Shown here: in pieces, positions 1-64,000 of the stretch
How positions within the stretch are numbered: the stretch's first letter is position 1
Layout: each line of letters opens with the position of its first letter
DNA from: Squalus acanthias
Taxonomy: Eukaryota
Length of the DNA stretch: 64,000 nt
NCBI GenBank assembly: GCA_030390025.1
Contig: CM059431.1
Location: 131,132,001 to 131,196,000 of the forward strand
Direction: 5' to 3'
Made by a program: the position numbers and the translations under genes
Notes under the pieces: generated by a model
The model's database searches: none
Seen by the model: the letters and a program-made list of their open reading frames with translations, nothing else
What the model was told of the DNA's origin: nothing

Positions 1-135
1 CATTTTTCTTGGGCGCTTTCCTTCCCCAATACCTCCTCCAACCCATCACCACGCCTCTGTCTTCCTACTCTCCTGCTGTCATCCCAGGCTTGAATCAGCT
101 CTTGGCATTCTCAAAAAGGGCCCATTGAAACACCA

Positions 136-950
136 TTGGTGTTTCCTATGAGCAGCTACTCCAACTGCCCCATCCTAATCTCTCAGCAATCTTCACACTC
201 AGGGCCTAACCTCCTCACCTTTCTCCTCATTCCACTCACCCCACCCATCATTGCCCCCTTAGAGTCTGACATTGGATCAATAATCACCATCTCGCTCCAT
301 GCTTCCCCCCACCCCGCACCCCACTCCCAGATTGTCCGTTCACTCGCAAACGAGACCCTTGCCATCCAGGAACTTAATGTGGATGATTGCATTGACATTC
401 TGTCTTTGACTGAAACTTGGCTCACAAGTGGTGATACTTTGCCCCTTACTAAAGTCTCCCCACCTGGCTATACTTTCCAACAGATGCCATGCCCAAATCA
501 CTGTGGTGGCAATATGGCCCTTATCACCAAGTCACACCTTGGCCTCTCCCCCTTCTCCTATGGCACATTTTCCTCCTTTGCACATTACCTTGTTCCACCT
601 CTCTTACCGCTCCTTTAAAATCTATCATCCCTGAAGCCCCACTCGGAGTTTCTCCTTGAGATATCTCCATATTTTAATTCCTCAGCCTCTGCACTGAACA
701 GTTCCTCATCCTTAGTGATTTTAATCTCCATCTCAGCTCCACTTGCCCTCTCTCCTCTGAATTCACTGCCCTCCTGTCCTTCTTAAACCTTTCCCTCCAT
801 ATAAACTCTCCTACCCAAATTCACCGCCAACTCTTCAACCTTCCCATCTCCTATTGCCTCTCTACTATCATGATCACTGACAAGGCCAAGTTTGACTACT
901 TCCTTGAATCCCTCACCACCCACATCCCACGTCCTTCTGTGATCGCCACT
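136..950 (+). mobile_element. L2-clade LINE fragment, APE endonuclease region of ORF2 (degenerate)
   Basis: ORF 136-618 has VRSL..., ILSLTETWL, PPGY.F, GG.ALITKSHLGLSP motifs and closely matches the L2 at 55312-55980. Confidence 0.85.
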
Positions 951-1032
951 GAGCCACACAAGGTGGTATTAAGACAGATGACCAAAAGCTTGGTCAAAGA
1001 GGTAGGTTTTAAGGAGCATCTTAAAGAAGAAA
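951..1032 (-). mobile_element. L2 LINE 3'-region fragment
   Basis: GACCAAAAGCTTGGTCAAAGAGGTAGGTTTTAAGGAGCATCTTAAAG is identical to the L2 3' region at ~53270-53316. Confidence 0.8.
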
Positions 1033-1120
1033 AATGAGTAGTCGCACAACACCAGGTTATAGTCCAACAGCTTTATTTGAAATCACAAGCTTTCGGAGCG
1101 CTGCTCCTTCGTCAGGTGAA
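1030..1120 (-). mobile_element. Penelope-like element terminal fragment with minimal hammerhead ribozyme (1083-1119)
   Basis: Minus strand reads UCAC-CUGACGA-A-GGAGC-AGC-GCUCC-GAAAGCUU-GUGA, followed by the same sequence as the copies at 8.4, 23.2 and 39.1 kb. Confidence 0.75.
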
Positions 1121-1610
1121 GATCGCATCAAATGTTTCCAGGTCATGAACAACATGGGTCGGTCTATGGTAATGTATTCTGTGTACATTCACGTGTGATG
1201 TTTTACTGTATTGGATTCTTTTTCAGCCCTTTTAGTTTCAAATTGAGTTTTAGCTCCAGTATTAGTGTGTCAGGCTGATTCAGATAGGACCAAGCTCAAC
1301 CTCCAAACTAATCCCAGTTTGGTCATTCCTGGATGTCAGTATATTGTTGACGTGATTTTAGAAGAATGAAATCTCATGTCATTTTGGATAAAAGCTGAAA
1401 ACTAATTTGTTTTAAAGTCTTTACAAGGATTTCTGTCACTATTGGAGCCTTGAGTAAAAATGGATCTTGTACGATGGTCTGAAACTTTAGTATTCTACAT
1501 GATTTATGTGTCAGCCTTTGACTCCTTTCCATGGATTCTTGATAGTTCCAAATGAAGACACAGATCACTTGAATATCTAACATGGCAATAGCTTTGTTAA
1601 GCAAAGCTTA

Positions 1611-2229
1611 AGGGTGAAAACAGGTGCTAAATGGGTGCTTGAGCTAATAAGAAACGCCTGTTTGAAAGTGTGGATTTAGCATGCAATTTTCAGGCTAATT
1701 GATGATTATCATGATTTAAATGCGCCTGCAGACGCTGAAACCAACACCTCTCGAGGGCATCGCAGGAGAACATCTGAACATCCCTCTTCAGAATCTCAGC
1801 AGCCATCCACCTCACCTGCTGCTGCCACTGGGGTTGCATTTCTTAGAAGCACTAGATTAGGCAAGAGCACTTATAGATTTCCACTAAGGATAAGCACCAG
1901 GGTGAATAGTTTAATAGTTTTAAGTGCTGTTGGTTGTGTCATGTTTTCATTGTTTGTTTTTGCTCGAGATAAAGTGTGATTATGGTAATTGGGTAGTGGT
2001 GGAATTGCTGATCTTTTTTATTGTGTTCTTCATGGGGAAGGGGTTGAAAGGATTGAGTGCAGATGGTGGACTTCTTGGTGGATCCTAAGTCGTGGAAGGT
2101 ACATCATGCGGCAACAGTGCTCCAAAATCTGATGGTGGAGGACGTCTTTCAAAAGTGTTCTTCAATTAGATGGCGGCGAGCATCCCTCCCAGGTGTGGGC
2201 CGTCTACCTGGAACCCTCTGGTGCTAATC

Positions 2230-2263
<34 letters not shown>

Positions 2264-2765
2264 ATCCTCTTGTGGCTCCTGAGCTTGACCGTCTGGCACA
2301 ATTGCTGGTGGTCACGACTGGTCTCTCATGATCACCAGATTGTGTCGCATGCAGCAAATCACGAATCACAGCTGAGTACTGCAGGGCACATCTGACCAGT
2401 CAAGACATCTAAACCTCTGCTTGAGGACCCCAATGATCTGCTCAATGATATTCCTGGTGGCTGACTGGCTCTCATTGTATGAGTGCTCAGCTGGTGTCTG
2501 TGGGGTTTCTCAGGGGAGTCATGGGCCATGGCATCAGAGGATATCCCTTGTCACCTAGTAGCCAGCCATGCACATTGCGTTGGGGCTCAAAGCTCTGTGG
2601 GATGGATGATTGTCTCATTATAAACACATCATGGCAGCTCCCTGTATAGAAGACATTCACCTGCATGATGCGCTGCCAGTGGTCACAGGCAAACTGAGGG
2701 GCACACTTAGCCACATGTGTGCAGTCAATGGCTCCCTGGACCATGGGGAATCCCACAATCCTGTT
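1611..2765 (-). mobile_element. PIF/Harbinger transposon, left part: transposase C-terminal half (-) and Myb/SANT gene C-terminus (+, ~1750-1890); degenerate
   Basis: GFPMVQGAIDCTH, GSCHD, GWLLGDKGYP, IIEQIIGVLKQRF and acidic tail on the minus strand. Left boundary approximate. Confidence 0.8.
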
Positions 2766-3013
2766 TAATCCAGTGGTGGAGGGAGTGAATGTTTAAGGTG
2801 GTGGATGGGGTGCCAATCAAGCGGGCTGCTTTGTGCAGGATGGTGTCGAGCTTCTTGAGTGTTGTTGGAGCTGCAGTCATTCAGGCAAGTGGAGAGTATT
2901 CCATCACACTCCTGACTTGTGCCTTGTAGATGGTGGAAAGGTTTTGGGGAGTCAGGAGGTGAGACACTCGCCACAGAATACCTAGCCTCTGACCTGCTCT
3001 TGTAGCCACAGTA
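2766..3013 (-). mobile_element. Distal ORF portion of the tRNA-headed LINE (continues from 9188-11713); 3' end deleted
   Basis: TVATRAGQRLGIL...IYKAQVRSVMEYSPLA continues the sequence at ~9190 (GVTIDQKLNWT..IN) and overlaps the LINE 3' end seen at 17165-17605. Confidence 0.8.
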
Positions 3014-3813
3014 ACCAAATTACAGAAATGAGTAAAAAAGCATAAAATAATAATCATGGGGGATTTCAACTACCCCGATATTAATTGGACAGAAGAGGTA
3101 GGTAAAGGGGATATGGGAATGGAGTTCCTACAATGTCTACAGGACTCCTTTCTAACCCAATAGGTAAAAAGCCCAACAAGGGAGGATTTGCTATTGGATC
3201 TAGTTATGGGGAATGAGCTAGAGCAGATAAGAGAAGTAAAAGTAAGGGAACATATCGGCAATAGTGACCATAATATAATACACGATAGAGAAGGACATAA
3301 GAATGACAAAAACCAAGTTAATAGATTGGAGTAAAGCTGATTTTGAGGGGCTGAGAATAGAACTTGGAAAGATAAAATGGGCAACAATATTGGCAAACAA
3401 CGATGTAGAATGACAATGGGAAACTTTTAAAACGGTGTTCAACAGAGTGCAGGAAAAATATATTCCGCTAAAAGGAAAGAACAAACTAAACACTAATAAG
3501 ACTCCATGGATGAATAAAGACATAGGGCTGGATTTTGTCTTGGGGTCGGGTTGGGGTCGTGTAATCCGCATTTCGTGTTTCCCCCCCGACTCCAGATTAA
3601 TGTGGATGCCTGATGCAATTTTCACTTAATTGGGCAATTGAGTTGGAGCATGTGGGAACCCATGAACTAATTAGTGTTTTCAGTCTGAAAGCCGCCTCTG
3701 ATGATGTCATCATTGCTGACTGGCTAGTCTCAGAGACTGTTGGTGAGAGAGGACCTGCCTGGCATTTGATGTGGGTGGACCTGGATGCAAAAATGGGGGG
3801 TGGTGGTGTAGAG

Positions 3814-3814
<1 letters not shown>

Positions 3815-3845
<31 letters not shown>
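3815..3845. repeat. (GA)n microsatellite
   Basis: Run of GA dinucleotides visible directly. Confidence 0.95.
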
Positions 3846-3850
<5 letters not shown>

Positions 3851-4278
3851 TTTTTTTGCCAAGCAAGTCCTCCCAGGCAGTCTCTGAAGACATTCAATGC
3901 AGCAGCATCAGAGGCAATGTTCAGACCTAATACTACTACTACCTTCATCACATCTCCGTTGTAATAGTGGACCTGCAGCCGATAGTCAGCTATCCACTTG
4001 TGCTCCCGCCAGGTTTCACTGGAGTGTTTCACACCAGGCGTGCTTCACGTCATAAGAGGGTTAAACTAGCTATAGCATTTCAAAATGGCATTACAGAGCC
4101 AAGTTAGAGCTTGTTAAGGGCTTTAATGGCCTCTCCCGCCTCTTGAAGGCGGGACGAAGTCGGGAACTCCACGACTGATTATGTCAAAATTGCGTGGAGG
4201 CGGGATGGAGTCGGGATGGGGTCGGAAACCACGACCCCGCAAATTTAACCCCCCACACGCCTCCAAACCCGACTCCAT

Positions 4279-6922
4279 CAGGAAATAGTTGGGGCATGTA
4301 ATAAGGGAACAGCTATAATTATGGGGGATTTTAACTATCATATTAACTGGACAAATCAAATTGGGCAGGGCAGCCTTGAGGAAGAGTTTATTGAGTGTCT
4401 TAGGGACGGATTTCTTGAGCAGTATGTAACTGATCCTACAAGGGGGCAAGCAACCTTGGACCTGGTACTGTGTAATGAGTCTGGATTAATTAATAATGTT
4501 CTAGTTAAGGATCCCCTTGGAATGAGTGACCATAACATGGTTGAATTCCATATCCAATTAGAGGGTGAGAAGGTTGGTTCTCAAACAAGCATACTGAGCT
4601 TGAATAAAGGAGACTATGATGGCATGAGAGCAGAATTGATTAAAGTGGACTGGGAAAATAGATTAAAGGGTAAGACGGTACATGAGCAGTGGTGTTCATT
4701 CAAGGAGTTATTTTACAACTTTCAAAATAAATATATTCCACTGAGGAAAAAAGGGTGTAAAAGAAATGACAGCCATCCATGGCTAAGTAAAGAAATTAAA
4801 GAAAGTATCCAACTAAAAACAAGGACATATAAGGTAGCCAAAGTTAGTGGGAGGATAGAGGATTGGGAAGTCTTCAAAAGACAACAAAAAGTAACTAAAG
4901 GATTGATTAAGAAAGGGAAAATAGACTATGAAAATAAATTAGCAAAAAATATAAAAACAGATAGCAAGAGTTTCTATAGTTATATAAAAAGAAAAAGGGT
5001 GGTTAAGGCAAACGTAGGTCCCTTAGAGGATGAGACCGGGAAATTAATGGTGGGAAACATGGAGATGGCAAAAATGCTGAACAAATATTTTGTTTCAGTC
5101 TTTACGGTAGAGGACACTAAGAATATCCCAACACTGGACAAACAGGGGGCTCTAGTGGGGGAGGAGCTAAATACGATTAAAATCACTAAGGAATTGGTAC
5201 TCAGTAAAATAATGGGACTCAAGGCGGATAAATCCCCTGGACCTGATGGCTTACATCCTAGGGTCTTGAGGGAAGTGGCAGTAGGAATTGTGGATGCTTT
5301 GGTAATAATTTTCCAAAACTCCCTGAACTCAGCAAAGGTCCTGGCAGATTGGAAAACTGCTAATGTAACACCCTTATTTAAAAAGGGTTGTAGGCAGAAG
5401 GCTGGAAATTATAGACCAGTTAGCCTAACATCTGTGGTGGGTAAAATTTTGGAGTCTATTATTAAGGAGACAGTAACAGAACATTTAGATAAACATAATT
5501 TAATAGGACAAAGTCAGCATGGCTTTATGAAGGGGAAGTCATGTCTGACAAATTTGCTCAAGTTCTTTGAGGACATAACGTACAGGGTGGATAAAGGGGA
5601 ACCAGTGGATGTGGTGTATTTAGACTTCCAGAAGGCATTCTACAAGGTGCCACATAAAAGATTATTACTCAAGATAAAAAATCACTGGATTGGGGGTAAT
5701 ATTCTGGCATGGGTGGAGGATTGGTTATCTAACAGGAAGCAGAGAGTTGGGATAAATGGTTCATTCTCGGACTGGCAACCAGTAGCCAGTGGTGTTCCGC
5801 AGGGGTCGGTGCTGGGTCCCCAACTCTTTACAATCTATATTAATGATTTGGAGGAGGGGACCGAGTGTAACATATCAAAGTTTGCAGATGATACAAAGAT
5901 GGAAGGGAAAGTAGAGAGAGAGGAGGACATAAAAAACCTACAAGGGGATATAGACAGGCTGGGTGAGTGGGCAGAGATTTGGCAGATGCAATACAATATT
6001 GGAAAATGTGAGGTTATGCACTTTGGCAGGAAAAATCAGAGAGCAAGTTATTATCTTAATGGCGAGAAACTGGAAAGTACTGCAGTACAAAGGGATCTGG
6101 GGGTCTTGGTGCAAGAAAATCAAAAAGTTAGTATGCAGGTGCAGCAGGTGATCAAGAAAGCCAATGGAATGTTGGCTTTTATTGCTAGGGGGATAGAATA
6201 TAAAAACAGGGAGGTATTGCTGCAGTTGTATAGGGTATTGGTGAGACCGCACCTGGAGTACTGCATACAGTTTTGGTGTCCATACTTAAGAAAAGACATA
6301 CTTGCTCTTGAGGCAGTACAAAGAAGGTTCACTCGGTTAATTCCGGGGATGAGGGGGTGGACATACGAGGAGAGGTTGAGTAGATTGGGACTCTACTCAT
6401 TGGAGTTCAGAAGAATGAGAGGCGATCTTATTGAAACATATAAGATTGTGAAGGGGCTTGATCGGGTGGACGCGGTGAGGATGTTTCCAATGATGGGTGA
6501 AACTAGAACTAGGGGGCATAATCTTAGAATAAGGGGCTGCTCTTTCAAAACTGAGATGAGGAGAAACTTTTTCACTCAGAGGGTAGTGGGTCTGTGGAAT
6601 TTGCTACCCCAGGAAGCTGTGGAAGCTACTTCATTAAATAAATTTAAAACAGAAATAGACCGTTTCCTAGAAGTAAAGGGAATCAGGGGTTACGGGGAGC
6701 GGGCTGGAAATTGGACATGAGTTTGAGTTCGGATCGGTCAAGGCCCTGTGGGTGGCGGAGCGGGCCCAGGGGCCGAGTGGCCTGGTCCTGCTCCTACTTC
6801 TTGTGTTCTTTAGAGTTGAGGTTGGATCAGATCAGCCATGATCTCATTGAATGGTGGAGCAGGCTCGAGGGGCCGATTGGTCTACTCCTGCTCCTATTTC
6901 TTATGTTCTTATGTTCTTATGT
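4279..6922 (+). mobile_element. CR1 LINE 'B', young and 5'-truncated
   Basis: Uninterrupted ORF2 portion, 3' UTR, (TTATGTTC)n tail; TCCAT at 4274-4278 and 6922-6926 is the likely TSD. Confidence 0.95.
4321..6720 (+). CDS. CR1 ORF2 (C-terminal endonuclease part plus reverse transcriptase), 799 aa, N-terminally truncated
   Basis: GDFN, LDLVL, SDH endonuclease motifs; KSPGPDG, YRPVSLTS, QHGF, GVPQGSVLGP, FADD RT motifs; KAFD changed to KAFY. Confidence 0.9.
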   Translation: MGDFNYHINWTNQIGQGSLEEEFIECLRDGFLEQYVTDPTRGQATLDLVLCNESGLINNVLVKDPLGMSDHNMVEFHIQLEGEKVGSQTSILSLNKGDYDGMRAELIKVDWENRLKGKTVHEQWCSFKELFYNFQNKYIPLRKKGCKRNDSHPWLSKEIKESIQLKTRTYKVAKVSGRIEDWEVFKRQQKVTKGLIKKGKIDYENKLAKNIKTDSKSFYSYIKRKRVVKANVGPLEDETGKLMVGNMEMAKMLNKYFVSVFTVEDTKNIPTLDKQGALVGEELNTIKITKELVLSKIMGLKADKSPGPDGLHPRVLREVAVGIVDALVIIFQNSLNSAKVLADWKTANVTPLFKKGCRQKAGNYRPVSLTSVVGKILESIIKETVTEHLDKHNLIGQSQHGFMKGKSCLTNLLKFFEDITYRVDKGEPVDVVYLDFQKAFYKVPHKRLLLKIKNHWIGGNILAWVEDWLSNRKQRVGINGSFSDWQPVASGVPQGSVLGPQLFTIYINDLEEGTECNISKFADDTKMEGKVEREEDIKNLQGDIDRLGEWAEIWQMQYNIGKCEVMHFGRKNQRASYYLNGEKLESTAVQRDLGVLVQENQKVSMQVQQVIKKANGMLAFIARGIEYKNREVLLQLYRVLVRPHLEYCIQFWCPYLRKDILALEAVQRRFTRLIPGMRGWTYEERLSRLGLYSLEFRRMRGDLIETYKIVKGLDRVDAVRMFPMMGETRTRGHNLRIRGCSFKTEMRRNFFTQRVVGLWNLLPQEAVEATSLNKFKTEIDRFLEVKGIRGYGERAGNWT

Positions 6923-8282
6923 CCATGGGTCATTCAAAATCCAGCCCTTAAGGAAACAAATGAGAGTAAGGAAAGAGGCATACATTAAGTACATAGACAG
7001 CAGAGGAGTGCATGATAAGAGAATATATGAAGGGTTGAGGAGAGAAGTCAAAAAAACAATTAGGAAGGCAAAGAGCAACTATGAAATTAAATTATAAAGG
7101 AACATAAAACAAAATGGTAAAATATTTTACAGGCACATCAATAAAAAAAAGGAAGGTGGGGATGGGAATAGGGCCATTAAGGGATGGACAGGACAATACC
7201 ACAGGTAACGATAGGGAGATGGCAGAAATATTAAATCATTATTTCACTTCGGTATTTACCAGGAAGATAGAACAGGTGGACATGATGAGATGAGTAATGA
7301 GATAAGTGCATTTAAAATAAAAAAGGGGATATATTAAATAAACTAATCAAACTCAAAGAGGATAAAACCCTTGGTCCGGATGGATTGCATCCATGCATTT
7401 TAAAAGAATCTAGGGAAGAGATAGCAGAGGAATTACTGTACATATTTAATAATTTGTTAGAAAAAGGTGTAGTGCCAGAGGACTGGCAGATAGCTAACGT
7501 AATACCTACATTTAAGAAGGAGGATAGAACATGTCCAGGGAATTATAGACCAGTCAGCTTAACATCGGTGGTATGAAAAATAATGGAATCCCTACTAAAG
7601 GAGAGAACAGAAGAACATCTAGAAATGAAAAGTATAATAATGAATAGTCAGCATGGATTTCAAAAGGGAAAATCTTGCTTGACCAACTTTATTGAATTTT
7701 TTGAAGAGGTAACAGAGAGAGTAGACAACAGTAATGCAGTGGATGTAATTTATCTAGATTTTCAAAAGGCCTTCGATAAGGTACCCCATAATAGACTGGT
7801 GAACAAGGTCAGAGAAAGCGGAGTCAGGGGACAAGTAGCAGAATGGATTGCTGGCTGGCTTCAGGACAGAAAGCAGAGTGGGGTTAAAGGGTAGCTATTC
7901 ACAATGGCAGAAGGTGGGTAGTGGTGTTCCACAAGGATCAGTGCTGGGATCACTGCTGTTCACAATTTACATTAACGATTTAGACTTTGGAATCAAAAAC
8001 ACAATTTCTAAATTTACGGATTACACCAAATTGGGGGGAATAGTCAATACTGAAGAGGACTGCAACAAATAACAGGAGGACATTAATAAACTTGCTGAAT
8101 GGGCAAATAATTGACAAACAAAGTTCAACACAGAAAAATGTGAGGTATTACATTTTGGTAGAAGGTCACTTATCACTTGGAGGGTGCGAGTCTAGGTGGG
8201 GTAGAAGAACAAAGGGATCTCGGAGTACAAATAAACAAATCACTAAAAGTTGCGCCACAGGTTAGCAAGGCCATTAAAAATG

Positions 8283-8534
8283 CAAAAATGAGAAGTCGCA
8301 CAACACCAGGTTATAGTCCAACAGATTTATTTAAAATTACAAGCTTTCGGAGCTATCGCCCCTTCCTCAGGTAAAGTTACAATGAGTTACAATGACTCAT
8401 TGTAACTTTACCTGAGGAAGGGGCGATAGCTCCGAAAGCTTGTAATTTTAAATAAATCTGTTGGACTATAACCTGGTGTTGTGCGATTTCTCATTTTTGT
8501 CCACCCCAGTCCAACGCCAGCATCTCCACATCAT
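8283..8534. mobile_element. Penelope-like fold-back insertion: 105-bp inverted arms, 7-nt loop, 35-nt tail
   Basis: Arms 8283-8387 and 8395-8499 are reverse complements with one mismatch seen; AAAAATGCAAA duplicated at 8276-8286 and 8536-8546. Confidence 0.85.
8408..8445 (+). ncRNA. Minimal type I hammerhead ribozyme motif (mirror copy on - strand at 8337-8374)
   Basis: UUAC-CUGAGGA-A-GGGGC-GAUA-GCUCC-GAAAGCUU-GUAA: conserved core, stem II, stem I and palindromic AAGCUU stem III. Confidence 0.7.
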
Positions 8535-9187
8535 CAAAAATGCAAACCAAGCACTAGGGTTTATTTCTAGAATTAGAGGGATAGAATTGAAAAGTAGGGA
8601 AGTTATGCTAAACCTGTATCGAACCTTGGTTGGACCACACTTAGAGTACTGTGTGCATTTCTGGTCACCATATTATAAAAAGGATATAGAGGCACTAGAG
8701 AGGGTGCAGAGAAGTTTACAAGGATGTTACCAGAAATGCGAGGGTATACATATCAGGAAAGGATGAACAGGCTGGGTCTCTTTTCTCTTGAAAAAGAAGG
8801 CTAATAGAAGTCTATAAAATTATGAAAGGTTTTGATAGAGTGGATACAGAGAGAATGTTTCCACTTGTGGGGAACAGCATAACTAGAGGCCATCAATATA
8901 AGATAGTCACCAAGAAATCCAATGGAGAATTCAGAAGAAACTACTTTATCCAAAGAGTGGTGAGAATGTGGAACTCGCTACCACAGGGAGTGGTTGAAGC
9001 GAATAGTATAGATGCATTTAAGGGGAAGCTGGACAAGCATATGAGGGAGAAGGGAATAGAAGGTTATACTGATAGATTTAGATGAGGAAAGACGGGAGGA
9101 GGCTCGAGTGGAGCATAAACGCCGGCATAGACTGGTTGGGCCGAATGGCCTGTTTCTGTGCCGTATACCCAATGTAATCCTATGTAT

Positions 9188-11713
9188 TATTTATGTTGTT
9201 GGTCCAGTTAAGTTTCTGGTCAATGGTGACCCCCCTAGGATGTTGATGTTGGGGGATTCGGCAATGGTGTCAAGGGGTGGTGGTTAGATGCTCTCTTGTT
9301 GGAGATAGTCATTGTCTGGCAGTTGTGTGGCACGAATGTTACTTGCCACTTATCAGCCCGAGCCTGAATGTCGCCCAGGTCTTGCTGCATGCGGGCATGG
9401 ACTGCTTCATTATCTGAGGAGTTGTGAATGGAACTGAACACTCTGCAATCATCAGCGAACATGCCCACTTCTAACCTTATGATGGAGGGAAGGTCATTGA
9501 TGAAGCAGTTGAAGATGGTTGGGCCTAGGACACTGCCCTGAGGAACTCCTGCAGCCATGTCCAGGGGCTGAGATGATTGGCCTCCAACAACCACAACCAT
9601 CTTCCTTTGTGCTAGGTATGACTCCAGCTAGTGGAGAGTTTTTCCCCTAATTCCCATTGACTTCAGTTTAACTAGGGCTCCTTGATGCCACACTCGGTCA
9701 AATGCTGCCTTGATGTCAAGAACGGTCACTCTCACCTCACCTCTGGAATTCAGCTCTTTTGTCCATGTTTGGAACAAGACTGTAATGAGGTCAGGAGCAG
9801 AGTGGTCTTGGCGGAACCCAAACTGGGCATCAGTGAGCAGGTTATTGGTGAGTAAGTACCGCTTGATTGCACTGTCAACAACACCCTCCATCACTTTGCT
9901 GATGATTGAGAGTAGACTGATGAGGCGGTAATTGGCCGGATTGGATTTGTCCTGCTTTTTGTGGACAGGACAGACCTGGGCAGTTTTCCACATTGTCAGG
10001 TAGATGCCAGTGTTGTAGCTGTACTGGAGCAGCTTAGCTAGAGGCGCAGCTAGTTCTGGAGCACAAGTCTTCAGCACGATAGCCGGGATGTTGTCCGGAC
10101 CCATAACCTTTGCTGTATCCAGTGCACTCAGCCGTTACTTGATACCACGTGGAGTGAATCAAATTGGCTGAAGACTGGCTTCTGTGATGGTGGGGACCTC
10201 AGGAGGAGGCCGAGATGGATCATCCACTCGGCACTTCTGGCTGAAGATGGTTGCTAACGCTTCAGCCTTGTCTTTTGCACTTGTGTGATGGGCTCCACCA
10301 TCATTGAGGATGGGAATGTTCATGAAGCCTCCTCCTCCCGTCAGTTGTTTAATGGTCCACCAACATTCATGACTGGATGTGGCAGGACTGCAGAGCTTTG
10401 ATCTGATCCGTTGGTTGTGCGATCGCTTAGCTCTATCTATAGCATGCTGCTTCCGTTGTTAAGCATGCATGTAGTTCTGTGTTGCAGCTTCCCCAGGTTG
10501 GCACCTCATTTTTAGGTAGGCCTGGTGCTGCTCCTGGCATGCTCTTCTGCACTCCTCATTGAACCAGAGTTAGTCACCTGGCTTGATGGTAATGACAGAG
10601 TGAGGGATATGCTGGGCCATGAGGTTACAGATTGTGGTGGAATACAATTCTGCTGCTGCTGATGGCCCAATGCACCTAATGGATGCCCAGTTTTGAGCTG
10701 CTAGATCTGTTCTGAATCTATCCCATTTAGCACAGTGATAGTGCCACACAACACGATGGAGGTTGTCCTCAGTGTGAAGATGGGACTTCATCTCCACAAG
10801 GACTGTGCGGTGGTCACTGCTACCTATACTGTCATGGACAGATACATCTGCGACAGGTAGATTGGTGAGGATGAGGTCAAGTCGGTTTTTCCCTCGTGTT
10901 GGTTCTAGTAGTGGCGCTACCGAGACATTGAAGTCCCCCACCCAGAGTACATTCTGTGCCCTTGCTATCCTCAGTGCTTCTTCCAAGTGGTGTTCAACTG
11001 GTTCACTAGCTGATGGAGGGCAGTAGGTAGTAATCAGCAGGAGGTTTCCTTGCCCCTGAGACTTCATGGGATCCAGAGTCAATGTTGAGAACTCCCAGGG
11101 CTACTCCCTCCTGACTGTATGCCGCCACCTCTGGTGGGTCTGTCCTGCTGGTGGGACAGGACATACCCAGGGATGGTGATGGAGGAGTCTAGGACATTGG
11201 CTGAAAGGTATGATTCTGAGAGTATGACTCGGTCAGGCTGTTGCTTGACTAGTCTGTGGGACAGCTCTGCCACTTTTGGCACAAGTCCCCAGATGTTAGT
11301 GAGGAGGACTTTGCATGATCGACTGGGCTGGGTGTGCCGTTGTCGTGTTCGAAGCCGGTGCCGAGGTCGTTGCCGGGTGGTCCGTCTGGTTTTATTCTTA
11401 TTATTGTTTCTTGTAGAGGTTTGTTACAACTGAGTGGCTTGCTAGGCCATTTCAGAGGGCAGTTAAGAGTCAACCACATTGCTGGAGTCACATATAGGCC
11501 AGGCCAGACCAGGTAAGGACGGCAGATTTCCTTCCCTAAAGGACATTAGTGAACCAGATGGGTTTTACAACAATCCAGTAGTTTCATGGTCACCATTACT
11601 GATACTAGCTTTTTATTCCAGATACCGTGGTGGGATTTGAACGCACGTCTCCGGATCATTAGTCCAGGCCTCTGGGTTACTCGTCCAGTAACAACCACTA
11701 TGCTACCGTTCCC
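9188..11713 (-). mobile_element. CR1/L2-group LINE with a single EN-RT ORF and a tRNA-like 5' head (degenerate)
   Basis: ORF fragments with QQPD.VILSESYL, VGDFN, LDLILTN, SDH, GPDNIP, YRLISLL, DIKAAFDRVWH, GVPQGSVLGP, FADD; A-box-like TAGCATAGTGG (11705-11695) and B-box GTTCAAATCCC (11642-11632). Confidence 0.85.
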
Positions 11714-37592: not shown

Positions 37593-37998
37593 GGGTCAGC
37601 CAGTGGCTCAGTTGGTAGCACCCTTGCCTCTGAGTCAGAAGGTTGTCCCACTCCAGGGTCAAAAATCTAGGCTGACACTCCAGTGCAGTACTGAGCGAGT
37701 GCTGCACTGTCAGAGGTGCCATCTTTCAGATGATGTTAAACCTCTCAGGTGGACGTGGCACTATTTCGAAAAAGAGCAGGGGAGTTATCCCTGGTGTCAT
37801 GGCCAATATTTATCCCTCAATCAACATCACAAAAACAGATTATCTGGTCATTATCACATTGCTGTTTGTGGGAGCTTGCTGTCCCCAAATTGGCTGCCGT
37901 GTTTCCTACATTACAACAGCGACTACATTTCAAAAAGTACTTTGGGACGCCTGGTGGTCGTGAAAGGCGCTGTATAAATGCAAGTCTTTCTTTCTTTT
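37593..37998 (+). mobile_element. DeuSINE (SacSINE1-like) inside Myb exon 2
   Basis: tRNA-like head, Deu domain and GGCGCTGTATAAATGCAAG-(TCTT)n tail. Confidence 0.88.
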
Positions 37999-38808
37999 AT
38001 CCCAGTTCACAAGTGCAGAGGAGGAGGCACTGGAGATAAGTGGAGTTTCGTTGTCCCTGGCAGTTGGAGATGGGAAGACGGGGACCTCCCAGCTATCTGA
38101 TGACACAACTAAACATCAGCAGCCCACATGGCATACAGCACTCAGTCATGTTGACTTGATTTCAACAGCAAGTGAAACAGGATCTTCTTCATAATGATAA
38201 GTTACAACATTCTTACCTTGCCAGTATTAATTCATATCTTTTATCTTCGACAGAGCCTTCATGCGTGCAGCAGAAGTCATTGGAGATTGCGGACGACAAT
38301 TCCTCAGAGAAGCTGAGTCCTTCTGAGAGTGCACTGTCACAGGACTCATGCTCACCATGCACCAGCTCAGATACTCGCACTTCGGTGGGTCCAGTTAGAC
38401 GGATAGTTGGGTTTTCACCTGGTGACTCACTTCACAAGTGAGCAAGAGCAGATGGTGGTGGCAGGTACAGCAGTGGACAGTCCACGTCGGAGGGTGCAGC
38501 CCCCTCTTAGCTCTGCTCAGCTGGACACAGATGCCATCGATGAAAAGGAGAATCATTGAGCTGCAGCAGAGAATGTGCGATGCACTGACAGGCCTTCCAA
38601 GCACACTGACCATGATTGCAGAGAGAATGGAGGAGCCCACTTTAAACATGAGTGGGTTGATATCGCAAGGCATTGCGGTGATGTATTCTTCCATGTGTAG
38701 AGTGGCCAGCTCCGTAGAACATCAAATGCTCCAATCAAATGAGTCCATGCATGCCTTGACCACGGCTGTGCAGACTCTGGATGACAACATGTCTGTCACC
38801 TTCTATAG

Positions 38809-39150
38809 AACGTGACTTGACATCGTTGCCGGTCTTTCCAGTTTTTAAAAATAAAAAAAATAAAAAACAAACACAAGAAACAAACACAAAAAATGGAGAG
38901 GATATGCAGCCAGCAGGTGTTCTGACGCGTTGGACCCCCTGGGACACATCTCATTGTCTTGGCTGTGCTCTTAGTGTGTCTTTGATGTAGGGAAAGATTT
39001 AATCTATGCATTTTCTCTGTGTTCTTATATTCTGTGAATTCTGATAGATTCTCTCACAGTAACTTTGCCTGACGAAGGGGCGACAGCTCCGAAAGCTTGT
39101 AATTTTTAATAAATCTGTTGGACTATAACCTGGTGTTGTGCGACTTCTCA
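38809..39150 (+). mobile_element. Penelope-like fragment with hammerhead motif (39065-39102) and ~240 bp of unassigned upstream sequence
   Basis: UUGC-CUGACGA-A-GGGGC-GACA-GCUCC-GAAAGCUU-GUAA; flanked by TCACCTT..ATAG near-duplication. Confidence 0.7.
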
Positions 39151-39381
39151 CCTTAAATAGGATGACAGATACCTTAGCCTTGGGCTTACAGGGCTGTACT
39201 GATCTGCACCAAAGTGCTTTCCAGCAGAGTGGTAGCAGTGAAATGCGGCTGGGCTATGAGAGGGATGATGGTGAAAGGGGACACGGAAGTGTGAACTCCA
39301 CTCAAAGCACTTCCACTTTTCACCCATTGCCTCCCACCAACCCCCCCCCCCCGCCCCCCCACCACCCACCTCCATCAGTAC

Positions 39382-41090
39382 TGTAGAATTCGCAATATAT
39401 CGCGATTTTATAAATAAGGAGAAAAACACATAGTTTCGTTCAAACAGCTTTTATTTCAGCAGAATGCTGTCAGGTTTTCAAAGTGGACACAAGCAGCTTG
39501 TAAAATGGCCGCCGCACCTCGTGGCGGAACATTCTAGACTTTTCGACAGGCAGACAAGATGGCGTTCCAATAAACATTTGTGCAAGATCGATTAAGACTC
39601 AGCACATTGAAGATAATACACGAGACATCATGGGTTTGCAGTATACACATAAATACTGAAATCGGTCTCCCAGGTACGAATGAAAGCTATTGTACCAAGT
39701 AATCAAGAGCCCATCCAAAGACATTAATATGTAAAATCCCAACGACTCTACGATGAGAGAGCCGTTAGCGGGTAGTTACAGAAAACACTTGGAAGCCCCA
39801 AAACCCCTCCAGGGAGAACACCGACCGATTAAACAATGGGAGAAATATTAACAGGTACTCAGACATTTACGAGTAGCCCCGAAACCCATTAAAACGGAGA
39901 TCACCCTATACAAGACATTTGAGCGCCAAACCCTAACAAAAGAAAAGACATTAAGGTTGGGCGGGAAACGGAAGATTTTGCACTATAATTACAAGCTCCA
40001 ACCGTCCATCTTTCTCTTACTCTCTTATCTTGCTGGTGTTCATCCTCGTGGCTGCTCCTGTGCTCTTGACTCGCCGTCTTGTTCCTGCTTGCCTCGTGTC
40101 TCTTTTCAAAAGACTGTTGAACTTTATGATCCGCTCGGATCTACCTCGTGTCGTGTCGCGAAGACCTGTGTAGAACTGGGCTCTGAAGCCTTGAAGCGGG
40201 CGCACCATCCCGATAAGTCGGTAAACGGTGTTGGAACCGAAGGCCCGAGATGAGATGAGATGAGATGAGATGAGATGAGAAGAGAAGAAGACCATACTTA
40301 TCGCCACGGTCAGTAAGCTCCGACCGCGCCTGTAGGTCAAATAGACACTTTCCTTGCCAGGAAGACTTCTTCGAATTTTACAGAACAGCCAGGAAGATTA
40401 CTTTTCGAATTTTATCGAACCGGTGTGAGGGCACAGGAAGACTCTTTTTTGAGTAGAGTCGGAACTCCGAGGACAACACAGATCTTCATGACAGCAGACG
40501 TTCCAGCCTGCTAGCCGGAGCAGAAACGAGTAAACAAGTGGGGCCAGGAGACCCCCTGATCGACACGTGGGCGCTGCGGTGAAAAACATCCGATCAGAGT
40601 TTTCGGAATTCTCCGAGTTATCACGAGTGGTGAGCATGAGTCTCGAATCCTACGAATCTAGCTTAGGACAGATATTGATAGGGGAGGGTTTTAAGTATTA
40701 AGGATAATTGTAATGTGTGCCCCCATTTACGATGTGTCGTTCGTTCCTCGTTTCCCCGAAATTAGTTACATAACTGCGTGTAAGATTGTACTGTCATTAA
40801 TCTGTGCGTATGACATGTATTTCGTAATCTTAAGTACTATGCAATAAAGATTTTCCATTTCGTACCATTCAACCGAGTCTACCTGAGTTTCATCTCCATT
40901 ACTGCTCTCGCATCTAAGTCCAGTGTCTAGAACCGTAAGGGCGAGTGGGTCGAACCACTCACAGGTGTGTCTAGTGCTCCCAGACTGGCTGGAGACCAGA
41001 ACAGGCAACAAGGCCTAAACCCGCACTAGCACCCGGGCTGCACAGAGCCACACAAATCTCACAGGCTGAGAGACATCAAAAACCCTTACA
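39382..41090 (+). mobile_element. Solo LTR, family 2 (1709 bp)
   Basis: TGTAG...TTACA termini; perfect TSD GTAC; AATAAA at ~40843; (GAGAT)n at ~40247-40280. Confidence 0.92.
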
Positions 41091-42601
41091 GTACCCAACA
41101 TGCTGCCTCGTCTCCCGATGGTGGTGCAGGTGGTGCAGTCTTTGGTGGGGCCCTCATGGGCTCCAAAACCCAGAGGACGTCGGCCAAGAGCATCTCAGCA
41201 GTCAGAGCAGGGATGTGAGCAGCCTCTACCTCTGCTCAAGCCAGAGATTGCACCACGTAGGAGCGGAAGGAAAAGGAAGAGGAAAGCTTTGTAGTTGCAC
41301 ATAAATGTTATTCTTTTTCACCTTTCCTGCTTTACCCATTCTTGGTTGCTGGGTGGCAAGTCACCTTTTAAGTTGTTTGATGATGATGGGAAGACTTGAA
41401 TTGACAGGGGCCAATGGGGGATGTGCAAGGGGTGGTTGGTTGCTTGCAGGATTGCTTTGTGTCAGTGGCATTGGGGTAAGGATGGGTAGGAAGAGTGGCC
41501 GTTGCATGTGTTTTTGACCTGGGTCGACTGGTGCAACCTTGGTGAACCTTGCATTAATAAGGGCATACCTGGCTTCCCGGGCAGCAACGTGAGCAGCTGG
41601 TTCTGCATTGCCCTCATCACCTTCCTCCTCCTCCTCGTCCTCCTCCTCGGAATCGCCAAAGAGGATCTGCGCTCTGCGCCTTGTTCCACCTGCAGGTCCA
41701 AACTTCATTGCTCAGCACACCATGACCATTCTGGACTCCTTGGCTGGTGCATACTGAGGGGTGCCTCCAGATTTGTCTAGGCACCTGAAGCATATCTTCA
41801 GCATGCCGAAGGGTTGTTCGATCGCACAACTGATGGTCATATGCCGTTTATTATAGCACTGCTGGTCTTCATTGGTCGGGTTTCTGATGGGTGTCATCAG
41901 CCAAGTTTGAAGTGGGCATCCCTTGTCTCCTAGCAGCCACCCCTTAAGTCTGATTGCAGGTCCGAAGACATCAGGGAGCTTGGACTGCCACAGGACAAAA
42001 GCAGCATGGCAGCTCCCCAGGAATATTGCGCATACCTGCATAAATATCTTTTTGCAGTTGCACACCAGCTACACATTGATGGAGTGGAAGCCCTTGCGGT
42101 TGACGAATACTCCTGGCTGTTCTGGGGGTGCCCAGCTTGCCACGTGTGCGCAGTCGATGACACCTGCACCTGTAGGAAGCCAGTCAGAGAGTGCCCGTTC
42201 ATTCTGACTGGCGTCATCACAGTCACCTGTCTTATCTATTTGTGGGCCGTCAACTGGGAGATCCTGGATATGTCTCCGGCAGAGCCCTGGAAAGACCTGG
42301 AGGCTAAAATGTTGAGGGTGGTGGATGCGCCGTTAACTTTAACTTTAAAAGTGAGTTGCAACATCGGTCCAATTGAGTGATTAGCATATGTTAATAGGCA
42401 ACCTGCCTTTATTATGGGATTATGCGCAAGCAGCCTAACGCGCTCGAGTTAAATGCAGAAGTCAATGGGTTGGATCCGGCTTCCTGACACGATCACATTT
42501 TTGCCGGTTTTAACCCCCTCACCCGCACACAAACCCATGCGCTCCTCCAGGTTAAAATCCCCCCCCCCCTCTGATAATAACTGTGAGGCGTGAAGGGAGC
42601 A

Positions 42602-43410
42602 GGGGAGAGATTTAGCGGGCAGAAAACCCGATAGTACGGGTTTCCCAGAAGTCCTTCCTAATTTAACGGTAGGACATGACTTTTAAAGATTTCTCTGTTT
42701 CCTGGCCGCTGCCAGCCAGATTGAGAGGCTGATTGGCTGTCGGGCGGGAATGCCTGCAAGCCACAGCTGGGGAGAAGTAATCGGGAAAGGGTCGGACATC
42801 GGGAGAAGGTCGGACATCGGGAGGGGAGCAGACGTCGGGAGGGGAGCAGACATGGGCGGGGTCTGATTGCAGAGGGCTTCCGATTGCGGGGAGGGGGGGA
42901 CGGTCCTATCGCGGGGGGCAGGGTCCCAGCACAGGGAGGGTCCTATCGCGGCTGGGGTCCGATCGCAATGGGATTGGACAATCGCGGGGTGGCGATCTGA
43001 TCACGGGGGTGGGGGGGTCCGAGCATGGGGGGAGCCCAATTGCTGGGGGTGCTGGACGGTCGTGGGGGGGGGGGGCGGGTGTCCAATCATGGGTTGGTTT
43101 ACAGGTAAGGTTGGTGGGCTAGGGGAAGCACTCCTGCTCCTCCTGGCCCACAAGTAGCGCTGGAAAGGCACTTACCGGTTCCATCCGGCCGATCTCGCCT
43201 CCCTTCTGCTGCCGGGTTTCCCGAGGCCCAGAAACCCGCCCGGCCAGCGTAAAATTTAAAATGGACCTAAAATGTGACAGGCTCATTACACTATTTAAAT
43301 TTGGGACCCGCCTCCGCAGAGCAGTTGCCTGTCCCCCAACCCGCCTCCGTTAAAGCTGGATGTGGGCGGGTTGGAGGTAGGTTCGCAATTTTATAATTTT
43401 TAACATGTCC
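42602..43410. mobile_element. Non-autonomous Harbinger-like element with GC-rich internal minisatellite
   Basis: Starts GGGGAGAGATTT; tandem GTCGGACATCGGGAG-type repeats; 43100-43400 homologous to 63110-63430. Confidence 0.55.
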
Positions 43411-44854
43411 TTGGCTCTTAATTTTTACTCTCAATTTGATTTCAATGACAAAGAAATGGGCAGTGTGTAAAATGTGTTACCAATTCGCTATCACCCATTT
43501 TGCGCTACCACTGAAGGCCAATTTCACCCCCAATATCTCTCATTTTACTGCTGATTGTTCTGCACTGTTACACACCCAACATTACTCTATACTGAAATAC
43601 TCATGAGAATACTGCTGAAGGATTTCATGTTATGTTACTGTCAATGAGATCTCCAAGGAAGGAAAAATGACCAGCATCAGCCAGCTGTGGAGCAGCACTG
43701 GCATACTTGTGGAGAACTTTTGCTCCCTGGACCATGGTAAAAGGTGGCATCATATGAAGAAAACATTGGTTAAAACAAATTGTGTTGAGCTGAATTCAAA
43801 TTCAAATGAACGTGATGTCCAAAATGCTGCTATTTTCTTATTTTTAAGTTGATAATAAAAGTTATTGCAAATAACATTCTGGTAGTGAATAGATCAGGAT
43901 ACTTAATACTGTATAACAAATAAGACATTGTGCAAACCAAATCCACTCCAATTTGTATTAAAAGTATTCTAAACAGACTCAGTAGCAGAATTTTCATCTC
44001 TGTCTTCTTATGTGAGTCCAACCAAATGTTGAACATGATAAAATTGCAGTGGAATTGATTCTGTTTGTCACAACTGTGCTGTTGCTAACATTCTGCTGTA
44101 AAAACTGCAAAGCCTTTAATGCACATTGGTGTTTAACAGGAGTTTCTGGTTTCAAGCAATACTAACAATGCAGTGTCTATAACAATAAATATATGCTTAT
44201 ACAAGTTCCAAGAAATCAATGATTTACAAACATAGTACAGCCACAAATATATTTCTTATCTGTGTCAAGAAAACTAGAATTAGACAGTAATTCACTGGTT
44301 CCATGGCTGTTGACCCATAACTGGTTCACTGTTAAGCTCGATGCTTCATCTACAAATATCTCCACTTAACCCCACATCCCCATGGTCTAATGTTACAGTT
44401 CTCACAAACACTCAAGGGTGAAAGTCCCACAGGAGTTCTCAAACCACCCGCTGTAACCTTGGTGGAGAATCTTCCAATGAAGTTACAGCAGAAGATTAGG
44501 AGAACCCCCACAGACATTAATGACGTCTGTTTCCTATTTTTTAATCAGCTTCTTATCCTACCCCAAGTTCTATCCTGGATTCCTGTAACTTTTATTTTAA
44601 GTAGAAGTCTTTCATGTGCACCTTTGTCAAAAGCTTCCAGAAAGTATTAAAAGATAATAGGGAAGCCTTAATTGAATCTGCACCCAGGTACACTGGTTTG
44701 CCTGAGTGCAGTGGAAATCAGAAAATCAGGCAGCTTAGAGCGTTCCCCTGTAAAGAAGACTGCTAGTTTTCCTTCCATTCATTTAAATGGAGAAAATTTG
44801 TGTCCAGTCCTTTACAGTGTGCATCCTGACCAGCCCAATTTTCCAATATACGCT

Positions 44855-45025
44855 ATATCTAGATTATCTCATTGTTATTTGTAGGAACTTGACGTATGCA
44901 AATTGCCTGCCGTGTTTGCCTACATAACAGTGACTACACTGAATAAAATCGATCATTGTCTGTCAAGTATTTGGGGGCATCTTGAGGATATGAAAGCCAC
45001 TACATAAATACAATTTCTTCTTTTA
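44855..45025 (+). mobile_element. Degenerate DeuSINE 3' part
   Basis: AGATTATCT...CAAATTG.CTGCCGTGTTT...CAGTGACTACAC...TAAATACAA, similar to the other SINE copies. Confidence 0.65.
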
Positions 45026-46526
45026 CTCTGTTACTAGTGGTAAGCTAACAGGCATGCAGTTGGCTGGACCCATTTTGCCACCATTATTATATATAGCACC
45101 TAAAGTGACGTCAGCACAAGGGAGGGAGCTGATTGGTGAGTAGCTGGTGAGTGGTTTTTTTCTCCAGATTAGATCAGGGACAAGTCTTAAGTTTATTTCT
45201 GGTAAGTTTAGATAAAAGTCTAATAAAGAGGTATTTACATTTTTTTCCAGTGATTTAGTGCTTAGTGCAAGTTAGTGTGTAGAAAAAGAAAGAAAACTTA
45301 CAATAAACTAGAAAGTAGATATAAATAATATAAATAATCTAGACTAAGATATGGCAGAGCAGGTTGTGCGTTTGGACTGCAGTATGTGGGAGTTTGTGGA
45401 CAGCAAGACTATCCCGAGTGAACACATCTGCACGAGATGTCTGTGTCAGCCAGTGGCTCAGTTGGTAGCACCATCGCCTCTGAGTCACAAGGGGGAGGAG
45501 TATCTGGACAGTTTACTCCAAACCTCGGTCACACCTTGTAGAGAGGTGCAGGTTCAGAATGGTGTTGGTGTGACCGATAGTGTGTAGAGCAAGGGTAACC
45601 CAGGTGAGATAGAGAACGAGGATCTGCAGAAACTGATCCTATTCAACAGGCACAATGTACTTGCTACCTGTGAGGAGAAGGATAAAGACTGTTGGAAGGA
45701 CAGCCAGAATGCAGACCATGGCACTTTGGCATAGGAGGCTGTCCAGAGGGGGCAGGAGGAGGAGGAGGAGCGTAATGTGGTAGTTGTAGGGGATTCAATA
45801 ATTAGGGTGACAGATAGCATCCTTTGTAAGCAAGATCTAGAGTCCCACATGGTATGTTGCCTACCTGGTGCCAGGTTGAGAGACATCTCGAACCGGCTTG
45901 AAAGGATATTGGAGAGGGAGGGGGAGGATCCAGTCATTGTTGCCCATGTTGGGACCAACAACATAGGGAAGAGTAGGCAAGAGGCCCTGTTTGGGGAGTA
46001 CCAGGAACGAGGAGCTAAATTAAAGAACAGGACCTCAAGGGTTATAATCTCTGGATTATTACCTGAGCCACGTGCAAATTGGCGTAGAGATAAGCTGATT
46101 AGGGAGGTGAACACGTGGCTAAAGGAGTGGTATGGGAAAGAGGGGTTCCATTTCATGGGGCACTGACACCTGTATTGGGACAGGAAGGAACTTTACCATT
46201 GGGACGGACTCCACCTGAACCGGTCTGGGACCAATGTCCTAGCGGAAAGGATAATAGGGTGATCACAAGGACTTTAAACTAGTAAATGGAGGGGAGGGCT
46301 CAGGTAGAAAATGTAGGACAAATAATAGTTTAAAAACAAACGAAAGGGAAAAGAGTAGTGCAACAGTCAGAAATTGTGCTTTAGGCACGACAGCTAAAGG
46401 GAAAACTAAAAGATGTAAAGTGATTAAACCAGGAGAGAGAAATAAGCAACATGTGAGTAAAACATCAGAGCTGAAGGACAGGCTAGGGTGTGTGGCCCAA
46501 AAAAGCATTCTTTATATAAACACAAG

Positions 46527-47143
46527 GGGGGAAAAATTGAGTCGCGCCCCCTTTGGGCAGCTAACTTCGGCGTGGCCCTACTTGTAGCGCCCCGAAAAAA
46601 TTAGCGCCCCCGTGGCCGAAATTCATCGGTAGCGCCCCAAGAGTGAAGCGGGGTGCTACTGGAAGCGCCCCACCTCCCTCTTGGGGCGCTGCGAGTGAAT
46701 ATCGCGCCGCGGTACTGCAGGCCTTCCTCCCCTTCTTAAAGGGAAGGGGCCTTGTGCAGTGCAACCCAAGGCCCAGCTGGGCCACCAGGGATCGGAGTGC
46801 CGGCAAAAGAGCCCAGCACTCAAGAGAAGTGTCGGGCTCACGGAGCGCAGTCGGCACTCCGCGGGGGGACTTCAGAGGAGGCCGGGGATGGCAGAGGGGG
46901 CAGGTGCTGGCAGGCGGCCAGCAACAAAAATGGCCACCCGGCACCTTCCCTTTAATTAGCGGCACCCAGTCGCAGGTAGGCCCCACTGACCCCGTCGGAC
47001 ATACCGTCCAGCGGTAAGTCAGGGAGCGCTACTGAAGATCGCGGCCGGGGCGCGAGCGGGGTGGGGCGCTAACGGTTACCGCCACCGCTAACCTCCCCGT
47101 TAGCGCCCTCTTAGGAGGCGCAAAGCAACCGAATTTTTAGGCC
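46527..47143. mobile_element. Harbinger-like MITE inside the CR1 ORF2 start
   Basis: GGGGGAAAAATT / AATTTTTAGGCC ends; AAG TSD whose removal restores ACA AGG AGT (T-R-S). Confidence 0.85.
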
Positions 47144-47226
47144 AAGGAGTATAAGGAATAAATTGAATGAACTGCAGGTGCAAATTCAACTTGGAGGGTA
47201 TGACATGGTAACCGTTACTGAGACAT

Positions 47227-47553
47227 GGGCCACGATTTCCACTACCTTGGCGGGTCTGGTGCGGCCGGGGTCGGTGGCGGGGTGCGACCCCGCTGCTGGC
47301 TCCAGCCGGCTCTGTAGAATAATTTTACCCTGATTGAGCTTGTTAAACCCGCCCAGCGTGTTTGCCGGCCAATTGAAGGAAGTGGGTCTGATGACATCAC
47401 TTGATGACGCGTCATCAGCTGGTTTCCTTAAAGGGACCATGCGCAAATTGATTTTGACAGTTGTGCTGTCAGTGTTCTGCAGCATTGAGGTGCTGCAAAC
47501 ACTGACAAGCACTGCATAGAGGTGCACGGCTGCACCCAGGCTCTCCCATGACT
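47227..47553 (+). mobile_element. Truncated Harbinger-like left end
   Basis: GGGCCACGATTT terminus with GC-rich subterminal region; breaks off into CR1 3' sequence. Confidence 0.55.
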
Positions 47554-48134
47554 GGGCACCACACCTTAGGGAGGATATATTGGTCTTGGAGGGAGTGCAG
47601 CGTAGTTTTACCAGAATGTTATCCGGACTCCAAAGGTTAAATTATGAGGAGAGATTATACAAATTAGAGTTGTATTCCCTGGAATTTAAAAGGGTGATGT
47701 GATTGAAGTTTTCAAGGTATTAAGGGGAACAGATAGGTTAGATAGAGAGAAACTATTTCCGCTGGCTGTTGAGTTTAGAGCTAGGGGGCTTAGTCTAAAA
47801 ATTAGAGCCAGACCTTTCAGGAGTGAAATTAGGAAACACTTCTACACACAAAGGGTGATAAAAGTTTGGAACTCTCTTCCGCAAACGGCAATTGATGCTA
47901 GATCAATTATTAATTTTAAATCTGAGATTGATAGATTTTTGTTAACCAAAGGTATTAAGAGATATGGGGCAAAGGCAGGTATATGGAGTTAGGTCGCAGA
48001 TTAGCTATGATCTCATCGAATGGCGGAACAGGCTCAAGGGGCTAAATGGCCTACTCCTGTTCCTATGTTCCTATATATGCACTAATTTTGTCTGGTTCTA
48101 GTTCTATGAAACTCCACCATTATTTACTGTTTTA

Positions 48135-48243
48135 AAAAAAAATCATTCGTGAGATGTGGGCATCAGTGGCAAGGCCAGCATTTATTGCCCATCCCTAGTT
48201 ATCCTCAGAAGGTGGTGGTGGGCTTTCTTCTTGACCCACTGCA
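48135..48243 (-). mobile_element. 3' tail of the tRNA-headed LINE family (or a derived SINE)
   Basis: Reverse complement of 17490-17600. Confidence 0.75.
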
Positions 48244-48526
48244 CTGCTAGTTCTAGAAAATATTTATTTAAATAGTAGGAAAATAAATGAAAGGTACTAA
48301 AGCCAATCCATAATGGTTATTTAGTTTAACAAGTTCACTTGAAATCTAACTGACAAATTGTTCTCTATTTATTAACTGTTGCAGTTAATATGATTTCAAA
48401 AATTCGCAAAAGAACTGCTTAGATTAAATAACTTCACCGATTTCCTCTCTTCTTCCAAAGACATTTACTCCTTGTGCGGTAGAGTTCCATAGGCACCGGT
48501 CACCCTCTGGCACCTCATCCAAGTGG

Positions 48527-49791
48527 TGTAAGGTTTCCAAAATTTGCAGATCCCCAAAACCTAAGGAAAAAGGACTTTGGAACTACCTCAGAGTGATAAT
48601 ATTGTATTTGAGCCTAACCTAAGAGACTGTAAGACCAAAAATCAAGTTTTGGCATTTTAAAAACATGTCTGGGCCTGTAAAGGAACAAAAGGTGGGGTCA
48701 ACCTCTGTAAAAGCAGTTTGGGTATTGCAGTTAATTGCAATGTCTGGGGAACCGGGATGACCTCACTCAAAGCCCCAGCAAGCATTAACATTTTGACAAT
48801 AAACCCGAGGAGAAGACAGTCCCACACAAAACAACAGGTCCCATCAAACCGATTACAGGACCCATTAAAGACATGCATAAAGCAAATATTCTATAGAAGT
48901 CCTAGGCCCAGTCAAGAAACCCAAAACATGAGGACAATTCAAACTCCGATTAAACAACAGATCGACAGGATGGAGCTATCCTGAAACCACTTCACACATT
49001 TACAAACCAGTTAACATGCTAGTAAAGTCGTTACTGTTAACGAGGCCTCAAATTGAAAGGCTGTTTTCTCATAGAAGCCAGCTCAGCAGGTAACAACAGT
49101 TGAAGTTCAACAGAAGGCAGTTCTGCAGTTTGGAGTTCAATTGAAAGCCTGTTTTCAGCAGAAGTCAGTGCTGGAGTTACAGAGTTCAGGAGAAGCAAGT
49201 TGGGCAGTTAAAGAAGACAGTTCAGTAAGAAGGGAGTTCTCCAGCACAACAGTTACAGTTCTGCAAGAAGGAAGTTCCACAGCTCGGAAGAAGACAGTTT
49301 AAACAGAGGCAGAGTTCAACAAAGAAGGCCAACAGCTCCAGAAGCAGGCCGACACGCAAGAAGAAACCAGAGCAACAGTTCCAGTGACCATCAGACAGCT
49401 CACAGCAACAAGGGCCTTATGAAACCTTTTACTCAAAAGACTCTAAACCCTAACTCTAAACTGTCAAGGATTTGTTTGGTGAGCATTATCCCTGGTTCTC
49501 CAGAGTCCAACCTAGCTAGTGAAGTGGGATTGGGAGGGGTGAAGTATTCTCCTAATGTTATTTCCCTCGCTTGTACCGAAGTGTCCCCGACTTTTAGAGT
49601 GTTAAGAGTGTTTGTGTTGTGTTTTACTTTCTTGAATAAAGATCGAAGTTCTTTCATCAAACTCAGTTGTCTGCTGCACCTTTTCATCACAACCCCCAAA
49701 TAAATCCAGAGTCTAGAACCAAGGGAGTGGGAGCGATTCGAACCGCTCAGAAGTCAGAGGTGAAGCTGACACAAAACCACCACCCCCTACG
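48527..49791 (+). mobile_element. Solo LTR, family 1 (1265 bp)
   Basis: TGTAAG...CTACG (CA changed to CG) with perfect TSD GTGG; homologous to 14312-15665. Confidence 0.92.
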
Positions 49792-50756
49792 GTGGCCATT
49801 ATTCATTAGCCCTGATGGTGAGCATCAGAATGCTCTTCCAATATGTCGGGAGTCGGGGAGAGGTGGGAGGGGAGAGGATCTTCACAGCCAAACATATGCT
49901 GTCCTCAGACACTGTCCACATATATGTACTTCTAGCACTGGTTCCTGGGTAGTGATAAGGAATGAGAAACCTGATAACTTTTTTCATCTTTAACTTAAAG
50001 ATGCTGAGATCAATTGTAGCACCCCTATCAGCTGAGATCAGGTAATTCAGCACAACAAGAGATAATTTTGGATCTGACTGCTCTCTATGGCTGTTCCACA
50101 TTGAATAAACTCATCATGGGAGCCTCCAGTTTAACAACTTATTTGTATCCATACTTTACTTGGTATGTTCTCACTAATGTACTTGTATAGGAGTAGCACC
50201 AAACACAGATACAAATAGAAAAAATGGTGTAAACTGCAGGGAAATCCAATCATGAACTAGACACACAGAGACCTTCGGGGAGAAATTCGGTACCTTAGCG
50301 CCTCGAGTTAGCGCCTGGCGGGGGTGCTAACGGTGTGCTGAGGCAGTAGTGCCACGACGAGGCGAATCCAGCAAAGCATGCCAAATCCAGCACCCCTGTA
50401 GCGCTGCCGCTACAAGTTAGCACCGGGGACTTCAGCAGCTGGCAGATCGTGACGTCGGTGAGCGTAACGTTCACTGGGCGCCTGATCTGCAAAATTGATT
50501 ATTGTCCCCTGCCTCAGCACCTCACCCCGACAGCGACAGGGAGAGGAGGCGTGAAGCAGGCGGTAGCCAGACCCTGGGGCGCTACTTAAAGGGATAATGA
50601 GTAATGAGTCGCAGCTCTCAGGTTAGTGCTGTTTCACTGCTTCCTTGTCAGTTTGACATTGTGCAACAGTTTAATTCAGTCATTTAAAGGTTATTTAGTC
50701 TCCGGAGTATTGTGGCTACGAACAATTAGTTACATTTATTCTCACAACATATCAAA

Positions 50757-51923
50757 GTGCTGCACATCGTTACATTAATGGGGGCTGTGCTGGCAGTCGA
50801 CCTCGCCCTCCAGGATCTAGAGCGGAGGGAGTGCAGGCAGCGAGAAAGATTGGAACATGTGGCCAGAGGGAGGAGGAGGGCCATGAGGGCTCTCAACAGG
50901 AGGCCTTACCCTCCGAGGATAATCCAAGAGCACTTCTCCTACCTCCAATTAAGCAAGGAGCAGTGTATTAGAAGGCTCCGCTTCACCAAGGAGGTGGTCA
51001 CAGAACTCTGTCATCTCCTGCAGCCAGACCTCGAGCCTCAGATCAGGACGACCACGGCTCTTTCAGTGGCAGTCAAGGTCACCGTCTCCCTCAATTACTT
51101 CGCCAGTGGATCCTTCCAGTCTGCAACAGGAGATATAGCTAACATCTCGCAGTTCACCGTTCATCGCTGCATCCGGGAAGTCACAGATGCTCTCTACAGT
51201 AGGAGAAGGGATTACATTTCCTTCCCCATCACCAGAGAGAAGCAGGGCGAGCGTGCATGTGTCTTTGCCAGGATAGCGGGCTTCCCCATGGTGCAGGGCG
51301 CCATTGACTGCACCCACGTGGCTTTGCGGGCACCGCATAACAATCCTGAGATCTTCCGTAACCTCAAAGGCTACCACTCACTTAATGTGCAGTTGGTGTA
51401 CGACCATATACAGCGAATTCTTAATGTCAATGCCCACTATCCTGGCAGCAGCACAATGCCTTCATCCTGTGCCAGATCGGTGTGCCAGCACTCTTTGAGC
51501 CATCAAGCTCGCGGCTGGCTGGTCGGGTACAAGGGCTATCCACTCTCCACCTGGCTCATGACTCTCCTCTGCAACCCCAACACTCCTGCCCAGCACTCAT
51601 ATAATGAGAGCCATGCCGCCACCAGGAACATCATCAAGCAGACCATCGATGTGCTCAAGCAACGGTTCCACTGCCTTGACCGCTCGGGAGGAGCCCTCCA
51701 GTACTCGGCTGAGTGGGTGTCCCATTTCGTCATCGTCTGCTGCATGCTCCACAATTTGGCCATCATGAGGGCCCAGCCCTTGCCACCAGGGATTGCGGGA
51801 CCACCTCAAGAGGAGGAAGAGGACGAGGAGGAGGAGGAACAGGAGCGAGGGAGGAGGCAGCCACTTAATCGGCCTTCTGGAAGGGCGGTCCATGATCGCC
51901 TCATCAGACTGCGGTTCCAATAA
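50757..51923 (+). CDS. Harbinger (HARBI1-like) DDE transposase, open but probably inactive
   Basis: RLRFTKE, FASGSFQ, GAIDCTH, KGYHSLNVQLV, CCMLHNLAI; GDKGY is GYKGY, IEQ is IKQ, and a compensated frameshift covers ~51452-51505. Confidence 0.9.
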   Translation: MLHIVTLMGAVLAVDLALQDLERRECRQRERLEHVARGRRRAMRALNRRPYPPRIIQEHFSYLQLSKEQCIRRLRFTKEVVTELCHLLQPDLEPQIRTTTALSVAVKVTVSLNYFASGSFQSATGDIANISQFTVHRCIREVTDALYSRRRDYISFPITREKQGERACVFARIAGFPMVQGAIDCTHVALRAPHNNPEIFRNLKGYHSLNVQLVYDHIQRILNVNAHYPGSSTMPSSCARSVCQHSLSHQARGWLVGYKGYPLSTWLMTLLCNPNTPAQHSYNESHAATRNIIKQTIDVLKQRFHCLDRSGGALQYSAEWVSHFVIVCCMLHNLAIMRAQPLPPGIAGPPQEEEEDEEEEEQERGRRQPLNRPSGRAVHDRLIRLRFQ

Positions 51924-52782
51924 ATTAAACCCCAGATCCACGTTGCTCACCACATCCCTATCATTCCATCCCTGGTGGCAGGCCATTTCACAGCACAAAG
52001 CTGAAATGAGACACACTACAAAATAATCCAAACTGAATTAATAAATTTATCAATAATCAGTTAACACATGTTTACAACAACAATATTAACTATTCACCCT
52101 TATGCAATCCCTTAGTGCCTCTCATTACGGTGCCTTTGCCTACTCTAGTGCTCCTACAAAGTGTTGGCCCAGTGGTTGCAGCAGGGCTGCTGAGTGTCCG
52201 TGCGGGAGACTTCAGATGGCCTTGCAGGACGCCCTCGAGCAGCTCTGGGTCTGGAAGGCCCAGCTGTAGACTGCACCACCTCAGGCTGGGCGGCAGCAGT
52301 CTGGGCTGGCTGGATGACAGGCAGCAACAAGGGCAATGGTGGAGTGCCAGCAGTGGGAGCAGGAATGCTGTCATCCTGAGAGAGAACAGCAGGTTCCTGC
52401 TCCACTGACCCACTGCCACTCCCCCAGGGCAGCACCTCAGCATCCCTAGCAATCTGTTGGAGCACAGATTGCTGGCCTGCTGCGACATCGTGAAAGCCCC
52501 GGTCGACAGTGGTAGACCCAGCCATGATGACAGCAGTCAGAGCTTGCGTGGCATCAAGCTGAGACTGCATGAGAGCAGTCTGAGATTGAATGGTACAACC
52601 ATAGACTGCATTACAGCACTAAGACATTGCGTCACTTCCACCTGTGCTGCAATGGAAGCTGCCAGATCGCCCATGTGGGGTGAGGGGGAAGTGGGATGTG
52701 AGAAGAAGGAGTAGGGATGAACATACCGTTGTTGTCCCCAAGAGGGTCAACGTCGCTGGTGGCCACGGCGCCCACCACCTGG

Positions 52783-55700
52783 TGTAATCCAAACATCTGT
52801 CTGGATACTTTGATTTGTGACACTCGAGTTACAAAATACAAACTGAGTCGACAGCAATAAGATCCATACGATGGTGTTTAATCATGACTTTACCCGTTAA
52901 CAATTACAATGTTTTACTTTCTAAAGCCTAATTGCATTACTTGGATTACGTGTCAGGGAATATACTCATTAGGCTATTGACAATCGCGCTGGGGTTGATC
53001 AGACCACAACCGATCACCATCAGAAAGCTGATCAGGCCTCTGCTCCACGAGACTTGAGCCCAACTGCTGGAATTCCTCTCCTTCTGCTCCTTCCTGTCGA
53101 CCGTAGGGGCTAGCCTCTGGCCGTGCTATTCTTGCTGTCTTATATTGTCCGAATACACAACAACAACTTGTATTTATATAGCGCCTTTAACGAAGTAAAA
53201 CGTCTGCACAGGAGTATTTTAAGACAACAAATTTGACACCGATCCACATAAGGATAAATTAGGGCAGGTGACCAAAAGCTTGGTCAAAGAGGTAGGTTTT
53301 AAGGAGCATCTTAAAGGAGGAAAGAGAGGTAGCGAGGCGGAGAGGTTTAGGCAGGGAATTCCAGAGCTTAGCATCTAGGCAACAGAAGGCCCGGCCACCA
53401 ATGGTTGAGCAATTATAATCAGGGATGCTCATGAAGGCAGAATTAGAGGAATGCAGATATCTCGGGGTTGTGGGGCTGAAGGAGATTACAGAAATAGGGA
53501 GGGGCAAGGCCATGGGAGATTTGCTTAACCGGGAGCCAATGTAGGTCAGCAAGCACAGGGGTGATGGGCGAACGGAACTTGATGCGAGTTAGGACATGGG
53601 CAGCCGAGTTTTGGATGACCTCAAGTTTACGTAGGGTGGAATGTGGGAGGCCAGCCAGGAGTGCATTGGAATAGTCAAGTCTAGAGGTGACAAGGCATGG
53701 ATGAGGGTTTGAGCAGCAGATGAGCTGAGGCAAGGGCGGAGATGGGCGATGTTACGGAGGTGGAAGTAGGCAGTCTTTGTTATGCTGCGGATATGTGGTC
53801 GGAAGCTCATTTCAGGGTCAAATATGACACCAAGGTTGCGAACAGCGTGGTTCAGCCTCAGACAGATGTTAGGGAGAGGGATGGAGTCAGTGGCTAGGGA
53901 ACGAAGTTTGTGGCGGGGACCGAAAACAATGGCTTCGGTCTTCCCAATATTTAATTGAGAAAATTTTTGCTCATCCAGAACTGGATGAAGGGCAAGCAGT
54001 CTGACAATTTAGACACCGTGGGGGGGGGGGGGTTGAGAGAAGAGGTAGTGAAGTAGAGCTGGGTGTCGTCAGCGTACATGTGGAAACTGACGCTGTGTTT
54101 TCGGATGATGTCACCAAGGGGCAACATGTAGATGAGAAATAGGAGGGGGCCAAGGATAGATCCTTGGGGGACACCAGAGGTAACGATGTGGGAGCGGGAA
54201 GAGAAGCTGTTGCAGGTGATTCTCTAGTTACGATTAGATAGATAAGAATGGAACCAGGCGAGTGCAGTCCCACCCAGCTGGATGATGGTGGAGAGGCGTT
54301 GGAGAAGGATGGAGTGGTCAACCATGTCAAAGGCTGCAGACAAGTCAAGAAGGATGAGGAGGGATAGTTTACCTTTGTCACAGTCACAAAGGATGTCATT
54401 TGTGACTTTGATGAGAGCTGTTTCGGTATTGTGACAAGGGCAGAAACCTGATTGGAGAGATTCAAACATGGAATTGCGGGAAAGATGGACACGGATTTGG
54501 GAGGCGACAACACGTTCAAGGACTTTGGAGAGGAAAGGGAGGGTGGAGATGGGGAGGTAGTTTGCAAGGACAGAGGGATCAAGGTTTGTTTTTTTGAGGG
54601 GGGTGATGAGAGCAGATTTGAGGGAGAGGGGGACAGTACTTGAGGAGAGAGAACCGTTAACAATATCAGCTAACATGGGAGCCAGAAAAGGAAGTTGGGT
54701 GGTCAGCAGTTTGGTGGGAATAGGGTCGAGGGAACAGGAGGTGAGTCTCATAGACAAGATAAGTGCAGAGAGATCATAAGGGGAGATCGGAGAGAAACTG
54801 GAGAAAGATGTGAGTTCAGAGCTAGGGCAGGGAGGAACCTTAGAGGAAGTTTGGTCCAGTGGGCTAGGGGAAGGAAGGGAAGCGGCAGAGGCAGCTGAAC
54901 GGATGGTCTCATACTTAGAGACAAAGAAGTCCATGAGCTCCTCACACTTGTTATCGGAGGTGAGGGTGGAGGAGACGGGAGAAGGGTTTAAGAAGACGGT
55001 TAGCAGTAGAGAATAGGAGCCGGGATTTAACTTTGCATTCCAGAATGATTCTGGAATAGTGAGCAATTTAAGCAGACGGGAGCAGGGCCTGATAATGCTT
55101 TATGTGATCCAGCCAGATCTGGCGGTGAATGGCTAAACCAGTTGTCCGCCATATCCGTGCGAGTCTGCATCCCTTGGACTTAAGGGAGCGATGATGAGAG
55201 CCGTACCAGGGGGAACGGCCAGGGTGAGAGAGGGTAATTGTTTTAGTAGGGACTAGGGCATCAAAGGTGATGGTGAGGGTGTGGTTGAACAGATCGGTAG
55301 CTGCAGAAATGTCATGGTGAATGGAGGGCCAGAGGCTGAACAGTTGGGATTTCGTAAGTGCAGTTGTAAGAGAGTTGAGAGAGAGTTTTTTCCAGGGGCA
55401 GACACAGCAGGAAGTAGGGTTGTGGGGGGGTGGGTGGAAGGGGGATGTGGGTGGAGAGCGATACGAGGAAATGGTCAGAGATGGCCTTATCTGCAATTGA
55501 CACAATGGGAGTAGCGAGGCCACGAGAGATGGCAAGATCGAGGGGCTGGCCGTGAATATGGGTTGGGGAGTTTACATGGAGGGAGAGATTAAGGGAGGAT
55601 AGGAGGCTAGTGAACTCAGAGGAGAGAGAGCATGATGAATTGAGATGGAGTTTGAAATCACCGAGGATGAGAAGTCGTTCGGTGCAGAGGCTGAGGGAGG

Positions 55701-56391
55701 AGAACAGTGAAGATATCTCAGTGATAAAATTTTTATGGTACTTGGGTGGGCGGTAGAGAACAAGGATTTTAAATGAGAGGCGAGAGGGGTGGAATAAGGT
55801 GAGATGCTCAAAGGAGGAGAAACCGCCGGGGGAATAGGGGGACAGACCAAGGTGTGATTTGGTGATGAGAGCCACACCGCCACCACGGCAGTCTGAGCGG
55901 GGCAAGCGGTGGAAGGTATAGCCAGGTGGGGAGGCTTTGTTTAAGGGTAAGGTGTCATCACACCTCAGCTAAGTTTCCGTGTTACACCTCCTTGCCCGAT
56001 ACCAGAAGTTTCCTGTGGTTTTGCACTTTGATAGCTCCTTATCGAAAACTGTTGCTGACATGTCCGCAGCTCCTTTGATATGAGGTTTCGTTTACTAATG
56101 CATTTCCTTGCTTCTAATGTCTGTGAGTTTTTCTTTAAAACTGCAAGTCGTTATCTTGTTAGCCAGACATGCCTTCCAAGGTTGAATATACATTCCACTC
56201 AATCCCAGATTTTGTAAGCTGCGATTCTGCAGCTGGGATCTTCAAGTTTATGTTGAAAAGTTTCTCCGAGGGCCTTTTCTTTAATTGCCCACAGCAGGCT
56301 TGGTCAATTTCTGAGTTCAGTTTTAACGAGCTTTAAGCTCCTATTATACTGTCCATCAAAGTCGTTCACTTTGATGTAGATCGATTCTGCA
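52783..56391 (-). repeat. 3' LTR of the provirus (~780 bp once the L2 is removed)
   Basis: Follows the PPT; TATA-like AATATAAG at ~53146-53139; ATTAAA at ~52882-52877; ends TTACA. Confidence 0.85.
53159..55982 (-). mobile_element. L2 LINE (5'-truncated, degenerate ORF2) inserted in the LTR
   Basis: TET.L, LGDF, ISDH, LDPIPT, QSGF, LLDLSAAFD.VDH, GVPQGSILGP, YADD, SRLDYSNALL; GCGCTATATAAATACAAG(TTG)n tail; TACAC TSD. Confidence 0.93.
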
Positions 56392-56457
56392 TCTTCCCCC
56401 TCAAACGCCTGGGGAATCTTGTTGATTCAGGTGCTTCATACGTGAGGCCCACAACCG

Positions 56458-58829
56458 TCAGTGAATGATTATCACTAACCATAATCGTTCCAAAAATTGG
56501 GAACGACACCCTCCCAAATCTGACCACGTAACCATACATATACAGGGCAATAAAGCCCCCTTCCGATGAGTTCTATTACAACAGTTTCTGTTCTTCTTCT
56601 TTAACATTTTGAGCTTGCGTTTAACTTTTCGCCTTTTACAACGATTACAAGATTCAATCAGCAAATACACAACAATGATTAATTGTATAACTACTAAGGC
56701 ATGAGATATTGTCCTGATCCAGGGGTGGATTTCAACATTCATACCCACACTCCACCATGAATTAGTAGTTTTTATGTTGTTAATCTTTTGCCGAGTTTCC
56801 CGATTGTGTTGTTGTAACTGATAATACTGTTTCCTGGATCGTTCAATTTCCGTTCTTAGTTTGGTTTGGTGCTCCGGTAAAGGTGGGATGTCATAACCAA
56901 ATCTAGTAACATACTTATGTAGTTCAGACTTAATTCCTTCTATTACGTTCATTGTGTTGGTATACGTTCACTAACTCTTGCATCCCTATCCTGACTGGTT
57001 TTGTCGGGTTAAAACAAAAACTTGGCCGTTTAATCTGACATGTGGTGTTAGTCCCATATTTGTAGTGTGTCTCACCGGTGGTTACACAATACTCACCCTT
57101 CCCTCAATACGCTATCGTGGTGTGGATAAACTCCACTCCGAATACTTCCATCGTACAATTAATTGTTCCCTTAGTTTTATTTTACCCACATAGTGAATGG
57201 TCATGTTGTTGGATCTCGTAGGGACATACAATCATTTGTCCATGCTTCTTACATCCCTGTAGCTCTGCTCCCACCAGGGTCCCGCTAACATTCACCAGGT
57301 AAGTGTGGTGTTGATCGTATTGCATGTGCATGTCCCCTCGCATAACTCCAATATTTTCTAATCAATAGACCCCGATGGGTTTTCCTCCCTTAGGAATTAC
57401 GGGAAAGTATAATACCAATCCCATCATAGTCAAATTTGATCCTGTTTTACACTCATGTCTCACCGGATAAACTTGTGTTAAACCCCTTAATTCGCACGTG
57501 GTGATATTACTGTGTTACTTAACCAAAGCATTCTTCAAACAATCTCATGTTATCTCCTGCGTGTTCTACCAACCAGGATCCATACATTACACACACATCA
57601 CTTTGTGCCGCTTCATCAGAAGTGTTCTTATCCTCCTTAATCAATAAATTTACTGTTTTTGCATGTTTTTCCAATTGTGTGACTACATCTTGTAGATGTA
57701 TCGTCATAATTTGGTCTTCTCCTAGTTCCTTATCCTGATTAGTATTTGTTTCCTGCAGAATTTTCTTAAGTTGTGCCTTAGTATCCTTAATCTCTTTATC
57801 CAAAGATGCTAAATCTAAACTATTTACAAGTGAAGTTCCCGTATTAAAAACAGTTGCTGCATCATTTATCAAATTATGCTTCCTTCTCCTACCACGAGTT
57901 TCAGTTTCATTCCTCTCCGAACTTTGGTAAATGTGATCCTCATGATGATATCCATAACTGTTACCGTTCCTAGCCCAAAAATCGTCCACAATTTGTTGTA
58001 ACAACCCCCTAAAGAGGGTGGTTTTTGGTTTACACCAATTTGGCAACCCCATGTCAGTTAAATTCAACATTACCGGTACTACCTCGTGATGGACATCATG
58101 GTACAGAATCATATGAGTAGGGATAATAACTAAACCATTCTTAGGTCCGTCGGTGTGGGTGGAGCAAACAATCTGGGTTTCCTGTTGCTTTTCCTGTGTC
58201 TTATTCAAAGGAGATTTGGAGCGAAACTTCAACTCTACCGCATGTATCACTGAATCCCCATTACCGCATCCTCGCACATGGTAGGTATCTACACACCCCA
58301 CTCTACCATAACATCCAGTCCCACTTATGTACCACGGATAAGGATCACTGACATTAGTCATGCCGCATTGCCCTGTATATGTTCCGACATTGTGTTGTGC
58401 ACAGCCATGCACACACCCATAAATTCCCTCATCCATTTCCCACAAATTTTCCCAGCATAACTTGGCATCCTTGCCAGAGCTTCCACTTCTCGACTGGGTC
58501 GGTTTCTTCCACTTTTCATTCTCCCAGGGGTTTCCCACCTGATAGTACCTCCCAGCCTTATTCTCCTCAGCCTTAACAAACCATATTACTGGTGGTCTAG
58601 TTCCACTACCTCCTTCACATTTTACACATATCTTCTTCCCCTCTTGGACCTCGTAAGTGTTGACCCATACCGTCCCCGTGCAATTTGTCTCACACAGGAC
58701 GAGAGTGGCATTGCCCCTAGTTCTGTGACAATGTACTTTCATTTGGAAGATGTCACTTTTAGAGGCTCCTCCGGTGACGACCACCGTTACCAGCCCGATC
58801 GTCACCACCCACGACTGCCATACCCTCAT
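56458..58829 (-). pseudogene. env: Envelope glycoprotein: signal peptide, V-set Ig-like domain, furin-like site, fusion peptide/heptad, Cys-rich region, TM; first 436 codons open, distal part broken
   Basis: ATG at 58829 (MRVWQSWVVTIGLVTVVVTGGAS); RGRRRKH-NLINDAATVFNTGTSLVNSLDLASLDKEI; TM ISHALVVIQLIIVVYLLI then a basic tail; lies directly before PPT and 3' LTR. Confidence 0.85.
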
Positions 58830-58834
58830 CGTGC

Positions 58835-58862
58835 CTGCAAAACAAAACAAAAGATTGGGCAA
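58835..58862 (-). promoter_or_regulatory. env splice acceptor
   Basis: TCTTTTGTTTTGTTTTGCAG|GCACGATG: polypyrimidine tract and CAG, 5 nt before the env ATG. Confidence 0.75.
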
Positions 58863-59828
58863 TTTGATGTAGATCGATTCTACACTGGCACCCAATAATC
58901 TGCAGCACTCTATTTTCCAGCGCAGACAGTGTTTGGGTGTCAGCTTGTCCCCCGCCTGTGCACTCCTGCCCCCTCCTGTTGTGAGCCACCTTGGCCTGCA
59001 AGAGAAAGGAAAATGTGTGAGTGAGTGTGGAGCAATGTGTTTGGGTGAAGTGCCTGCCATAGTTGAATAGCTGTCATTGTGTGCAAGGTGTGAGATGTGG
59101 GTGTAAGTATTGGTAGGTAGAGATCGTTGGTGGGTGAGCGCTGGAGGTGTGGTGCTTTGGCCAGTGTGTGCAGACTATGGTACAGATGGTGGTATGTAGC
59201 ATTTGTTGAGGCATTGACTCACCCTGACCACCCGAGTGAGGTCATTAACTTTCTTCCTGCACTGTGTGTGGGTCCTGGGGACCACAGTGCTGCCTGAGAC
59301 ATGCTGGGCTACCTCCCTCCACATGGCACGGAAGACTTGCGGCGATGGTCTCCTGCCACTTGTTGGGTAGAGCACCGCCCTCCATCTCTCCACAGCGAAC
59401 ACCAACTCCTCCAATGCTTGGTCCTAAAATCTGCGGGCTCTCTCCCTGGGGAGTAGATCTGACATCATGACACCTGCTTGAGTCGTTCGGCACCTTGGGT
59501 TTGGCCTAGCTCCTGCTTGCTAACACAGGTTCACAGTCAGCAATGCTGAGAATGAGGTTCTGCAGCCTGAATGAACCTCCCTTTTAAGAACTGGAAAGAG
59601 CCTGTGGCAATGATGACTTGCAATTAGACTGCACCTGATATTGGTTAGTGCTTCGAGTGTAGCGCCACTGAGCTAGGCCATTAGTGCTTGATTTAGAGCT
59701 CCAATCCTTTCTTTTAGCGATAATAGTTAATTTTGCATGCAGCGTGATTCATTAGCGCCCGGCGCCAAATCTCAAACTTTTCTGAAGTTACCGCCCATTC
59801 CTGGGCTTTAATGAATTTCTCCCCCCTT

Positions 59829-62800
59829 GGCTTGGATTTTCCTCCAAATTACCACCAGTTTTGAGGTATATTTGGGGTGGTAAATGGAGTAAAATGAATT
59901 ATTAAGAGGCTGCTGCCTCAAATCTGCATCTGAATTATCCTCCCAAAAAAGCACCAGTCCCCTTTAAGGCCTGTCAGGAGCCTGATCTGCCTCATGTAAA
60001 TGGGGTTGGCCATGTAACTAACCCTTCTAACCCATTTCCCCAAATTTCTATCCCAAACCTGCCCAAAATAATTACCGCTACTACATAAGTAGTGGCAGGA
60101 GCTGCACCACATTATCCCTAAGATGGACACCACATTAAGGAGGCCATTTTGTGTGCTGTTGCTGAAGATTGGTGGTGCCTTGTGTAGGAAAGGCTGATAT
60201 TTAAAGATATTTAGTAGACAAGAATCATATATGTATAACTTCAAGTGTAGCCATTGACCACATAATATTACCCATAATTACTCCTGGGTAACTAAAAAGC
60301 TAAGACTTGTTCAGAATGCAGCTGCGAGGACAGGCAAAAGCAGTTTTGACTAAGCTTTGATAACAAACAGCCACAGGCTGCGAGTGAAGGTTAAATTGCT
60401 AAATAACATATTATGATGCTAAGTAGAAATTAGAGTTCACTTAACAAAACTAATTGCAACAATATTTAAAGGATAATTAGTATAAGGACATAAAATGAGA
60501 GAAATCATGGAAGTTAAGGTATTTATCTGGTAGATTAAAGTGAGATAGTCTGGATACCTCAGTGCTGATATGGGCTCTTGGTATAAAGGCCTTGTACCAG
60601 GGAGGCTATGAAATGAAAGAGATATGGTAAATTCCAATGGGGTGAAAAGCTATAAACAAGATAACAGGACAGCGGAGCAGAGTTAGTGGAAATGTACTGG
60701 AAAAGGAGTGACCAGGTTACTAGCCTTAACCTGAGTGGCAATTGTATTTTGACCATTAGAACCAATTAAAGAAGGTGATTTTGTTAAAGACCGTATATGG
60801 ACACTGGCCAAACGAACTGTTGATAAGCAAAGGGTTAAAACCTCAATACTCAAAGAACAACTTCACACAGAGATTTGCTGTGAAGAAAAGGAACAGACTT
60901 ACGACGACGTCGCCTGTGTCCAAAAGGCTCCAGAGACCAAGGGCTGCGAGCTATTCGTTTTGACTATCGCCTAATGTTAAGTATTAATTACGCTGTAAGC
61001 TTAATAAATCTGATCCATTGCTCAAATATACTGGCTGCTGCCTATTGGTGTCTTGTCCAAGAACTCTGAGAGGTCACTTAATTGACTCACACTTGCTTCC
61101 ACATTGGTCTCTTTATTACTTAGGAGGTTCAGTCAAGATTTCTGCTGCTAGCTTCATTGAGCTCTGCACAAAGTATTGCTTTGCACTGGAGACATGGCTC
61201 CGGAATGGAATTCCCTCTAATTTTATGCTATGAAGATGAGGAGGAGGACATGGAAGAGGTTAGATTGGAGGCTCTTAGATTCATGCTTTGCGGAAAATGT
61301 CTTTTCTCTATACAGTCCACCCACTCACCAAGTTCTACAGACCAAGAAGCTCTTATTTGATTTTTGTGACTGTCAGTGATTCCTCCCCTCCCCCCAACAC
61401 AATGCCCCTCCCCCCCCCGCCCCTCCAGCCCAAACTGCCACATGAGGTTATTGGGAAACTATGTCAACTGCTGACTGGATGCCTGCAGCCTACTTCCACC
61501 AGAACAGTAAGTTCTGTACCAGTCATGACCATTAGTGGCTTTAATTTCTTTGCATTTGGATCCTTCCAGGCAGCAGTAGGTGATCTTTGTCACATTAATC
61601 AGGCAGCTGCTTACCATTGCATCAAGAAGGCCATTGATGCCCTATTCAGAAGGGCTGCATAATTCATAACCTTTCCAATGGAAGCAGGAAAAGAGAGAGA
61701 GCGATCAAGTTTTTCAGATTGGTAGGATTCCCACAGATGCAAGGCATGTACCACTCAAAGCCTCATATGACAACCCCCTCAATTTTATGAATAGGAATGT
61801 CTTACATTCTGTTAGTATCCAGCTAGTGTGTCTGGTTAATGTGCAATGCCAATCACCTTATCCTGTCATTGCTAGACACCCAGGAAGCTGCCATGATGCT
61901 TTTGTGATGCAACAATCCACCATAACTGCCCCCATGTATCTGGATAGTTCATAGGTGCTCAGAGCTATCCTCTCAGTCATGGCTAGTGGCTACAGTAAGG
62001 CTTCGACAGACAGAAGGGGACAACAGATACAATGAGGCCCCTACCACTACAAGAATTGTTGTAGAGAAACTTGCAAGTCCTGTTTTAGGTGCCTGGATAA
62101 TCAGGTGGAGCCCTGCAATACAGCTCAGGGAGAATCATTGTAGTTTGCTGTATTCTGCATAATATTGCAATGAAGAAAGGCTCGCTGCTTCTGGAAGCTG
62201 AAGGCGATGATGATGGAGATGGGGTGGAAGGGCTTCCCTCCCCACAGCATGAAGAGGGTGCGTGGGAAGGATAGGACATGGGATAGAACAGCCAAACAAA
62301 GGAAGGTGCAATCGATAACCTGGCTTGTTCTCCTCTTCCTCACAAAGTTCAACACTGTCAAAGACTTCTGCCAGGTTCATTCATAAGACAGAAATCTACA
62401 TTTCCCCTGTCATCATTGCAACCCCCAAAAGCTGAAAGCATGCACAGAAATGAACTCAGAACTCTATGTGCACAAGCCATGTTTATTTCACACAACATAT
62501 TCCCCAAAAAGTGTCAAAATTTCCAATCACCCTACCTACACCTACTTTTTAACTGTGTCTACCCGTTGTGTCAACTAACTTAATTGTTATGAGGTACACC
62601 CTGAGTAAAATGAAATTGAGAGCTAGCTGGCTGGGATGATCCCCTTGACGTCTTAGAGGCCTGAGGTGATTCCTGTCTCAGGGAAGCATTAGTCCCAGAA
62701 GATCCAGATTTGAGCATTCCTTTCTTGCAGTGGCAAGGGATACCTGGCTATATCTGAAGCGTCTTCGTGTGGGCACTGGAGAAAGCCTTAAGGCAGCAGG

Positions 62801-63485
62801 CTCAATGCAACTCTCCAGAGTGACAGTGATATCTGCATTTATTCTTTGCAGCCCACTGGTGCTGGGCACAGACTCTGAAGAGCTTCTAGTCAGGGTCAGT
62901 ACAGACCAAATACTCCCAACCGGGTCTTGTAATCCCTGAGTAATGCTTGTTTTCATGATGACCCTCAAAGCATCTATTGAAACAATGGTAGCTGCCACTC
63001 TGAAAGCCACCAATGTCCTTAGAAGCTGTTCCTGGCATCTTGACGCTGTAGAAATCTCCTGGGCTATCACAGTCTCCAGAGTTTGGAGCAGGGAGGGAAC
63101 GGCCAATCGTGGGGAGAAGCAGGTTAGCTTGGTAGGCAGGGGGGACTACTCCTGCTCCTCCTGGCCCACAAGCAGTGCTGGAAAGGCACTTATCCAGCAG
63201 TCCTTGCCTCCCTTCAGCTGCCGTGTTTCCCGAGGCCTGGGAAAACTGGTCGGCCAGTGTTGAATTTAAAATGGAGGTAAAATCTGAGGTGCGCAGCCTC
63301 ATTAAAATATTTGAATGAGTGACCCACCTCCTAGGAGTGGGTTGAATGCCCACCCTCCATACGACTCCGTTAAAACCAGAAGTGGGTGGGCTCAAGGTGG
63401 GTACGGTTCGGGTTTGAGATTTTTAACATTTTATCATCCCACCCAACCCAAACCCACCCATTTTTAGTGGTTAAAATTCCCCCCA
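59829..63485. mobile_element. Old degenerate Harbinger: transposase remnant (+, ~61190-62300) and Myb-gene remnant (-, ~62600-63100)
   Basis: FNFFAFGSFQAAVGDLCHINQAAAYHCIKKAIDALFRRA, GSCHDAF, CCILHNIA; left end GGCTTGGATTTT, right end AAAATTCCCCC. Confidence 0.7.
60183..61070 (+). mobile_element. Possible solo LTR
   Basis: Starts TGTAGG, AATAAA at ~61003, interrupts Harbinger-like sequence; no clean CA end or TSD found. Confidence 0.35.
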
Positions 63486-63930
63486 ATCAGTCTGATTCAT
63501 GCACTACTTCCCCCCAGGTGAGTGTCTCTATGCATGTAAGATGCAACTGGTGAGGAGGTGGCAGCAATTGAGTCTGAGATTCCAGCAGTTAACTCCCCAG
63601 AGGCAGTTACTAGATGGTCATTATTGTGGCTTTCCTTTTCCTGCAGTGACATTCCCTCTCAAAGTTGTTAAGTGGAAGGGCATTGCTATACTTTGAGAAA
63701 GCACATAAAGCTGACAGAACCTATGAGAAGCATTTCCCAGCTTTTACCAGCCTTCTGTTGCAAACTTGCCTTGAACAACCAGCCTCGCCTCCTCCCACAG
63801 GTTCTCCTGTCTATTTACTTATGATTTCAGCACTTCCTCTTCGTGGGTGTTCAGGGTTTTCAGCACTGCTGCTGTATTTCTTTAGCACTGGTTGTAGGCC
63901 ATCTTTGCCTTTGGAGGGAGAGAAGATAAT

Positions 63931-64000
63931 GGCCCGGAATTTGCGGTTGTAATGACGGCGAAACAGTCAGCGTTCGCCATCATTACTGTGTAAAACTAAC
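63931..64000. mobile_element. Left end of another Harbinger-like element, running off the window
   Basis: AAT|GGCCCGGAATTT matches family-B TIRs; subterminal hairpin GTAATGACGGCGAA/TTCGCCATCATTAC. Confidence 0.6.

What the first reader, a model, noticed from the sequence alone, without database searches (positions are those of the whole stretch)
50276..59825. Complete Harbinger DNA transposon carrying an env-only provirus
Seen: intact TIRs and TSD enclose the transposase, the Myb/SANT gene and, inside Myb exon 2, a 6102-bp provirus with CCAG TSD. The provirus keeps only 22 bp of 5' LTR joined to the env splice acceptor, so promoter, primer-binding site, gag and pol are gone while env, PPT and 3' LTR remain. 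Known: elements with intact TIRs can be mobilised in trans. Inference: a viral fusogen cassette that could be moved by a cut-and-paste transposon; the simpler reading is a one-off nested insertion followed by deletion.
Basis: partly seen in the sequence, partly recalled or inferred. Interest (0 to 1): 0.8.

Follow-up and report, generated by a model that had tools for sequence, protein, structure and literature searches.

The report
Dead retrovirus remnant inside decayed Harbinger
An old, already broken Harbinger DNA transposon was hit once by a retrovirus-like element that later lost its gag and pol genes, its envelope gene is now a pseudogene, and the combination exists only at this one place in the genome, so it is an ordinary nested insertion and not a mobile fusogen cassette.

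Summary

What holds up:
- A PIF/Harbinger copy spans 50276-59825. Its family has thousands of copies.
- It carries a 6102-bp LTR-element remnant at 52783-58884 on the minus strand, flanked by a CCAG duplication. Uninterrupted copies have a single CCAG at that site.
- Only about 22 bp of the 5' LTR remain, joined just upstream of env.

Why the composite is dead:
- It is single-copy. Three 30-mers across the junctions occur once in 3.7 Gb. Of 31 of 31 scored LTR-end matches, only the window's own abuts Harbinger DNA.
- Env is open for 436 codons. The rest is then broken by at least 2 frameshifts and 3 stops, before the membrane anchor.
- The 3' LTR is split by a 2824-bp LINE.
- The transposase has two frame-breaking deletions, the Myb gene has an early stop and lacks about 600 bp, and the outermost base of the left TIR is mutated.

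Other proviruses of the family carry different internal deletions.

Side result: the env family looks like paramyxovirus F, from a low-confidence model. Its database relatives are unnamed proteins of sharks, skates and a frog.

The parts
50273..50275 (.). Left flanking CTT, putative 3-bp Harbinger target-site duplication
   Evidence: The same CTT lies at 59826-59828. Family support is weak: 1 of 5 other full copies is perfect at the same offsets.
50276..50288 (+). Left terminal inverted repeat (13 bp). The outermost base is C where the family has G.
   Evidence: 11 of 11 other distinct copies have G.
50778..51923 (+). Harbinger transposase gene: 381 open codons. A 1-bp deletion after 51451 and a 5-bp deletion after 51500 put about 16 codons out of frame.
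   Evidence: Pfam DDE_Tnp_4 E 5.9e-28. DNA alignment with 7 other copies.
52674..52675 (.). Site of an internal deletion of about 600 bp in the Myb-gene region
   Evidence: 4 of 5 other copies carry 576-613 extra bp here.
52727..52782 (-). Distal part of Myb exon 2, after the insert (splice sites inferred from sequence only)
52779..52782 (-). CCAG target-site duplication, 3' side of the provirus
52783..53158 (-). 3' LTR, distal part, ending ..TTACA
53159..55982 (-). LINE inserted in the 3' LTR (endonuclease and reverse transcriptase remnants), flanked by a GTGTA duplication (53154-53158 and 55983-55987)
   Evidence: Pfam RVT_1 and Exo_endo_phos_2. Break in LTR homology. Junctions read.
55983..56391 (-). 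3' LTR, proximal part, starting TGCAGAATCG. The whole LTR is 780 bp without the LINE.
56392..56402 (-). Polypurine tract immediately 5' of the 3' LTR
   Evidence: sequence.
56461..57521 (-). Broken 3' part of env (central domain, second heptad repeat, membrane anchor, tail): at least 2 frameshifts and 3 in-frame stops
   Evidence: Part of this region reads as one 252-codon frame in the C17 copy.
57522..58829 (-). Env ORF1: 436 open codons (signal peptide, surface part, RGRRRK cleavage motif, first heptad repeat). It lacks 57 nt that two other copies have.
58830..58860 (-). Pre-env leader with a pyrimidine tract and AG (putative splice acceptor; not tested)
   Evidence: Conserved in the C1 and C8 copies.
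58863..58884 (-). 22-bp stub of the 5' LTR. The deletion junction lies within 58860-58863.
   Evidence: (D3).
58885..58888 (-). CCAG target-site duplication, 5' side of the provirus
58889..58995 (-). Proximal part of Myb exon 2 (acceptor inferred)
59233..59468 (-). Myb/SANT-like gene exon 1, with an in-frame TAG at codon 15 (59424-59426)
   Evidence: Pfam Myb_DNA-bind_4 and _5, weak. Translation.
59813..59825 (-). Right terminal inverted repeat (13 bp)
59826..59828 (.). Right flanking CTT

Best explanation
This is a stack of three unrelated transposition events followed by decay. It is not a functional unit.

1. A PIF/Harbinger element inserted here. It belongs to a very abundant, old family.
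2. A retrovirus-like LTR element integrated into exon 2 of the Harbinger's Myb-like gene, in the same orientation as that gene, and made a 4-bp CCAG duplication. The element carries an F-type class I envelope gene.
3. A deletion running from nucleotide ~22 of the 5' LTR to about 30 nt upstream of the env start codon removed the promoter, primer-binding site, gag and pol. I infer this happened after integration, because both ends and both duplications are intact. The timing is inference.
4. A LINE then inserted into the 3' LTR.
5. Point mutations and small indels destroyed the distal half of env, the Harbinger transposase and the Myb gene.

Nothing indicates that the composite ever moved or that its env is used by the host.
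For: Single copy:
- 30-mers across 52782/3, 58884/5 and 58862/3, with up to 3 mismatches, each occur once in the 3.7-Gb assembly.
- 211-bp junction probes find only half-length matches elsewhere (40 of about 2300 candidates scored in each).
- For the LTR 3' end, 31 of 31 candidates were scored. In the loci held for the LTR matches, only the window's own LTR abuts Harbinger DNA.

Clean nested insertion:
- The Harbinger alignment is seamless once the insert is removed.
- Empty sites have one CCAG.
- 4 of 6 solo LTRs read show perfect 4-bp duplications.

Decay:
- Env has 436 open codons and is then broken.
- A LINE sits in the LTR.
- The transposase carries 1-bp and 5-bp deletions.
- The Myb gene has a stop and a deletion of about 600 bp.
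- The terminal TIR base is changed.

Deletions are the rule in this family:
- The C17 copy joins RNase H to env. It is present twice, as a duplication that shares the same flank.
- The C8 copy lacks most of pol.
- The C1 copy joins LTR position ~490 to a point 87 bp upstream of the window's breakpoint.

Age: Harbinger copies are 86-93% identical to the window copy and LTR copies mostly 79-95%.
Against: - The window's transposase frame is still open over 381 codons, whereas the 5 other full copies read are more broken.
- 24 of 107 other scored transposase matches have no stop inside the match, so a source of transposase in trans cannot be excluded.
- Env ORF1 has no stop over 436 codons at about 7% divergence, and dN/dS against other copies is 0.39-0.54.
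- Env lies in the same orientation as the Myb gene, so a read-through or spliced Myb-env transcript is conceivable.
- Only one assembly was available. No related species could be searched, so polymorphism, orthology and age are untested.
Confidence: 0.9

Rival explanations
1. One reading: the Harbinger ends make the env remnant a cargo that a family transposase can cut and paste in trans, that is, a DNA-transposon-borne fusogen cassette.
For: - Both TIRs are present, with 12 of 13 positions matching.
- The family is huge, and some copies keep transposase frames without stops.
Against: - No second copy of any junction exists.
- The outermost base of the left TIR is mutated.
- Copies are 7-14% diverged from the window copy, which suggests the family has long been quiet.
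- The cargo env is truncated before its anchor.
Confidence: 0.02
2. The env-only remnant was once co-opted by the host, for example as a receptor-blocking restriction factor of the Fv4 kind, expressed from the Myb promoter or an upstream promoter, and was pseudogenised later.
For: - Two independent integrations (the window and C1) lost the stretch from the LTR through pol, with env-side breakpoints only 87 bp apart.
- Env has the same orientation as the Myb gene.
- ORF1 is open for 436 codons.
Against: - Env is broken here, and in the parts read of the other four loci of the family.
- The C1 copy also has large deletions inside env.
- Myb exon 1 has a stop.
- The deletions show no splice-site signature; the C1 junction looks like microhomology.
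- With four independent integrations, two similar deletions can be chance.
Confidence: 0.05
3. The deletion arose before integration: a defective viral DNA carrying only the U3 tip and env was integrated as such.
For: Both ends carry intact TG/CA termini and a matching 4-bp duplication. Either timing would produce this.
Against: By the established scheme of retroviral reverse transcription (background knowledge), the left LTR is copied from plus-strand strong-stop DNA. A left end with only 22 nt of U3 would need an unusual template switch. A later genomic deletion is simpler. The sequence cannot decide between the two.
Confidence: 0.15
4. Assembly artefact: the junctions are mis-joins of repeats.
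For: The region is highly repetitive. Short-read contigs of four public runs did not bridge 58884/58885.
Against: Each of the three nested elements has its own matching target-site duplication: CTT, CCAG and GTGTA. Mis-assembly does not produce that.
Confidence: 0.02

Closest known systems
PIF/Harbinger DNA transposons of vertebrates
   Same: - DDE_Tnp_4 transposase.
- A second, oppositely oriented Myb/SANT-like gene.
- Short TIRs and a 3-bp flanking repeat.
- Thousands of copies with the same ends.
   Different: This copy is decayed:
- The transposase has two frame-breaking deletions.
- The Myb gene has a stop, a deletion and the insert.
- The flanking CTT is not the TWA-type target recalled for many Harbingers (recalled, not tested).
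Lokiretroviruses (Wang and Han 2020, PMC7947760; abstract, section 5 and passages read)
   Same: - An LTR element with gag, pro, pol and env in its relatives.
- Env has a signal peptide, a basic cleavage motif, coiled coils and an anchor.
- The model of a full-length relative matches paramyxovirus and pneumovirus F proteins first.
- The gag region is rich in coiled coil.
   Different: - No sequence-level hit to PF00523 for the window's env pieces or for 12 of the 22 relatives.
- The model is of low confidence, pLDDT 49.5.
- No RT phylogeny was done.
- The first RNase H-like domain scores well (RT_RNaseH_2, E 2.4e-25) and does not look degenerate.
- The paper's main text lists five host classes and never uses the word 'cartilaginous'.
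Truncated env-retaining proviruses such as mouse Fv4 (recalled, no paper read)
   Same: Loss of the 5' LTR, gag and most of pol, with env and the 3' LTR retained.
   Different: As I recall, Fv4 has an intact, expressed env that protects the host. Here env is a pseudogene and no expression data exist.
Env-carrying Ty3/gypsy elements with F-type or gB-type envelopes (Chary and Hayashi, bioRxiv 10.1101/2023.10.26.564294; abstract only)
   Same: A retroelement carrying an F-like fusion glycoprotein.
   Different: By its abstract, that work covers invertebrate metazoans. The relationship to this family was not tested.
Ordinary nested transposon insertions in repeat-rich genomes
   Same: Element within element within element, each with its own target duplication. 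The younger elements interrupt the older ones.
   Different: Nothing essential.

Membership tests
PIF/Harbinger transposon | DDE transposase of the DDE_Tnp_4 / Plant_tran type | tested here: met
   PF13359 at E 5.9e-28, 97.9 bits against a cut-off of 24.8, covering the full profile 1-158.
PIF/Harbinger transposon | Second gene with a Myb/SANT-like DNA-binding domain | tested here: inconclusive
   PF13837 scores 22.9 bits (cut-off 27) and PF13873 19.1 bits (cut-off 21.7). ORFs from the corresponding region of other copies gave no hit.
PIF/Harbinger transposon | Short terminal inverted repeats shared by a multi-copy family | tested here: met
   a 13-bp TIR with 12 of 13 positions matching in the window. 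There were 4965 and 3994 first-look candidates for the two ends.
PIF/Harbinger transposon | 3-bp target-site duplication | tested here: inconclusive
   CTT/CTT in the window. Among 5 other full copies, 1 is perfect and 1 has one mismatch at the same offsets.
LTR retroelement / endogenous retrovirus | LTRs with TG..CA ends, a polypurine tract and a short target duplication | tested here: met
   780-bp LTR, purine tract, CCAG duplication. 4 of 6 solo LTRs have a perfect 4-bp duplication.
LTR retroelement / endogenous retrovirus | gag, protease, reverse transcriptase and integrase | tested here: not met
   All are absent from the window copy. They are present in relatives: RVT_1 at 3.3e-30, RT_RNaseH_2 at 2.4e-25, zf-CCHC at 3.6e-6, RVP weak at 0.023. 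The window copy is therefore a deleted member.
Lokiretroviruses | Env with sequence similarity to fusion glycoprotein F0 (PF00523) | tested here: not met
   No Pfam hit for the window's env pieces or for 12 relatives. Profile against PDB sequences: nothing.
Lokiretroviruses | F-like fold of Env | tested here: inconclusive
   The model of relative P0016 has pLDDT 49.5. Foldseek gave 31 matches at E <= 0.001. The listed ones are paramyxovirus or pneumovirus F chains plus one foamy-virus Env chain, with TM-scores of 0.10-0.32.
Lokiretroviruses | RT phylogeny placing the element with lokiretroviruses; tether plus acquired RNase H | not tested
The C17 copy is deleted right at the start of a possible second RNase H.
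Transposon-borne cargo (captured gene moved by a DNA transposon) | The same composite at two or more sites with different flanks | tested here: not met
   only the window's own locus.
Co-opted env gene (Fv4- or syncytin-like) | Full-length open env | tested here: not met
   a stop after codon 436, then frameshifts and stops before the anchor.
Co-opted env gene (Fv4- or syncytin-like) | Orthologues under purifying selection; expression | not testable with these tools
   No related genomes are held (header). No run is on record as RNA.

The most novel reading that the evidence does not exclude
The env remnant belongs to an undescribed F-type-envelope retrovirus lineage of cartilaginous fishes, lokiretrovirus-like. 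Its nearest database relatives are unnamed proteins of sharks, skates and a frog. In this lineage, env-retaining deletion derivatives arose more than once (the window and C1), which may reflect a transient host benefit of env-only proviruses before decay.
Probability: 0.1. Interest if true: 0.45.

Novelty: new member of a known kind. Interest (0 to 1): 0.13.

Why it matters
A DNA transposon that had really picked up and spread a viral fusogen would be a new route for moving envelope genes within and between genomes. The tests show that this has not happened here: one copy, dead cargo, decayed carrier.

What remains is modest. It is a well-resolved example of three-level nesting that can serve as a relative time marker. 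It also gives a pointer that this genome holds a small family of retrovirus-like elements with an apparently F-type envelope, about four independent proviruses plus roughly two dozen solo LTRs. The relatives of that envelope in public protein sets are unannotated.

Tried and rejected
- ESM Atlas look-up of env ORF1: no usable hit.
- Word-indexed protein search at near length: 1545 candidates, none at E <= 0.001.
- PDB sequence searches with env ORF1 and with the family profile: only chance-level hits.
- Pfam on the env pieces and on 12 relatives: no envelope family. Two of the 22 HMMER hits are evidently spurious (an Ig protein and a bacterial cadherin-like protein).
- Public runs: no RNA holder listed, and no run holds more than 0.45 of the sampled words.
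- Contigs of four runs laid on 58600-59100: no listed piece bridges 58884/58885. Many contigs show the uninterrupted Harbinger sequence at that point, as expected from other copies. This is not informative about the composite.
- Earlier findings of the scan: none near.
- A splicing origin of the LTR-env joins was considered and rejected. The breakpoints lack GT/AG signatures, and U3 sequence is retained.
- A retrotransposed, deleted C17 form was considered and rejected. The two C17 loci share the same flank at 93% over 477 bp, so they are a duplication of one insertion.
- Literature search for Harbinger + endogenous retrovirus + env + nested: 20 papers hold all four terms. The 10 listed are reviews and surveys; none has a title or abstract start describing such a composite (listing only).
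Full report
**Setting.** The window is part of a 3.7-Gb eukaryotic assembly (contig C7, header). It is dense in LINE remnants. The finding covers 50276-59825.

**The carrier.**
- A 501-bp probe over the left end found 4965 first-look candidates. In most of the 40 scored matches, homology begins at query base 78, which is window 50277, at 86-89% identity.
- A probe over the right end found 3994 candidates. In most scored matches homology stops at query base 426, which is window 59825, at 88-93% identity.
- In all 11 other distinct left ends that I read, the base before GGGGAGAAATTC is G. The window has C there. The family TIR is therefore 13 bp, and the window's left TIR has lost its outermost base.
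- CTT flanks both ends. With the same offsets, only 1 of 5 other full copies has a perfect 3-bp repeat and 1 has a single mismatch. The 3-bp duplication is plausible but not firmly shown.
- The plus-strand ORF 50778-51920 is a DDE_Tnp_4 transposase (E 5.9e-28).
- The minus-strand gene has weak Myb/SANT-like hits below Pfam's cut-offs.

**State of the carrier.**
- The transposase frame is open for 381 codons. Aligned to 7 other copies, it has a 1-bp deletion after 51451 and a 5-bp deletion after 51500, so about 16 codons are read out of frame. In the other copies this stretch reads ..SSHDAFILRQ... From background knowledge this region holds the second catalytic aspartate of Harbinger transposases; I did not test that.
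- Myb exon 1 has a TAG at codon 15.
- The copy lacks 576-613 bp that 4 of 5 other copies carry at 52674/52675.
- The five other full copies read are also broken.
- A genome-wide protein search gave 125,529 first-look candidates. Among the 107 other scored candidates, 24 have no stop inside the match. Coding-competent transposase genes may therefore exist elsewhere. Frameshifts are not excluded by that measure.

**The insert.**
- After slicing out 52783-58884 and one CCAG, the Harbinger aligns across the site without a break to 4 other copies.
- Two uninterrupted copies read ..GGGCG-CCAG-GTGGT.. with a single CCAG.
- The insert ends TG..CA. Solo LTRs of the same family show perfect 4-bp duplications in 4 of 6 cases read.
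- The 3' LTR is 780 bp: 56391 down to 55983, then 53153 down to 52783. It is preceded by a purine tract.
- It is split by a 2824-bp LINE (53159-55982) with endonuclease and reverse-transcriptase remnants and a GTGTA duplication. Without the LINE the proviral remnant is 3278 bp.

**The 5' junction.**
- The first 22 nt of the LTR are present at 58884 down to 58863.
- Homology of two other proviruses (C8, C1) to the window's pre-env region ends at 58860. Both continue upstream with shared sequence that the window lacks.
- The window copy therefore has a deletion from LTR nucleotide ~22 to about 30 nt before the env ATG.
- A pyrimidine tract plus AG sits 5 nt before the ATG and is conserved in C1 and C8. 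Calling it a splice acceptor is reasonable but untested.

**Env.**
- From the ATG at 58829 the frame is open for 436 codons. It contains a signal-like N-terminus, cysteine-rich surface part, RGRRRK motif and first heptad region.
- It then stops. The continuation has to be read in another frame with three stops, and then in a third frame for the last 169 codons (second heptad region, membrane anchor, tail).
- In the C17 copy, much of the stretch that is split in the window (late central domain, second heptad region and anchor) is one 252-codon frame, so these are real disruptions.
- The window also lacks 57 nt (19 codons) near codon 45 that C17 and C8 have.
- No copy among the five loci reads as an intact env over the parts examined.
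- dN/dS of ORF1 is 0.54 against C17a (408 codons), 0.39 against C17b (330 codons) and 0.48 against C8 (436 codons), at about 7% nucleotide divergence. That is intermediate, as expected if part of the divergence arose while the virus replicated. It cannot speak to host selection.

**Is the composite repeated? No.**
- The 211-bp probes across both outer junctions found only the window at full length. All other scored hits cover the Harbinger half only, to within five bases beyond the junction, except one that runs 15 further bases at 94% identity. Only 40 of about 2300 candidates were scored in each.
- The LTR-specific probes avoid that limit. 30 of 30 candidates and 31 of 31 candidates were scored.
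- In the loci held for these matches (plus five Harbinger control copies), Harbinger sequence adjoins an LTR only at the window's own locus. One unrelated 33-bp hit lies about 1 kb from an LTR in L080.
- Exact-pattern scans of the whole assembly with 30-mers over the three junctions, allowing up to 3 mismatches, each returned one place, the window itself, and none for the reversed control.

**The family.**
- Env-bearing relatives at 87% identity or more occur at C17:33.24 Mb, C17:0.15 Mb, C8:75.52 Mb and C1:16.52 Mb. More distant env-like matches (67-77%) exist elsewhere and were not examined.
- The two C17 loci share the same flank (93% over 477 bp). They are one integration that was duplicated.
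- The C17 copy has RT and an RNase H-like domain (RVT_1 at 3.3e-30, RT_RNaseH_2 at 2.4e-25) joined directly to env near codon 45.
- The C8 copy has a coiled-coil gag region, a CCHC knuckle, the start of a protease and then a short ORF with no family match just before env, so most of pol is missing.
- The C1 copy joins LTR position ~490 to a point 87 bp upstream of the window's breakpoint, and it has further deletions inside env.
- Every provirus of the family is thus deleted in its own way. The window's LTR-env join is one such accident.

**What kind of env.**
- HMMER against 1.84 billion representative proteins gave 22 hits at E <= 0.001, none with an envelope Pfam family.
- The named relatives are uncharacterised proteins of a skate, three sharks and a frog.
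- A model of the 739-residue relative P0016 was poor (pLDDT 49.5). Its layout is a beta-rich N-terminal part, long helices, a beta-rich central domain, a second helix and an anchor.
- Its Foldseek matches point to a paramyxovirus-F-like class I fusion protein: of the 31 matches at E <= 0.001, the listed ones are paramyxovirus or pneumovirus F chains apart from one foamy-virus Env chain (rank 31), and a second foamy-virus chain follows at rank 36; TM-scores are 0.10-0.32.
- This resembles what was reported for lokiretroviruses (PMC7947760; abstract, section 5 and passages). Membership is not established: there is no PF00523 hit, and no RT tree was made.

**Verdict.** The description was careful and mostly correct. 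The thing described is an ordinary, single-copy, three-level nested insertion in which every coding part is damaged. I see no support for a transposon-borne fusogen cassette.

Noticed in passing
G000 loci L030/L031 (C17:33.238-33.244 Mb and C17:0.148-0.155 Mb): Two proviral loci 33 Mb apart on the same contig, in opposite orientation, carry the same RNase H-to-env deletion and the same 3' flank (93% over 477 bp). They are one insertion that was later duplicated, or an assembly duplication.
   Followed up: partly
window 50778-51923 and genome-wide: The Harbinger transposase family is extremely abundant: 125,529 first-look candidates. 24 of 107 other scored matches have no stop codon across the match, so some copies may still be coding-competent.
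   Followed up: partly
proteins P0001-P0021: The env relatives in public protein sets are unnamed or mis-named. One shark entry is called 'Niban 1-like' and one 'Ig-like domain-containing'. The set includes one frog protein beside shark and skate proteins. The family seems unannotated as viral.
   Followed up: partly
G000:C1:16522504-16528543 (loci L034, L044, L072, L087): A second, independent provirus also lacks everything between its 5' LTR (cut at about position 490) and a point 87 bp upstream of the window's env-side breakpoint. Its 5' LTR part is only 81% identical to the window's LTR, against 92% for its 3' LTR part, which hints at a recombinant or a different LTR subfamily.
   Followed up: partly
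window 4249-6720, 10570-11100, 20695-21681, 29612-30493: Several further LINE remnants (RVT_1, Exo_endo_phos_2). One has an 823-codon open frame at 4249-6717.
   Followed up: no
Harbinger flanks in loci L053, L054, L056, L057, L011: Several copies have similar sequence just outside both ends, roughly GACAT(G) on the left and its complement on the right. This suggests either a longer palindromic target preference or a slightly longer terminal repeat in a subfamily. It blurs the TSD call.
   Followed up: partly

What the first reader, a model, noticed from the sequence alone, without database searches (positions are those of the whole stretch)
58224..58658. Retroviral-type Env with a V-set immunoglobulin domain and a ~55-residue cysteine-rich CDR3-like loop
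Seen: VQEGKKICVKC (B strand), VIWF 12 residues later, and GKDAKLCWENLWEMDEGIYGC (E-F strands, D-x-G-x-Y-x-C), with the two core cysteines 68 residues apart. About 55 residues with five more cysteines follow before a G-strand-like IHAVELKF. Known: this is the V-set Ig signature; long disulphide-tied F-G loops occur in shark VNAR and bovine ultralong CDR H3; classical retroviral SU domains lack this signature. Inference: a captured host Ig domain used for receptor binding or immune mimicry, with the loop as a variable binding knob. This part lies within 436 still-open codons.
Basis: partly seen in the sequence, partly recalled or inferred. Interest (0 to 1): 0.85.

Follow-up and report, generated by a model that had tools for sequence, protein, structure and literature searches.

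The report
Antibody-like domain on a fossil retroviral envelope
A broken envelope gene of an endogenous retrovirus carries a real antibody-variable-type domain with a long cysteine-rich loop, set in front of a fusion machine shaped like the F protein of measles-type viruses, an envelope design that I did not find described in print.

Summary
It lies on the minus strand, P0001 residues 135-279. Present are Cys148, Trp160 twelve residues on, D-x-G-x-Y-x-C ending at Cys216 (68 residues from Cys148), a 55-residue stretch with five cysteines, then the strand IHAVELKF.

The domain is a real immunoglobulin (Ig) domain of the V type:
- Single-sequence Pfam scores are below threshold.
- A 20-sequence family profile hits solved Ig domains at E=2e-6.
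- An AlphaFold model (core pLDDT 62-83) matches CD8, T-cell-receptor and antibody V domains (Z 9.7). The match runs across the long stretch, which places it in the F-G, CDR3-like loop.

It is not a lineage-specific capture. The domain occurs across the whole Env family, in at least 101 matches in this genome and in shark, skate and frog proteins. No host donor was found.

The rest of Env is not classical. A paralogue's core folds like paramyxovirus/pneumovirus F (E=1e-11).

The loop ranges from 8 to 71 residues between lineages. In one clade it differs while the framework stays 79% identical. Among close copies of the window's own clade it is not more variable than the framework.

The window copy is dead: two frameshifts and in-frame stops in the fusion subunit, and no gag or pol nearby.

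Most likely the Ig domain was the receptor-binding head of an F-type retroviral Env.

The parts
56458..58829 (-). Whole env remnant, from the native start Met78 to the stop after the cytoplasmic tail. The first 436 codons are open and the rest is broken.
   Evidence: ORFs. tblastn with three paralogous Envs covers 58649..56647 in three pieces in different frames. DNA is 84-95% identical to the four closest copies (at three places in the genome) over 56014-58860.
58767..58829 (-). Signal-peptide-like N-terminus (P0001 residues 78-98).
   Evidence: Sequence. The same start is present in close copy L002. Cleavage was not tested.
58674..58766 (-). N-terminal segment with three cysteines (residues 99-129). 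It lacks about 20 residues that close copies L004 and L002 have.
   Evidence: Alignment A1. Modelled with pLDDT below 50.
58413..58673 (-). Ig domain, strands A' to F (residues 130-216): Cys145, Cys148, Trp160, Cys202, D-x-G-x-Y-x-C ending at Cys216.
   Evidence: Pfam V-set E=0.071, 13.8 bits, below the cut-off of 26. Family profile against PDB E=2.1e-6. AlphaFold core pLDDT 62-83. Foldseek and VIA-align give V-type Ig domains.
58248..58412 (-). F-G loop insertion, 55 residues with five cysteines and one N-x-S/T site (residues 217-271).
   Evidence: Position. The structural matches run over model residues 55-205, so they include the G strand beyond this stretch. Length is 8-71 residues in relatives. 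pLDDT is 34-46, so its own shape is unknown.
58224..58247 (-). G strand IHAVELKF (residues 272-279).
   Evidence: Modelled as strand 195-204 of the SU model, block pLDDT 60-67. It aligns with the G strands of the short-loop homologues P0018 and P0021.
57897..58223 (-). Linker, then the conserved F2-like segment (residues 299-365, window 57966-58166), then a variable stretch before the cleavage site.
   Evidence: This is the most conserved part of SU in A1 and A3. The matching part of paralogue L022 has pLDDT 74-85 and belongs to the F-like fold.
57879..57896 (-). Furin-type cleavage motif RGRRRK (residues 389-394).
   Evidence: Sequence. R-x-K/R-R is conserved at this column in the family. Cleavage was not tested.
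57522..57878 (-). Start of the fusion (TM) subunit, still in frame (residues 395-513); the stop codon is at 57519-57521.
   Evidence: It is 40-90% identical to paralogues. It corresponds to the long helix of the F-like model.
56458..57518 (-). Broken remainder of the fusion subunit. The frame changes just after 57519, three stops interrupt the next frame, and the frame changes again near 56930-56967. The membrane anchor is at 56656-56718 and a basic tail follows.
   Evidence: Three-frame translation. tblastn pieces fall in different frames. The anchor and tail are in P0002.
58830..59174 (-). Open codons upstream of Met78 that are not env. Homology to close copies ends at 58860, and 58965-59666 resembles another repeat.
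   Evidence: blastn. So the ATG at 59060 is not the native start.

Best explanation
The stretch encodes the N-terminal head of the surface subunit of an endogenous retroviral Env.

The Env is built in this order: signal peptide; a short cysteine-bearing segment; one Ig domain of the V type; a linker; an F2-like segment; a furin-type site; and a large F1-like fusion subunit with a membrane anchor. It is in effect a paramyxovirus-F-type fusion protein with an Ig domain added at the N-terminus.

The most likely working model is that the Ig domain was the receptor-binding module. Its F-G (CDR3-equivalent) loop is enlarged by a disulphide-tied insertion and would form the contact surface. Receptor binding would release the F-like core to refold and fuse membranes. 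Lineages changed receptor use or escaped host counter-measures by resizing or replacing that insertion.

Shown here: the Ig fold, the position of the insertion, the F-like core (in a paralogue), the cleavage motif, the between-lineage variation of the loop, and the broken state of the window copy.

Inferred: receptor binding by the Ig domain, exposure and disulphide pattern of the insertion, and cleavage.

The window copy itself has no fusion function today.
For: Ig domain:
- The 20-sequence family profile hits solved Ig domains, with an scFv light-chain V domain at E=2.1e-6, DIP-alpha at 2.6e-6, then DSCAM, CD8 alpha and CRTAM. The full-length profile hits DIP-alpha at 2.3e-5, a T-cell receptor mu chain at 3.2e-5 and shark VNAR at 5e-3.
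- AlphaFold on the window's SU (24 sequences) gives a core of pLDDT 62-83 with strands in Ig order.
- Foldseek finds at least 500 PDB chains at E<=0.001. The rows shown are antibody or T-cell-receptor V domains, or chains of complexes that hold a Fab. TM is 0.55-0.61 on V domains of about 107 aa.
- VIA-align over 48,161 chains: bovine CD8 alpha Z 9.7 (rmsd 2.9 over 96 residues), TCR delta V 9.5, catfish NITR11 9.4, shark UrIg2 V 9.3; 146 chains reach Z>=8. The model range 55-205 runs across the insertion.
- A public homologue carries the UniRef name 'Ig-like domain-containing protein'.

Family-wide feature: the Cys-Trp-Cys pattern is nearly invariant in 20 to 24 sequences, including shark, skate and frog proteins.

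F-type core:
- The model of the paralogue's core (mean pLDDT 60; 234 of 526 residues at 70 or more) matches hPIV3 F at E=1.3e-11, then NDV, Langya and RSV F. Every row shown is a paramyxo- or pneumovirus F.
- In BFVD it matches baculovirus F, glycoproteins of insect-associated negative-strand RNA viruses, paramyxovirus F0, walleye epsilonretrovirus Env and feline foamy virus Env.

Loop as a changeable module:
- Length is 8-71 residues with 0-6 cysteines over the 24 rows. Three rows (L002, L017, L036) are cut by ORF ends and should be disregarded.
- In the L039 clade the framework is 0.79 identical but the insertion only 0.42, with two unrelated-looking versions.

Retroviral context: pol and gag lie upstream of paralogues.
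Against: - No single sequence reaches a Pfam Ig threshold. The best scores are V-set 13.8 bits against a cut-off of 26 and Ig_3 15.8 bits against 30.
- The SU model is poor overall (mean pLDDT 48). The insertion is modelled at pLDDT 34-46, so nothing shows that it is an exposed knob.
- In the window's own clade and in the 35%-identity clade the insertion is as conserved as the framework (0.91 against 0.92; 0.59 against 0.60). It is therefore not hypervariable in the antibody sense.
- The F-like fold was modelled on a paralogue about 35% identical to the window protein, not on the window copy, and from 31 sequences.
- No sequence match to Pfam Fusion_gly PF00523 was found.
- The stretch after the cleavage site is only weakly hydrophobic for a fusion peptide (read).
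- No receptor is known and no binding was tested.
Confidence: 0.62

Rival explanations
1. Recent capture, the first reader's reading: this retrovirus lineage picked up a host Ig V exon, and the domain is modular and lineage-specific.
For: The domain has the cellular IgSF hallmarks: Cys, Trp, and D-x-G-x-Y-x-C. Virus-borne Ig domains are usually of host origin (general knowledge). The domain sits at the N-terminus as a separable module in front of a complete F-like core.
Against: The domain is present in all subfamilies aligned, at 20-45% identity to the window, and in proteins of sharks, a skate and a frog. No host Ig protein came up at E<=0.001 among 19 hits in 1.84 billion representatives, or among 5 hits of the profile search; all hits were Env homologues. 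The best structural matches are only 9-19% identical.
Confidence: 0.1
2. The Ig domain is not the receptor binder. It serves as an immune-evasion or mimicry module, for example by engaging a host IgSF receptor or shielding the fusion core, and another part of SU binds the receptor.
For: Ig V domains commonly pair with other IgSF molecules, and the nearest folds include CD8, CRTAM, BTLA and CD79b. SU has another segment of unknown fold before the Ig domain.
Against: Between the signal peptide and the F2-like segment the Ig domain is the only confidently folded module. F-type proteins that lack a separate attachment protein need a binding module, and no second env-like gene lies between pol and env in the paralogues examined. 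Nothing here tests mimicry.
Confidence: 0.13
3. The window copy is a co-opted host gene: the 436 open codons are kept because a secreted SU/Ig protein is useful, for example to block a receptor against related viruses.
For: The SU half is open for 436 codons while the fusion half is broken. dN/dS against three close copies is 0.41-0.47 over 120-150 codons. SU-only restriction genes are known in mammals and birds (recalled).
Against: dN/dS below 1 is expected from selection on the virus before integration, and the counts are small (20-41 differences). Homology to close copies ends about 28 nt upstream of the start codon, and the sequence beyond is an unrelated repeat, so no native upstream sequence is retained. 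The window copy has an in-frame deletion of about 20 residues next to the Ig domain. The open frame runs on into the fusion subunit and ends at a frameshift rather than at the SU boundary.
Confidence: 0.06
4. Chance resemblance: a cysteine-rich viral glycoprotein segment that merely imitates the V-set motif.
For: All single-sequence Pfam hits are below threshold. The structure model has low overall confidence. The PDB is dominated by antibodies, which inflates antibody hits.
Against: The profile E-values are 2e-6 against 177,635 sequences, with the three hallmark residues aligned. The match is independent of Foldseek and of antibody redundancy: Z 9.7 in a 40%-identity representative set, covering 96 of 114 residues of CD8 alpha. 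The short-loop homologues P0018 and P0021 show a textbook Ig pattern.
Confidence: 0.04

Closest known systems
Lokiretrovirus Env (Wang & Han, Mol Biol Evol 2020/21, PMC7947760; passages read)
   Same: It is a retroviral env whose product resembles the F fusion glycoproteins of Paramyxoviridae and Pneumoviridae, with a signal peptide, an R-x-K-R site, a coiled coil and a membrane anchor. Pol has a dual RNase H. The hosts are lower vertebrates.
   Different: Lokiretrovirus Env was linked to Pfam PF00523 by sequence (E=2.2e-7 in the paper). Here no Env tested hits PF00523, and the link is by predicted fold only. The paper's Env model (sp, fp, cc, tm) shows no Ig domain, and its text holds neither 'immunoglobulin', 'Ig-like' nor 'cartilaginous'. 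The RT phylogeny was not done here.
Foamy virus Env (Sci Adv 2024, PMC11468914; passages read)
   Same: It is a retroviral Env whose shaft has the domains I, II and III of paramyxo/pneumovirus F, with a separate receptor-binding domain made from a continuous stretch of the N-terminal part of SU. Feline foamy virus Env is a BFVD match of the paralogue model (E=9e-5). PFV integrase is the best solved integrase match.
   Different: No match to a foamy Env Pfam family appeared. There is no long leader peptide. The foamy receptor-binding domain is, as I recall, a fold of its own and not an Ig domain. Here the head is a canonical IgSF domain.
Paramyxovirus/pneumovirus F with its separate attachment protein (HN, H or G)
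   Same: The predicted fold of the fusion core is the same, and cleavage activation by a furin-type site comes before the fusion subunit.
   Different: In those viruses receptor binding sits on a second protein. Here a binding-type domain is fused to the N-terminus of the F2-like segment. The Ig-like domain II inside F is a different domain, which lies in the core.
Gammaretroviral receptor-binding domain (Friend MLV RBD; recalled, not checked here)
   Same: It is an N-terminal SU domain with an Ig-like beta sandwich, whose long variable loops (VRA, VRB) set receptor choice and differ between virus subgroups.
   Different: That domain lacks the IgSF sequence hallmarks and belongs to a gamma-type Env. 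Here the hallmarks are present, the variable element is a single F-G insertion, and the fusion subunit is F-type.
Shark VNAR and bovine ultralong CDR H3 antibodies
   Same: Each is a V-type domain whose CDR3-equivalent loop is greatly lengthened and tied by extra cysteines. VNARs are among the sequence-profile hits (E=5e-3 to 5e-2). Like VNAR, the model shows no clear C'' strand.
   Different: Those loops are diversified somatically in each animal. Here the differences are germline or viral, between lineages, and are small among close copies. Nothing indicates common descent with VNAR in particular.

Membership tests
Immunoglobulin superfamily, V-set domain (Pfam PF07686) | B-strand Cys and F-strand Cys about 65-75 residues apart, with a conserved Trp 10-15 residues after the first | tested here: met
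   Cys148, Trp160 (+12) and Cys216 (+68). They align to the matching residues of a light-chain V domain and are nearly invariant in the family.
Immunoglobulin superfamily, V-set domain (Pfam PF07686) | D-x-G-x-Y-x-C motif at the E-F turn and F strand | tested here: met
   DEGIYGC in the window. Variants with E/D-x-G-I/V-Y-x-C occur in paralogues, and weaker forms in P0018 and P0021.
Immunoglobulin superfamily, V-set domain (Pfam PF07686) | Score above Pfam's gathering threshold | tested here: not met
   V-set scores 13.8 bits against a cut-off of 26 (E=0.071), and Ig_3 scores 12.2-15.8 bits against 30. Only the family profile reaches significance, against PDB sequences.
Immunoglobulin superfamily, V-set domain (Pfam PF07686) | Two-sheet beta sandwich with Ig strand order | tested here: met
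   AlphaFold core pLDDT 62-83. Foldseek TM is 0.55-0.61 on V domains. VIA-align gives Z up to 9.7 with rmsd 2.9 over 96 residues. This rests on a model, not on an experiment.
Immunoglobulin superfamily, V-set domain (Pfam PF07686) | C' and C'' strands that set the V-set apart from the I-set | tested here: inconclusive
   The model has a C' strand (92-98) but no clear C'' strand. Both V-set and I-set domains score alike. The Cys-Cys spacing of 68 residues favours the V type.
Paramyxo/pneumovirus-type F fusion glycoprotein (Pfam PF00523) | Sequence match to the Fusion_gly profile | tested here: not met
   No hit at E<=0.1 to 10 for the 14 different Env sequences scanned. There were 0 matches in the whole genome, although that search also found nothing in its control genomes.
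Paramyxo/pneumovirus-type F fusion glycoprotein (Pfam PF00523) | F fold (domains I-III with a long central helix) | tested here: met
   The model of paralogue L022 matches hPIV3 F at E=1.3e-11 (TM 0.53 on the target), then NDV, Langya and RSV F. All rows shown are F proteins. This was tested on a paralogue, not on the broken window copy.
Paramyxo/pneumovirus-type F fusion glycoprotein (Pfam PF00523) | Multibasic cleavage site directly before the fusion subunit | tested here: met
   RGRRRK at residues 389-394, with R-x-K/R-R conserved in the family. Only the motif was seen; cleavage was not tested.
Lokiretroviruses | Dual RNase H (tether plus RNase H) in pol | tested here: met
   RT_RNaseH_2 at E=1e-23 and RNase_H at 9.4e-18 in the pol upstream of paralogue L024. 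Canonical retroviruses share this feature.
Lokiretroviruses | RT groups with lokiretroviruses, outside the canonical retroviruses | not testable with these tools
   No reference RT sequences could be fetched. The solved-structure matches are ambiguous: Ty3 2.4e-73, MLV-type RT 1e-63, foamy PR-RT 9e-62.
Foamy virus Env | Sequence match to the foamy Env family and a long N-terminal leader peptide | tested here: not met
   No such Pfam hit. The native N-terminus starts directly with a hydrophobic signal-like stretch.
Gamma-type retroviral Env (TLV_coat; C-x6-CC in TM) | Pfam match and the C-x6-CC motif in the fusion subunit | tested here: not met
   No Pfam hit. No C-x6-CC is seen in the fusion-subunit translations.

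The most novel reading that the evidence does not exclude
Cartilaginous fishes, and at least one frog, carry an undescribed lineage of retroviruses. In it an F-type fusion protein is aimed by an antibody-like V domain. Receptor switching happens by cassette-like replacement or expansion of a disulphide-stapled CDR3-like loop, making a virus-borne counterpart of VNAR or ultralong-CDR3 binders. The boldest form of this reading is that the V domain was exchanged between virus and host near the origin of jawed-vertebrate IgSF receptors.
Probability: 0.2. Interest if true: 0.8.

Novelty: new variant of a known kind. Interest (0 to 1): 0.58.

Why it matters
F-type envelopes in retroviruses are a recent finding, reported for lokiretroviruses in 2020 and for foamy virus structures in 2024. 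How such envelopes find their receptors is largely open.

An N-terminal IgSF V-type head would give a concrete and testable answer for one lineage. It would also show a third way of equipping an F-type fusion machine with a binding function. The other two are a separate attachment protein in paramyxoviruses and a dedicated non-Ig domain in foamy viruses.

The finding adds cartilaginous fishes to the hosts of F-type retroviral envelopes.

It also offers natural examples of a V domain that tolerates F-G loop insertions of 8 to 71 residues, which is of interest for understanding long-CDR3 binders.

The window copy itself is a dead fossil. Its value lies in the family it reveals.

Tried and rejected
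- **Word-indexed search, single sequence:** no hit at E<=0.001.
- **Word-indexed search with the full-length alignment:** returned only P0018 and one close relative.
- **Word-indexed search with the Ig-region alignment, longer proteins:** returned 5 Env homologues and no host protein.
- **ESM Atlas on P0018:** one unnamed chordate cluster at 0.82, below the level the tool calls a lead, and no structure search.
- **Pfam PF00523 over the whole genome:** 0 matches. The control genomes gave nothing either, and a stricter first look was used, so this says little.
- **PDB sequence search with the single protein:** only noise.
- **PDB sequence search with the full-length profile:** no F protein among the 60 rows shown.
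- **Expression:** no RNA holder is listed for the stretch.
- **Four runs guessed to be RNA, laid on 56400-59200:** contigs of 32-60 nt at high depth over 58938-59125, which is the unrelated repeat upstream of env. There is almost nothing on env itself. This says nothing either way about expression.
- **Earlier findings of this scan:** nothing on record.
- **Second batch of 20 paralogous regions:** Three short regions were fetched instead, so the alignments hold 20-31 sequences rather than the 60 or more I wanted.
- **Paper on cartilaginous-fish endogenous foamy viruses (J Virol 2023):** not held, so I could not check whether it describes this Env. This is the main gap in the novelty claim.
- **Rejected: reading the ATG at 59060 as the start.** Homology to close copies ends at 58860.
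- **Rejected: reading the roughly 100-nt gaps between match pieces as introns.** Alignment A1 shows a length-variable stretch before the cleavage site instead.
Full report
**1. What is there**

The finding's coordinates translate to stops on the plus strand. On the minus strand they lie inside an open frame, window 57519..59060, of 513 aa from the first ATG and 551 codons stop to stop.

- Cys148 in VQEGKKICVKC.
- Trp160 in VIWF, twelve residues later.
- D-E-G-I-Y-G-C ending at Cys216, 68 residues after Cys148.
- A 55-residue stretch (217-271) with five cysteines.
- IHAVELKF at 272-279, which is window 58224-58247.

The native start is Met78, followed by a hydrophobic signal-like stretch. DNA homology to the closest copies ends about 28 nt upstream of it, and the sequence beyond belongs to another repeat.

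**2. State of the window copy**

- After residue 513 the env reading continues in another frame.
- That frame is interrupted by three stops, and the reading then shifts frame again before the membrane anchor (56656-56718) and a basic tail.
- Neither gag nor pol is found by tblastn anywhere in the 64-kb window or in the next 10 kb.
- Compared with close copies, the window copy also lacks about 20 residues just before the Ig domain.

It is a dead, solitary env remnant.

**3. It is a retroviral env of a large family**

The protein finds 101 match rows in the window's own 3.7-Gb genome, at 36-90% identity. This is a lower bound, because a stricter first look was used and only 84 of 27,065 candidates were scored.

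In the loci I fetched, longer paralogues lie just downstream of a pol with the following Pfam matches:
- RVT_1, E=5e-29.
- RT_RNaseH_2, E=1e-23.
- RNase_H, E=9e-18.
- Integrase_H2C2, E=1e-14.
- rve, E=3e-15.

They also lie downstream of a gag-like frame with a zinc knuckle (E=0.002).

Outside this genome, an exhaustive HMMER search of 1.84 billion representatives gave 19 hits at E<=0.001. The eight whose source records I looked up are unnamed or 'uncharacterized' proteins of sharks and a skate, plus one of a frog. One shark protein is named 'Ig-like domain-containing protein' by UniRef.

**4. Is the Ig domain real?**

Single sequences do not pass Pfam thresholds:
- V-set, 13.8 bits against a cut-off of 26, for the window.
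- Ig_3, 14.8-15.8 bits against 30, for three paralogues.
- Nothing for the remaining Env sequences scanned.

The family as a whole does pass.
- A profile of 20 Ig-region sequences (A2) hits solved Ig domains, from E=2.1e-6 for an scFv light-chain V domain, through DIP-alpha, DSCAM, CD8 alpha and CRTAM.
- In that alignment Cys148, Trp160 and Cys216 pair with the three hallmark residues.
- The 15-sequence full-length profile (A3) gives Ig domains again for nearly all of its best 60 rows, including a T-cell receptor mu chain at 3.2e-5 and shark VNARs at 5e-3 to 5e-2.

AlphaFold2 on the window's SU with 24 sequences is poor overall (mean pLDDT 48). The stretch corresponding to P0001 residues 127-219 has block means of 62-83, apart from a dip to 42-47 in the C'-D loop, with strands in Ig order. 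A further strand at the position of IHAVELKF has pLDDT 60-67.

Structure searches with that model:
- Foldseek returns at least 500 PDB chains at E<=0.001. The rows shown are antibody or T-cell-receptor V domains, or chains of Fab complexes.
- A search independent of Foldseek, over 48,161 representative chains, gives bovine CD8 alpha at Z 9.7 (rmsd 2.9 over 96 of 114 residues).
- It also gives TCR delta V, a catfish NITR V domain, a shark UrIg2 V domain, CRTAM, catshark CD8 alpha and some I-set domains.
- 146 chains reach Z>=8.

These alignments span model residues 55-205. They pick up the G strand after skipping the long stretch, so the stretch is an insertion in the F-G loop, the CDR3 position.

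The domain is V-type by its Cys-Cys spacing and best matches. The model shows no clear C'' strand, so V-set against I-set is not settled.

**5. The loop**

In the short-loop homologues (shark P0018, frog P0021, paralogue L013) the F-G connection is 11-16 residues with no cysteine or one. In the two most divergent proteins (P0007, P0008) it is 8 residues. The other groups are as follows.

| Group | Loop length (residues) | Cysteines |
|---|---|---|
| 35%-identity clade | 44 | 2, as a rule |
| Window's clade | 55 | 5 |
| L039/L012 clade | 53-71 | 2-4 |

These figures come from one search, which covered 24 rows. Three rows are cut by ORF ends and should be disregarded.

Within the L039 clade the framework is 0.79 identical but the insertion only 0.42, with two versions that look unrelated. 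This is the best sign that the insertion is a replaceable module.

Against the word 'hypervariable':
- In the window's clade the insertion is as conserved as the framework (0.91 against 0.92).
- The same holds in the 35% clade (0.59 against 0.60).
- dN is the same in both parts for the closest pair (0.040 against 0.044).

**6. The rest of Env**

The part after the Ig domain was modelled on paralogue L022 (526 aa, 31 sequences). Mean pLDDT is 60, and 234 residues are at 70 or more.

- Foldseek against the PDB gives hPIV3 F at E=1.3e-11 (TM 0.53 on the target), then NDV, Langya, RSV, PIV5, Nipah, Hendra, measles and mumps F. Every row shown is a paramyxo- or pneumovirus F.
- Against predicted viral structures the best matches are glycoproteins of insect-associated negative-strand RNA viruses, baculovirus F (Ld130) and paramyxovirus F0.
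- That search also gives retroviral Envs: walleye epidermal hyperplasia virus (3.6e-7), feline foamy virus (9e-5) and walleye dermal sarcoma virus (2.7e-4).

No sequence match to Pfam PF00523 was found.

The architecture is therefore: signal peptide, N-terminal segment, Ig V-type domain, linker, F2-like segment, furin-type site, F1-like subunit, anchor.

**7. How it most likely worked**

F-type fusion proteins need something to tell them that a target membrane is at hand. Paramyxoviruses use a second protein. Foamy viruses use a receptor-binding domain within SU (PMC11468914, passages read).

Here the only well-folded extra module is the Ig domain. Its one strongly lineage-variable element is the F-G insertion. 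I therefore take the Ig domain as the receptor-binding head and the insertion as its specificity element (confidence about 0.6).

The fold, the positions and the variation are shown. Binding, exposure, disulphide pattern and cleavage are inferred.

**8. Origin of the domain**

The IgSF hallmarks point to an ultimately cellular origin. The domain is nevertheless shared by all subfamilies and by shark, skate and frog homologues, at 15-45% identity to the window's copy over the Ig region. No host protein appears in either large search, and structural neighbours are 9-19% identical. A recent capture by this element is unlikely (about 0.1).

**9. Comparison with what is known, and novelty**

Lokiretrovirus Envs were reported as F-like by sequence, in lampreys, bony fishes, amphibians and reptiles (PMC7947760). 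The texts of that paper and of its successor PMC9040795 contain neither 'immunoglobulin' nor 'cartilaginous'. Two later texts that mention lokiretroviruses likewise hold no 'immunoglobulin' or 'Ig-like'.

Word searches for combinations of endogenous retrovirus, shark, env, immunoglobulin, Ig-like domain, paramyxovirus F and cartilaginous-fish foamy virus turned up no description of an Ig head on an F-type retroviral Env.

Limits of that claim:
- The library lacks most subscription journals.
- One directly relevant paper (J Virol 2023 on cartilaginous-fish endogenous foamy viruses) is not held.
- UniRef already flags an Ig-like domain automatically in one homologue.

I rate this a new variant of a known kind, namely an F-type retroviral Env, with moderate to good interest. 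The lineage of the virus (loki-like, foamy-like or other) stays open. Solved-structure matches of pol are ambiguous: Ty3 at 2.4e-73, MLV-type RT at 1e-63, foamy PR-RT at 9e-62, and PFV integrase at 6e-28.

Noticed in passing
window 53971-55905 (minus strand): Overlapping open frames of 104-280 aa directly downstream of the env remnant read like the reverse transcriptase and endonuclease of a non-LTR (LINE-type) retrotransposon. This is judged by eye and was not scanned against Pfam.
   Followed up: no
window 58938-59125: In four runs guessed to be RNA, many contigs of 32-60 nt at summed depths of 69-700 cover both strands of this stretch. It lies in a repeat just upstream of env that is also present, at 73% identity, in L038 2578-3256. 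Env itself is almost bare. This could reflect small RNAs against a repeat, or contaminating DNA.
   Followed up: partly
P0004 (public sawshark protein, 673 aa): A protein named 'Niban 1-like' starts with about 250 residues homologous to this Env (F2-like segment and first helix, E=9e-31) and then continues as unrelated sequence. It is either an exonised env fragment or a gene-model artefact.
   Followed up: no
L021 (G000:C100:62000-71999), minus strand 2-5086: A 1695-codon open frame begins with an env fragment and runs on into a long tandem repeat that stays open in several frames on both strands.
   Followed up: no
BFVD matches of model mb3c140b745bc: The Env proteins of the exogenous fish epsilonretroviruses WEHV-1 and WDSV are among the structural matches of the F-like core (E=3.6e-7 and 2.7e-4). 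F-type fusion cores may therefore be more widespread in fish retroviruses than the loki and foamy cases.
   Followed up: no
window 58674-58766, compared with L004 and L002: The window copy has an in-frame gap of about 20 residues, between the N-A-T-L-V and C-E-T-N-C motifs, relative to its closest copies.
   Followed up: partly
Alignment A1, columns about 520-560 (before the cleavage site): The stretch between the F2-like segment and the furin-type site varies in length by about 25-30 residues between clades. This explains the split match pieces about 100 nt apart, so they are not introns.
   Followed up: partly
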